Assembly: GCA_048941285.1 (NCBI GenBank)
Contig: JBHLNS010000040.1
Coordinates: 1 to 29,733, forward strand
DNA from: Promethearchaeota archaeon
Lineage (GTDB): Archaea > Asgardarchaeota > Lokiarchaeia > Sigyniarchaeales > SOKP01
Direction of reading: 5' to 3'
DNA: 29,733 nucleotides
In this document: in pieces, positions 1 to 29,733 of the stretch
How the letters are laid out: the number at the start of each line of letters is the position of its first letter
How positions within the stretch are numbered: position 1 is the first letter of the stretch
Made by a program: the position numbers and the translations under genes
The notes under the pieces: model-generated
What the model saw: only the letters and a program-made list of their open reading frames with translations
The model's database searches: none
What the model was told of the DNA's origin: nothing

Positions 1-1767
1 GAAGTAAAAGGTTTAGAAGATGATATAAGACTTCATGATTTAATTAAAATTACAAAATTTAACATAATAAGTGAAGTTATTCAAATTTATTCTGATTACA
101 TTGTAGCGCAATGTTATGACAGCACTCATAGGTTAAAATTAAAAGATAAAGTTATTAATCTTCAGAAACCATTATCTATGGAGTTAGGCCCTGGTTTGTT
201 GACAAACGTTTTTGATGGGATCCAACGACCTTTAGAGACAATATTTCAACATTTCAAAGAAGGCCAATTAGAAAGAGGAATAGATTTTCCTTCACTATCA
301 AGAACAAAAAAATGGCATTTCATTCCATTAAGAAAGCTAGGTGAAGATCTATACAGTGGAGATATTATTGGAACTGTTCAAGAAACGCAAAATATTAACC
401 ACAAGATAATGATTCCACCTGAATCTTATGGAAAGTTATCCTTTATCGTAGAAGAAGGAGATTATTCCGTCATTGATGAAATTTATTGTCTAAATGATAA
501 TAATACGGAAAAATCCTATACTTTGATGCAAAAATGGCCAATTAACAAAAGAAGACCATTTACAAAGAAAATTAAGCCCAGTGAGCCTTTAATAACTGGG
601 ACACGTATAATAGATTTACTTTTCCCTATTGCTAAAGGAGGCACATTTGGTGTTCCTGGAGGATTTGGAACAGGAAAAACAGTAATGTTACAAGCAATTG
701 CCAAATATTGTAATGCGGATATAATTGTATTCATAGGTTGTGGTGAACCTGGTAATGAAATTGCAAATCTTTTAAAGCAATTTACAGAAATTTATGATAC
801 CAAAAGTTCTAGACCATTAAGTGAACACATAATTGTAATTGCGAATACATCAAATATGCCTGTTTCTGCTCGCGAGGCTAGTCTATTCTCAGGAGTTACT
901 ATTGCTGAGTATTATCGAGATATGGGATATGATGTTGCCGTCATCGCTGATAGTACATCTAGATGGGCAGAATCCCTTAGAGAAATTTCAGGATTATTAG
1001 AAGAAATGCCTGCAGAAGAAGGATATCCTGCATATTTATCAACAAAACTCTCAAGTTTTTATGAGAGAGCTGGTGTTTTTGAAACAAAAGGTCGAGATCA
1101 CTTAGGAAAAAGAAGTATTGGCTCTTTAACAATTATAGGATCAATATCACCTCCAGCGGGAGATTTCAGTGAACCAGTTACAACAGCTACTAAAAGAATA
1201 GTTCAAGGTCTATTGGCATTAGAAGGTAGTTTATCATATTTAAAGCATTATCCAGCTATTGATTGGTTAAAATCATATTCAAATTATATTGATTCTGTTT
1301 CGGAATGGTGGGTTAAAAACGACATTAATTGGTCTGAGATTAATATAAATTGGATGGAATGCCGAAGACAGGTCGACGAGATACTATCTAAAGAAAATGA
1401 TCTTACATTTATAATTCAATTAATTGGAAAAAAAAATTTAGATGATGGTCAAAAACTTGATTTATTTATTGCTAAATTAGTTCGAAACAGCTTTTTAATC
1501 CAGAATGCATTTGAAGAAATTGATAATTTTACTGACCATAATAAATTACTGGGACTAATAAAAATAATTCTTCTATTGTACAATGAAGGAAAAGTGCGAA
1601 TAAAACAAGGTTTTAAGTTTGACGAGAGTAAAGAAGATGAAGTTCTAAATAATATTATAAAAATTACACACACTGTGCCAAATGATAATTTTAAACAAAT
1701 CAATAAATTTAAAGAAACGGTACTAAACGAAATTCTCAACAGACTTTTTTTAGATAGGGGTAAATAG
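1..1767 (+). CDS. atpA: A/V-type ATP synthase subunit A (5'-truncated; divergent paralog)
   Basis: Frame is open from base 1 (EVKGLEDDIRLHDLIKI...). Motifs: ELGPGLL, DGIQRPL, Walker A GGFGTGKT, ANTSNMPVSAREAS, DSTSRWAESLREIS, EMPAEEGYPAYL, PPAGDFSEPVT. Confidence 0.93.
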   Translation, partial: EVKGLEDDIRLHDLIKITKFNIISEVIQIYSDYIVAQCYDSTHRLKLKDKVINLQKPLSMELGPGLLTNVFDGIQRPLETIFQHFKEGQLERGIDFPSLSRTKKWHFIPLRKLGEDLYSGDIIGTVQETQNINHKIMIPPESYGKLSFIVEEGDYSVIDEIYCLNDNNTEKSYTLMQKWPINKRRPFTKKIKPSEPLITGTRIIDLLFPIAKGGTFGVPGGFGTGKTVMLQAIAKYCNADIIVFIGCGEPGNEIANLLKQFTEIYDTKSSRPLSEHIIVIANTSNMPVSAREASLFSGVTIAEYYRDMGYDVAVIADSTSRWAESLREISGLLEEMPAEEGYPAYLSTKLSSFYERAGVFETKGRDHLGKRSIGSLTIIGSISPPAGDFSEPVTTATKRIVQGLLALEGSLSYLKHYPAIDWLKSYSNYIDSVSEWWVKNDINWSEININWMECRRQVDEILSKENDLTFIIQLIGKKNLDDGQKLDLFIAKLVRNSFLIQNAFEEIDNFTDHNKLLGLIKIILLLYNEGKVRIKQGFKFDESKEDEVLNNIIKITHTVPNDNFKQINKFKETVLNEILNRLFLDRGK

Positions 1768-1938
1768 AGAATGAAATGAATTTTTTAATTAATATTTGAT
1801 TTTTGGGTGCCTTTATCCTCTTAATGGAAAAGAGATCTATTTATCCAATTGGAGTAAAGTATTTAACAGTTAAGATTAAAGATTTTGTATTTAAAGGCAT
1901 AAGGTTTAAATTAATAATAAAACCTAATTATTGAATTC

Positions 1939-2535
1939 TCATGGTTTAAACCATTCAAAGAAATAATAACTACACGTAAGAGGATTAGCGATTACAAATT
2001 TCTTTCTTACAGATGTAGCTAAACGTCCAGCTCTAACCATATCAATCGCAGTAATTTCAGAATCATGTGGTAACACATGAACCATAAAAAGAGAATGTTC
2101 AAGTCCTGGTCCTTTTTTATAAACTACGAAATCTGCTCCGAATTTTAGTCCAGGTCTAGGGATATATCCTTTTTCTCTTAAATCTTTGTAAATTATATAT
2201 TTTTCCTCAAATTTATGATGAATCTTCTTTGCTATCTCTTTAAATGTATTAGAGTCTAAGAACTTATCCTCCTTTACATCAAAAATAGTAATTTCATTTC
2301 TTTCCAGGAGAAAAAATGATTCAATTAAGGATAATTCGCTCGGTTTGGAGAAATATTCTAATCTAGGTTTATGTATACCAAGTGGAGCACCAAAAAATCC
2401 TTTCTTTACATATAAATAGGATGCATACAAAGGATTGAAAACAATCACTCTTGAATTAATGAATTTAGTTGGAATTTTATCTGGGACTTCAATATCATCA
2501 AGAGAGATTTGTTCATCCTTTACTTGGTTCATCAC
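1939..2535 (-). CDS. endA: tRNA-intron (splicing) endonuclease, catalytic subunit
   Basis: LSLIES, YKDLREKGY, GLKFGADFVVYKKGPGLEHS and RLATSVRKK; the catalytic Tyr/His/Lys triad is present. Start is GTG 2535 or ATG 2532. Confidence 0.93.
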   Translation of the reverse strand: MMNQVKDEQISLDDIEVPDKIPTKFINSRVIVFNPLYASYLYVKKGFFGAPLGIHKPRLEYFSKPSELSLIESFFLLERNEITIFDVKEDKFLDSNTFKEIAKKIHHKFEEKYIIYKDLREKGYIPRPGLKFGADFVVYKKGPGLEHSLFMVHVLPHDSEITAIDMVRAGRLATSVRKKFVIANPLTCSYYFFEWFKP

Positions 2536-2657
2536 TAAAGAGGTATTAAAAATGACTTAATAAATCTTTCAATTTTACTTTAATTAGATGAAATTATATA
2601 AATTTCAACATTATTAAGTTTAGTAATATATATTAAAAACAAATAAGGGAAAAAAAA

Positions 2658-3542
2658 ATGGTCATCCGTAAGGCTGCTGTGGCAGGTACTTTTTACCCCC
2701 GTTACAAACCAGATTTAATAAATATATTAAAAGAATCATTTCTAAATAAAGAGTTTGGTCCTGGAGAAGAACCAAAAACTCTCAATCAAGAACAAAGATC
2801 CATCATTGGGGGGGTTTCTCCTCATGCGGGGTATATCTATTCTGGATGTTGTGCAGCTTTTACTTTTTTAAATTTGTTTAAAGAAAGGATTCCTGATACT
2901 GTTATTGTATTAGGTACGGATCATCAGGGGTATGGAAAGATTGGTTTAATGGATGAAGGAGAATGGGAAACACCTTTAGGAAATATTAGTATAGATGAAA
3001 CCTTATCTAAAAAGATATTAGATAATAGTGAAATTATTAAGAATGATGAATCTGCATTTATTGGTTTTCCTTTTGGACGAGAACATAATATAGAAGTCCA
3101 ATTACCATTTATTAAATATTGCGCTCAGGACAAAAACGTTAAATTTGTACCAATAAAAATATCTAATAGAGATTTTAATGTCTTAAATCGATTAGCTAAT
3201 GATTTATCAAAAGCTATTCAATCATATGATAAAGATGTAGTAATTGTTGCCTCATCTGATATGACTCATAGAGAAGTTTATGATTCAAAACAATTAAGTA
3301 AATTTAAAGAGCGTGATCAACAAGTAATTGATGCTTTTGTCAAGGGGGAGCCTAAAAATACATTTGAAGCTGCATCAAGAACGACAGTTTGTGGACCTCA
3401 AACTATAACTTCTTTAATGATGATATGTAAGAATTTAAATGCAAATAAAGGAAAATTATTAAAATATTACACGAGTTCTGAAAGGACTGGAAATATAAGT
3501 GGATATTGCGTTGGTTATTTTTCTGGGGTTTTTATGAAATAA
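2658..3542 (+). CDS. amrB: MEMO1 family protein (AmmeMemoRadiSam system protein B)
   Basis: RKAAVAGTFYP, PHAGYIYSG, WETPLG, EHNIEVQLPF, ASSDMTH, TVCG and YYTS motifs. Confidence 0.92.
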   Translation: MVIRKAAVAGTFYPRYKPDLINILKESFLNKEFGPGEEPKTLNQEQRSIIGGVSPHAGYIYSGCCAAFTFLNLFKERIPDTVIVLGTDHQGYGKIGLMDEGEWETPLGNISIDETLSKKILDNSEIIKNDESAFIGFPFGREHNIEVQLPFIKYCAQDKNVKFVPIKISNRDFNVLNRLANDLSKAIQSYDKDVVIVASSDMTHREVYDSKQLSKFKERDQQVIDAFVKGEPKNTFEAASRTTVCGPQTITSLMMICKNLNANKGKLLKYYTSSERTGNISGYCVGYFSGVFMK

Positions 3543-3590
3543 TTCACTATTAATATTTAAAAATTATAAAGTAAAAGGTTTTGTAGTAAA

Positions 3591-4700
3591 ATGCCGGGAG
3601 ATAATGAAAAAATTGAGGATTTTGTGAGTCTTTGGAGAAAAAAGATGGAAAATGGAATTGATAGACCTAGTGTCATAAGAGAAACTTTAGATAGAATAAA
3701 AGAAGTAGAAAATGAAAATGAATTATTAAGAAACAAAATTAAAGACAACATAGAATTGATAAGTAGGACAGAAAAAATTATAAAGAACACTATTGATGAA
3801 AATGAAAGCTTAAAAGCGCAATTAAAGCAAAAAGAAATAGGTACTGGAATTAATTTAAATGATCTTCAGCAAAAGAACATTAGTCTTAATAACACAATAA
3901 TAGATTTAGAAAAAAAATTAGCCGAAAAAGAAGTGGAATTAAGAGCAAGAAGTAATGAAAAAATTGAGTTAGAAGCTAAATTAGAGGTTGCTTCAAAATC
4001 AATAGTCAAATCACCTGCTATGGATTCTGGGGCAAGTAGTGCTCTGATTGAGGATCTGAAATCTGATTTGGATAAAAAAAATGCTCAAATTGAGGAACTA
4101 CAAAATAAAGCTAATGCTTTAATTGAAGAAAATGAAGGTTTAAGCCAACAATTAGTAGATGTAGAAAAGATGAAATCTTTACCTATTGATTACGTAGTTC
4201 CTGTAGAGCAACCAAAACCATCGGTAATAAGACCTCAAACAACACAACCATCAACGGAAACCCTTGAAAGATTATGTCAAGACCTTCAACAAGATCTAAA
4301 TAAATATAAAAGAAACTTAGAAAAATTATCCAAAGAAAAAGATGATCTTCAAAAAACACTTGAAAGTGGAGGATATCAATTAGAACCTGAGGAAATTAAG
4401 GCACTAAAAAAAGAAAACGAAGCCTTAAAAGACGATCTATCACAATTACAGGAGACTTTAAAAATAAAACAAAAAGATTCTCCTCAAATCAATACGAAAA
4501 TAGATAACCTTCAGCAAGAAATAAAAGAAAGAGATCTTTTAATCAATAAACTCAAATCATCCCAGCAAAATCAGGCCTCAGTAGGCAAAGGGCCAATGTC
4601 AGGTTTGGTAGAAGACTTACAGAATAAAATAAACAAACTTAAAATAACAATAGAAGAAAAGGATAAAATTATTGAAGATTTACAAAAAAAGTCCACTTAA
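3591..4700 (+). CDS. long coiled-coil protein of unknown function
   Basis: 369 aa, E/K/L/Q-rich heptad pattern interrupted by S/P-rich linkers. Its stop codon directly abuts the next ATG (TAA-ATG). Confidence 0.8.
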   Translation: MPGDNEKIEDFVSLWRKKMENGIDRPSVIRETLDRIKEVENENELLRNKIKDNIELISRTEKIIKNTIDENESLKAQLKQKEIGTGINLNDLQQKNISLNNTIIDLEKKLAEKEVELRARSNEKIELEAKLEVASKSIVKSPAMDSGASSALIEDLKSDLDKKNAQIEELQNKANALIEENEGLSQQLVDVEKMKSLPIDYVVPVEQPKPSVIRPQTTQPSTETLERLCQDLQQDLNKYKRNLEKLSKEKDDLQKTLESGGYQLEPEEIKALKKENEALKDDLSQLQETLKIKQKDSPQINTKIDNLQQEIKERDLLINKLKSSQQNQASVGKGPMSGLVEDLQNKINKLKITIEEKDKIIEDLQKKST

Positions 4701-5684
4701 ATGAATGTCCATAATAAAAATCACCCCTCTATTATTTTTGCAGGTCATTTTGCAATTGATAACATAATAAGATTCAAGCACCGGAATAAACCTAGCCTTG
4801 GAGGAAGTGTATCCTATTGCTCTTTAGCTCTAAATAGTTATACCCAAAATGTTAAAATAGGCATAATTTCTCATATTGGTAAATTAAATTTTAATAGTTC
4901 TCTGATAGATAGGATTAAGAATGAAAAAATTGATTTAAGAGGGATTAAATATTCACAAGTGAACAACACTAATTTTGTCTTAGATTACTACGATCATGCA
5001 AGGACTTTAACTCTTAAATCGAGAAGCCCCAATCTTAAGTTTAAAGATATCCCCTTAGAATATCTTAATCATCCTCCGGATATGTTTGTGCTAGTTCCAT
5101 TATGTAATGAAATTTCATATAACTATGTAAAAAAAATTTTGACATATTTTCCCGATACTTATATCGGTATAGATTTACAGGGTTTTATTAGAAAAATTAA
5201 TGAGGAAGGGAAAGTAGCTTATATTTATGATGAGGAAATCATCTCAAATATTGAAAAAATAATTAATTTAGTTGGAAATAATTTAATTTTGAAGGGATCA
5301 GAAGAAGAAATGAATTTACTTGCCAGAGAATGCGATGATTTTGAAAAAATTATGACACATTGTAATAAAAATTACGATTATGGAATTTATATTATGACAA
5401 TGGGAGAAAAAGGGTCTATGCTCTCTAAAAAAGGAGAAAAGATCCTTAATATTCCTGCTTTTAAGCCTAAAAGAGTTGTAGATGAAACTGGTGCCGGAGA
5501 TGTCTACTTCTCGATATTCTTATATGAGTTTATTCATTCTGATAAATCCTGGGAACAAATTGAAAATGCTGCATATCTGGCTTCAGCAGCAGCATCTTTC
5601 CTAGTTGAAAAAAAAGGACCTAATGGCTTTGTAACCAAAAAAGCAGTTTTAAAAAGAATAAAAAAAAAAATATATATCAATTAG
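4701..5684 (+). CDS. PfkB/ribokinase-family carbohydrate kinase
   Basis: N-terminal GHFAID and LGGSVSY; DLQG, KGSEEE, TMGEKGS; C-terminal signature DETGAGDVY. Confidence 0.9.
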   Translation: MNVHNKNHPSIIFAGHFAIDNIIRFKHRNKPSLGGSVSYCSLALNSYTQNVKIGIISHIGKLNFNSSLIDRIKNEKIDLRGIKYSQVNNTNFVLDYYDHARTLTLKSRSPNLKFKDIPLEYLNHPPDMFVLVPLCNEISYNYVKKILTYFPDTYIGIDLQGFIRKINEEGKVAYIYDEEIISNIEKIINLVGNNLILKGSEEEMNLLARECDDFEKIMTHCNKNYDYGIYIMTMGEKGSMLSKKGEKILNIPAFKPKRVVDETGAGDVYFSIFLYEFIHSDKSWEQIENAAYLASAAASFLVEKKGPNGFVTKKAVLKRIKKKIYIN

Positions 5685-5709
5685 TCTCAAAAATTAATTA
5701 ATTAGTTTT

Positions 5710-6318
5710 ATGCATATAAATTTTCATTTTGCGGTTGGAGTTATTTTTGCATCCATTTTAAACAATTTTTTAAATTTTACAGTATTAGATTTTGTTCTAA
5801 TTGTATTTTTTTCCTTTATTTGTGATCTTGATATTTTTTTCAATAAATATGCGAAAGACCATAATCACAGGTTATTAATTACTCATTCAATAATTCCTAG
5901 TATTGTTATTATTATACTTGGATATGTATTTAACTTCCTGGCATTAATTCTTAGTGGTTTAAGCTATTCTATTCATATATTTATTGACACTTTTGATTGG
6001 GGCACAAATATTTTCTACTTTCAAAAAAAACAGGTTGGTTTTAAATTATTAATCTCTAAAGAAGAATTTGACAATTTACCTAAATATTTAGCCAATTATA
6101 GAGTACCTGCCTCCTTTTTTGATGAGAAATATTATCGTAATAAGATATGTTTGGGATCAGAGATAATAATTTTTATTCTAATGGTGGTTTTTCTAATCCT
6201 ATTTGCTTTAAATTATATTTTCATGATTTTACTGTATTTTCTGTGGTTATTTTTTCATTTACAGCGTCATTTTTCTCTTAAAAAAATTGAAAAGAACCAT
6301 AAAGAACTACACTTTTAA
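5710..6318 (+). CDS. membrane-bound metal-dependent hydrolase (YdjM-like)
   Basis: Hydrophobic helices with N-terminal H, CDLD, HRLLITHS and HIFID motifs. Confidence 0.7.
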   Translation: MHINFHFAVGVIFASILNNFLNFTVLDFVLIVFFSFICDLDIFFNKYAKDHNHRLLITHSIIPSIVIIILGYVFNFLALILSGLSYSIHIFIDTFDWGTNIFYFQKKQVGFKLLISKEEFDNLPKYLANYRVPASFFDEKYYRNKICLGSEIIIFILMVVFLILFALNYIFMILLYFLWLFFHLQRHFSLKKIEKNHKELHF

Positions 6319-6391
6319 TTAATATATAGAAGATTTTTGTAAGACATTGTATTAGTTACCCTAGAATAAAAAATTACTGAAGCCGATATCT

Positions 6392-6910
6392 ATGGATGAA
6401 AATCAGTTAAAAGTTTTTGAATGCGATTTAAACGATTCTAGTTTGTTTAATTGTATTCTGAAAGAGGTGGGTGAACCAGATATTGATACATTATTAACGT
6501 CTACTCCTTTATTGCCTGATAAATCATTTATTAATTGTTTAAATGCATCATTAGTAAATTGTTTGAGAAATAATAGAGAAGAATTAGATTTTCCTCGGAT
6601 ACAATTAAAAACTACTAAAAATGAAAGCGGAGAATTATTAATTAAACATATTAATATTATAGTTGATAAAGATTTTAAAGATGATTTAATACGTGAAAGA
6701 ATCAATCAATGTCTCAAATTTGTTAGAAAAGCTTGCACATTAAACGATTCTATTCAATTATCAATAATCCACTCCGAAGTTAAAGAAGACTTGAAGTACT
6801 ATAAGGTTGAATTGACTAAAATTAGCCAACTTCTAGAGAATATTAGAGATAATAAAACAAAAAAAGAAAATTTATTCTCACTCTTTAGAGATATCGCTTC
6901 TAACAAATAA
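6392..6910 (+). CDS. divergent OsmC-like protein with C-terminal helical extension
   Basis: Aligns by eye with the two downstream paralogs: FECDL, CLNASLVNCL, KNESGELLIKHINI, RINQCLKF, ACTLNDSI. Confidence 0.6.
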   Translation: MDENQLKVFECDLNDSSLFNCILKEVGEPDIDTLLTSTPLLPDKSFINCLNASLVNCLRNNREELDFPRIQLKTTKNESGELLIKHINIIVDKDFKDDLIRERINQCLKFVRKACTLNDSIQLSIIHSEVKEDLKYYKVELTKISQLLENIRDNKTKKENLFSLFRDIASNK

Positions 6911-6935
6911 ATTTCTCCAAATAATATGGTAAGGG

Positions 6936-7412
6936 ATGATTTTTATTATGAATGAGATGAAAGCTAAAGTTGGTATAAAATTGGATGATTTAGATTCACA
7001 AATGATATTTAAATGCGACTTAGGTAACATGAAGGTTAAAGATTGCTATATAGATGAAGAACATCATGATGAAGTAGATATGCTAGGTCCAAATCCATCA
7101 AGATTGCTCGCTTTAGGAGTTTTAGGATGTTTAAGTGCAAGTTTTATATTCTGTTTAAAGAAAAGAAATTTGAAAGTTGTTGACTTTAAAAGTGAAGCGG
7201 AAGTTACCATTGCACGGAATGAAAAAGGTTTCTGGAGAATCAAAAAAATTGATGTGAATATAGAACCAAAAATTAATGATCCGGACACTCTTAAAAGAGC
7301 GGAACAATGTTTAAAAACTGTTAAAGATGGGGTAAGTTTTTTTGAGGAATACTGTATCGTGACCCAATCTGTCCGTGCCGGTATTGAAGTAAATGTTAAT
7401 ATTGATATGTAA
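6936..7412 (+). CDS. OsmC/Ohr family protein
   Basis: GPNPSRLLALGVLGCLSASF and YCIVTQSVRAGIEV; the OsmC Cys pair is present. Start may be ATG 6948. Confidence 0.85.
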   Translation: MIFIMNEMKAKVGIKLDDLDSQMIFKCDLGNMKVKDCYIDEEHHDEVDMLGPNPSRLLALGVLGCLSASFIFCLKKRNLKVVDFKSEAEVTIARNEKGFWRIKKIDVNIEPKINDPDTLKRAEQCLKTVKDGVSFFEEYCIVTQSVRAGIEVNVNIDM

Positions 7413-7453
7413 TTTACTATTTTTATTTTTTATTAAATTAAGGTGAAATTTAA

Positions 7454-7891
7454 TTGCCAGATGAATATAAATCTGAAGTAGGTATAAGTTTAGAAGAAGA
7501 AATGATATTTAAATGCGATTTGGGGCAAATTAAAATGGATGATTTATTTATTGACGATCGGCATAAGAAATCAATTGATAAAATTGGACCAAATCCTTCA
7601 AGGCTGTTAGCATTATCGGTTCTCGGATGTATGGGGGCTAGTTTTGCTTTTTGCTTACAAAAGAAAAATTTTTCTTTATCCGATTTCGAAGGAAAAGCAT
7701 TTATTACTAGTAAGAGAAATGAACAAGGATTTTGGAGAATAAAAAAAATTGATATACATTTAAATCCAAAGATTGAAAACCAAGAAATGCGTAAAAGAGC
7801 AGATCAATGCCAGAAATTTTTTGAACAATTTTGCATTATTTCAGAATCTTTAAGAGAGGGAATTGAGATAAACACTAACTTTAATTATTAA
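7454..7891 (+). CDS. OsmC/Ohr family protein (paralog of the upstream gene)
   Basis: GPNPSRLLALSVLGCMGASF and FCIISESLREGIEI. TTG start preceded by SD-like AGGTGA. Confidence 0.85.
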   Translation: MPDEYKSEVGISLEEEMIFKCDLGQIKMDDLFIDDRHKKSIDKIGPNPSRLLALSVLGCMGASFAFCLQKKNFSLSDFEGKAFITSKRNEQGFWRIKKIDIHLNPKIENQEMRKRADQCQKFFEQFCIISESLREGIEINTNFNY

Positions 7892-7904
7892 ATCTCTCTC
7901 TAAA

Positions 7905-8903
7905 TTAATCTTTTATACCATCTTCAGTAATTGAAAAAATAGCATCACTTTCAGGAATATGAGGAGCATCAACAACTTTAACAATTCGTTGTTCACCTTT
8001 TCCTTTTCGTAAAAATAGACGTATGGTTGCTCCATGAGCTACAACATGGCCCCCAGTATGTGTTAATGGATTACCATAAAACACATCTGGTTTAGCAGAA
8101 ACCTGATTTGTAAATAAAACGGCTAATTCATCATAAGTCTCAGTTAATCTCAATAAATCATGTATATGTGTATTTATTATTTGTTGGCGTTCTGCTAAAG
8201 TTCCTCTACCAATATATTCACTACGGAAGTGACCTATAAGAGAATCAACTACAATTAATTTAATTTTTCGTTCACTTATGATTTTCGGAGCCTCTTTAGC
8301 TAATAAAATCTGATGATTACTATTATAAGCTCTTCCGACAGTTATTTTTTTTAAGACATCGCTATGATCTAAATCTTTTGCAAGTGCCATTTGAATTATT
8401 CTTTCTGGTCTAAATGTCCCTTCAGTATCTATATACAATGCACCACCCTCTAATCCGCCCTCTTCATAGGAAAGTTGGACGTTAACACACAATTGATGAG
8501 CTAATTGTGTTTTACCTGTTCTGTATTCTCCAAAAACCTCTGTAACTGCTCCTGGTTCGATTCCACCTAATAATAAATCATCTAAATTCTGACTACCGGT
8601 AGTTAATCTGTGCAAAGTTTTTCTTTTTTCCCATATTTTATCAGCTGATTTAAATCCCATTTTTTCAATATCTTGGGCAACTTTAATAATTTTTTCGGCG
8701 GTCTTTTCTCCTATTCCTGCTTCATCCATTAATTTATTTAATGGGTATAAAGCAAGAGTTCTAATTGAAATTATCCCAGCTTCTTGCAATTTTTTCACTG
8801 TTGCTTCTCCTACTCCTGGAAGGTCCTTCAATGTATAGGAGGCTTTTGATTTTGAACTTTCTTTATTGTTTGTATCTTCGGGTTGAACTTTTTTTTTTGC
8901 CAT
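7905..8903 (-). CDS. radA: DNA repair and recombination protein RadA
   Basis: N-terminal HhH (LPGVGEAT), Walker [33 protein letters not shown] and TNQV motifs. No intein. Confidence 0.96.
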
Positions 8904-8998
8904 TATATAATAATAATCTTAACTTTTATTTGAATTCCAGATAAATTTGATATTTTATCATGAAATAAATATAAAAATAAATATAAAAATAATTTTTT

Positions 8999-9664
8999 TT
9001 ATGTTTTCTCTAACCCGCTTCTTGTTATAAGAAGAAGGATTAGAAATAATACAACTAAGAATAGGAACGTTAAAGTCCAAAAACCCGCTGGATCTGGTAT
9101 CCATATATAACTCAGATATAGAAAGGGAGCAATGAATATCACAACAAAGATAATAATAATCGGTAGAGGTATTTTTTCATCTTTAATATCTAAAATTAAA
9201 GGAATTATAACTAACAATATCAAAAATGTCGCAATAATTCTGAATGTCATTGCTATTACTGGATCAAAGACAAGTGAATGCACATTAGGTAACCAGAAAA
9301 ACCAGAACTTTTCTACAGTAGCTTGTAAAGAAGGATTGGCTTCTGGTATAATAGCGCTAATAATTAATTGTATTAAAATACTGATAGCTAAATACAATAA
9401 TATCTCATTGATTTCTTTTTCTTTTTTGCGATAAATACCTATAGTATCTCGTAATATTGTAATAATCCACAATCCGAATAGAATTATATATGCAATAAGT
9501 GGATCTCCCCCCATACCCCAAAAGTAATTAACCGGTATTACAGCAATAGCATAAGCTAAATAGCCATACTTCTCATTCCTACCAAATAAATCAAAAACCA
9601 AAAAAATCATAAATATAATAAATAGAGTTATCAAAATTATTACACTAGGAATGTCAAATGCCAT
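8999..9664 (-). CDS. multi-pass membrane protein of unknown function
   Basis: 221 aa with about 7 hydrophobic segments; no recognised family motif. Confidence 0.75.
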   Translation of the reverse strand: MAFDIPSVIILITLFIIFMIFLVFDLFGRNEKYGYLAYAIAVIPVNYFWGMGGDPLIAYIILFGLWIITILRDTIGIYRKKEKEINEILLYLAISILIQLIISAIIPEANPSLQATVEKFWFFWLPNVHSLVFDPVIAMTFRIIATFLILLVIIPLILDIKDEKIPLPIIIIFVVIFIAPFLYLSYIWIPDPAGFWTLTFLFLVVLFLILLLITRSGLEKT

Positions 9665-9852
9665 GATTTTTTCAACTTTTTTTTTGGATTGAAAGATATT
9701 TTAATATTATAATATAATTTATTCTATTTATTTTAAACCTTAACTCTATATTAGACCAAAAATAAAAAAAATGCGTCAAGGTCAATTTTCTATTAGATCA
9801 AGAACTCCCTTAAACAAATAAATTGCTAAGCTAAAAATAGATAATAGGAAAT

Positions 9853-10878
9853 CTAAAATCTTATTCTAGGATCTATGATTCCATAAATGATGTCTAAAAT
9901 CAAAGTAGTGAAAATGTAAATAAAGGCTAATACAACCATGCATGATATTAATAGCCAATAATCTCTGTAGAGTGCAGCTTCGACTATTAATAAACCCATT
10001 CCAGGCAAACCAAATGTAGATTCTAATAGAACGGCTCCAGATAATACGGTGGCAACATTTAAACCAATGACAGTAATAGTAGGGATTAAAGAATTTTTTA
10101 ATGCATGGTCTTTAATAACACGTTTTCTCATACAGCCTTTAGCTTTCGCAGTTCTTACATAATCTTGTTGTAGGACTTCTAGCATACTAGATCGACTCTG
10201 TCTTACTATTCCCGCTAAAGTGACGAACGATAAACATAATATAGGTAAGATTAGATGGTATAGATAATCTGCAATTTTATAAAGTTCCCCTGCGATTAAT
10301 GCATCAATCATATAGAACCCAGTTACAAAAGGAGGATCGGGATATGCTACATTTTTATATGAAGCTATTGGAAAAATTGGAAATCTATATGCTATCCAAT
10401 ATTGTAATAACATTCCTAAAACAAAAACAGGAAAAGCAGCTCCAATAATACCAATACTTCGAAATATTGTGTCTCTCAACTTGTTTCTATGAGTTGCTGA
10501 TATAATTCCAATTTTTACACCAACAAAAGAGGCTATAACCATTGCAAAGAAAGCAAGATCTATTGTTTTAGGTAATCTAAATATAATTAAATCCCAGACA
10601 GCTGATCCTCGAGCGTATACAATAGATTCACCCCAATTTCCTGTAAAAATATCCACTAAATATTTAAAATATTGTAAATGTAGAGGCAGATTAAGTCCTA
10701 ATTGATTAACAATTTGATGATACATCCCATAGTCCTGTCTTACTTGTGCCTGCAATAACAATTGCATTACTGGATCTCCTGGCATTGCCCTTGAAAGAAA
10801 AAAGGTTATTGTCAATACACCAAATACAACTGGGATGCTAATCAGAATTCTTTTGAAAACGTATCCTAGAAAACTCAT
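9853..10878 (-). CDS. peptide/nickel ABC transporter permease (DppB/OppB type)
   Basis: MPGDP, LGLNLPLHLQY, GNWGES; EAA loop RSSMLEVLQQDYVRTAKAKG; GAVLLESTF. Confidence 0.92.
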   Translation of the reverse strand: MSFLGYVFKRILISIPVVFGVLTITFFLSRAMPGDPVMQLLLQAQVRQDYGMYHQIVNQLGLNLPLHLQYFKYLVDIFTGNWGESIVYARGSAVWDLIIFRLPKTIDLAFFAMVIASFVGVKIGIISATHRNKLRDTIFRSIGIIGAAFPVFVLGMLLQYWIAYRFPIFPIASYKNVAYPDPPFVTGFYMIDALIAGELYKIADYLYHLILPILCLSFVTLAGIVRQSRSSMLEVLQQDYVRTAKAKGCMRKRVIKDHALKNSLIPTITVIGLNVATVLSGAVLLESTFGLPGMGLLIVEAALYRDYWLLISCMVVLAFIYIFTTLILDIIYGIIDPRIRF

Positions 10879-10988
10879 TATTTGTATAAATAATTCTATT
10901 TTAATATTTTTTTATAATAATTATTGAAATAATATAGCTAAAGAGAATTAAAACATTATAACAAAACTTTAATTTAGGAAGAATAGGA

Positions 10989-12014
10989 TTAATACCTAAT
11001 TCGTGGATCTATAAATCCATATAATATATCTATTACTAAAATAGTAATTATATAAATCAAAGCTACGACAACCATACATGCATTTAAGAGCCAATAGTCT
11101 CGATACAATGTTGCATCAATTAATAATAAACCTATTCCACGTAGATTAAATGTTGATTCTAAAAGAACCGCTCCCGCTAGTGTAGTAGCAAAATTCAAAC
11201 CTATTACAGTAACAGTTGGAATCATTGAATTTCTTAATGCATGCCTTCGAATCACGTCTTTTTCAATACAACCTTTTGCTCGTGCAGTCCTTATGTAATC
11301 TTCTTGTAAAACAACTAACATGCTAGAACGAGTTTGTCTTATAATTCCCGCGAGTGTAACAAACGATAAACAAAATACAGGCATTGCTAAATGATATAAA
11401 TAATCTGGGATTAAATAGAGGTTTCCTGAAATCAAAGCATCAATCATATAAAAACCAGTTATAAAAGGGGGGTCAGCATAATCTGCATTTTTATAAGATG
11501 TTGATGGAAGTAGATTCAATTGAAATCCTAGCCAAAATTGCAAAAGCATTCCTAACACAAATACAGGAAAGGCAACTCCTACTATGCCGAGGCTTCTAAA
11601 AACAGTATCTCTAAATTTATTCCTATGAGTTGCTGATATAATTCCAATTTTAACTCCTAGATATGAAGCAATTAGCATTGAAAAAAATGTAAGGTCTAAT
11701 GTTTTAGGTAATCTAAAAATAATTAATTCCCAAACATCTGACGTTGGAGCATAACCAATAGATTGACCCCAATTTCCGGTAAAAATATCACCTATGTATC
11801 TAAAAAATTGAAGATACAGAGGAAGATTAAGTCCTAGTTCACGTGCAAATGAATTATAAATTTCTGGTGTATATCTTATCTGAGCTTGATTTAGTAGCAT
11901 CATCACTGGATCTCCAGGCATAGCTCTTGAGAGTAAAAAAGTTATTGTTAGAACTCCAAAAACTATAGGAATTGTAACTAGTACCCTTTTGATAATATAA
12001 CTCAATAAGCTCAT
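10989..12014 (-). CDS. peptide/nickel ABC transporter permease (DppB/OppB type), tandem paralog
   Basis: Same motifs and identical length (341 aa) to the neighbouring permease; EAA loop QEDYIRTARAKG. Confidence 0.92.
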   Translation of the reverse strand: MSLLSYIIKRVLVTIPIVFGVLTITFLLSRAMPGDPVMMLLNQAQIRYTPEIYNSFARELGLNLPLYLQFFRYIGDIFTGNWGQSIGYAPTSDVWELIIFRLPKTLDLTFFSMLIASYLGVKIGIISATHRNKFRDTVFRSLGIVGVAFPVFVLGMLLQFWLGFQLNLLPSTSYKNADYADPPFITGFYMIDALISGNLYLIPDYLYHLAMPVFCLSFVTLAGIIRQTRSSMLVVLQEDYIRTARAKGCIEKDVIRRHALRNSMIPTVTVIGLNFATTLAGAVLLESTFNLRGIGLLLIDATLYRDYWLLNACMVVVALIYIITILVIDILYGFIDPRIRY

Positions 12015-12164
12015 TGTTTTTATAAATCTTTACCGATTTAATAATTTTTTTAGTAACCTCTATAAGTTTATGGGGATTATTATCTGTACTTTTTTAATCT
12101 TTTGTTCTTATAAAAATAAAATCAAAATAACTGGATTGAATTTCTTTAAAATTAATGAGATATT

Positions 12165-13553
12165 TTAGATTTCAGAAATCATCTTTTCCATTTTCGAAAT
12201 CATTTCTTGTGCCTTATCTTTGTCTTCTGATTCAGCAGAAAGAAGTATTGCATTTCTATAAAGTGCAACTTTAATAATGATATAAGCATCATCTCCAATA
12301 ATCTTCAGTTCATTTATGATATCATGGTATTTATATCCATTTTCTTCTGCTAATTCTCTTAATCTATTGTGTATATTTTTTATTAAATCTGAGGAAACGG
12401 AAATAGTTTTATTAATTTTTATTCCTTTAGGAAATCCTCTAGTTAACGAGCTAAGGAGGTCGTCTTGAGTCGTCATAATTTCAAGAACTTTAAGTAGAAT
12501 GAAATTCCCATCGGAAAATGGGGCATATTCACTGAAGTAAAACTTCAATGTATCTGCAGCTGCAAAGCATGCTCTTTCTTCCCTTATTTGTCTTGAAATC
12601 TCCCCAGGATAATTTTCTACTTGTTTTAAAGGAAAATTACTATCTTCAATAAACTTTTTTACAATTGGAGATATTGAAGGGCTGGTAATGATGGTACTTC
12701 CTTTAGATTTTTGAATTCTTTTATCAAAAGTAATAAATAGCATCAATAAATCTTCATAGCTAATTTCCAAACCATTTTCATCTATTATTAATATCCTTGA
12801 ACCATCCACATCAAAACAGACACCAAGGTGACTATTTGATGCTTTTACAATATCAGCTGTATTTCTAATAGTATTAATACTAGGTAAAGGACTTGAAGAT
12901 CTTTCACGATAATGGGTATTTAATGCAATTACTTCAACACCAATATCATTGATTAAAAGGGGAGTTATTTTTCCAGTTGGGCCATAAGAGCAATCTACCA
13001 CAATCTTTAATTTAGCGGCTTTAATTTTCTTTTTGTCAACAAATTGTTGGAGTGATTTAATATAAATATCAGCAGTCTGAGGTATTGCTGTTATTTGGCC
13101 TATTGCGTTAGGATCAACTCTTCTTACTTGTTGAGGGTAATCGTTATAAGACTCAATAATTCTTTGAAGTTCAGATTGCGCTAATTCAATTCCTCCTGCA
13201 TCTAAGAAACGAATTCCCACATCTTCACTATATAAATGACCTCCTGAGAAATAAAAACCTCCACTTGCCCCAAATCGCCTTATTGTAAACTGTAACAAAG
13301 GAAAAGTACAATCTGAGAGATTTAAAAGATTAATTCCAGTAGACATCATACCTGAGGTATATGCTCTTTTCAACATCCGACTATCATTATGGTAGTCTCT
13401 CCCCATTACTATTGATTCTCCTGGTTTAAATAGGCTACCATGAATTGATCCTATTGAGCTTGATATTTCTGGTGTAAATACATAATTTGCTTTGCCAATA
13501 ATCCGACCGTTTTTTTTTAACTCATTAAGATTTTTGATTGGGTTATGAATCAT
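12165..13553 (-). CDS. alpha-D-phosphohexomutase (PGM/PMM) superfamily protein with degenerate active site
   Basis: GRD...SRMLKRA, IVVDCSYG, FDVDGSR and DG..ILLKVLE follow the PGM/PMM layout. The phospho-Ser motif (TASHNP) reads FSGGHLY. Confidence 0.85.
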   Translation of the reverse strand: MIHNPIKNLNELKKNGRIIGKANYVFTPEISSSIGSIHGSLFKPGESIVMGRDYHNDSRMLKRAYTSGMMSTGINLLNLSDCTFPLLQFTIRRFGASGGFYFSGGHLYSEDVGIRFLDAGGIELAQSELQRIIESYNDYPQQVRRVDPNAIGQITAIPQTADIYIKSLQQFVDKKKIKAAKLKIVVDCSYGPTGKITPLLINDIGVEVIALNTHYRERSSSPLPSINTIRNTADIVKASNSHLGVCFDVDGSRILIIDENGLEISYEDLLMLFITFDKRIQKSKGSTIITSPSISPIVKKFIEDSNFPLKQVENYPGEISRQIREERACFAAADTLKFYFSEYAPFSDGNFILLKVLEIMTTQDDLLSSLTRGFPKGIKINKTISVSSDLIKNIHNRLRELAEENGYKYHDIINELKIIGDDAYIIIKVALYRNAILLSAESEDKDKAQEMISKMEKMISEI

Positions 13554-13743
13554 ATAATCCTACTTTTTTAAAATTTCGATGAATTTTCAATTGGAAATTA
13601 TATATGATAAAAAGCTAAATAAAAATATATAACTTTAACGATTTTTAACTATTTAAGATTCTCTTTAATATTAAAAATATGAAAAATTATATAACATTAG
13701 CAAATTTCGATTAATTATACTTTCATAGAGATATTATAGAATT

Positions 13744-15489
13744 ATGACAGATATTTTAGGATCATTTAATTTAGTGCTTCATTCTCACCTTCCTTGGGTC
13801 CTTGGTCACGGAAAATAATGCGAACTTATCGCTCTATACGGAATATGGCCCCATGGGATGGACTGGGTTAACGAAGCGGCTGCTGAAACTTATATTCCAC
13901 TTCTTATTGAATTATATAAATTAGTTGATGATGGCTATCACCCAAAACTTACAATCGGTCTAACACCAGTTTTATGTGAAATGCTCCGTAACCCTAAATT
14001 CACTGAAGGATTCTTGGGGTATCTAGAGGAAAAATATAATGCAGCTTCATACGATTTTGAAGACTTTACTAAGAATAAATATGAAGACGGAAGAATTAAA
14101 TTAACAAAATGGTGGCAGGAATTCTATAACCGAGTACGGGATAATTTCATAAATAGATACAATAAGGACATTGTTGGTGCTTTTAAAAACTTACAAGATA
14201 TGGGACTAGTAGATATTATCACTTGTGGGGCATCTCATGGATATGCTCCATTACTTTCTAAAGACTCATCAATTGATGCTCAATTTAAAACAGCAGTTGA
14301 TAATTATAAGACACATTTTGGGAGAGCTCCTTCAGGAGTTTGGTTACCTGAGTGCGCTTATCGTCCAGGATACCGTTGGAAAAATCCTATAAGTGGAGAA
14401 GAATATAATCGACCTGGTGTAGAATATTTTCTTGCTAAAAATGGTTTAAAATATTTCTTTATTGATACTGCATTACTATTAGGAGGAAAATCGCAAGGAG
14501 TCTATGCTGCTCGGTTTCCTTTACTTGCTGAGCTGTGGAAGCAATTTGAATCCCAATATGAAGAAATTCCAACTTCTTTTGAAAAATCTCAATATGAACC
14601 ATATTTAGTGTCCACTGATCCAAGTACTCCTGGGCCTGTAGGCTTCTTTACTAGAGATGAAAAAACAGGGATTGTTGTTTGGAGCGGAGAACATGGATAC
14701 CCAGGCTGTGCAGAATACCTTGATTTCCACAAAAAACATTATCCTGGAGGGCTTCGATATTGGAAAGTTACAGAAGCTAAATTAGATTTAGGGAAAAAGA
14801 TGCTTTATTGGCCAGAAGATATACCTGGTAAACTTGATGAAAACGCAGGTCATTATCTAAATCTTATTAAAGATATTTTAAGGGACTATAACCATAAAAA
14901 CGGAACAAAGGGAATTGTAGTGGCTCCTTACGATGCAGAATTATTTGGACACTGGTGGTTTGAGGGCAATTGGTGGTTAGCTAGAGTTCTTCGGTGGGTA
15001 GAGGATGATCCGGAAGTAGAATTGACGAATTCTCGAATATATTTAGAAGCTAATCCGCCTAATAAAGTTGTTTCTGTGATTGAGGGCTCATGGGGGCAAG
15101 CTAGCTCTCATTGGGTCTGGTTAAATGAGTGGACTACTTGGACATGGGAAAGGATATATGAATGTGAAGCGAAGAGTGAAGATATCATATCAAAACACAA
15201 AGATTCAAATGATACTAATTTACTCAAAATTTTAAAACAGATGGCGAGAGAACTGTTATTATTAGAGAGTAGTGATTGGCAGTTTTTAATAACAACTTGG
15301 TCCGCTAGAGATTATGCAGAAAATAGAATTGCCTTACACTATGACAATTTTAATAGATTATATAATATGGCTATTAAATATGCGAACGGGCAAAATGTTG
15401 AAGAAGGTGAATGGCACTTTTTAGGAACAATTGAAGCTGTAGACGATATATTTGAAGCTTTAGACCTTGAGCCTTTTGCTAAAAAGTAA
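13744..15489 (+). CDS. GH57 1,4-alpha-glucan branching enzyme (DUF1957 type), interrupted by a 30-nt stop-containing insert
   Basis: ATG 13744 gives MTDILGSFNLVLHSHLPWVLGHGK* (GH57 region I HxHxP). The same frame resumes WPHGMDWVNEAAAETYIPLL, then WLPECAY (nucleophile), PYDAELFGHWWFEG (acid/base) and ESSDWQF. The ORF track starts only at 13858. Confidence 0.9.
13816..13845 (+). other. 30-nt in-frame coding gap/insert in the GH57 gene
   Basis: TAATGCGAACTTATCGCTCTATACGGAATA. Removing it restores HGK-WPHG. Matched ACGGAA(A/T)AT repeats lie exactly 30 nt apart (13808, 13838), with an internal hairpin GCGA-ACTTA-TCGC (13820-13832). Confidence 0.8.
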
Positions 15490-15637
15490 TCATTAATTTA
15501 GATAAAAGAACTTGTATTCTTTTTTAATTTTCTTTCTAAACTTACTTAAAATATAAGAAATTAAGTTTTGAATACCAACTTTTTATATAATACTTACAAT
15601 AAATAAATATTAAATTAATTATTGAAAGTGTTTCTGG

Positions 15638-16786
15638 ATGAGATCAATTACTAATGAAAAATATGAAGTTCTGCTTAACTTTCTCGAGGAAAAAAAGATT
15701 GATATTTTAATGATCTGTGATTTTGAAAATGCGAGAAATGTCAATTTACAATATATTACAGGGCATCCAACAGATGCTATTCTTTTAATTACAAAAAATG
15801 GGGAATCTGTCTTAATTCCTGGAGATTATCAATTGGCGAAAGAATACGCTGAAGTTGATGAAATTATTGATCTAGGCAATTACAAATATAACTTCTATTT
15901 GGCAATAAAAGAGTTAGTGGAGAACCGATGGAAAAAATCTTCAATAATTTTTGGAGCTCATGAAGCAACTCCCTATGGTACAATTATTAAAATGAAACAA
16001 AATATATCACAGCTTCAATTTTTCAAGGATCCTATTCAAATTACAGAAATTCTGCATACATTAAGAGCAACAAAGAGTGAATATGAATTAAATCAATTAA
16101 AACAGGCAGCACAAGTGGGAAACAATACAATTAAAGATATCAGAAATTTTTCGGAAACTCTCATTGATGGAACTGAGAAAGATTTATCATTTTTAGTCCA
16201 GAAGAGAATGCTAGAATATGGAGCAGATGATATTGCTTTTGAATCATTAGTGGCAAATGCAACTCGTTCTCATGAACTACATTGTTATCCCAATGCTACT
16301 AATCAGATATTTTCTTTACAAGGATTGGCTTTAATTGATTTTGGAGCAAAAGTTCATGGATATTGCTCAGATATAACTGTTCCAATTAGTTTTGGAGCAT
16401 TATCTGACGAACAACGAAAAATGCGGGATTTGGTTATAACATCTTATGAAGCTGCAATAGATATAATAGATATTGGAGTACCGCTATGGAAAATTCATGA
16501 AAAAGCTGATCAAGTGCTAAAAAAAGAGGGGTACAGTTTACCATATGCTTTGGGGCATGGTCTTGGGTTAACTGTGCATGATTCCCCAATAATTGGTCGT
16601 AAGCCTTCTGATGAATATTCTTTAAAAAATTGGAAGGAGGAAGTAGTACAAGATGGTATGGTTTTCACAATTGAACCTGGAGTTTATAAGCAAGGATTGG
16701 GAGGCGTCAGATTAGAAAATGATGTTCTAATTAAGAATGGAAAGATTGAAATAATAACAAAATCAGAATACATGAATATAGATTAG
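15638..16786 (+). CDS. Xaa-Pro aminopeptidase/prolidase (M24B)
   Basis: LIDFGA, GYCSDIT, LGHGLGLTVHD, FTIEPG and GVRLENDV metal-ligand motifs; creatinase-like N-terminal domain. Confidence 0.92.
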   Translation: MRSITNEKYEVLLNFLEEKKIDILMICDFENARNVNLQYITGHPTDAILLITKNGESVLIPGDYQLAKEYAEVDEIIDLGNYKYNFYLAIKELVENRWKKSSIIFGAHEATPYGTIIKMKQNISQLQFFKDPIQITEILHTLRATKSEYELNQLKQAAQVGNNTIKDIRNFSETLIDGTEKDLSFLVQKRMLEYGADDIAFESLVANATRSHELHCYPNATNQIFSLQGLALIDFGAKVHGYCSDITVPISFGALSDEQRKMRDLVITSYEAAIDIIDIGVPLWKIHEKADQVLKKEGYSLPYALGHGLGLTVHDSPIIGRKPSDEYSLKNWKEEVVQDGMVFTIEPGVYKQGLGGVRLENDVLIKNGKIEIITKSEYMNID

Positions 16787-17018
16787 ATAATTAGTAATTT
16801 TTAGAATATTTGCTACATATTCTCTAAATTGAGTTTTCTCTTTCAAGTTTTTTATATATTCTATTATTATTTTATATTAAATGATACTGCTCTGCTAAGC
16901 CGAAAAGATTTTTAGATTTTCAGGTAATTTAAACAACTATAAGGAAATTGCATTAAGTTTTTATTTAACCCTAACTATTTGATTTCTAAAGATTATCTAC
17001 TGATTATTTATTTTAATT

Positions 17019-17069
17019 ATGGTAGCTGTAAGAACTCTATCTTGGCAGTGGCCTTGGCAGTGGCAATAA
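17019..17069 (+). CDS. putative tryptophan-rich leader peptide (TrpL-like uORF), MVAVRTLSWQWPWQWQ
   Basis: ATG GTA GCT GTA AGA ACT CTA TCT TGG CAG TGG CCT TGG CAG TGG CAA TAA. Four TGG codons within seven codons, 148 nt upstream of trpB2, forming a GC-richer island in an AT-rich spacer. Confidence 0.8.
   Translation: MVAVRTLSWQWPWQWQ
17041..17064 (+). repeat. perfect 12-nt tandem repeat CTTGGCAGTGGC x2
   Basis: 17041-17052 and 17053-17064 are identical and generate the WQW-P-WQW pattern. Confidence 0.95.
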
Positions 17070-17106
17070 AGCCAATTGCATTTGATTTTAGTTTTATTTA
17101 TTTTTT
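17057..17106 (+). terminator. candidate attenuator: hairpin followed by U-rich tract
   Basis: GCAG-TGGC / AATAAA loop / GCCA-(A)-TTGC (17057-17079; 8 bp with one G-U pair and one bulge), followed by TTTGATTTTAGTTTTATTTATTTTTT. Confidence 0.55.
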
Positions 17107-17187
17107 GCTTTAATATTTTTACTTTAAATATTAAATCCTCTTTCTAAATGAGCATTAATTAAATTGAATTCCAATTTTTTAATGATA

Positions 17188-17203
17188 CACATTTTAAAAT
17201 GTG
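17188..17203. promoter_or_regulatory. perfect 16-bp palindrome CACATTTTAAAATGTG upstream of trpB2
   Basis: Self-complementary; overlaps an SD-like ATGTGA and ends 14 nt before ATG 17218. Confidence 0.4.
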
Positions 17204-17217
17204 AAAAGTAAATACAG

Positions 17218-18633
17218 ATGGTAAATAATATGACAGATTATTATAATGGAAGAATTTTATTACAACCAAATGAAATTCCAAAAACTTGGGTAAATATATT
17301 ACCAGATTTACCTTCTCCTATGACACCCTTACTCAATCCAATGGATAGGAAACCAATTCCCCCAGAAATGGCATTTGCTATTTTTCCTAAAGAATGTGTA
17401 TTACAAGAACTCGCCTCAGAACCGACGATTCCTATTCCGAAGGAACTAAGGGAAATTTTTGCTAGAACTTATCGACCAAGCCCACTCCATCGTGCATTGA
17501 GATTAGAAAAACAATTAGGTATAGAAGGAGATAAGATTAAAATTTTTTATAAAAATGAATCAGTTTCTCCTACAGGTTCACATAAACCTAATACCGCTAT
17601 AGTTCAAGCCTACTATGCTATGAAAGAAGGATTAGAAGGATTGGTCACCGAAACAGGAGCCGGACAATGGGGCTCTGCTTTAGCATTTGGCTGTAAACTA
17701 TTTGACATTAATTGTACTGTTTATATGGTGAGAGCAAGCTTTTTTCAAAAACCAGGAAGAAAAATTTTGATGAAAGCTTTTAATGCCGATGTATATGCGA
17801 GTCCTTCAAGTTTTACCGACTCTGGAAAGAAATTTTTGGAAATAGATCAAAATCACCCGGGAAGTTTAGGAATTGCGATATCTGAGGCATTGGAACATAG
17901 TATGAGGTATGAAAAAATAAAATATTCTCTCGGAAGTGTAGTGAATTTTGTATTATTACATCAAACTATTATCGGACAAGAGGTAAAAACTCAACTAGCA
18001 AAAGTGGGGATTGAAAAACCTGATATATTAATTGGATGCATGGGAGGTGGATCCAACTTTGCTGGTATGATGATCCCATTTGTTAAAGATCAACTGATTG
18101 CACAAACTTCAGATATAGAATTTATCGGTGTAGAACCTCGAGCTTGCCCAAGTGTATCGAAAGGAGAGTATAGATGGGACTACGGAGACTCTGCGATGAA
18201 AGGGCCTATAGTAAAGATGTATACTTTAGGACATACTTTTATCCCTAGTTCAATTCACGCAGGAGGATTAAGATACCATGGAATTGCTCCCATTATTTCA
18301 ATTCTACATAATAAACGAATTATCGATACTACAATGCATCATCAAACTGAAGTAATTAGTGCTGGTCTTCAATTTGCAAAAGCTGAAGGAATACTTCCGG
18401 CTCCAGAAAGTGCCCATGCTATCAAGGAAGCGATTGATCAAGCATTGAAAGCCAAAGAAAATAACGTAAAGAAGGTAATTTTATTCAATCTTAGTGGTCA
18501 TGGCTTTTTTGATTTCTTAGCTTACGAAGAATTCATGAACGGAAATTTGAAAGAATATGAATTACCTATCGATGATATTCGAAAAAACTTAGATTCAGAA
18601 GAAATGCCTGTAATTGACGAATCTCAATTTTAA
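17218..18633 (+). CDS. trpB2: tryptophan synthase beta chain type 2 (TrpB2, stand-alone)
   Basis: Long N-terminus with IPKTWVNILPDLP; PLP lysine in GSHKPN; ETGAGQWGSAL, GGGSNF, HAGGLRYHG, PAPESAHA and NLSGHG motifs. No trpA nearby. Confidence 0.95.
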   Translation: MVNNMTDYYNGRILLQPNEIPKTWVNILPDLPSPMTPLLNPMDRKPIPPEMAFAIFPKECVLQELASEPTIPIPKELREIFARTYRPSPLHRALRLEKQLGIEGDKIKIFYKNESVSPTGSHKPNTAIVQAYYAMKEGLEGLVTETGAGQWGSALAFGCKLFDINCTVYMVRASFFQKPGRKILMKAFNADVYASPSSFTDSGKKFLEIDQNHPGSLGIAISEALEHSMRYEKIKYSLGSVVNFVLLHQTIIGQEVKTQLAKVGIEKPDILIGCMGGGSNFAGMMIPFVKDQLIAQTSDIEFIGVEPRACPSVSKGEYRWDYGDSAMKGPIVKMYTLGHTFIPSSIHAGGLRYHGIAPIISILHNKRIIDTTMHHQTEVISAGLQFAKAEGILPAPESAHAIKEAIDQALKAKENNVKKVILFNLSGHGFFDFLAYEEFMNGNLKEYELPIDDIRKNLDSEEMPVIDESQF

Positions 18634-18637
18634 TTCA

Positions 18638-18648
18638 TTTTTTTTTTT
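18638..18648 (+). terminator. oligo-T archaeal-type terminator after trpB2
   Basis: Run of 11 T immediately after the stop codon. Confidence 0.5.
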
Positions 18649-18688
18649 AATCAAAATTTTTTAAGAATTAGATTTGACTTTAATTCAT

Positions 18689-19249
18689 TTATAATGATTT
18701 ATCTAAAATATTGTTAATAGTCTCTTCTAATTTATTAGATAATTCTTTATCAGCATTCCCGCAAGATTTTAAGATTATTTTTGCTTGATCAGCGTAATCG
18801 ACTTGCTTCTTTACTGTCCAGTCATCCACCATTTCCAAGAGATTATCTATCCTGTCAGCTATTTTAATAATTTTTGCTTCTTTTGAACTATTTATGAAAT
18901 TTTCTAGCCATTCATCTTTTTTACGACCTTTCACATCTTTAGGTTTAGTAAGCTCATTAACGATAGAAACAATTTTTTTTCCAAAATTCTTCTCAATTTC
19001 TTTAAAACTAATGTTAGTGTCTTCCAGAAGATCATGAAATAATGCTGCAATCATTAGTTCTTCATCTTTAAATTCATTGAATCCCGCTGCTCGCAAAATT
19101 AAAGTAATACGAATTGGATGTATGATATATAGAATATCTTTTGCCCGCCGTTTCAGATTGCCATATTTTTCAAAAGCAAAAGATAGAGCTTTCCAGTAAT
19201 TCGAAAAATCTTGCATATAAAAACCATTAAAATTACAATTCTGTTCCAA
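18689..19249 (-). CDS. HD-domain hydrolase of the RelA/SpoT-Mesh1 (small alarmone hydrolase) type
   Basis: YIIHP, AALFHDLLEDT, VNELTK and IKIADRIDNL motifs. True start is probably ATG 19216 (MQDFSNY), which avoids overlap with the upstream gene. Confidence 0.85.
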   Translation of the reverse strand: MEQNCNFNGFYMQDFSNYWKALSFAFEKYGNLKRRAKDILYIIHPIRITLILRAAGFNEFKDEELMIAALFHDLLEDTNISFKEIEKNFGKKIVSIVNELTKPKDVKGRKKDEWLENFINSSKEAKIIKIADRIDNLLEMVDDWTVKKQVDYADQAKIILKSCGNADKELSNKLEETINNILDKSL

Positions 19250-20381
19250 GTTCTAAAGTTTTATCTCGAATTTGAGAATTACTACTTATTTTACAATTGG
19301 GGGCAATAATAGCTCGCTCTAAAACCACATTATCACCAATTTGACAATTATTACAAATTATACTTTCTGTGATAATACAACCCGCACCGATTTTAATCTC
19401 ATCCCATATTACGCTTTTTTCTATTATAGTATCTTCTCCGATTGTTACATTGTTTCCAATGGATGTTAATTCTTTGATCTTAACTCGGTTCTCCAACTGA
19501 ACAAATTCCCCGAAACAAGTAGGCTTTTTGATTATGATATTTTGTCCAGAATTGATTATCCCCATTATAAAGATTTCATCATATTCTACACCATTAGGTA
19601 AAATAGGCCAAGCATATTTACGTAAAAGATCCCAATTCGCCCATAAGTAAGTAATCGAATTCCCTGCATCCATCCAATAATAGTTCTCAACAAAACCATA
19701 TAAATTATATTTATTTTCAAGTAAATAGGGGAAAACTTCGCCACCAAAATCCATTAAACCCGTTTCATGAAGAATATCTCCAATTTCATTATTAAAACAG
19801 TAGATTCCAGTGTTGGCAACATTTGTATGTAAAAAAAGATCTTCTCGTTGAGACATGCTACTTAAATATAATTCCATTGGTCCAGGTTTTTCTAGAAACA
19901 GGTAAATCTTCCTATTATTATCCAATAATACAACACCATATTGAGAAATATGGCTTTCAACGGTTTTCATTGAAATCGTAGCTATTCCTCCCTTATTTGA
20001 GTGAAACTCCATGAAACGTTTCATTGGAAGATTGGTTACAATGTCCGCCATTGATACTACAATATTTTTTGAATCAATACGATCTGTTAAGAGCCTATAG
20101 GCATCTGCAGTACCTTTACTCTCTTGAATATAACATTCTAATTCAACGTCTCCCAATTTGTCTTTTGTCCATGTTTTATTAATGTAATCTTTCATTTCCT
20201 TTCCCATATATGCTAATGCCAGAATTACATGCTTAATGTTAGCGTACAATATATGTGCAATAGCATAATCGACCATAGGGACATTTGTGACTTTAACTAG
20301 AGGTTTCGGAATTAGAGAGGTCAATGGCATTAAACGCGCGCCTTTACCACCAGCTAGAATTATAGCAGACCACTCTCTCAA
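19233..20381 (-). CDS. NDP-sugar pyrophosphorylase (mannose-1-phosphate guanylyltransferase-like) with C-terminal left-handed beta-helix
   Basis: ILAGGKGARLMPLT, PKPL, GTADA, YGVV, FLEKP, NTGIY, YWMDAG and hexapeptide repeats. TTG start with GAGGT 7 nt upstream. Confidence 0.9.
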   Translation of the reverse strand: MREWSAIILAGGKGARLMPLTSLIPKPLVKVTNVPMVDYAIAHILYANIKHVILALAYMGKEMKDYINKTWTKDKLGDVELECYIQESKGTADAYRLLTDRIDSKNIVVSMADIVTNLPMKRFMEFHSNKGGIATISMKTVESHISQYGVVLLDNNRKIYLFLEKPGPMELYLSSMSQREDLFLHTNVANTGIYCFNNEIGDILHETGLMDFGGEVFPYLLENKYNLYGFVENYYWMDAGNSITYLWANWDLLRKYAWPILPNGVEYDEIFIMGIINSGQNIIIKKPTCFGEFVQLENRVKIKELTSIGNNVTIGEDTIIEKSVIWDEIKIGAGCIITESIICNNCQIGDNVVLERAIIAPNCKISSNSQIRDKTLELGTEL

Positions 20382-20483
20382 TATTGATACCTCATGGAAA
20401 ATTTCAAATATGTAACGTATTTAATAGATATAAATCTAATTCAATTTAAATTATAAAGGTTATGTCTTTAGAAAGTAAAATAA

Positions 20484-21716
20484 TTAATTAAGATATTTCT
20501 TCAATGAATTTCTAATTTCTTCTGCCGCCAAGTGAGGTAATTTTCTAGCAACTCGCATATCATCAGCCATTTCAGCACCTCCAATTACTTCATGTGGTAT
20601 AATATCTGCAAACATATGAAAATCTGCATCATAACCATATGGACAACAATTAAATAAAATATTACGATTTTTATCAATTTCAATATCGTCTAATGCTTGA
20701 AAAATAATTTTTAGAGATTTTGCTAAATCTTCAACTTGATTGACTTTTAGTTGGGAAAATCTTCTTATATGCTCGTTTGGATGAAATCTTATATGATAAT
20801 TCCTTACAGGACTTCCTGTAGTATAATAAGTCCAGTATTCCGTTTCTAATATTATCCTATCTGTACCTCCATGAGACGTTTGACACAAATGACATTTACC
20901 CCCCATTTCCTTAAATGCTTCAAGATATCCTTCTAATCTACTTCCATGGCCATCCATATTTAAATCTATATAAACTTGGCTATGTATCCTTGGTTGAGAT
21001 CCACCAACTTTAGTTCCAATATTAAAAAAAGGCATAACTGGAATATCATAATAATCCTTATTGATGGATTCTTCAATACAATAAAGAATTGCCGCTTTCA
21101 TTGAAAGAAAGATACTCGATAAAACTTCCTCAGGAATTAAGTTGAAACATAAAGATGGATAGAAATTTCTTGAAACAGTAACTAAATTTATACCTCTTGA
21201 TAATTTTAAGTGAGGAGGGAGCTTCTGGTGTATGTTCTTTTCAATATCTGGATCTATTATTCTTGCCATTGCAGGAAATCTATTTATTAACGTTAAAGCA
21301 TTAACTGTATCGGAGATCTTCTCTATTCGATGTGGGGTTTCTGAAAAGGGATTGTCACGTCTTTTTTCGTTCTCAGTAATAATTAACGTAAACCCATCTC
21401 CTATTGGCATACCCCAATCATCATATACTACTTTTCCCTCAACTACCGAGGAAAAGACATCCTTATGCTTGCCAATAATTTTTTTTGAACAATCATAGAA
21501 TAATTTTTCATCTTCTGATGTCTTAAAACCCGCAGGTCGCTTTGACCTTATTGGGCTTATATAAGAATAATGGCCATAATACCTTATTCTCTCTTTTCTT
21601 AAACCAAAATCCTCACTTCGTATTCTTACTGTTGATAAAGGATCCCATCTCTTAATTGGAACATCATAAGTAGTTTTATTCTCAAAATTCTCCTTATTGA
21701 TTATACCCCACTCCAT
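20484..21716 (-). CDS. GalT-like (HIT superfamily) hexose-1-phosphate nucleotidyltransferase
   Basis: ENEKRRDNPF, INRFPA, FFNIGTKVGGSQPRIHSQ, CHLC and a C-terminal HIT-like domain. May start upstream at ATC 21761. Confidence 0.75.
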   Translation of the reverse strand: MEWGIINKENFENKTTYDVPIKRWDPLSTVRIRSEDFGLRKERIRYYGHYSYISPIRSKRPAGFKTSEDEKLFYDCSKKIIGKHKDVFSSVVEGKVVYDDWGMPIGDGFTLIITENEKRRDNPFSETPHRIEKISDTVNALTLINRFPAMARIIDPDIEKNIHQKLPPHLKLSRGINLVTVSRNFYPSLCFNLIPEEVLSSIFLSMKAAILYCIEESINKDYYDIPVMPFFNIGTKVGGSQPRIHSQVYIDLNMDGHGSRLEGYLEAFKEMGGKCHLCQTSHGGTDRIILETEYWTYYTTGSPVRNYHIRFHPNEHIRRFSQLKVNQVEDLAKSLKIIFQALDDIEIDKNRNILFNCCPYGYDADFHMFADIIPHEVIGGAEMADDMRVARKLPHLAAEEIRNSLKKYLN

Positions 21717-21862
21717 GAATTTAGGTGAATAATGATCTTGGCTTTTCAGTTTATCAGAGATAAAAATTACCTCTAGTCTTTTTTACATTAGATTTGTTAA
21801 TATTATTTTAATTGTATTTATTTTTTACTTAATTGAGGAATTTAGTTGATGAGTAGATTCTC

Positions 21863-21888
21863 AAAAAAAGAAAAAAAAAAGAAAAAAA
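21863..21888 (-). terminator. oligo-T terminator downstream of the RHH gene
   Basis: Three consecutive A-runs on the + strand (T-runs on the - strand) about 50-75 nt past the stop codon. Confidence 0.45.
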
Positions 21889-21937
21889 TTACTAACCAAT
21901 AAATATCTAAATTATAAAGAGTGAATTGTAAAAAAAT

Positions 21938-22228
21938 TTAATATTCTAAACGTTTGATTATTTTATAAGTTTTAAATTCACGAACGGGTTCATCTTTTTC
22001 ATTTAATCGCTCAACAGGGACTCTTACATAATTCTCATCATCAAATTCTTCCAATTCAGCCTCTTTATATTTAGCTAAATTGTTAGCCATTTTTAGTTCT
22101 CTAAGTAGAAAATCTCGAACAGCTACTCTAATTAACTCAGATCTAGATGGATATAATCCACTTTCTCCCACTAATTTTTCAATACTATCCAGATAGGATT
22201 CAGGAATGTTAACAGTTACAATTTTCAT
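21938..22228 (-). CDS. ribbon-helix-helix (CopG/Arc/MetJ, CdrS-like) transcriptional regulator
   Basis: MKIVTVNIPESYLDSIEKLV...YPSRSELIRVAVRDFL is a classic RHH pattern. Confidence 0.88.
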   Translation of the reverse strand: MKIVTVNIPESYLDSIEKLVGESGLYPSRSELIRVAVRDFLLRELKMANNLAKYKEAELEEFDDENYVRVPVERLNEKDEPVREFKTYKIIKRLEY

Positions 22229-22720
22229 TTTAACCCACTATATTTATTCTTAAATATACCAAATTCAAAAATCGGCAAATTGATTAAAGCTATTTTTACT
22301 ACTACCGCCTTAAACCACAATTTTTTTTATAAGTTATTTTATTACACATTAATATATAAATGTTTATTTTTATCGGATTAATATATTTAAAGAAATACTA
22401 ATTTGTCATGTCTTAAATATTCCAGATAGTATATTAATGTATTAATTTTTAAAATGTTCCTATACTCCTCAAATTTAAGGATATTTTTGAAGTTTATATT
22501 ATTATATAAAGTTGTATGAACAATTTTATAATAAACTAGATTTTTAGATAGTTGAATTTCATAATTATTTCAAATTATTTGCACGTTTGTTTATTTATTT
22601 AAATAATCATAAACAATTTTTCAATTTAAATAACTATATATTTAATAGAATCCAAATTATTATCCCGTTTTGATTAAAATTTGTCAAATTTCAAGACTAT
22701 TGATACGAATGTATCGTTTT

Positions 22721-23752
22721 TCAATATTCCTCCTCTAAGTCTACAACGTTAATAAAATCATGACGTCCTTGAACCATCCGAGAAATATTCTCAATCACCT
22801 CATTCCATCTTAATAAATCATTAAAAGGAGAATAACCTCTATGGGGAGATAATATAATATTATCAAGCGTATGAAAAGGGAAATTAAAAGGAAACATTTT
22901 CCCTTCTTTATTGGTTTCTGGACTATAGTTATACCATACATCTATAGCAGCACCCTGTATACATTTTTGTTCTAAGGCTTTAAATAAGCTTTCTTCATCA
23001 ATAATTTCCCCTCTACTTACATTTATTAATAAACCATCTGACCCCAATAGGTCTAATTCAGATTTCCTAATCATATTCTTTGTTAATGAAGTTACAGGTA
23101 AAGCTACTATGAGAATATCGATCTCCTTAAGAAATTCATTAAGTTGAGCAAATTCATATCTTTTTATCTTAGTTGGCAGTGGATCTTCTTGTTTTTCCCA
23201 ATGCTTTCTTAAAATAGAAAACTCAATATCAAAACCACTCAAAAAACGGTGAACATTTTGATTTATTGCTCCATATCCAAGTAATCCTACTTTTTTAAAC
23301 CTTAATGGAATTGACGCGGCATCATCATCTCCAGTTCTCCATCTTCCTTCACGCATCCATTCATGATGAGGAACAATTTTATTCATAAGTGCTAATAAAA
23401 GAGCGACTGTGTGTTGAGCTACAAAATAAGAGTTTCCATGACCATTAACCAAAATAACTTTCCTTTTTTTATTAATTTCCCGAAAAAGTTGCAAAAGATG
23501 ATGAATTCCAGCCCCAGGATTGATGAACAATTTTAGGTTTGTAGCTTTCATCAAAATCTTATTGGAAGGCCGCCAACCAATTAATATATCTGCTGATGGA
23601 ATAATGTCTAGTAAATCTTCATCTGAAACATCCGTTCGAAATATTACCCGTAGATTATCAAAGCTCTTCAAATTTTTGATAAGATATTCTCTTACATCTT
23701 TAGATATTGTAGAAATAAAACAAACAGTGAAATTCTTATTTGAATTCCTCAT
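22721..23752 (-). CDS. D-isomer-specific 2-hydroxyacid dehydrogenase
   Basis: VGLLGYGAIN Rossmann motif, LINVSRGEIIDE, AAIDVW and ILSPH. Confidence 0.9.
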   Translation of the reverse strand: MRNSNKNFTVCFISTISKDVREYLIKNLKSFDNLRVIFRTDVSDEDLLDIIPSADILIGWRPSNKILMKATNLKLFINPGAGIHHLLQLFREINKKRKVILVNGHGNSYFVAQHTVALLLALMNKIVPHHEWMREGRWRTGDDDAASIPLRFKKVGLLGYGAINQNVHRFLSGFDIEFSILRKHWEKQEDPLPTKIKRYEFAQLNEFLKEIDILIVALPVTSLTKNMIRKSELDLLGSDGLLINVSRGEIIDEESLFKALEQKCIQGAAIDVWYNYSPETNKEGKMFPFNFPFHTLDNIILSPHRGYSPFNDLLRWNEVIENISRMVQGRHDFINVVDLEEEY

Positions 23753-23897
23753 AATTCTAAAATTTGACGAAATTATTTATTAGAGCACATTATCTTTATT
23801 TGCTATATATTAAATTTAATTCAATTAAATTTTTATATACATTCAGTTGCTATAATTTTAACAGAAAAAAAAATTAAAAGAAAAAAAGGGAAAGAAA

Positions 23898-25340
23898 TTG
23901 TCTGATACTGTTTTAAAAAAGCTTTTTCAAGTGTTTGTAAACAAATTAGAATTTAATCCCGCTGATTACTTAGTTTCTGGTGAGGAACAAGAACTTTCAA
24001 ACTTTCAGAAAGAAATGATTGAAAAAGCAACTACAATCATGAAAGATAATATTGTAGGGGATATAAAATCTTTTGGGGGAAGTGTAAAAGTAAATGAAGA
24101 AAAATTTAAGGAACTCGAGAGTAAAGCAAATGAAGAACTAGAAAATCAAGAATATGAAGAAATTAAGAAGGAATTGAAAGCTTATGTAAAAAGGTTAAAA
24201 GAATTAATTGAAAAAACATGTGTGGCAATTATTCCTGTAAAAGAGATGCCTTGGGTTGATGTCTTGTTTCGGACTGTCCCTCGTATAGTATTTAATAAGA
24301 AAGTAGAATTTCAAGATAATGCAATTGCATATTATGGAGAAATTAAATGTTTAATTACAAGATCAACGATTTTTGGGAAAATAAAAAATGAAAAACCCTT
24401 GTTTGCCCCAATTATGGGATCAGTTGATTTAGGAGGGTATAAACTCGATGATTCGATAAAAGAACCTAAATCTCAAATATATCCTTATGTGAGTGCTATT
24501 ATTAATTCATTAGATTCAACTATGATAAAAAATCATCTAGCAAAATATCATGAAGGTTATCAAAGACATGGGGATCCGATTTGTGACTTCTTAATGAAAG
24601 ATAATGAATTATTGAATTCAATGGAAAGAATCACTTCAGGAATCGAGTCAGAACGAATTGATTCAGATGTTGCTGTTTATAGTATAGCGATACCACACCC
24701 TGCTGATAAATCAACATTAGTTTTAGTTACTGATGAAGGAAAAGATCCTGATAAATATTCAAGGTGTTTTGAGGCCCTTTTAAGGTTTTCTGCAGAATCT
24801 TGTAATGTACCCTCTCAATTCCCTCCACTCCCTACAGAGGCAATACCTCAACAAACAGGGGCAGTTAGAACTTCAGGAGGCCAAGAACTAAAGACTTGGA
24901 CTGCAGAAGAATTGGCAGAAGAAGCGCAAAAAAGAATGTCTTCCCAACCGGATATACCTAGTTGGACAGAGGAAGAATTATCTAAATTTGCTGCAGAGCG
25001 AAGTACCGGCTTACCTGAGGGAATGGAAGTTTGGACCGAAGAAGAATTAGAAGAATTAGCAAAGAAGAGACAAGGGGGGTTAGATATCCCAGAATGGAAA
25101 GTGGACGAAAGCCTTCAAGAATGTGTTAAATGTGGCTATAGTCTAAGACCTGGCTGGAGTCGATGTCCGGTTTGTGAGACTCCTGTAGATACTAAACCAG
25201 AGTCAAAAAAATCTGAGGAATCCAAACCAGAATCAGTTGAAGAATCTAAGACAGAACCCATTGAGACTCTAACTGAGGAATCTATTGAAGAAGATACTGA
25301 AGAGTCATCACAAAATACTCAGGAAGAAAAAGACGATTAA
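23898..25340 (+). CDS. hypothetical protein with WTxEEL repeats, zinc ribbon and acidic tail
   Basis: Three WT(A/E)EEL repeats spaced 22-23 aa apart, CVKC-x10-CPVC, and an E/S/K-rich C-terminus. TTG start. Confidence 0.8.
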   Translation: MSDTVLKKLFQVFVNKLEFNPADYLVSGEEQELSNFQKEMIEKATTIMKDNIVGDIKSFGGSVKVNEEKFKELESKANEELENQEYEEIKKELKAYVKRLKELIEKTCVAIIPVKEMPWVDVLFRTVPRIVFNKKVEFQDNAIAYYGEIKCLITRSTIFGKIKNEKPLFAPIMGSVDLGGYKLDDSIKEPKSQIYPYVSAIINSLDSTMIKNHLAKYHEGYQRHGDPICDFLMKDNELLNSMERITSGIESERIDSDVAVYSIAIPHPADKSTLVLVTDEGKDPDKYSRCFEALLRFSAESCNVPSQFPPLPTEAIPQQTGAVRTSGGQELKTWTAEELAEEAQKRMSSQPDIPSWTEEELSKFAAERSTGLPEGMEVWTEEELEELAKKRQGGLDIPEWKVDESLQECVKCGYSLRPGWSRCPVCETPVDTKPESKKSEESKPESVEESKTEPIETLTEESIEEDTEESSQNTQEEKDD

Positions 25341-25517
25341 TACTATATAATTATTGTTGGATTTATTCATATTTCTTTTTAAAAAATCAAAGGAGTTATT
25401 GTCTTTTATAAATTAAACCAAAAACTTTAAAAGGATATGAAATCAACAAGATTCCAAACGTTTTTTAATTTATTTTTATTTTCACCCATATAGAAATTAA
25501 GATTTCTGGAATTATTC

Positions 25518-26516
25518 GTGTTGCACAACATTTTTTTGTTTAAAGGTAATAGAATCCAAGATTTAGAAGATCTTAATATCTATAGTTATCCTCATGAAAT
25601 TATTAGTATTAAAAATAAAATTCTTGTTAATAATATTATAAAAGTACATAATAAGAAAAGCTACATTCAGCAATCAGATTCAAATAATTTTATAATTAAT
25701 GAGCCTATTGCTCAATTTCTCAATGAATTAAATATATACACATGTTGCATTAATGAAACAATTATCATAGGTCTTATTTTTGATAATGAAGATAATCCTT
25801 ATGACTATAAGGAAATATTTGAGGAATTATTAAATGAACTCTTAAATAATGGTAATGGATATTCATTCGATGATGAAATGGAAATTGATAATTTGTTAAT
25901 TTCTATGTTTATTGACATTCGAAGGTTCGGGGATGAAGTGGTTGAAAAGCCTTTTGAATTTGATTACTATTTTGAAAGAGAGACATTTTTTAAAATATTT
26001 CTATTTGGAATTGATGAAGTTGGAAAATCTAGTTTAGTTAGAAGATTAAAAACGGGAGAATTCAACGAGAATTTTTTTACACCAACTAGAAAGTTTAATA
26101 TTGAATATATTCCAGTGAAAGATGAAGGGTTATTAGCTGTATGGGATATGCCTGGACAGAAATCATTCCGATCAAAATGGTTAATAGGACTTCAAGATTC
26201 TAACATTATCGTTTATATGATTGATATTGCAAATCAGAGAAGATTTGATGAATCGAAAAGCGAGTTCTGGAAAGTGATTAATAAAAACGAATTAAATGGA
26301 ATCCCCTTACTTATTTTGGGTAATAAAATTGATTTAATTAAATGTTCTCGAGAAAATTTTGATATTCAAATCCAAAACTTGGAACGAGAACTTACTGACT
26401 TTTATAATTTCAATAAAATAAAAAATCGAAAATGGAATTTCTTATTTACTTCAGTAAAGACTAATTTTAATATTGATAATATAATACCAGAAATTTTTAA
26501 CTTAATGTCATCTTAA
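25518..26516 (+). CDS. Arf/Ras-like small GTPase with an N-terminal extension of about 150 aa (possibly longin/uDENN-like)
   Basis: G1 GIDEVGKS, G2 TPT, G3 WDMPGQ, G4 NKID, G5 TSVK. The N-terminal domain identity is an inference. Confidence 0.85.
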   Translation: MLHNIFLFKGNRIQDLEDLNIYSYPHEIISIKNKILVNNIIKVHNKKSYIQQSDSNNFIINEPIAQFLNELNIYTCCINETIIIGLIFDNEDNPYDYKEIFEELLNELLNNGNGYSFDDEMEIDNLLISMFIDIRRFGDEVVEKPFEFDYYFERETFFKIFLFGIDEVGKSSLVRRLKTGEFNENFFTPTRKFNIEYIPVKDEGLLAVWDMPGQKSFRSKWLIGLQDSNIIVYMIDIANQRRFDESKSEFWKVINKNELNGIPLLILGNKIDLIKCSRENFDIQIQNLERELTDFYNFNKIKNRKWNFLFTSVKTNFNIDNIIPEIFNLMSS

Positions 26517-26678
26517 CTTTTTATTACTAAAGCAAAAATAGATTAAAATACTCAAAGTTGATAAAAAATTAAGATTTGATGTTTTTAACATTAAATTTAA
26601 ATATCTAGCTATTTAAAATTCTATTATATGAAATAAAAACTTAATAATTCTCTTTAGATAATAAATTAGGGATAAACC

Positions 26679-27266
26679 ATGTCTAAAAGACTCAAAAAAG
26701 AATTACAAGTTATGATTGATGAAAAAACAGGTCAATTATATTTTGGTGATAAAAAGAAAGAATTACGCTTATTGATGCTAAGACCAATTGATTTAATCGA
26801 ATTCTCAGAATTTGCTGGTACTAATGCAGACGATATCCTTATTTGGGTTGGTAAAACTATTGGGCGAAATTACATCGATAGATTCTTCTATAATAAAGAC
26901 TGGAGTCCAGAAACTATGGCAACAAAAAAAGAAGTTGTACTTGGGAATCTCGAAGCATTAGAACTTATGGGTTTTGGAGCTTTAACAGGACATTTTAAAA
27001 AAGACCACATCTTAATTGTCGTAGAAGGGTCATTAGCTTCCGAGGAGAAAGATAATATTATGGCAAAAAACTTATGTTTACTTTATCAAGGTCTTTTTAG
27101 TGGTATGTTTGAGAGTCTAAGAATCGATGTTGATGTCGAAGAGATCGAATGCGTTCTTTTAGGGCATGAAAGAGATGTATTCAAATTTGATTTGATTGGT
27201 GAAAAACTGGATGAAAGTTTAGTTGATTCAGAAGAAACTGTATCAGAATTTCTATCTACACTTTAA
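26679..27266 (+). CDS. V4R-domain protein (fold related to TRAPP Bet3)
   Basis: GKTIG, LMGFG, LCLLYQGLFSGMF and VEEIECVLLGHERDVF match the V4R pattern. Confidence 0.78.
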   Translation: MSKRLKKELQVMIDEKTGQLYFGDKKKELRLLMLRPIDLIEFSEFAGTNADDILIWVGKTIGRNYIDRFFYNKDWSPETMATKKEVVLGNLEALELMGFGALTGHFKKDHILIVVEGSLASEEKDNIMAKNLCLLYQGLFSGMFESLRIDVDVEEIECVLLGHERDVFKFDLIGEKLDESLVDSEETVSEFLSTL

Positions 27267-27393
27267 ATTAACTATCAAATTTTAGTATTTCTCTTCATAA
27301 ATATCTCAAAATATCCTCTTTTTGTTAAAGTATAATAGATTAAATCTATTAAATTAGAGCTGCATTAAAATGATAAAAATCTATTTAAATTAT

Positions 27394-27413
27394 AAGAGTG
27401 AAATTTCACACTT
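27394..27413. promoter_or_regulatory. near-perfect 20-bp palindrome upstream of cdhA (candidate operator)
   Basis: AAG-A-GTGAAA|TTTCAC-A-CTT with one mismatched pair, 130 nt upstream of the cdhA start. Confidence 0.35.
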
Positions 27414-27543
27414 TTTTCAATTAATATAGATGAGACTTTAAGTTTTGGAATATAATAATTAAAATAAAATCTAACATAACTCTATTTATAATTAAATATC
27501 AAAAAATCAAATAATAAAAAACATATATAGATGTGAGAAACCT

Positions 27544-29733
27544 TTGGAAAAAAGAGGCGCAAAAGTAAAAATTGATGAATATAAAGGTCCACTTGGAACG
27601 ATTAAAGGATTTGAATTAACTACAGGTAAGATTTCTTATGGAGATGAGACAGAATGGGAGCCTATGGGTCCCACGCCACAACCACATATACCTACATTGC
27701 GTAGTTGGTTTTTCAAATTAATGGAAAGATATAAGCCATTTTATATGCCAATTTGTGATATGTGTTGCTTATGTACATATGGGAAATGTAATCTTTCTAA
27801 AGGCCGAACTGGTGCTTGTGGAATCAATATGGAAACTCAACAGAGCAGAATAGTAGAAATTGCTTGTTGTATAGGAGCAGCATGCCATTCAGCACATGGT
27901 GATCATTTACTTCATTGGTTAAAAGAAAAATACGGAAATATTCCTATTAATTTTGGCAATAATATTGCTGTTGAGATGCCTCATACACGATTAGTTGTTG
28001 GTATGAAGCCCGAAACTTTAGAAGATTTAGAAACAGCAATGGAATGGGTACACTTTACAATCACACATTTATTAGCTGCAGGGCATACAGGGCAAGAAAG
28101 TTCTTATTTAGATTATGAAGCCAAGAGTTTTTTAGCAGGTTTAGCGGATTCAGTAGGGATGGAAATATCTGATGCCGTTCAAATAGCCGCATATGGGTTT
28201 CCTATGGGAGATCCCAATGTTCCCATTGTAGAACTTGGTATGGGAACACTTGATACGGAAAAGGCGGTTATATTAATGATTGGTCATAATGTTGCACCTG
28301 GGGTTGAATTAGTTGATTACATGAGAGAAAAAGGATTAGAAGATAAACTTGATGTAGGAGCTATTTGTTGTACTAGTCATGATTTAACACGCTACTATGA
28401 CGGAGCTAAAATTGTAGGTTCAATGTCAAGACAACTTCATGTTATTAGATCAGGTATACCCGATGTTGTTATGGTTGATGAACAATGTGTAAATCTAAGA
28501 ACGTTTGAACAAGCTCAATTAATTGGTGCACCATATATTGCCACCAATGAGAAAATAATGGCAGGACTTCCTGATCGAACTGCTGACGCTGTTAATGAGA
28601 TAGTAGAAGATTTAGTTAGTGGGAAAGAACCGGGTGTCCTTATATTAGATCCAATTAAAGCAGGAGAAGTTGCGGCAGAAACTGCCATAAAAGTAAAACC
28701 AATTAGAAATGCAAAAAGCGGAATTCCTAATGAACAGGGTTGTATTAACATGGCTATGAATTGTAATGGATGTGGAAATTGCCAACGAAATTGTCCAAAC
28801 GACTTACCCCTTGTAGAGGGTGTAAAGTTGGTTAAAGATGGAGACTTTTCTGTATTAGCGGGTGTATTTGATGAATGTTTGGGATGCGGACGATGTGAAG
28901 GGGATTGTATGAAAAATGTATCACCTCTCACTCTAATCCAATATGCTGGCAGAGAATACATTAGAAATGAGAAATTCAATTGTCGAGCTGGACGTGGACC
29001 TATAATGGACACTGAAATCAGAAACGTAGGAGCACCTATAGTCTTAGGAGAAATTCCAGGAATAGTTGCGATTATTGGATGTGCGAGTTATGCTCATGAG
29101 ATTCAAGAATTATATAAAATGGCAGAAGAATTCTTAATAAGAAATTATATTGTAGTGGTATCTGGTTGTGGAGCTATGGATATTGGTTTAGTTAAGGATG
29201 AAGAAGGTAAAACTTTATATGATCGGTTTCCAGGCGATTTCGATCGAGGAGGTTTAGTTAATGTTGGGTCATGCGTTTCTAATCCTCATATTACTGGTGC
29301 CGCAATTAAAGTTGCTAATATTTTTGCAAGACGTCCATTACGGGGAAATTTCGAAGAAATCGCAGATTATATCTTAAATAGGGTTGGTGCTGTTGGAGTA
29401 GCTTGGGGTGCGATGTCACAAAAGGCTGCTAGCATAGCAAGCATGGCTAATGGTCTAGGTATTCCAGCAGTAGTTGGACCCCATGCTGCTGAATATCGAC
29501 GAATGTATATTGGAAGGTCAGATGATGAAGATACTTGGGAAGTTTTCAATGCTAGAGATGGATCAGAAGGACACATTGTAGGTCCTGGACCAGAACATCT
29601 ATTAACTACCGCAGAAAGCATTGAACAAGCTATCTGTTTAGTTGCGAAAATGGCATTAAGACCTGCAGATAACTCTAAGGGACGAATGATAAAATTATCT
29701 CATTGGATCGATTTAGAACGAAAATATAAGGGA
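27544..29733 (+). CDS. cdhA: CO dehydrogenase/acetyl-CoA synthase complex subunit alpha (3'-truncated)
   Basis: Absent from the ORF track because it runs off the window end. Translation from TTG 27544 gives WEPMGPTP, CDMCCLCTYGKC, GACG, GHN, ICCT, DEQC, two CxxCxxCxxxC ferredoxin motifs, GSCVSN and WGAMSQKAA. Open for 730 codons. Confidence 0.95.
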   Translation, partial: MEKRGAKVKIDEYKGPLGTIKGFELTTGKISYGDETEWEPMGPTPQPHIPTLRSWFFKLMERYKPFYMPICDMCCLCTYGKCNLSKGRTGACGINMETQQSRIVEIACCIGAACHSAHGDHLLHWLKEKYGNIPINFGNNIAVEMPHTRLVVGMKPETLEDLETAMEWVHFTITHLLAAGHTGQESSYLDYEAKSFLAGLADSVGMEISDAVQIAAYGFPMGDPNVPIVELGMGTLDTEKAVILMIGHNVAPGVELVDYMREKGLEDKLDVGAICCTSHDLTRYYDGAKIVGSMSRQLHVIRSGIPDVVMVDEQCVNLRTFEQAQLIGAPYIATNEKIMAGLPDRTADAVNEIVEDLVSGKEPGVLILDPIKAGEVAAETAIKVKPIRNAKSGIPNEQGCINMAMNCNGCGNCQRNCPNDLPLVEGVKLVKDGDFSVLAGVFDECLGCGRCEGDCMKNVSPLTLIQYAGREYIRNEKFNCRAGRGPIMDTEIRNVGAPIVLGEIPGIVAIIGCASYAHEIQELYKMAEEFLIRNYIVVVSGCGAMDIGLVKDEEGKTLYDRFPGDFDRGGLVNVGSCVSNPHITGAAIKVANIFARRPLRGNFEEIADYILNRVGAVGVAWGAMSQKAASIASMANGLGIPAVVGPHAAEYRRMYIGRSDDEDTWEVFNARDGSEGHIVGPGPEHLLTTAESIEQAICLVAKMALRPADNSKGRMIKLSHWIDLERKYKG

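What the first reader, a model, noticed from the sequence alone, without database searches (positions are those of the whole stretch)
13744..13860. GH57 branching enzyme split by a precise 30-nt stop-containing gap with matched repeats and a hairpin (bypassing, micro-intron or excisable element?)
Seen in sequence: the gene begins at ATG 13744 with the conserved HSHLP motif, hits TAA at 13816 and resumes in the same frame 30 nt later with WPHGMDW. Deleting the 30 nt yields ...LHSHLPWVLGHGKWPHGMDWVNEAAAETY, matching the HGKWP pattern I recall from Thermococcales GH57 branching enzymes. The ends are matched (CAC GGA AAA T / TAC GGA ATA T), a GCGA/TCGC hairpin lies just 3' of the stop, and the flanks can pair (GGTCA 13804-13808 with TGGCC 13846-13850). 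The remaining 543 codons are intact, including the catalytic motifs. Established: matched codon - stop - hairpin - matched codon is the layout of T4 gene 60 bypassing and of yeast mitochondrial byps, and some archaeal mRNAs (cbf5) carry EndA-spliced introns. Caveats: one AAA codon separates the first GGA from the stop, unlike gene 60, and I could not build a canonical bulge-helix-bulge. Inference: a recoding, splicing or DNA-excision switch on glycogen branching, or else a recent inactivating insertion footprint.
Basis: partly seen in the sequence, partly recalled or inferred. Interest (0 to 1): 0.82.

Follow-up and report, generated by a model that had tools for sequence, protein, structure and literature searches.

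The report
Mini-intron in a Lokiarchaeal enzyme gene
A 30-base stretch with a stop codon that interrupts a glycogen-branching enzyme gene of an Asgard (Loki-type) archaeon looks like a tiny intron cut out of the messenger RNA by the tRNA-splicing enzyme, and the same genome carries clearer introns of this kind in essential genes.

Summary
The GH57 branching-enzyme gene (13744-15489, +) carries a 30-nt insert with an in-frame TAA.

The same insert sits at the same site in 6 of 154 genomes of the order. It has a covarying 9-bp hairpin. Both exons are under strong purifying selection, omega 0.03-0.065 at dS >1. The insert itself diverges about half as fast as third codon positions. It is therefore not a pseudogene footprint.

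Cuts after 13813 and 13843 follow bulge-helix-bulge (BHB) geometry and restore the orthologs' HG[I/V]WP in 6 of 6 copies. This genome's own copy is the weakest BHB, with 2 of 4 central pairs.

A motif-free comparison with a relative found canonical 28-30-nt BHB inserts of the same layout. In this genome they interrupt EF-2 and RNA polymerase A'. In the relative they interrupt L11, UppS and a LOR-family gene.

The genome encodes two EndA homologs and RtcB. Gene 60-type bypassing fails its defining tests.

No RNA read spans the junction, so splicing is inferred, not shown. Eight literature searches found no report of such mRNA introns in Asgard archaea.

The parts
13744..13813 (+). Exon 1 of the GH57 branching-enzyme gene. 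It runs from the start codon to the last base before the predicted 5' cut: 23 codons plus 1 base, including the HSHLP motif.
   Evidence: The amino-acid sequence is kept among the six insert-bearing species despite many synonymous changes.
13814..13843 (+). Predicted 30-nt BHB-type mini-intron. It contains the in-frame TAA at 13816-13818.
   Evidence: It is absent from 59 of 65 orthologs read and present at the same site in 6. Removing it restores HG[I/V]WP. It diverges 22% on average against 42% at third codon positions.
13844..15489 (+). Exon 2: the rest of the GH57 domain and the BE_C domain, stop codon included.
   Evidence: Pfam on the ORF from ATG 13858: PF03065 matches from profile position 20 of 291, together with PF09210. 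Omega is 0.03-0.065 among insert bearers.
13808..13811 (+). 5' strand of the central helix H (exon side, ACGG). It pairs with 13838-13841.
   Evidence: 13809-13840 and 13810-13839 are Watson-Crick pairs. 13809/13840 covaries, C-G in 5 copies and U-A in 1. Only 2 of 4 pairs form in this genome, 3 of 4 in G014 and L074.
13812..13814 (+). 5' bulge of 3 nt. The predicted cut lies between 13813 and 13814.
   Evidence: The cut falls between the 2nd and 3rd bulge nt, as described for cbf5 introns (PMC2738675 passages). The position is fixed by the hairpin base at 13815.
13815..13837 (+). Intron hairpin h': 9 stem positions (13815-23 with 13829-37) and a 5-nt loop (13824-28).
   Evidence: RNAalifold consensus. 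Between 7 and 9 of 9 positions pair in the six copies. Three pairs show changes on both sides.
13838..13841 (+). 3' strand of the central helix H' (intron side).
13842..13846 (+). 3' bulge region. The predicted cut lies between 13843 and 13844. Two extra unpaired bases (13845-46) precede the outer helix.
   Evidence: The geometry follows from the 30-nt length and the 5' cut. The last two intron bases are AA, as in the EF-2, RpoA' and UppS inserts.
13804..13807 (+). Outer exon-exon helix, 5' strand. It pairs with 13847-13850, offset by 2 nt from the canonical register.
   Evidence: Cells paired: 91.7%. The Gly codon wobble is a pyrimidine in 5 of 5 GGN insert bearers, against 14 of 41 insert-less GGN codons.
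1939..2535 (-). tRNA-splicing endonuclease EndA, probably the catalytic subunit.
   Evidence: PF01974 E 4.4e-30 and PF02778. The best solved-structure matches are 3p1z_B and 3ajv_B over residues 17-197. A second homolog lies on contig C68.

Best explanation
The 30 bases 13814-13843 are a mini-intron of the archaeal bulge-helix-bulge (BHB) kind, located in the pre-mRNA of the GH57 branching enzyme.

**How the transcript folds.** Exon bases 13808-13811 pair with intron bases 13838-13841 to form the central helix. A 3-nt bulge (13812-14) and the 9-position intron hairpin (13815-37) follow on the 5' side. A bulge starting at 13842 lies on the 3' side.

**Proposed processing.**
1. The splicing endonuclease cuts between the 2nd and 3rd bulge bases, after 13813 and after 13843. 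Its catalytic subunit is encoded at 1939-2535, and a second subunit is encoded on contig C68.
2. RtcB (contig C69) joins the exons.
3. The spliced mRNA reads GHG-I-WPHG, like the uninterrupted orthologs.

This intron belongs to a class of 28-30-nt introns of one layout: 1 nt, a stem of 7-9, a loop, the second stem arm, 4 nt complementary to the exon, then 2 nt. The class also interrupts EF-2 and RNA polymerase A' in this genome and tRNA genes.

**Shown:** the insert, its conservation, covariation, selection, the enzymes' genes and the sister introns.

**Inferred:** cleavage, ligation and their efficiency. The copy in this genome is the most degenerate of the six, so its splicing may be inefficient.
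For: 1. **Recurrence.**
   - The same 30-nt insert sits at the same codon in 5 of 54 genomes of the genus.
   - It is in 6 of 154 genomes of the order, in two genera.
   - It is always exactly 30 nt.
2. **Structure.**
   - The consensus fold has the outer helix, an internal loop and a 9-bp hairpin.
   - On six copies, 87.5% of cells pair, against 28-49% when partners are slid.
   - Four pairs changed on both sides; 1 of 500 shuffles reaches this.
3. **Register.**
   - Only the cut after 13813 places the hairpin at cut+2 and cut'-6, as BHB geometry demands.
   - It is the best offset in 5 of 6 copies and ties for best in G000.
   - Scores are 15, 14 and 13 in G014, L074 and G042, while 0 of 720 decoy sites reach 14.
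4. **Exon-intron covariation.**
   - The His codon wobble is C with intron G in 5 copies and U with intron A in 1.
   - Insert-less orthologs have CAT 51 times and CAC 8 times.
5. **Product.** The cut restores HG[I/V]WP in 6 of 6 copies, which is the state of 59 insert-less orthologs.
6. **Selection.**
   - Exon 2 omega is 0.030-0.065 at dS 1.2-2.1 among insert bearers.
   - The exon 1 protein is kept despite synonymous changes.
   - The insert differs by 22% on average, against 42% at third codon positions.
7. **Sister introns.**
   - The EF-2 insert (C1:142733-142762) has 4 of 4 central pairs, 3-nt bulges and a 9-bp stem.
   - The RpoA' insert (C1:98368-98397) has 4 of 4 central pairs and a 7-bp stem.
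   - In both, the canonical cuts reproduce the relative's protein exactly.
   - Exon 2 of each starts mid-domain in Pfam.
   - The EF-2 insert occurs in 13 of 54 genomes and the RpoA' insert in 3 of 54, with compensatory changes.
   - The relative G006 has such inserts in L11 (28 nt, so frame-shifting unless removed), UppS and a LOR-family gene.
8. **Machinery.**
   - There are two EndA homologs and RtcB at E 1.6e-170.
   - Passages of PMC5829648 state that Asgard archaea have the two-subunit EndA with the loop that gives broad substrate range.
   - Two tRNA introns of this genome checked by hand (Ser, Cys) also have 3 of 4 central pairs.
Against: - No RNA evidence. The only RNA contig laid starts at 13866 and does not span the junction.
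- In this genome's own copy only 2 of 4 central pairs form, and the stem has a 2x2 internal mismatch.
- That copy scores 7, which is within the decoy background.
- The 3' bulge is followed by two extra unpaired bases before the outer helix, so the motif is relaxed, not canonical.
- Single-sequence folds of 70 nt are no more stable than shuffles, with z from -0.87 to +1.05.
- The six copies are related, so the covariation counts overstate independence.
Confidence: 0.8

Rival explanations
1. Recent or tolerated inactivating insertion. The gene is broken, or only an N-terminally truncated enzyme is made by initiation at ATG 13858.
For: There is an in-frame stop 24 codons into the gene, and an ATG lies 13 codons after it. 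This genome's copy of the motif is degenerate. No spliced RNA was seen.
Against: Six species keep the insert with an intact 543-codon exon 2 at omega 0.03-0.065 and dS >1. They also keep an exon 1 that changes synonymously but not in protein. The insert is itself constrained. Exon 2 starts at position 20 of the GH57 profile, so a product from 13858 would lack the first strand and the HSHLP motif. The same kind of insert sits in EF-2 and RpoA', which cannot be dispensable.
Confidence: 0.08
2. Programmed translational bypassing, in the manner of T4 gene 60 or mitochondrial byps. The ribosome hops from a take-off codon to a matching landing codon 30 nt downstream.
For: In this genome GGA (13810-12) and GGA (13840-42) match, a stop follows closely, and a hairpin lies in the gap.
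Against: The landing codon is GGA in only 3 of 6 copies, GAA in 2 and AGA in 1. A sense codon separates GGA from the stop in 5 copies, and in L074 the stop lies 7 codons further on. In RpoA' no codon matches across the gap. In EF-2 a GAU-to-GAU hop would give one Asp fewer than the relative has.
Confidence: 0.03
3. DNA-level switch. The 30 bp is excised or restored in part of the population through the flanking direct repeat.
For: An 8-of-10 direct repeat flanks the insert in this genome. The distribution among species is patchy, needing at least 4-5 changes on the gene tree.
Against: The repeat is weak in G014, where 5 of 10 bases match by my count. The DNA contigs laid in two runs carry the insert, and none shows a deletion of exactly these 30 bases. 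One X3 contig gives an unexplained 119-base joint ending at 13843. Contigs cannot exclude rare variants. A DNA switch does not explain constraint on an RNA-type hairpin or the exon-intron base-pair covariation.
Confidence: 0.03
4. Stop-codon readthrough. The insert is translated as a 10-residue loop.
For: The insert is a multiple of three and in frame.
Against: The encoded peptide is not conserved: L074 differs from the others at most positions, and its stop sits at another codon. The changes follow base pairing rather than codon structure. The RpoA' insert has two stops, and the L11 insert is 28 nt.
Confidence: 0.02

Closest known systems
cbf5 pre-mRNA intron of Crenarchaeota (Watanabe 2002, recalled from reference lists; Yokobori 2009, PMC2738675, passages read)
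   Same: It is a short intron inside a protein-coding gene with a mostly unconventional (relaxed) BHB. The cut falls between the 2nd and 3rd bulge bases and is made by a hetero-oligomeric EndA. Its distribution is patchy and has been read as gain and loss.
   Different: Here the lineage is Asgard (Lokiarchaeal) rather than Crenarchaeota, and the gene is a metabolic enzyme. The length is uniform at about 30 nt, and the intron is one of several in the same genome. Splicing is shown by cDNA for cbf5 but only inferred here.
BHB introns of archaeal tRNA genes, abundant in Asgard archaea (PMC11291895 and 10.64898/2026.10.13.758758, passages)
   Same: The motif geometry and the presumed enzymes are the same. 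This genome's tRNA genes are heavily interrupted: ARAGORN finds only 13 tRNAs, 7 of them with introns. There is a 30-nt tRNA intron of the same layout.
   Different: The host RNA is an mRNA coding region, so removal must precede or compete with translation.
HVO_1309 5'UTR BHB intron of Haloferax volcanii (PMC7714728, passages)
   Same: EndA cleaves an mRNA.
   Different: That intron lies in the untranslated leader, not inside the reading frame.
XBP1/HAC1 unconventional mRNA splicing in eukaryotes (abstracts in the listing; details recalled)
   Same: A small intron (26 nt in XBP1) inside a coding region is removed by a protein endonuclease, and the exons are joined by a tRNA ligase (RtcB in animals).
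   Different: The nuclease is IRE1 and the motif is twin stem-loops. That splicing is a regulated stress switch that changes the frame.
T4 gene 60 and mitochondrial byp bypassing
   Same: A short stop-containing gap with a hairpin lies inside an otherwise intact gene.
   Different: The defining matched take-off and landing codons, and the stop adjacent to take-off, are not conserved here.

Membership tests
Archaeal BHB (EndA-spliced) intron | A 4-bp central helix between the two cut sites. | tested here: inconclusive
   Two of 4 standard pairs form in G000, G042, G055 and G024; 3 of 4 form in G014 and L074. One pair covaries, C-G against U-A. Two tRNA introns of this genome checked by hand also have 3 of 4.
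Archaeal BHB (EndA-spliced) intron | Two 3-nt bulges, with cuts between their 2nd and 3rd bases giving the correct product. | tested here: met
   The 5' bulge (13812-14) lies exactly between H and the hairpin. Cuts after 13813 and 13843 remove 30 nt and give HG[I/V]WP in 6 of 6 copies. The 3' bulge has 2 extra unpaired bases before the outer helix, which is the relaxed form.
Archaeal BHB (EndA-spliced) intron | At least one flanking helix (h or h') abutting the bulges. | tested here: met
   The intron hairpin h' has 7-9 of 9 positions paired in the six copies, and three pairs show changes on both sides.
Archaeal BHB (EndA-spliced) intron | The splicing endonuclease and RNA ligase are encoded in the genome. 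| tested here: met
   EndA lies at 1939-2535 and a second homolog on C68. RtcB lies on C69. The closest solved chains are 3p1z_B and 3ajv_B.
Archaeal BHB (EndA-spliced) intron | Spliced RNA (exon junction) or excised intron observed. | not testable with these tools
   One RNA contig covers 13866-14105 only.
Programmed translational bypassing (T4 gene 60 type) | Identical take-off and landing codons. | tested here: not met
   GGA/GGA in 3 of 6 copies, GGA/GAA in 2 and GGA/AGA in 1.
Programmed translational bypassing (T4 gene 60 type) | A stop codon immediately 3' of the take-off codon. | tested here: not met
   This holds in 0 of 6 copies. One sense codon intervenes in five, and the stop is 7 codons later in L074.
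Pseudogene | Relaxed selection downstream of the lesion. | tested here: not met
   Omega is 0.030-0.065 among insert bearers, with no stop in 543 codons in any of the six.
GH57 1,4-alpha-glucan branching enzyme | A GH57 catalytic domain plus the BE C-terminal domain. | tested here: met
   PF03065 at E 2e-23 and PF09210 at E 2.2e-23. Catalytic residues were not examined individually.

The most novel reading that the evidence does not exclude
Lokiarchaeal genomes carry a family of about 30-nt BHB mini-introns that colonise protein-coding genes as well as tRNA genes. The hosts include essential genes (RNA polymerase A', EF-2, ribosomal protein L11). The introns are gained or lost between closely related species. 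If so, the closest prokaryotic relatives of eukaryotes routinely splice mRNAs with the tRNA-splicing machinery. They would then need some way to keep ribosomes off unspliced transcripts.
Probability: 0.6. Interest if true: 0.9.

Novelty: new member of a known kind. Interest (0 to 1): 0.8.

Why it matters
Passages of PMC7714728 (2020) state that cbf5 of Crenarchaeota was then the only reported BHB intron in an archaeal mRNA, apart from their own 5'UTR case. Eight searches of the held library found no report of BHB introns in protein-coding genes of Asgard archaea. Papers outside that library, and supplements, were not seen.

If these inserts are spliced, three things follow.

1. Gene callers split or discard real genes in Asgard MAGs, including phylogenetic markers such as EF-2 and RpoA'.
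2. mRNA splicing by EndA and RtcB is more than a one-gene curiosity.
3. The lineage nearest to eukaryotes offers a natural system for asking how translation is kept from unspliced mRNA without a nucleus.

For this gene in particular, a weak splice motif could make glycogen branching depend on splicing efficiency. That last point is speculation.

Tried and rejected
- **Strict canonical BHB scan** (4 of 4 central pairs, stem >=4, outer helix >=3) on 13701-13900: no hit.
- **Other copies of the 38-mer in the genome:** none beyond chance short matches.
- **Single-sequence folding energies:** not better than shuffles.
- **RNA evidence:** two metatranscriptome runs hold only small parts. One contig starts at 13866 and none spans the insert. 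One X3 DNA contig gives a joint from 13723 to 13843 with 24 letters on the shorter side, probably from a diverged relative and left unexplained.
- **Genome-wide structural plus ORF-restoring scan:** 122,445 structural candidates and 4,011 ORF-restoring ones. Even after tightening, 75 remained, mostly gene junctions. The scan is too unspecific and was abandoned in favour of the homology census.
- **MAFFT alignment of introns from different genes for a covariance model:** it introduced gaps that broke the register, so no model was built.
- **Metagenome pattern scan:** 5 matches, none a branching-enzyme ortholog.
- **Rfam:** no match in the window at gathering score, nor in 13650-13950 at E up to 10.
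- **In-frame stops in the inserts:** I considered selection for them and dropped it. In 30 AT-rich bases a stop is expected more often than not (my estimate, no call).
- **Programmed frameshifting, inteins and group I/II introns:** excluded by the unchanged reading frame, by the in-frame stop and by the 30-nt size, respectively.
Full report
**Observation.** The window is about 30% G+C. A gene starts at ATG 13744 and reads a conserved N-terminus that includes HSHLP. It meets TAA at 13816-13818, and the same frame then runs open to 15489. The part after the stop carries the GH57 domain from profile position 20 of 291, plus the branching-enzyme C-terminal domain. Record titles of close relatives call them Promethearchaeota, that is Lokiarchaeal MAGs. 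The neighbours include a phosphoglucomutase-family gene on the other strand and an EndA gene at 1939-2535.

**The insert is real and recurrent.**
- Orthologs were matched in 37 of 41 related genomes.
- Reading the N-terminal region in 30 loci showed GHG[V/I]WPHG without interruption in 27. A 30-nt insert with a stop sat at the same codon in 3, the window's own locus included.
- A pattern search found the insert in 5 of 54 genomes of the genus.
- It found the insert in 6 of 154 genomes of the order, in two genera.
- Among 65 orthologs where the flanking pattern could be read, 6 carry it and 59 do not.
- DNA contigs of two runs span it: X1 with 0 differences, which may be the source sample, and X3 with 2 differences.

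**It is not a dead gene.**
- Pairwise dN/dS of exon 2 among the six insert bearers is 0.030-0.065 at dS 1.2-2.1. One pair had no dS estimate.
- Exon 1 keeps its protein sequence through many synonymous changes.
- The insert differs on average by 22% between copies, against 42% at third codon positions of exon 2 in the same pairs.
- So both exons and the insert are under constraint.

**Distribution.**
- On a tree of 58 orthologous genes the insert needs 5 changes by parsimony, and starred branches force at least 4.
- Two starred sister pairs differ in having it: L047 against L045, and L074 against L070.
- The tree is unrooted, so repeated precise loss and spread cannot be told apart.

**Structure.**
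- RNAalifold on five copies gives three elements: an outer helix (13804-08 with 13846-50), an internal loop, and a 9-bp hairpin (13815-23 with 13829-37).
- I read the internal loop as a relaxed BHB.
  - Exon bases 13808-11 face intron bases 13838-41 as the central helix.
  - 13812-14 is the 5' bulge.
  - A bulge starting at 13842 is the 3' bulge.
- On six copies this structure has 87.5% of cells paired, against 28-49% for slid partners. Four pairs changed on both sides, which 1 of 500 shuffles reaches. The copies are kin, so these figures overstate independence.
- The rule that EndA cuts between the 2nd and 3rd bulge base is taken from passages of PMC2738675. I checked my coordinates for it on tRNA-Ser and tRNA-Cys of this genome, which gave the canonical 37/38 site with 3 of 4 central pairs.
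- With that rule the cuts fall after 13813 and 13843. They remove exactly 30 nt and give Ile or Val between HG and WP in all six copies, which is the state of the uninterrupted orthologs.
- This offset is the best of ten tried in five copies and ties in G000.
- The scores (twice the central pairs plus contiguous stem) are as follows:

| Copy | Score |
|---|---|
| G014 | 15 |
| L074 | 14 |
| G042 | 13 |
| G024 | 9 |
| G055 | 8 |
| G000 | 7 |

- For scale, 0 of 720 decoy sites reached 14.
- The window's own copy is therefore the weakest and would not stand on its motif alone.
- The exon His codon wobble matches its intron partner in 6 of 6 copies. It is C with G five times and U with A once. Insert-less orthologs use CAT 51 times and CAC 8 times.

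**Sister introns.**
- *Method.*
  - To avoid motif-driven circularity I compared the genome with 2.4 Mb of a complete relative, G006.
  - I used tblastn of its open frames and gapped blastn, giving about 2.02 million aligned columns.
- *Counts.*
  - Of 66 indels of 18-60 nt with well-aligned flanks, five reach a BHB score of 14 or more and one more scores 13.
  - Five of these six lie in protein-coding genes and one in a tRNA gene.
- *In G000.*
  - One is a 30-nt insert in EF-2 (C1:142733-142762): 4 of 4 central pairs, 3-nt bulges, a 9-bp stem and a 5-nt loop.
  - The other is a 30-nt insert in RNA polymerase A' (C1:98368-98397): 4 of 4 central pairs, a 7-bp stem and two in-frame stops.
- *In G006.* The inserts are 28 nt in L11, 30 nt in UppS and 30 nt in a LOR-family gene.
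- *Product and domains.*
  - For the two G000 inserts, the canonical cuts reproduce the relative's protein across the junction.
  - For the three G006 inserts, the canonical cuts restore one long open frame across the junction; this genome has no insert at those sites.
  - Exon 2 begins in the middle of a Pfam domain in all five.
- *Spread in the genus.*
  - The EF-2 insert occurs in 13 of 54 genomes and the RpoA' insert in 3 of 54.
  - Both counts are lower bounds, limited by the pattern.
  - There are compensatory changes, including one between an exon Gly wobble and the intron strand.
- *Shared layout.*
  - The layout is the same as in the branching-enzyme insert: 1 nt, stem, loop, stem, 4 nt complementary to the exon, 2 nt.
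  - A 30-nt tRNA intron of this layout is also present.
- *Rest of the window.* Between window positions 37 and 14619, the branching-enzyme insert is the only large indel against G006.

**Machinery.**
- The genome has two EndA homologs: the window's, and one on C68 that by eye lacks the His at the catalytic place. It also has one RtcB.
- The window's EndA aligns over residues 17-197 with chains 3p1z_B and 3ajv_B. That these are catalytic subunits of a crenarchaeal two-subunit enzyme is my recollection.
- Passages of PMC5829648 state that Asgard archaea have the two-subunit type with the L1 loop linked to broad substrate range.

**Rivals.**
- *Bypassing* fails both sequence tests and cannot explain RpoA' or EF-2.
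- *Readthrough* is at odds with the unconserved peptide, the second stop in RpoA' and the 28-nt L11 insert.
- *A DNA switch* has no support in the contigs laid but is not excluded.
- *A broken gene* is contradicted by selection.

**What is missing.**
- No RNA read crosses the junction.
- Relaxed BHB-like motifs are common by chance.
- Folding energies are unremarkable.
- Splicing of this particular copy, and its efficiency, are inferred.

**Novelty.**
- BHB introns in archaeal mRNA are known for cbf5 and for one 5'UTR.
- I found no report for Asgard archaea in eight searches of the held library.
- I file the insert as a new member of a known kind. The wider pattern, several genes including essential ones, is the part that deserves follow-up.

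Noticed in passing
L214:1233-1262 (G000 contig C1:142733-142762, +): A 30-nt insert with in-frame TAA in the EF-2 gene, forming a canonical BHB (4 of 4 central pairs, 9-bp stem). The pattern search found the same insert in 13 of 54 genomes of the genus.
   Followed up: yes
L213:1368-1397 (G000 contig C1:98368-98397, +): A 30-nt insert with two in-frame stops in RNA polymerase subunit A', right after the GHFGH motif. It forms a BHB with 4 of 4 central pairs and occurs in 3 of 54 genomes of the genus.
   Followed up: yes
L166:9379-9406 (+), L185:5072-5101 (+), L191:1948-1977 (-): The relative G006 has BHB-type inserts in ribosomal protein L11 (28 nt, frame-shifting unless removed), in undecaprenyl diphosphate synthase (30 nt) and in a LOR-family gene (30 nt). 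All three are absent from G000.
   Followed up: partly
G000 whole genome; e.g. contig C52 near 77428 (-): ARAGORN finds only 13 tRNA genes in a 94%-complete genome, 7 of them with introns, one of which is a spurious 1953-nt call. A 30-nt intron of the same layout splits a tRNA T-loop. The tRNA genes seem heavily interrupted.
   Followed up: partly
G000 contig C15 about 8055-8095 (+): Four paralogous open frames of G006 each match two adjacent pieces here with 10 extra bases between them. This could be a frameshift in a repeated family, possibly a mobile-element gene.
   Followed up: no
window 13723-13843: One DNA contig of run X3 joins 13723 to 13843, skipping 119 bases, with only 24 letters on the shorter side. 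Its right edge lies at the predicted 3' cut. It probably comes from a diverged intron-less relative in that sample.
   Followed up: no
window 12165-13553 (-) and 13744-15489 (+): A phosphoglucomutase/phosphomannomutase-family gene lies head to head with the branching-enzyme gene. Most relatives have a second, distant GH57 gene (33-44% identity) that this query did not find in G000.
   Followed up: no
L074:941-987 (same as L223): In the copy from the other genus, one stem pair is flipped from A-U to U-A. This turns the TAA on the 5' arm into TTA and makes a new in-frame TAA on the 3' arm. It may be chance.
   Followed up: partly

What the first reader, a model, noticed from the sequence alone, without database searches (positions are those of the whole stretch)
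17019..17217. Candidate ribosome-mediated tryptophan attenuator (Trp-rich leader peptide) controlling trpB2 in an Asgard-type archaeon
Seen in sequence: an unannotated uORF, MVAVRTLSWQWPWQWQ*, with four Trp codons sits immediately upstream of the only Trp-synthesis gene in the window. The last Trp codon and the stop lie inside a hairpin (17057-17079) followed by about 26 nt of U-rich sequence. The 3' arm GCCAA (17071-17075) can alternatively pair with TTGGC at 17042-17046 or 17054-17058, so mutually exclusive folds are available. Established: this is the layout of bacterial TrpL attenuators; archaea couple transcription and translation and terminate at U-tracts (intrinsic or aCPSF1/FttA-dependent). 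Archaeal trp regulation is best known through the TrpY repressor, and I am not aware of a characterised multi-Trp leader-peptide attenuator in archaea. Inference: ribosome stalling on the UGG codons when Trp-tRNA is scarce disrupts the hairpin or shields the U-tract and allows read-through into an indole-salvage TrpB2.
Basis: partly seen in the sequence, partly recalled or inferred. Interest (0 to 1): 0.92.

Follow-up and report, generated by a model that had tools for sequence, protein, structure and literature searches.

The report
Tryptophan-sensing leader peptide in Asgard archaea
A tiny reading frame packed with tryptophan codons sits ahead of tryptophan-making genes in many Asgard archaea and probably switches those genes on when tryptophan runs short, a kind of control so far described in bacteria.

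Summary
Window 17019-17069 (+) encodes MVAVRTLSWQWPWQWQ*. Its last Trp codon and stop lie in a hairpin (17057-17079) followed by a U-rich tract, about 160 nt before a stand-alone trpB2 (true start probably 17230).

A Trp-codon uORF is present at 75 of 86 trpB2 loci in the same family. Its length varies in whole codons, all three stop codons are used, and one conserved archaeal BRE/TATA motif lies 50-69 nt upstream. The same leader type also precedes trpD-trpC operons in 22 of 25 relatives that have them. Different Trp-ending uORFs precede trpB2 in other families and in some other Asgard classes. I saw no convincing equivalent at the 55 non-Asgard-titled loci scanned. The own genome has one such leader and no TrpA, TrpC, TrpD or TrpE match, so trpB2 probably salvages indole.

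That Trp-tRNA supply is sensed by a translated leader acting in cis is very likely (about 0.85). The step it controls is inferred only. Premature termination at the oligo-U tract is my best guess. A conserved structured block downstream (H2-H4) is unexplained, and no expression data were usable. My literature searches found no archaeal precedent.

The parts
16953..16966 (+). P1: archaeal BRE/TATA-like promoter motif (TATA core starts at 16958). It implies a transcription start near 16985-16990.
   Evidence: Position-weight matrix built from 75 aligned leaders. The core TTT-W-TA is invariant in 75 of 75. The window site scores 14.0 bits and the next best site downstream in the leader scores 2.5 bits. 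The transcription start is inferred from the usual archaeal TATA-to-start spacing (recalled).
17019..17069 (+). Leader uORF MVAVRTLSWQWPWQWQ*, with four UGG codons at 17043-17063
   Evidence: It is conserved at 75 of 86 family trpB2 loci, its length changes in whole codons, and TAA/TAG/TGA are all used.
17021..17053 (+). H0: predicted pairing of the start-codon region with the first two Trp codons
   Evidence: First stem-loop of the minimum-energy fold. Both strands are conserved at nucleotide level in the genus alignment. Not tested further.
17057..17079 (+). H1: hairpin with the last Trp codon in its 5' arm and the stop codon in its loop
   Evidence: A hairpin spanning the stop has 4 or more pairs in 71 of 75 leaders. 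The arms differ between clades but stay complementary.
17080..17106 (+). U-rich tract (T6 at 17101-17106), the candidate oligo-U termination site
   Evidence: A run of 5 or more T lies within 70 nt of the stop in 59 of 75 leaders, most often at +24 to +36.
17109..17135 (+). H2: A/U-only hairpin just after the U tract
   Evidence: Fold. Compensatory changes are visible in the genus alignment. Function unknown.
17153..17184 (+). H3: long imperfect hairpin with a highly conserved core (ATTG-N5-CAAT)
   Evidence: 86% of cells are paired and 9 of 12 pairs change on both sides.
17188..17203 (+). H4: hairpin ACACAU...AUGUG
   Evidence: 5 of 6 pairs change on both sides. Arm sequences differ between genera.
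17220..17222 (+). GGT, a Shine-Dalgarno-like element 8 nt before the trpB2 start
   Evidence: The GG is invariant or nearly so in alignment A1. Its role is inferred.
17230..18633 (+). trpB2 (stand-alone TrpB-like PLP enzyme, 467 aa)

Best explanation
The 16-codon uORF is a translated leader peptide. Its four UGG codons report the supply of charged tRNA-Trp to the trpB2 gene downstream on the same RNA.

Transcription starts at the conserved promoter about 30 nt before the uORF. When Trp-tRNA is plentiful, the ribosome finishes the uORF and leaves. The Trp-codon stretch then pairs with the sequence just after the stop codon (H1), and the polymerase terminates at the oligo-U tract 15-40 nt further on. 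When Trp-tRNA is scarce, the ribosome stalls on the UGG codons, which form the 5' arm of H1. The hairpin cannot form, the nascent RNA is shielded, and the polymerase reads through into trpB2. TrpB2 then makes Trp from salvaged indole.

Shown here: the anatomy, its conservation, and its exclusive association with Trp-biosynthesis genes. Inferred: translation, stalling, and termination as the regulated step.

I put the first tier (a cis-acting, Trp-codon-sensing translated leader) at about 0.85. The full statement, with premature termination as the controlled step, I put at about 0.55.
For: (1) Conservation with coding signatures.
- All 27 genus loci and 75 of 86 family loci have the uORF.
- Trp counts among the 75 are 2 (8 loci), 3 (17), 4 (33), 5 (16) and 6 (1).
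- Starts are ATG 67, TTG 7, GTG 1. Stops are TAA 42, TAG 24, TGA 9.
- The last Trp is 0-3 codons before the stop in 65 of 75.
- N-terminal residues and length vary (12-46 aa) while the frame is kept.

(2) Specificity.
- The leader is unique in the own genome (nhmmer).
- The same leader type precedes trpD (PF00591 + PF02885) and trpC (PF00218) in 22 of 25 family genomes that have trpD.
- Background for a WxW-ending sORF within 700 nt upstream of a long ORF is 17 of 2524.

(3) Breadth.
- Unrelated uORFs ending in WxW precede trpB2 at 16 of 21 loci from six other families of the class.
- They also occur in part of three further Asgard families.
- Among the 55 trpB2 loci with non-Asgard titles I saw no convincing equivalent. 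One recurrent hit proved to be a frame inside an upstream gene. The other short W-containing frames listed there were not followed up.

(4) One promoter.
- The BRE/TATA core is invariant in 75 of 75 and lies 50-69 nt before the ATG in 63 of 67.
- Only 5 of 75 leaders have a site of 8 bits or more after the uORF.

(5) Hairpin and U tract.
- The stop-spanning hairpin is present in 71 of 75.
- Arm pairs seen include UUGGC/GCCAA, GGCG/CGCC, GCGUU/AACGC, GUGUU/AACAC, GGUCU/AGACC and GUGC/GCAC.
- In family f4 the same layout has -19 to -22 kcal/mol stems. In f2 the stop sits in the 5' arm of a long hairpin followed by GGUUUUU.
- T-runs cluster at +24 to +36.

(6) Physiology.
- The genome (94% complete) has no TrpA, IGPS, TrpE or TrpD match.
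- No TRAP protein was found.
Against: - The local fold is no better than shuffles (z -0.59).
- Complementarity of the downstream 24 nt to the Trp block averages z -1.04 against shuffles, with only 14 of 75 below -2.
- RNAalifold on the full alignments gives weak consensus structures.
- The bacterial-type terminator scan found none. In the window the T6 run lies about 20 nt after H1.
- T-runs are common in this AT-rich DNA: 0.40 are expected per 70 nt genome-wide.
- No conserved antiterminator (2:3) pairing was found.
- There is no clear ribosome-binding motif before the window's uORF.
- The conserved structured block H2-H4 lies downstream of the U tract. A simple attenuator does not need it, and it is kept in 3 genomes that lost the uORF.
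- 11 of 86 trpB2 loci lack the uORF.
- No expression data exist: the single RNA run covers only pieces inside trpB2.
Confidence: 0.6

Rival explanations
1. Same sensor, different output. Stalling on the UGG codons remodels the long leader RNA, for example by freeing the conserved CAUUGGA after H1 to pair with UCCAAU in H3. This changes trpB2 translation initiation or mRNA stability, and no premature termination is involved.
For: H3 and H4 behave as RNA helices: 81.3% of cells are paired against 72.2% in shuffles (0 of 500 reach this), 14 of 18 pairs change on both sides, and slid controls give 29-54%. There are 24 wobble cells against 4 A-C cells. The block lies between the U tract and the start codon and is shared by the trpB2 and trpD leaders. 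In genus g29 the 3' arm of H4 sits where the GGT element lies in others.
Against: The proposed long-range pairing involves nearly invariant sequences, so there is no covariation to test it. Constrained folds gave no consistent opening of the start region. Alignment A5 is fitted to the model, which favours the structure. The block persists without the uORF in 3 genomes.
Confidence: 0.2
2. Factor-dependent polarity. The stalled ribosome blocks an archaeal termination factor (aCPSF1/FttA, recalled) from the U-rich nascent RNA, as the TnaC-stalled ribosome blocks Rho. H1 is not the terminator.
For: The U-rich tract begins right after the extended hairpin. The T-run is often separated from H1. Archaeal termination does not need a hairpin (recalled).
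Against: It does not explain why complementary arms around the stop codon are kept across clades and families. No factor data are available.
Confidence: 0.15
3. The UGG repeats are a binding site for a Trp-activated RNA-binding protein (TRAP-like) or for tRNA-Trp itself, and the reading frame is incidental.
For: UGG triplets are spaced by exactly 3 nt and are mostly followed by C. UGG is complementary to CCA.
Against: In-frame start and stop codons are kept, stop identity varies, and indels come in whole codons. There is no TRAP homologue in the genome and no Rfam T-box or other match. Some leaders have only 2-3 repeats.
Confidence: 0.04
4. The uORF is an independent small gene for a Trp-rich micropeptide with its own terminator. 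trpB2 has its own promoter within the conserved proximal block, which is a transcription-factor operator.
For: The proximal block is palindromic and AT-rich and is kept in 3 genomes without the uORF. A T tract follows the uORF.
Against: Only 5 of 75 leaders have a promoter-like site of 8 bits or more after the uORF. The peptide sequence apart from Trp is not conserved. The uORF is always upstream of, and co-oriented with, Trp genes of two kinds. Wobble-biased variation in H3 points to RNA.
Confidence: 0.05

Closest known systems
Escherichia coli trp operon attenuator (trpL leader peptide). Details recalled; mentioned in passages of PMC8632103.
   Same: A short leader ORF with adjacent Trp codons lies upstream of Trp biosynthesis genes. 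The Trp codons lie in the 5' strand of a hairpin, and a U-rich tract lies before the structural gene. The logic is read-through when Trp-tRNA is scarce.
   Different: The organism is an Asgard archaeon with a BRE/TATA promoter. There are 2-6 Trp codons at the very end of the peptide, and the stop codon is in the hairpin loop. No 2:3 antiterminator was found. The U tract is usually not adjacent to the hairpin. An extra conserved block of about 110 nt (H2-H4) follows. There is no Rfam match.
Sinorhizobium meliloti trpL attenuator upstream of trpE(G) (search listings and abstract starts only)
   Same: A Trp-codon uORF controls a Trp gene by ribosome-dependent attenuation, and separate Trp transcription units exist in one genome.
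   Different: It is bacterial. I did not test any trans-acting sRNA or peptide role here.
Mycobacterial polycysteine short ORFs acting as Cys-responsive attenuators (bioRxiv 10.1101/834739; listing and abstract start only)
   Same: A run of codons for one amino acid in a tiny uORF senses that amino acid for downstream genes.
   Different: Those are leaderless and bacterial. Here the uORF has a 5' UTR of about 30 nt inferred from the TATA position.
TnaC and the tna operon (recalled)
   Same: A ribosome held near the end of a short leader ORF would prevent termination just downstream.
   Different: TnaC senses free Trp through a conserved peptide and induces catabolism. Here the peptide apart from Trp varies and the targets are biosynthetic.
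TrpY repressor of methanogen trp genes, including trpB2 (recalled)
   Same: It is archaeal control of trp genes and of trpB2.
   Different: TrpY is a DNA-binding protein acting at promoters. Here the conserved element is a reading frame plus RNA helices. A protein acting on the H3 block is not excluded.

Membership tests
Ribosome-mediated amino-acid attenuator (bacterial TrpL type) | Short leader ORF enriched in codons of the regulated amino acid | tested here: met
   4 Trp in 16 codons. 67 of 75 family leaders have 3 or more Trp. Translation itself was not shown.
Ribosome-mediated amino-acid attenuator (bacterial TrpL type) | Upstream of and co-oriented with biosynthetic genes for that amino acid | tested here: met
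   trpB2 at 75 of 86 loci. trpD-trpC at 22 of 25.
Ribosome-mediated amino-acid attenuator (bacterial TrpL type) | Leader and structural gene on one transcript | tested here: inconclusive
   Only the promoter motif upstream of the uORF is conserved. H3/H4 vary like RNA helices. There are no transcript-end data.
Ribosome-mediated amino-acid attenuator (bacterial TrpL type) | Intrinsic terminator (hairpin immediately followed by a U run) between the leader ORF and the gene | tested here: inconclusive
   The bacterial-type scan found 0. The H1 hairpin is present in 71 of 75 and a T run of 5 or more in 59 of 75, usually 24-36 nt after the stop. They are adjacent in some g28 and f2 leaders.
Ribosome-mediated amino-acid attenuator (bacterial TrpL type) | Mutually exclusive antiterminator structure | tested here: inconclusive
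   Alternative partners for GCCAA exist, but no conserved 2:3 helix appeared.
Ribosome-mediated amino-acid attenuator (bacterial TrpL type) | Read-through that depends on Trp supply and on the Trp codons | not testable with these tools
   Needs Term-seq, Ribo-seq or reporters.
Rfam leader, T-box or riboswitch families | Match to a curated covariance model | tested here: not met
   0 matches at gathering score in the window and 0 at E up to 10 in 16900-17300.
TRAP-regulated trp leader (Bacillus type) | TRAP protein encoded, and (G/U)AG triplet repeats in the leader | tested here: not met
   PF02081 was not found in the genome, while the Bacillus subtilis control was detected. The repeats are UGG.
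TnaC-type ligand-sensing arrest peptide | Conserved peptide sequence beyond the Trp residue, with catabolic target genes | tested here: not met
   N-terminal residues vary freely in the window's family and the targets are biosynthetic. In families f12 and f2 the peptide tails are conserved, so this is not excluded there.
TrpB2 (TrpB-like PLP enzyme), for the downstream gene | Score above the curated cut-offs of NF009057 / TIGR01415 | tested here: met
   625.4 bits (cut-off 366) and 577.4 bits (cut-off 518.85).

The most novel reading that the evidence does not exclude
Ribosome-mediated amino-acid attenuation exists in Archaea. In Asgard archaea (Promethearchaeia and at least some other classes), Trp-codon leader peptides coupled to a stop-codon hairpin and an oligo-U tract govern both the trp operon and stand-alone trpB2. 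This implies functional transcription-translation coupling, or uORF-driven RNA switching, in the closest prokaryotic relatives of eukaryotes. A further conserved RNA module (H2-H4) adds a second, still unknown input.
Probability: 0.55. Interest if true: 0.92.

Novelty: new variant of a known kind. Interest (0 to 1): 0.88.

Why it matters
Leader-peptide attenuation is a textbook bacterial mechanism. My searches of the held literature found no archaeal example. One paper states in general terms that uORFs act in archaea (passage in PMC10219788).

If confirmed, this would matter in four ways:
- It would show that Asgard archaea read amino-acid supply through the ribosome, using archaeal promoters and oligo-U termination.
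- It would give a direct, testable handle on transcription-translation coupling in this lineage.
- It would provide a sequence signature for annotating Trp regulons.
- It bears on ecology. The window's genome has lost the pathway except TrpB2, and that gene is still under Trp-starvation control. This fits salvage of indole supplied by partner organisms.

Tried and rejected
- Expression data. One metatranscriptome run held 7% of the sampled words. Laid on 16500-18700, it gave three contig pieces, all inside trpB2, and two of them were under 90% alike. It says nothing about the leader.
- rRNA. No SSU rRNA was found in the assembly. I took taxonomy from the record titles of relatives instead.
- Rfam gave nothing.
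- The sigma-70 promoter scan is not relevant to an archaeon.
- RNAalifold on whole-leader alignments. A1 gave 16 pairs at -8 kcal/mol. A3 gave 3 pairs, because the hairpin register differs between clades. I used per-sequence folds instead.
- Constrained folds mimicking a stalled ribosome gave no consistent switch.
- Second leader copy or shared operator in the own genome: none.
- Other single-amino-acid leader candidates in the own genome: nothing convincing. Two other Trp-rich sORFs lie upstream of a winged-helix protein and of PurD and are taken as chance.
- A recurrent MWEYWW-type frame upstream of Bathyarchaeia trpB2 lies inside an upstream flap-endonuclease-like gene in another frame, so it is a false positive.
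- Two of the 10 extra pattern hits I fetched (L234, L240) are not leaders.
- Not used: complex prediction, structure prediction, protein searches of the 16-aa peptide (too short) and paper supplements. Supplements may hold small-ORF or Term-seq tables that bear on the novelty claim.

Full report
**What is in the window**

Between an M24 peptidase gene that ends at 16786 and a PLP-enzyme gene lies a 430-nt AT-rich spacer. At 17019-17069 the + strand reads ATG, 7 codons, then TGG CAG TGG CCT TGG CAG TGG CAA TAA. That is MVAVRTLSWQWPWQWQ*.

The minimum-energy fold of 17010-17120 has two hairpins:
- H0, 17021-17053, pairs the start region with the first two Trp codons.
- H1, 17057-17079, has the last Trp codon in its 5' arm and the stop codon in its loop.

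17080-17106 is U-rich and ends in T6. The fold energy is not unusual (z -0.59). A bacterial-type terminator scan finds nothing.

The downstream gene is TrpB2: NF009057 scores 625 bits, and canonical trpB falls below its cut-off. The start codon conserved in orthologs is 17230, preceded by GGT.

**The organism**

The window is contig C70 of a 3.55-Mb, 94%-complete assembly with about 30% G+C. The closest TrpB2 relatives come from records titled Promethearchaeota, Promethearchaeia, Loki_b31/b32 and Hermodarchaeota.

The genome has no match to TrpA, IGPS or the chorismate-binding domain of TrpE, although all 14 control genomes matched each of these. It has no TrpD and no second TrpB. TrpB2 stands alone, which fits making Trp from imported indole. 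That last step is inference from the known TrpB reaction.

**Is the uORF more than chance?**

- Four in-frame TGG spaced by one codon occur 3 times in the genome, against 0.12 expected.
- Of 2524 upstream regions of long ORFs, 3 hold an ATG sORF of 35 aa or less with 4 or more Trp. This one is among them.
- The decisive evidence is comparative. All 27 genus-level trpB2 loci carry a uORF at the same place, typically MATVR...WQWPWxWQ*.
- I fetched 59 further loci from eleven other genera of the family, and 48 carry it. The total is 75 of 86.
- The 11 without it are 4 loci of genus g21, 4 of g22 and 3 of g27.

Across the 75:
- Trp count is 2-6, and 67 have 3 or more.
- The start is ATG in 67, TTG in 7 and GTG in 1.
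- The stop is TAA in 42, TAG in 24 and TGA in 9.
- Length is 12-46 codons.
- The last Trp is 0-3 codons from the stop in 65.

N-terminal residues differ freely, and insertions and deletions come in whole codons. In eight g28 leaders and two g1 leaders the frame is shifted and the ORF ends further downstream. This is what a translated frame looks like when only the Trp codons and their position matter.

**Association with Trp genes**

The leader is unique in its own genome. A search for the motif TGGCAGTGGNNNTGG in 135 family genomes found extra copies away from trpB2. Eight of the ten I fetched are complete leaders of the same type. Each has a uORF ending ...WQWPWRWQ* or similar, the hairpin, CATTGG, a T tract and the proximal block. 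Each sits upstream of anthranilate phosphoribosyltransferase (TrpD) followed by indole-3-glycerol-phosphate synthase (TrpC).

TrpD occurs in 25 of the 135 genomes. Among the other 17 upstream regions, 14 have a Trp-rich uORF such as MANEKIIPFRWHWSWRA*. That makes 22 of 25. One of the three misses had only about 410 nt of upstream sequence.

One regulatory module therefore serves two different Trp-biosynthesis units. Genus g21 has it on the operon but mostly not on trpB2.

**Breadth**

In six other families of the same class, 16 of 21 trpB2 loci have a sequence-unrelated uORF with WxW in the last residues. Examples are ...TWPWH*...FWPWQ*...PWAWRP* and ...WRWQWCWRWQ*. Two more have two spaced Trp, and three have none. 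Most are not overlapped by long frames.

In 40 loci from other Asgard classes:
- Family f12 has a conserved ...QW(x)(W)GPxGPV* uORF in 10 of 16 by the motif scan. One further locus carries the motif but reads on past it. Its GPxGP codons form a GGGUCC-N3-6-GGACCC hairpin.
- f8 has ...WAWRWLLWP* in 2 of 3.
- f30 has a W-rich uORF in 2 of 2.
- Nine other families, with 19 loci sampled, showed none.

Among 55 trpB2 loci with non-Asgard titles (Bathyarchaeia, Nitrososphaerales, Thermoplasmata, Micrarchaeia, some bacteria) I saw no convincing equivalent. The one recurrent hit lies inside an upstream gene in another frame. The other short W-containing frames listed were not followed up.

The own-genome background for a WxW-ending sORF within 700 nt is 17 of 2524.

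**Promoter**

A motif with consensus WTAANTTTWTAWWT, which reads as BRE plus TATA, is present in all 75 leaders, and its core TTT-W-TA is invariant. It lies 50-69 nt before the ATG in 63 of the 67 leaders with an ATG start.

In the window it is at 16953-16966 and scores 14.0 bits. The best site after the uORF scores 2.5 bits. Only 5 of 75 leaders have a site of 8 bits or more downstream of the uORF. Promoters of the leaderless g21 trpB2 genes were not used to build the matrix, and they score 8.6-13.6 bits.

This points to one transcript that starts about 30 nt before the uORF. It is not proof.

**Hairpin and U tract**

A hairpin of 4 or more pairs spanning the stop codon is in the minimum-energy fold of 71 of 75 leaders. 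The arms change between clades but stay complementary. Pairs seen include UUGGC/GCCAA, GUGGC/GCCAC, GGCG/CGCC, GCGUU/AACGC, GUGUU/AACAC, GGUCU/AGACC, GGCGU/ACGCC, GUGC/GCAC and AAUGC/GCAUU.

In family f4 the same layout has 8-12-bp GC-rich stems at -19 to -22 kcal/mol. In f2 the stop codon lies in the 5' arm of a long hairpin followed by GGUUUUU.

Against this, complementarity measured against shuffles of the downstream segment is modest (mean z -1.04), and consensus folding across clades fails because the register differs.

A run of 5 or more T follows within 70 nt in 59 of 75 leaders and clusters at +24 to +36 in five genera. The genome-wide expectation is 0.40 runs per 70 nt. Oligo-T is the usual archaeal termination signal (recalled).

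**The rest of the leader**

After the T tract come an A/U hairpin (H2) and a highly conserved block: GCATTA...ATTGAATTCCAAT...AATGAnACAC. This block folds as H3 (17153-17184) and H4 (17188-17203).

A covariance model of this block matched 52 of 87 sources. All matches were family trpB2 or trpD leaders. None were in the leaderless g21/g22 loci or in other families.

On that alignment 81.3% of cells pair, against 72.2 +/- 0.8% in shuffles (0 of 500 reach this) and 29-54% in slid controls. 14 of 18 pairs change on both sides. The alignment is fitted to the model, which favours the structure. On an independent MAFFT alignment, wobble cells outnumber A-C cells 24 to 4, which suggests RNA rather than a DNA palindrome.

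Three g27 genomes lost the uORF but kept this block. It therefore has a role of its own that a simple attenuator does not explain. In many genera a further helix pairs the region just before the uORF start (UGGUUUA) with UAAACCA after H1. The window's own sequence lacks the G-C pairs of that helix.

**Mechanism**

I commit to a Trp-tRNA-sensing leader peptide. Stalling on UGG keeps the 5' arm of H1 occupied, and the polymerase passes the oligo-U tract. Without stalling, H1 forms and transcription ends.

The rivals keep the same sensor but change the output. One is translational or stability control through H3/H4. Another is shielding from a termination factor. Non-translational readings are unlikely given the coding signatures and the absence of TRAP and of Rfam matches. 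These include a protein- or tRNA-binding UGG array, an independent micropeptide gene and a DNA operator.

**Literature**

I ran eight full-text searches on archaea or Asgard combined with leader peptide, attenuation, uORF, tryptophan and TrpB2. They listed only bacterial attenuators and unrelated papers. I saw titles and abstract starts in those listings.

I read passages in three papers by term search:
- PMC10450193 cites the E. coli attenuator only in its reference list.
- PMC8632103 describes His- and Trp-rich leaders for bacteria.

I did not see supplements. Subscription journals are largely outside the library, so the claim is 'not found', not 'absent'.

**Verdict**

This is a new, archaeal variant of leader-peptide attenuation. 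It is widespread in one Asgard class and present in others. Its output step is unresolved, and it carries an extra conserved RNA module.

Noticed in passing
L233:351-620, L235:349-588, L238:1600-1860 (-), L239:389-547: A small ORF of 54-91 aa lies between the Trp leader and trpD in several relatives. The two I scanned (L233, L235) have no Pfam match. They share a motif like ...GPEK.K.A.FIA.N.
   Followed up: partly
L068, L070, L071 (three g27 genomes): These trpB2 leaders have lost the uORF. One keeps a remnant of the 3' arm of H1. All retain the H3/H4 block and the GGT element.
   Followed up: partly
L214-L216, L219, L221-L226, L231 (family f12): A different conserved uORF ends ...QW(x)(W)GPxGPV* about 160 nt before trpB2. 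The GPxGP codons form a GGGUCC-N3-6-GGACCC hairpin right after the Trp codons. Some members keep only one Trp.
   Followed up: partly
L030, L032, L035, L049 (family f2, genus g9): A 29-31-aa leader has a conserved peptide (...KVFVQSSLEE.TWPWH*) and a long hairpin that starts at the stop codon, followed by GGUUUUU. Peptide-level conservation there might mean a nascent-chain effect.
   Followed up: no
L082 and L083 (G116, contig C50): Two trpB2 copies lie on one contig, about 15 kb apart on opposite strands. Each has its own Trp leader.
   Followed up: no
L084-L086, L088, L100, L105 (g28); L022, L027 (g1): In these leaders single-base indels shift the frame. The uORF keeps 2-3 Trp and reads through the 3' arm of H1 to a later stop.
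   Followed up: no
L158, L164, L168, L169, L174, L189: A recurrent MWEYWW-type small frame upstream of Bathyarchaeia trpB2 lies inside a flap-endonuclease-like gene in another frame. It is a warning against scoring W-rich sORFs without checking for overlapping genes.
   Followed up: yes
window 12165-15489 and 19233-20381: trpB2 sits among sugar and glycogen genes: phosphoglucomutase-like, GH57 branching-enzyme-like and a nucleotidyl transferase. No other amino-acid gene is nearby.
   Followed up: no
G000 C68 (L190) and C91 (L191): Two other Trp-rich sORFs in the own genome (MNRTWFWYWCRW..., MCRWWWSYCRL) lie upstream of a winged-helix protein and of PurD. I take them as chance.
   Followed up: partly
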